This document shows positions 1 through 7,566 of a stretch of 7,566 nucleotides of DNA, piece after piece; the first letter of the stretch is position 1, and every line of letters starts with the position of its first letter. Made by a program: the position numbers and the translations under genes. The notes beneath the pieces were generated by a model that had not been told where the DNA came from, ran no database searches, and saw only the letters and a list, made by a program, of their open reading frames with translations. The stretch is from Raphidiopsis brookii D9 (GTDB lineage Bacteria > Cyanobacteriota > Cyanobacteriia > Cyanobacteriales > Nostocaceae): the NCBI GenBank assembly GCA_000175855.1, contig ACYB01000043.1, positions 1 through 7,566 of the forward strand. Reading direction: 5' to 3'.

Positions 1-375
1 AGTTACTGAATAGTAGTACATTTTCTGTAGGGCAGTTTTGCCCTGTTTTTCTATTGTCACTTCCTCAATACGTTCATAATCCTTAATTTTTGTTGGCGTA
101 GACCTCTCTTCCTTAAAAGACTGATAAGTGAAATCAAATAAAGATTTTATTCCTTCCCAATTTATAGTTAACTTAACTCCATGTTGATCCAGATCACTCA
201 ATTCAAGTATTAAATTTCCCCTGTCTTCAAACCCAGGTTGTTTAAATAATTCCTGAACCATTAGTACCAGACCTGCAAGTCCCGCACGATGTTGACAAGA
301 AGGTAATTCAGTTAACTGGTAACACAATTCAATTACAACTGATTTTAAGTCTGGTTTTACATTTTGTTTGTTCAT
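1..375 (-). CDS. 5' part (125 codons, open to the window edge) of a probable Cascade large-subunit gene (Cas8/Cmx1-like)
   Basis: My manual minus-strand translation from ATG 375-373 gives MNKQNVKPDLKSVVIELCYQLTELPSCQHRAGLAGLVLMVQELFKQPGFEDRGNLILELSDLDQHGVKLTINWEG...YYYSVT with no stop down to base 1. It is missing from the ORF track because it runs off the window. The start overlaps the cas3 stop (ATGA, 375-372). The position directly after cas3 and the HRAGLAGL-type N-terminus resemble my recollection of Cmx1-type large subunits. The family assignment is recall plus synteny, not an alignment. Confidence 0.5.
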   Translation of the reverse strand, partial: MNKQNVKPDLKSVVIELCYQLTELPSCQHRAGLAGLVLMVQELFKQPGFEDRGNLILELSDLDQHGVKLTINWEGIKSLFDFTYQSFKEERSTPTKIKDYERIEEVTIEKQGKTALQKMYYYSVT

Positions 376-1604
376 GTTCCGTATCCATATTTCTGGCAAT
401 AATACTTGCTATCGGCGATCGCCAAATATTTGGGTAAATCATCCGGGCGATTTTGTGCATAAGACCGAGCTATTTTTTGAGGAATAGGTAAAACATAACC
501 CTCAGCATCAGGATCTTTATTTTCCCTGAGTTTTAAAAATTTGTCTATATCGGTATCTAAAACTGCATTAGTAGAATAATCATCCGTCTCTCGGAAAGAT
601 TCAGAAGTTGCCCAATATCCAGCTTCTACAAAATAGCTAGAAGCTTCTATTCGTTCTCGCGGGGAATGGTTTTCTAGTTGTTGAGCTAATTGTTTTTGAG
701 AGACTATACCCTGCACATCACAAATAAAATTTTTAGCACTTGTAATTTCCTCTTTATTATAGGGTTTGACATTAGGTGGTTCATAAATCCAGATTTGAGA
801 ATGTTCTATAAGTCCATGACGGTTAGATCTACCAAACCGTTGAACCATTGATGAAATTGGTGCTATCTCTGTAATTAAAACATCCGCATCCAAATCTAAA
901 GACATTTCACAAACTTGAGTAGTAACAGCAATCACACTTTGTTTTTGAGATTGAAAAGCATTAACTGTCTGCTGATGTTTATCCTTTCGGTCTTTTAATG
1001 TAAACCGACTGTGATAAACAATAATTCCAGTATTGTCTCCCAATATACTTTCCAGTTCCCTCGCCTTTTGACGACATCTGTCAATAGTGTTCACTACCCA
1101 GAGCACTCGTTTACCTTGTTTAAAAGCCAAAATAGCCTCAGTCTCAGCAATAGCCTGATCGCAGGAGCTTATTAAGTATCTAGGTCGATTTTCCGCCTTC
1201 TCTAACTCTTCCATTTCCTGTTTTTCTTCTGTGGGAAATACAGCCAATGCTAAACCTAGCTGTTTTTTTTCCAAGTCTGAGGTTAAAGCCTTCTTTCTCG
1301 AAGTAGATAATGTTGCAGTCATACATAAAACGGGAATATCAAAATGCTCTAAGAAACTGAGTAAAGACTCAAACATTTTCGGAGAAAAACTGTGAACTTC
1401 ATCAATAACTACCACAGAATCAGCCAAAACTGGTAACAAAACTAAGCCACTATAACTATGACTTAAAAAAGAAAAGAAACTGGTCAACAGTAGCTGAAAA
1501 AAAACGCTTTCCCCAAAAACCCAAAGCATAAAGACGCTCATTCGTGGTGAAATCCTTACCTTCTGTTGATTCAGAAGGATTTTCAAACATGGCCTTGAGT
1601 TCAT
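372..1604 (-). pseudogene. cas3: Cas3 fragment (frame segment E): helicase motifs II-VI and the C-terminal domain. Only the part downstream of ~1467 is genuine coding sense.
   Basis: From ...FLSHSYSGLVLLPVLADSVVVIDEVH (DExH), MTATL, VLWVVNTIDRCRQ, VYHSRFTLKDR, VTTQVCEMSLDLDADVLITEIAPISSMVQRFGRSNRHG. The first ~45 residues of the listed ORF (MNSRPCLKILL...) are out-of-frame readthrough of segment D. Confidence 0.8.
415..422. repeat. HIP1 octamer GCGATCGC (extended form GGCGATCGCC, 414-423)
   Basis: Exact match read in the sequence. HIP1 is a highly iterated palindrome characteristic of many cyanobacterial genomes. Confidence 0.9.
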
Positions 1605-1656
1605 AAGGTGCTGTTCCCGTTAACAGACTACCATCAGTTTCCGGACACCATGACAC
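1456..1656 (-). pseudogene. cas3: Cas3 fragment (frame segment D): helicase motifs Ia to Ic
   Basis: The frame is open upstream of the listed Met to ~1702 and reads LYPTRGTATEGFKDYVSWCPETDGSLLTGTAPYE...FWGKRFFSATVDQF. The stop at 1456 follows a 1-nt shift in the A-rich tract 1465-1479. Confidence 0.7.
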
Positions 1657-1702
1657 ATAATCCTTAAATCCCTCCGTAGCCGTTCCCCTTGTTGGATATA
1701 AA

Positions 1703-1837
1703 AAATTACACGACCAACAGCATAATGTTTAACAATACCTTGCTGCCATTTATAGGCAAAAATGGTCTTACCTGTTCCACATCCACTAAGTAACAACAAC
1801 CGTGAATTTAACCCAGTAGCTTTTTGCTGGAACTTTT
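1703..1837 (-). pseudogene. cas3: Cas3 fragment (frame segment C) carrying helicase motif I. It is not listed in the ORF track.
   Basis: My manual translation of the third minus frame gives KKFQQKATGLNSRLLLLSGCGTGKTIFAYKWQQGIVKHYAVGRVIF, with Walker A GTGKT encoded at about 1765-1779. Sense is lost after the A6 run 1700-1705 and resumes in the next frame as LYPTRGTATEGF. Confidence 0.7.
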
Positions 1838-2415
1838 TTTAATTCAAAGAGCTTGCCTGTTTTCTTTTCAATCTGTTGGTAACGAGGTTGCAGAATTTTA
1901 TTTTCAATTTCCTCCGGTGTTATTGGTTCCCTATGTAAAGTTTCCATAACCCATTGATCAATGGTATCAGAACCCTGAGTACGAAAAACTCCTGATGCAA
2001 CCGAGTCAGCAACTATTAAACCAGATTTTACCCCTAATAATAAACTACGACGTTGAGAGTTTCTTCTAATTTCATAATTTAAATCATCAGCTGCATCCCT
2101 AATCCTATTATAAACAGACTGCCATATCTTATCTGTAATCCTCAATTGAGAGGGCAATTTGGGAATTCCCCTTAAACTAACCAGTTGTGAACTAACTAAT
2201 TGTGCCACCCTCATTAAAATTGCTTCTATTTGAGGATGTTCTAAATAAAGTTTAACTTCCTGCACACAAGTGCGCGATCGCCCAAAAGGTTTAACGGAAC
2301 CTTTTTCAGCAGGAGATGCTTGTAAATGATGACATAATACCGATGCTGTTATCACATCCAAATCTAGTTTGCTAGGCTCTAGCCATTGAATCATAGAAGG
2401 GAAGTAAATAATCAA
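1786..2415 (-). pseudogene. cas3: Cas3 fragment (frame segment B): rest of the HD domain plus the linker to the helicase
   Basis: The open frame extends upstream of the listed Met to ~2454 and reads KISQALRHEWISALIIYF..., joining the preceding ORF at the T7 run 2451-2457. It contains CHHL and GLIVADSVASG (HD motifs). It ends ...GKLFELKK, where the sense moves to another frame at T7 1834-1840. Confidence 0.75.
2274..2281. repeat. HIP1 octamer GCGATCGC
   Basis: Exact match read in the sequence (tgcGCGATCGCcc). Confidence 0.9.
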
Positions 2416-2428
2416 AGCACTAATCCAC

Positions 2429-3358
2429 TCATGACGTAAAGCCTGACTGATTTTTTTCCCCTTTTATCAAGGCATCAAACTCCTCATTAGCTTTGCCAAT
2501 ATCATGAAATAGAGCCGCAACTCTCATATGTATCAGAAACTGCTGGGGATCTTGAATTTTAAAAAAGCGACACCAGTTGCGCAGGATCCTATCTTTAAAC
2601 ACTGCCAAAACTGCCACCTCTGTATCTTTGAGATGCTGCTCTAGAGTCAGAAGTTCACGACCAGAAACTGCACTCTTAGCTAATAAGTTGTGTGGCATCA
2701 TACTTAGTCTGATAATAAGTTTTTTATTCGGGACATTAGGATAAAAAACACCGCATCCCAGTCGACGTTTACCACCCAGTCCACTAACCTGTAACTTAAT
2801 TGAATCTTCCTCTGTTAAATCAGAAACCATCACAGTAAACCCTACAATCGTGTAACTTCTTTTTTGAATGGGCTTATTAATTTTCAATGTCAACCGTTTA
2901 GGTTCTCCCTGATGATTAGCCAAGATACCAAGGTTAGCATGAATTTCTAAGGATTCTAACTGCCTATTGGCGGCTTGTAGAAAAGACATTGGTTCAGTAT
3001 AGCCTTTAATAGTAACTAGCCTAGACTTTAGGGATTCACATCCCTGTATAGTTTCTAATTTGGGGCTTCCTAAGCTTATTTGATATTCTCCAACAGTTAA
3101 AGTTTGCCCCACTAAAGGATAGACCAAAGATATAGCATCCACTGGAATTCTTAGAAAAAAACGCGAACTGGAAGTTAGACTAATACTTCCTTGTTGGTCG
3201 GGAATGCCCGATATAGTATTAATTGCTAGTCCCTGGAGATTATGCAGTTCAGGAATCTTCCGGCAAAGACTCCCTAAAAGTCTATAATTATGGTCGGCAT
3301 GAAGTTTTGTTCCCTTTACAGGAAACACCAACTGAACCAGTGATATCATAGTCGTCAT
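2429..3358 (-). CDS. cas6: Cas6-family crRNA endoribonuclease domain (Cmx6 / I-MYXAN-like, residues ~1-215) reading in frame into the first ~90 residues of the Cas3 HD domain. It ends at a frameshift-induced stop.
   Basis: This is the 309-aa track ORF. The N-terminus LVQLVFPVKGTKLHADHNYRLLGSL, the block SRLVTIKGYTEP..FLQAANRQL and the C-terminal glycine-rich loop LQVSGLGGKRRLGCGVFYP are typical of Cas6/Cmx6 RAMPs. It is followed by MMPHNLLAKS...LTLEQHLKDT...AALFHDIGKANEEF, which looks like a Cas3 HD N-terminus. Confidence 0.8.
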   Translation of the reverse strand: MTTMISLVQLVFPVKGTKLHADHNYRLLGSLCRKIPELHNLQGLAINTISGIPDQQGSISLTSSSRFFLRIPVDAISLVYPLVGQTLTVGEYQISLGSPKLETIQGCESLKSRLVTIKGYTEPMSFLQAANRQLESLEIHANLGILANHQGEPKRLTLKINKPIQKRSYTIVGFTVMVSDLTEEDSIKLQVSGLGGKRRLGCGVFYPNVPNKKLIIRLSMMPHNLLAKSAVSGRELLTLEQHLKDTEVAVLAVFKDRILRNWCRFFKIQDPQQFLIHMRVAALFHDIGKANEEFDALIKGEKNQSGFTS

Positions 3359-3457
3359 CTTATTCTTTTGTTATCAAAACCCCGCGCTCAATAGCTTTTG
3401 CGGATGTAATCAATAAAGACTGGACTTTTGGAAAAGTCACATTCATTTTACTTTCAT

Positions 3458-3486
3458 ACTTTAGCAAATATTTTGAGAGTTGTCAA
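3458..3486 (-). promoter_or_regulatory. Candidate sigma70-type promoter for the cas6-cas3 / interference operon
   Basis: On the minus strand: TTGACA (3486-3481), a 17-nt spacer (actctcaaaatatttgc), then TAAAGT (3463-3458). It lies ~100 nt upstream of ATG 3358. A small palindrome TAACTA-N6-TAGTTA (3501-3518) lies just upstream of the -35. This is a motif match only. Confidence 0.4.
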
Positions 3487-3563
3487 CCCCAGCATGCCAC
3501 TAACTATACAATTAGTTACATTTATTATCAATGATCCGGGAATATTAAAACCATAATTATTCC

Positions 3564-4535
3564 TTACATTTGATAATTTTTCATTAATTGTTCAACTTCA
3601 GACTTCACCAAATCTACTAATTCAGGTGGTTCTTTTACTACTGCACCTCCTCCATATCCCAACACCCATCTTTTCAAATCATTTAGTCCTGCTACTTCCA
3701 TCTCCAAAGTTATAGATCCATCAGTATGTTCCTCAACTTTTTGAGTTTTATGCCAACGTCTCTCTATTATATATGGACTTGTGGATCGACTAAACCAGAT
3801 TTTTACTAACTTCGCCTCTCCAGTTCCAACCTCTATTTGAAATGTTTTACCCAGATATTCTTGAACATTAAAGGTTTTATCTCTGATAAAGCTACTATTT
3901 AATAATTTCAATTTTTTGATTCTATCTACCCGAAAGTAGCGCATATCTTGTCTGTTGTGACAAAATCCGATCATATAATAATTTGTACCTCTATCAATAC
4001 GCAAAACATAGGGATCTATGATTCTTTGTGAAACCTGATCGCGACTTGCCGTGTAGTATTCTATTTTTACTCTTACAGTCTGATTAACTGCTTTTACTAA
4101 GCTATGACAGATTTCAGTATCAAGATGGGTTTCTGCTCCCCCGGTAAAAATAATTCTTTGCTCTCCTACTTCTTCTCTATTAATTCGGATTTTATCCGGT
4201 ATTCTTTCACTTAAACGCAAAATTGCGGAATCTAAATCGTCCACATAAGCACTGCCAGTATAAGATTCGAGCATTTTTGCTCCTAGCATTATCGCAGACA
4301 GTTCTCTCATAGACAGATTAATACTAGGCAATCGCCATTCCGAGTCTGTATAGTGATGTCCCTTAACAGAACAAAACGCTAGGGGAGCATTGAATCGGTC
4401 ACGCAAGAATGCCAAATCATTGCGTATTGTGCGGTCACTAACCTCCAATCTTTCTGCCATCTGCTGGGTTGTAAATCTGGTTCGCTCTCTAATCATTGAG
4501 TCTATTTCCAGTAGTCTTTCCAAATGTCTTGACAT
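3564..4535 (-). CDS. WYL-domain transcriptional regulator (N-terminal winged HTH, central WYL domain, C-terminal WCX-like extension); CRISPR-associated by position
   Basis: This is the 323-aa ORF. GGAG lies 7 nt upstream of the ATG. The HTH region reads FTTQQMAERLEVSDRTIRNDLAFLRDRF. The WYL-domain core reads VKIEYYTASRDQVSQRIIDPYVLRIDRGTNYYMIGFCHNRQDMRYFRVDRIKKL. The C-terminus reads LKRWVLGYGGGAVVKEPPELV. Confidence 0.85.
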   Translation of the reverse strand: MSRHLERLLEIDSMIRERTRFTTQQMAERLEVSDRTIRNDLAFLRDRFNAPLAFCSVKGHHYTDSEWRLPSINLSMRELSAIMLGAKMLESYTGSAYVDDLDSAILRLSERIPDKIRINREEVGEQRIIFTGGAETHLDTEICHSLVKAVNQTVRVKIEYYTASRDQVSQRIIDPYVLRIDRGTNYYMIGFCHNRQDMRYFRVDRIKKLKLLNSSFIRDKTFNVQEYLGKTFQIEVGTGEAKLVKIWFSRSTSPYIIERRWHKTQKVEEHTDGSITLEMEVAGLNDLKRWVLGYGGGAVVKEPPELVDLVKSEVEQLMKNYQM

Positions 4536-4661
4536 GTATATACTCCATATATATTTCCTTATCTTAGTGAAAAGGATAAACTAAGCACCCGGCAAAAAAC
4601 TTTCCGCCTCAAAAAAATTCTCACGAGTTAACATAGTTTTATCTATCTTAATACTTTTTAT

Positions 4662-5135
4662 GTGCTCAACACCTAATGGCATCAAAGGTTTAAACACATG
4701 GGTACTGGTCAAATCTATCCCAAAATCCCCCACGTGCTCAACGCCTAATGGCATCAAAGGTTTAAACACTAATAGACGAAGCTGCTAGCGTTGTTGTTGC
4801 TGGTAAGTGCTCAACGCCTAATGGCATCAAAGGTTTAAACACGCCATCTATTACTGCTGTATGTTGAACAAACTTTACGTGTGCTCAACGCCTAATGGCA
4901 TCAAAGGTTTAAACACTGCTTAGAGAGGGAGCAGCACAAGAATCAGCATTGGAGTGCTCAACGCCTAATGGCATCAAAGGTTTAAACACTGTCAGAAGCT
5001 CTAATAGGAACAACAAACCATTCGTGTGCTCAACGCCTAATGGCATCAAAGGTTTAAACACGAGATTGATTTTTTGAATCTCGCGAGATTGATTTTTTGG
5101 TGCTCAACGCCTAATGGCATCAAAGGTTTAAACAC
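4662..5135 (-). CRISPR. CRISPR array with 7 repeats of 36 nt and 6 unique spacers, inferred to be transcribed on the minus strand
   Basis: The plus-strand repeat is GTGCTCAACGCCTAATGGCATCAAAGGTTTAAACAC (minus sense GTGTTTAAACCTTTGATGCCATTAGGCGTTGAGCAC). Repeats start at 4662, 4734, 4807, 4881, 4954, 5026 and 5100. Spacers are 36, 37, 38, 37, 36 and 38 nt. Six repeats are identical. The repeat at 4662 has G>A at 4671, as expected for a leader-distal terminal repeat. Confidence 0.97.
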
Positions 5136-5162
5136 AGCGGTGGCTGAAACCCTTATTGTAAA

Positions 5163-5203
5163 GGTATTCTTTCCTAATTATACAAGCATCAAATTTTAAA
5201 TGC
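5163..5203 (-). repeat. Decayed CRISPR-repeat relic (D1) inside the leader
   Basis: The minus-sense sequence GCATTTAAAATTTGATGCTTGTATAATTAGG aligns to the repeat GTGTTTAAACCTTTGATGCCATTAGG. The shared blocks TTTAAA (6/6), TTTGATGC (8/8) and ATTAGG (6/6) occur in the correct order. There is a 1-nt deletion, and a 7-nt stretch TTGTATA replaces C20. The 3'-handle part (5163-5172) is unrecognisable. Confidence 0.6.
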
Positions 5204-5205
5204 AA
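5177..5205 (-). promoter_or_regulatory. Candidate promoter of the CRISPR array
   Basis: On the minus strand: TTGCAT (5205-5200), a 17-nt spacer, then a perfect TATAAT (5182-5177) with TG directly upstream. The -10 box ends ~41 nt upstream of the first repeat. This is a motif match only. Confidence 0.45.
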
Positions 5206-5291
5206 GAGATTCACTCAAATTGTCCTCCCAACTGAATTTTCAATCCCCGATAAATTTCCTCAATCACTTGCTATGAATGGTTTTCAGACTA

Positions 5292-5398
5292 AATGCAAGC
5301 ACCTCTCCTAACCCCAAAAATGCTCAACCCCATACTCTCAAAGACTTTCTGGTTTTCCTTTCGCTCTTTTTAACTTAACAATCTACAGTGCTTGCATT
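5292..5398. repeat. Perfect 11-bp inverted repeat pair, AATGCAAGCAC (5292-5302) and GTGCTTGCATT (5388-5398), separated by 85 bp
   Basis: This was read directly from the sequence. The right arm overlaps the cas2 stop codon (5397-5399). A third partial copy, TAAATGCAAG (5197-5206), is a 10-bp direct repeat of 5290-5299 and supplies the -35 of the candidate array promoter. Confidence 0.7.
5320..5352 (-). repeat. Decayed CRISPR-repeat relic (D2) that keeps the repeat's 3' end
   Basis: The minus-sense sequence ...AAAGTCTTTGAGAGTATGGGGTTGAGCAT aligns to the repeat ...AAACCTTTGATGCCATTAGGCGTTGAGCAC. The last 12 nt match 10/12, including GTTGAGCA 8/8. The CTTTGA block is also conserved, with a 2-nt gap. 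Confidence 0.5.
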
Positions 5399-5690
5399 AA
5401 AAAATTTTGTAACATTGATCTGGTAACAACCAAGCATTAGGACGATTATACTTCCGTATATCGTTCACGCACTGATTAGAAAGACGAATTAGTAGTAAAC
5501 TGTCCTCATCCGTTAGTATTCTTTCCAATTCCCATCTTAGTTTTTCCCGCGATCGCATCGTTAACCAAGAGCGAAAAATTGAGTATTGCACTCTGTCACC
5601 ATATCCTTCCAACAACTTATATACCTTTCTCCAACGCTTTGAATCGCGAATGTCATAACAAATGAGGTAACAATTTCTGTTTTCTGCCAT
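5397..5690 (-). CDS. cas2: Cas2 (adaptation)
   Basis: This is the 97-aa ORF. It begins NCYLICYDIRDSKRWRKVYKLLEGYGDRVQYSIFRSWL, the classic Cas2 N-terminal beta-strand with catalytic Asp and the ferredoxin-fold pattern. It starts 9 nt after the cas4-cas1 stop. Confidence 0.93.
   Translation of the reverse strand: MAENRNCYLICYDIRDSKRWRKVYKLLEGYGDRVQYSIFRSWLTMRSREKLRWELERILTDEDSLLLIRLSNQCVNDIRKYNRPNAWLLPDQCYKIF
5549..5556. repeat. HIP1 octamer GCGATCGC
   Basis: Exact match read in the sequence (cccGCGATCGCat), inside cas2. Confidence 0.9.
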
Positions 5691-5699
5691 AGCTACACA

Positions 5700-7388
5700 T
5701 TATCTTAATATTAGATTTCCGAATAACCCCGGTTCACCACTCCATTCCTTTTCTAGCAGGCGTACTTCTAATTCAAATAGACGACGATAGGTAAGAGAAT
5801 ACCCTGTCACCGGATGTTTCCAAGTTTCTTGTTTACGACGCTCATATAGTTCAACAAATTTACGTTTTCCAGGTTCACTTAACCATACCTGTTCTCTTCT
5901 AATTTCAAAGTCTTCTTTTGGGTGCCATTGGCCTCGATTAATTGAAGACATAACCGTCATGTCAACTAACGGTACTCTGAATATTTCTAATAAATCTAGA
6001 GCCAAAGGAGCAGCTTGAGAACGAGGTTGGTGGTAAAAGCCTAATGCACCTTCCAACCCAACAGTCAAAATGGCATTCATTACATCTTTTAATACCAAAG
6101 CATAACCAAAACTCAACAGAGCATTAAATCTGTCCTTAGGTGGTCGACGATTCCTACCATTAAAATAGAGTTCATCTACCACATCTGCAACAATTAAATG
6201 TGGTAAGGCACTAAAATATGACGCAGCAATATTTCCCTCCAATCCTAACAATGATTCTAAAGATTTTGCTTGAGGAACTTGTTTAAGCATCGTTTTAATT
6301 TGGGCAATCGACTTGTGTAAATTTTCTGGTACCTGAGTTCTACCTCTAGTTCCCCGCATTAAAAATTTACGCTGACCTTGACCTCGACATAAGACCAATT
6401 TCCTGGCTAATTCTAAACAAAATGCAGGGTCGCTCAATGCAGTATATTGACGAATACGACGTTGAATACTACCTCTTCGATTATCAAAACTTCCAACATA
6501 CCGACCTCCTCCAGAAATAAAATGTATCCCTATATCTTGATGTGCACAAAAATATAATGCCTGAGTGGAAATTTGAGAGAAGCTGTGCAAAACTAACTGT
6601 CCTATTTGACTAGCTGGAATATTTTCTATGGGCTGATTACGACGATTAATTTTGATTTGTGATCCCGTCTTTCCTACTAATGCACCGGGCTCTAAAATAT
6701 GAATTATTAAACGTTCATCATCTTCTGGAAAAAGGCGAATAGGTTGCCATTCTTTATCATGAGTCAGTCTAGCTTCTTCTGGTAAACAGACAGGTGCTAA
6801 GGAACAACGAGCACATAGTCTCTCATTTTCTGTCACTGGTGGTCTGTAAGCTGATTCCCTCAAATTACGCGCTTCTTTAATTGCTTGATGAACACTTTCC
6901 CTACCAGAATGATCTAAAGGCACATGAATCAATATGTTATCAGTATGGTAACGAATACGACCCTCTTTTACTGTAATCCCCAGTGCAAATTCCAGTAATA
7001 GTGCATAAGCTAGGATTTGTAATTTGTCACTCTCCCATGCTTGAGGTTGTTTATTTTCATCTCTGTGACAATAACCACGCTTATGCTCGTATGGAATAGT
7101 TTGCCCATCACGGGTACGAAGCGCATCCAATCGTCCACGTAAACCTAATTCCTCGCTTTCAAGAAATAGTTCTTCCCAGACTTCATCTTCTTGTTTTTCC
7201 AGTTCTGTGTGTAACCTGCGTCCAGCAAATATGGCTGCATCTTGAGTATATAGCTCCTCAACCTCTTCCAAATAAAATAATCGTCGACAGTAGGCTAGTG
7301 CATGAAGCGCAGAAACTCGTATAGTCTTTGATATATCCTGCGGTGATGTTTTTTTTACGCCTTCTGATTCTAAGTCCATAACTTCCAT
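5700..7388 (-). CDS. cas4-cas1: Cas4-Cas1 fusion protein: N-terminal RecB-like Fe-S nuclease and C-terminal Cas1 integrase
   Basis: This is the 562-aa ORF. The Cas4 part has YCRRLFYLEE (first Cys), GRLDAL...IPYEHKRG (D...ExK nuclease motifs), QILAYALLLE and CARCSLAPVC (three C-terminal Cys). The Cas1 part has LIIHILEPGALVGKTGSQIKI, LGLEGNIAASYF, RRPPKDRFNALLSFGYALV, GFYHQPRSQAAPLALDLLEIFR. Confidence 0.93.
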   Translation of the reverse strand: MEVMDLESEGVKKTSPQDISKTIRVSALHALAYCRRLFYLEEVEELYTQDAAIFAGRRLHTELEKQEDEVWEELFLESEELGLRGRLDALRTRDGQTIPYEHKRGYCHRDENKQPQAWESDKLQILAYALLLEFALGITVKEGRIRYHTDNILIHVPLDHSGRESVHQAIKEARNLRESAYRPPVTENERLCARCSLAPVCLPEEARLTHDKEWQPIRLFPEDDERLIIHILEPGALVGKTGSQIKINRRNQPIENIPASQIGQLVLHSFSQISTQALYFCAHQDIGIHFISGGGRYVGSFDNRRGSIQRRIRQYTALSDPAFCLELARKLVLCRGQGQRKFLMRGTRGRTQVPENLHKSIAQIKTMLKQVPQAKSLESLLGLEGNIAASYFSALPHLIVADVVDELYFNGRNRRPPKDRFNALLSFGYALVLKDVMNAILTVGLEGALGFYHQPRSQAAPLALDLLEIFRVPLVDMTVMSSINRGQWHPKEDFEIRREQVWLSEPGKRKFVELYERRKQETWKHPVTGYSLTYRRLFELEVRLLEKEWSGEPGLFGNLILR

Positions 7389-7487
7389 GGTGTTACCCTT
7401 ATTTTCTTTGACCTTGCCATTAATTTACTTAGTGAGATAGGCAAAAATATTTCCTAGTGTCTGTAACTAATGATTAAAGCAGAATTA

Positions 7488-7515
7488 AATCTAGTCAATA
7501 TACACACGATGTAAA
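7488..7515 (-). promoter_or_regulatory. Weak candidate promoter for the cas4-cas1/cas2 adaptation operon
   Basis: On the minus strand: TTTACA (7515-7510), a 16-nt spacer, then TAGATT (7493-7488), ~100 nt upstream of ATG 7388. It lies in a 178-bp AT-rich non-coding stretch. This is a motif match only. Confidence 0.3.
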
Positions 7516-7566
7516 CTTTACAGTTGTAGTTTAGTCTTTCCAGTCTTTTATATAAACTTGACAAGT

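Follow-up and report, generated by a model that had tools for sequence, protein, structure and literature searches.

Frame breaks in the cas6-cas3 region of the Raphidiopsis brookii D9 type I-MYXAN CRISPR-Cas locus as probable homopolymer miscalls

The closest described counterparts of the CRISPR-Cas locus of Raphidiopsis brookii D9 are the type I-MYXAN loci of Cylindrospermopsis/Raphidiopsis raciborskii (ITEP-A1 LUBZ01000054 and JAPTYE010000049), the proteins of these example loci being the intact Cas3 WP_061547240.1 and Cas6 WP_061547241.1. The window analysed here, meaning the whole 7566-bp contig, carries a type I-MYXAN CRISPR-Cas locus with the same gene order, namely cas4-cas1, cas2, CRISPR array, WYL regulator, cas6/cmx6, cas3, and cmx8 and onward. 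It is 99.3-99.5% identical to the R. raciborskii loci at the nucleotide level, with identical WYL and Cas4-Cas1 proteins, and has in common with them a 15-nt insertion allele that gives a Cas3 of 775 aa. The window differs from the intact loci by five ±1 homopolymer changes in cas6-cas3 and one such change between genes. A second point of comparison is a known error class, the homopolymer miscalls of flow sequencing (454, Ion Torrent), which produce false frameshifts and pseudogenes; the differences in D9 are likewise all ±1, with almost no substitutions beside them, and the data behind D9 (PMC2821919) are 454/gs20 reads at 27x together with a small number of Sanger reads, the deposited draft being the 2010 454-pyrosequencing assembly. 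The features of the window are given below.

5700..7388, minus strand: cas4-cas1 fusion, intact, 562 aa; cas1_MYXAN match, with Cas4 in the N-terminal part
5397..5690, minus strand: cas2, intact, 97 aa; TIGR01573
4661..5135, strand not given: CRISPR array of 7 repeats, ~37 nt each, at a spacing of 72-74 nt
3564..4535, minus strand: WYL-domain transcriptional regulator, intact, 323 aa; HTH, WYL and WCX Pfam matches
2676..3358, minus strand: cas6/cmx6, 227 aa after repair; PF09559, E=1e-61
372..2701, minus strand: cas3, with N-terminal HD nuclease, SF2 helicase and Cas3 C-terminal domain
1..375, minus strand: cmx8/cas8b, first 125 codons, the gene continuing past the contig end

The CRISPR-Cas system of D9 belongs to type I-MYXAN (I-B-like) and is an ordinary representative of it. 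Three markers of this type are matched in the window: Cas6/Cmx6 (TIGR02807, score 212.6 against a cut-off of 98.85), a MYXAN-type Cas1 fused to Cas4 (TIGR03983, cas1_MYXAN, 571.3 against 358 in an NCBIfam profile search), and Cas2 (TIGR01573, 55.4 against 24.5). An earlier first-pass annotation, made from the letters of the window, had described cas4-cas1, cas2 and the WYL gene as intact, and this is borne out; the exact Cas4-Cas1 protein is also present in three other assemblies, and the regulator is identical to WP_009344289.1. At the other end of the window the ATG of cmx8 overlaps the stop of cas3 (ATGA), and the cmx8 part matches TIGR04413 with E=8e-24, its score of 84.2 staying below the cut-off of 150 because the contig end truncates the gene to 125 codons; in relatives, a 557-aa Cas8b is followed downstream by cas7 and cas5. 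That the contig breaks off within cmx8 hints at low coverage there.

As deposited, cas3 lies in five frame segments, and it is 775 aa long once repaired by guidance from relatives. The first-pass annotation had followed four frame changes from an ATG at 3358 and reconstructed a single 994-aa ORF. The open frame does run 0, 1, 2, 1, 2 to the stop at 372, and four edits do yield 2985 nt free of internal stops from a region of 2987 nt, but a fifth indel at 2720-2725 was missed, and the 994-aa ORF in fact combines two overlapping genes, cas6 (227 aa) and cas3 (775 aa). The apparent fusion arises because a base is missing at 2720-2725, which shifts cas6 into the frame of cas3; the true cas6 stop is the TAA at 2678-2676, 26 nt inside cas3. 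In all relatives cas6 (224 or 227 aa) and cas3 (770 or 775 aa) are separate, each read in its own frame, with 26 nt common to both. A Cas6-Cas3 fusion protein was rejected, since every one of the relatives has this pair of overlapping genes. Among the matches listed for the 994-aa ORF, 120 of 120 homologues are Cas3 proteins, mostly of ~770 aa (range 631-841), and they cover at most 78% of it. The matches to Cas3 and Cas6/Cmx6 profiles that had been suggested as a check were obtained, with two genes rather than one. In GenBank, the fragments of the window are the R. brookii D9 entries EFA71881/83/84/85, and the annotation of the cas6-cas3 pieces reads "hypothetical protein", "conserved hypothetical protein" and, for one of 371 aa, "Cas3".

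The repaired Cas3 has the Pfam domains Cas3_HD, DEAD, ResIII, Helicase_C and Cas3-like_C_2. Its HD domain scores 24.7 with PF18019 (cut-off 23.1) and 48.2 with TIGR01596 (cut-off 43.45), the motif residues HDIGK and CHH stand at 66 and 123, and the HD regions of PDB Cas3 entries align with residues 60-108. The helicase core matches TIGR01587 (NCBIfam cas3_core) at 168 against a cut-off of 102.45, and the C-terminal region matches PF22590 (E=7e-32). The earlier statement that the HD and helicase motifs are undamaged is correct, all of them having been located in the repaired protein, the helicase motifs as GCGTGKT, PTRGTA, DEVH, TAT, TQVCEMSLD and QRFGRSNR. Phmmer matched it to the solved Cas3 structures 4q2c, 8wtk and 7tr8. 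It differs by 6 aa from the intact WP_061547240.1 and by 1 aa from the Cas3 of the sister strain L016. An exact look-up of the repaired D9 Cas3 and Cas6 in four variants returned no D9-identical intact strain in the collection, and a literature search for an earlier description of D9 cas3 found nothing.

Indels were compared across 15 related contigs, the sister strain included; 13 relatives were aligned, and L016 (Logan SRR24999971) was compared in addition. Six indels are unique to the window, all of them ±1 homopolymer changes; five fall in cas6-cas3 and the sixth is intergenic. Each is absent from all 15 related contigs.

2720..2725: run of 6 in the window, 7 in all relatives; fuses cas6 to cas3
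2462..2465: run of 4 in the window, 3 in all relatives; first cas3 frameshift
1834..1840: run of 7 in the window, 6 in all relatives
1700..1705: run of 6 in the window, 7 in all relatives
1472..1475: run of 4 in the window, 3 in all relatives
3552..3553: GG in the window, where 13 relatives have GGG and one has GAG; intergenic, between the WYL gene and cas6

A single uninterrupted cas3 ORF is thus absent from the deposited window, which contains four frameshifts; the gene is intact at 770-775 aa in all relatives. The shifts that had been proposed at 1834-1840 (one base too many) and 1700-1705 (one too few) agree with the lengths of 6 and 7 in the relatives. The first shift had been assigned to 2451-2457, but its actual site is 2462-2465 and the junction reads ALIKGKKISQ instead of ALIKGEK/ISQ; the adjacent 7-base run at 2451-2457 is the same in window and relatives, the contig L013 alone varying there. 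For the last shift two sites had been offered, and it is the second, 1472-1475 (4 against 3, reading FLSFLSHS), that is supported, not 1465-1470. Orthologues with T6, T6, A7 and A5 had been named as what would mark an intact gene and an assembly artefact. In-frame lengths were found in the relatives, as that reading predicted, but they are 3, 6, 7 and 3 (at 2462-2465, 1834-1840, 1700-1705 and 1472-1475), with 7 at 2720-2725.

The indels cluster in cas3 because long runs are concentrated in cas6-cas3: the window has 15 coding runs of at least 6 bases, and 12 are found there. The chance that no indel falls in the other genes is ~0.14. The intactness of the neighbouring genes was for the same reason rejected as evidence for gene-specific decay. 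The longer runs that had been noted as in frame (1263-1270, 1497-1504 and 7349-7356) do have the same length as in Illumina relatives.

The sister strain L016 provides the closest comparison, sharing the D9 alleles at seven SNPs (3431, 3026, 2830, 2527, 2519, 1849 and 360). Its cas6 (227 aa) and cas3 (774 aa) are both intact, and each of the six tracts has the common length. Over the ~3.8 kb compared with this strain, 6 indels but only 2 unique substitutions map to the terminal branch of D9, 1 of the substitutions in cas6-cas3; for the same two genes, the L006-type sister lineage shows 12 substitutions and 0 indels. Bacterial genomes typically accumulate indels and substitutions at a ratio of ~1:5, at which five neutral indels, if real, predict ~25 substitutions; at most one would then be observed with a Poisson probability of ~4e-10. 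Relaxed selection on the D9 branch was sought as an excess of substitutions or a dN/dS near 1 and was not seen, the counts being small; of the substitutions between D9 and its sister in cas6-cas3, 3 of 7 change an amino acid, which is no excess, and the D9-unique one is synonymous.

Since the draft is a 454 assembly, all six indels are ±1 homopolymer changes absent from relatives, and no substitution excess accompanies them, the frame breaks in cas6-cas3 are very probably an assembly artefact and D9 cas3 is likely an ordinary intact gene. The origin of the indels would most likely lie in sequencing or assembly, not in the D9 cell line. The five frame-breaking differences and the intergenic one would then be homopolymer-length miscalls of the 454/GS20 assembly, and Cas6 (227 aa) and the HD-helicase Cas3 (775 aa) would both be intact in the organism. 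A parallel is found in the assembly CYRF, which was made with Ion Torrent (PMC5658482) and where six +1 insertions of its own affect homopolymers of the same 4.7 kb, at other runs than in D9. Neither the CYRF nor the D9 indels are present in the other assemblies compared: ITEP-A1 (Illumina MiSeq), PAMP2012, L006, other Logan contigs and metagenome contigs are without such indels, except L013, which has one of its own that differs from those of D9. A protein look-up returned no record for the 410-aa C-terminal frameshifted ORF, and the frameshifted fragments P0125, P0127 and P0141 were found on the D9 contig alone, so the breaks are not reproduced in other assemblies. Some features fit miscalls less well. 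Half of the D9 indels, three of six, lie in short runs of 3-4 bases (3 against 4, or 3 against 2), which is less typical of consensus errors at 27x; six in ~6 kb is a high number for a 454 consensus at that depth; and natural slippage favours homopolymers too.

The first-pass annotation had put forward two readings, homopolymer errors in the assembly, now supported, and a very recent inactivation specific to cas3, now disfavoured. Genuine inactivation confined to D9 is unlikely, and would call for five independent slipped-strand mutations, for instance in a mismatch-repair-deficient laboratory lineage, which would have destroyed cas3 and altered the C-terminus of cas6. The frameshifts do stand in the deposited sequence, the remaining genes of the window are intact, and the short-run indels are not the usual kind of 454 consensus error; real decay of cas genes is also known from sister strains, in the form of a 10-nt cas1 deletion in ITEP-A1 and CYRF and of CYLP without the effector module. 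Against this reading, however, stand the five indels beside one unique substitution in cas6-cas3 with the sister strain intact, the amino-acid changes at no excess, the confinement of the frameshifted fragments to one contig, an assembly method known for this very error class, the parallel in CYRF, and the positions of long runs, which account for the clustering in cas3. If it were nevertheless true, the cell would lack a nuclease-helicase while keeping Cascade and the adaptation genes, and targets would be bound and not degraded. In this respect it would resemble naturally Cas3-less or Cas3-inactive systems, for example the transposon-associated type I-F/I-B CAST and type IV systems; there, the absence of cas3 is stable and conserved, whereas cas3 is intact in all relatives of D9 and broken in a single error-prone assembly. 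The particular scenario in which five slippage mutations, perhaps during a mutator episode in culture, knocked out D9 Cas3 while Cascade, Cas6 with its altered C-terminus, the WYL gene and the full adaptation module were kept is quite improbable; a cyanobacterium that forms blooms and makes toxins would then have a system that binds DNA but does not interfere. True breaks would represent a modest case of recent interference loss and not a new kind of system.

In AT-rich endosymbionts, frameshifts at long poly(A) tracts can be rescued by transcriptional slippage, and the D9 indels do sit in A/T runs, with L013 varying at run 2451-2457, but functional recoding or phase variation, in which the tracts act as contingency switches or are corrected by transcriptional or translational slippage, with a share of full-length Cas3 still produced, is scarcely credible and was rejected, as five separate corrections would be required, two of them in runs of 3-4 nt, tract lengths are invariant in the other relatives, metagenomes from several sites included, and neither a slippery-site/stimulator architecture nor, in any relative, a conserved out-of-frame arrangement was seen.

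With homopolymer miscalls as the favoured explanation, caution is advisable, as the 2010 D9 draft is still in use for comparative genomics of Cylindrospermopsis/Raphidiopsis, and scoring D9 as Cas3-deficient, or its Cas6 and Cas3 as fused, would most likely spread a sequencing error. CYRF and CYLP, both Ion Torrent assemblies, call for the same caution. The clade also shows genuine cas-gene decay, the 10-nt cas1 deletion being common to an Illumina assembly (ITEP-A1) and an Ion Torrent one (CYRF), and the effector module is missing as a whole from CYLP. In CYRF, housekeeping genes are split too; BioB of D9 (EFA72383.1) is intact.

The frameshifts that interrupt cas6 and cas3 in Raphidiopsis brookii D9 are very probably 454 homopolymer artefacts. 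The D9 genome was sequenced by 454 (gs20) at 27x and assembled with Newbler, with only 188 small-insert Sanger reads versus 3909 for CS-505 (PMC2821919), and the annotated D9 fragments EFA71881.1, EFA71883.1, EFA71884.1 and EFA71885.1 in GenBank match the window exactly and lie on a 7566-bp contig, all of which the window covers. The locus is laid out as follows.

7388-5700, minus strand: Cas4-Cas1 fusion
5690-5397, minus strand: Cas2
5135-4661: CRISPR array, seven repeats
4535-3564, minus strand: WYL-domain regulator
3358-372, minus strand: cas6/cmx6 and cas3
375-1, minus strand: cmx8/cas8b, first 125 codons

NCBIfam profiles assign this gene set to type I-MYXAN, with cas6_cmx6 scoring 212.6 (cut-off 98.85), cas1_MYXAN scoring 571 (cut-off 358), and MYXAN_cmx8 giving only a partial match, to the portion of cmx8 in the window. 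The D9 locus is of this known type, not a novel one, and its cas6 and cas3 are separate, overlapping genes. The cas6 stop lies 26 nt within cas3 (2676-2701) and the cmx8 start overlaps the cas3 stop in an ATGA (372-375), an arrangement of reading frames that suggests translational coupling along cas6-cas3-cas8. The 37-nt repeats of the array, seven in number, lie between the WYL gene and cas2; in the one closest to the WYL gene (4661-4697) an A replaces a G (CAACACCT versus CAACGCCT), and related contigs assembled from other samples break at the array. The D9 contig itself breaks off after the first 375 nt of cmx8; the gene is single-copy and runs on uninterrupted in relatives, and the break is possibly a hint of thin local 454 coverage.

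The frame changes reported by the first-pass annotation are real features of the contig: the open frame from ATG 3358 runs 0, 1, 2, 1, 2, and the four proposed edits convert the 2987-nt region to 2985 nt with no internal stops. The resulting 994-aa product was 99% identical to intact proteins in a homologue search, so the frame pattern is not due to chance. Its interpretation as one 994-aa ORF, however, is contradicted by its homologues. Among the matches listed, 120 of 120 were Cas3, mostly of ~770 aa, and covered at most the last 78% of the product, while every related contig carries cas6 (224/227 aa) and cas3 (770/775 aa) as separate genes in different frames with a 26-nt overlap. The window reads straight through cas6 into cas3 because a base is absent from the run at 2720-2725 (six bases, against seven in all relatives aligned), a fifth indel that had been overlooked.

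Two of the four original shifts, at 1834-1840 (seven bases, six in relatives) and 1700-1705 (six, seven in relatives), were correctly placed. The first cas3 shift had been put in the 7-base run 2451-2457, but the extra base is at 2462-2465 (four versus three; peptide ALIKGKKISQ); for the last, left between 1465-1470 and 1472-1475, the latter tract is the right one (four versus three; FLSFLSHS) and the former is not. At the equivalent of 2451-2457, the Logan contig L013 (ERR2868526) has six bases instead of seven, perhaps a population variant or perhaps an assembly error, and its cas3 is thereby split into 95 aa and at least 306 aa. Setting the D9 tract lengths to those of related contigs yields a Cas6 of 227 aa and a Cas3 of 775 aa, the latter matching solved Cas3 structures and retaining, as had been claimed, undamaged HD (HDIGK), I (GCGTGKT), Ia, II (DEVH), III, V and VI (QRFGRSNR) motifs. 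The 775-aa and 770-aa alleles differ by a 15-nt in-frame near-tandem duplication at 2190-2204 (CACAATTAGTTAGTT adjoining CACAACTGGTTAGTT), which adds QLVSS; D9, ITEP-A1, PAMP2012, L006, CYRF and several of the Logan runs carry the longer allele, whereas metagenome contigs L001-L004 carry the shorter.

The comparison of tract lengths proposed at first pass drew on 15 related contigs spanning cas6-cas3, including four metagenome contigs, six Logan contigs and the NCBI assemblies ITEP-A1 (MiSeq), PAMP2012, GCA_026929835.1 (L006) and CYRF; 13 were aligned jointly, and L016, from Logan run SRR24999971, on its own. Six indels are unique to the window (3553, 2726, 2465, 1840, 1706 and 1475), each a ±1 change in a homopolymer, and none of these aligned relatives has the D9 tract length at any of the six sites, all agreeing against the window. 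The most informative of them, L016, carries D9 alleles at 3431, 3026, 2830, 2527, 2519, 1849 and 360, which identifies it as the sister of D9; a second contig of that run, L007, has two more D9-only SNPs, in cas4-cas1, with one difference in 2178 bases. In L016 both cas6 and cas3 are intact, and each of the six tracts has the length common to the relatives.

The main alternative, real decay specific to D9, is unlikely. In its favour, three of the indels sit in runs of only 3-4 bases, six indels per ~6 kb is a high density for a 27x consensus, and genuine cas decay is present elsewhere in the clade (ITEP-A1, CYRF and CYLP). Against it stand the intact sister and the scarcity of substitutions, since five frameshifts acquired by drift should be accompanied by many more substitutions in the gene, yet cas6-cas3 holds one D9-unique substitution and five indels. 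Bacterial mutation spectra typically show about one indel to five substitutions; at this ratio ~25 substitutions would be expected (Poisson P(≤1) ~4e-10), and even at 1:1 the probability of at most one is ~0.04. Over the ~3.8 kb shared with L016 there are two D9-unique substitutions (3209 and 96) versus six unique indels; in another 2.2 kb, covering cas4-cas1-cas2, D9 has one more unique substitution (6998) and no indels. The L006 lineage has 12 substitutions and no indels in cas6-cas3. Repaired D9 Cas3 is one residue apart from that of its sister, and neither this comparison nor the substitution counts revealed a signature of relaxed selection in D9 cas6-cas3. Recoding or phase variation as an explanation of the shifts is highly improbable.

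The window has 15 coding homopolymers of at least six bases, and 12 of them lie within cas6-cas3, together with roughly half of the shorter ones. Assuming that each run is equally exposed to error, the probability that the other genes all escape is ~0.14, and intact neighbours are thus not evidence for targeted inactivation of cas3.

Homopolymer indels of a similar kind appear in another flow-sequenced assembly. CYRF, sequenced by Ion PGM (PMC5658482), has six private +1 homopolymer insertions (4618, 2866, 2749, 2726, 1505 and 735), in other runs than those of D9, which split its cas6 and cas3. Around its bioB, aroB is split (87+265 aa versus 365), gcvT is truncated (88 aa versus 384) and a PBP/DUF4912 gene is split, all three being whole in ITEP-A1, L006 and PAMP2012. 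CYLP, the second Ion Torrent assembly, has similar splits. Private homopolymer indels in large numbers are thus confined to the two assemblies from flow-based chemistry and do not follow the phylogeny. Caution is due for gene-content claims resting on CYRF or CYLP. Length variation in homopolymers is not purely technological, as it occurs naturally outside coding sequence: the intergenic T/A run at 4611-4617 has seven bases in D9 and L001/L002/L004, eight in L006-type strains and nine in CYRF.

Cas variation of other kinds occurs across the clade. ITEP-A1 (Illumina) and CYRF (Ion Torrent) have in common a 10-nt deletion inside cas1 (window 6473-6482) and the replacement of the cas4 5' end and promoter (upstream of 7374) by unrelated sequence, which split cas4-cas1 into 217+245 aa and 159+245 aa, respectively; as two independent technologies recovered the deletion, this decay of the adaptation module looks genuine. 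In C. raciborskii CYLP (NPIK01000002, 10001-13300), cas4-cas1 and cas2 are present with just three CRISPR repeats, nadC comes next, and the whole WYL-cas6-cas3-cas8-cas7-cas5 effector module is absent. An extra A in the run equivalent to window 5399-5404, which is probably an Ion Torrent error, makes the CYLP cas2 102 aa long.
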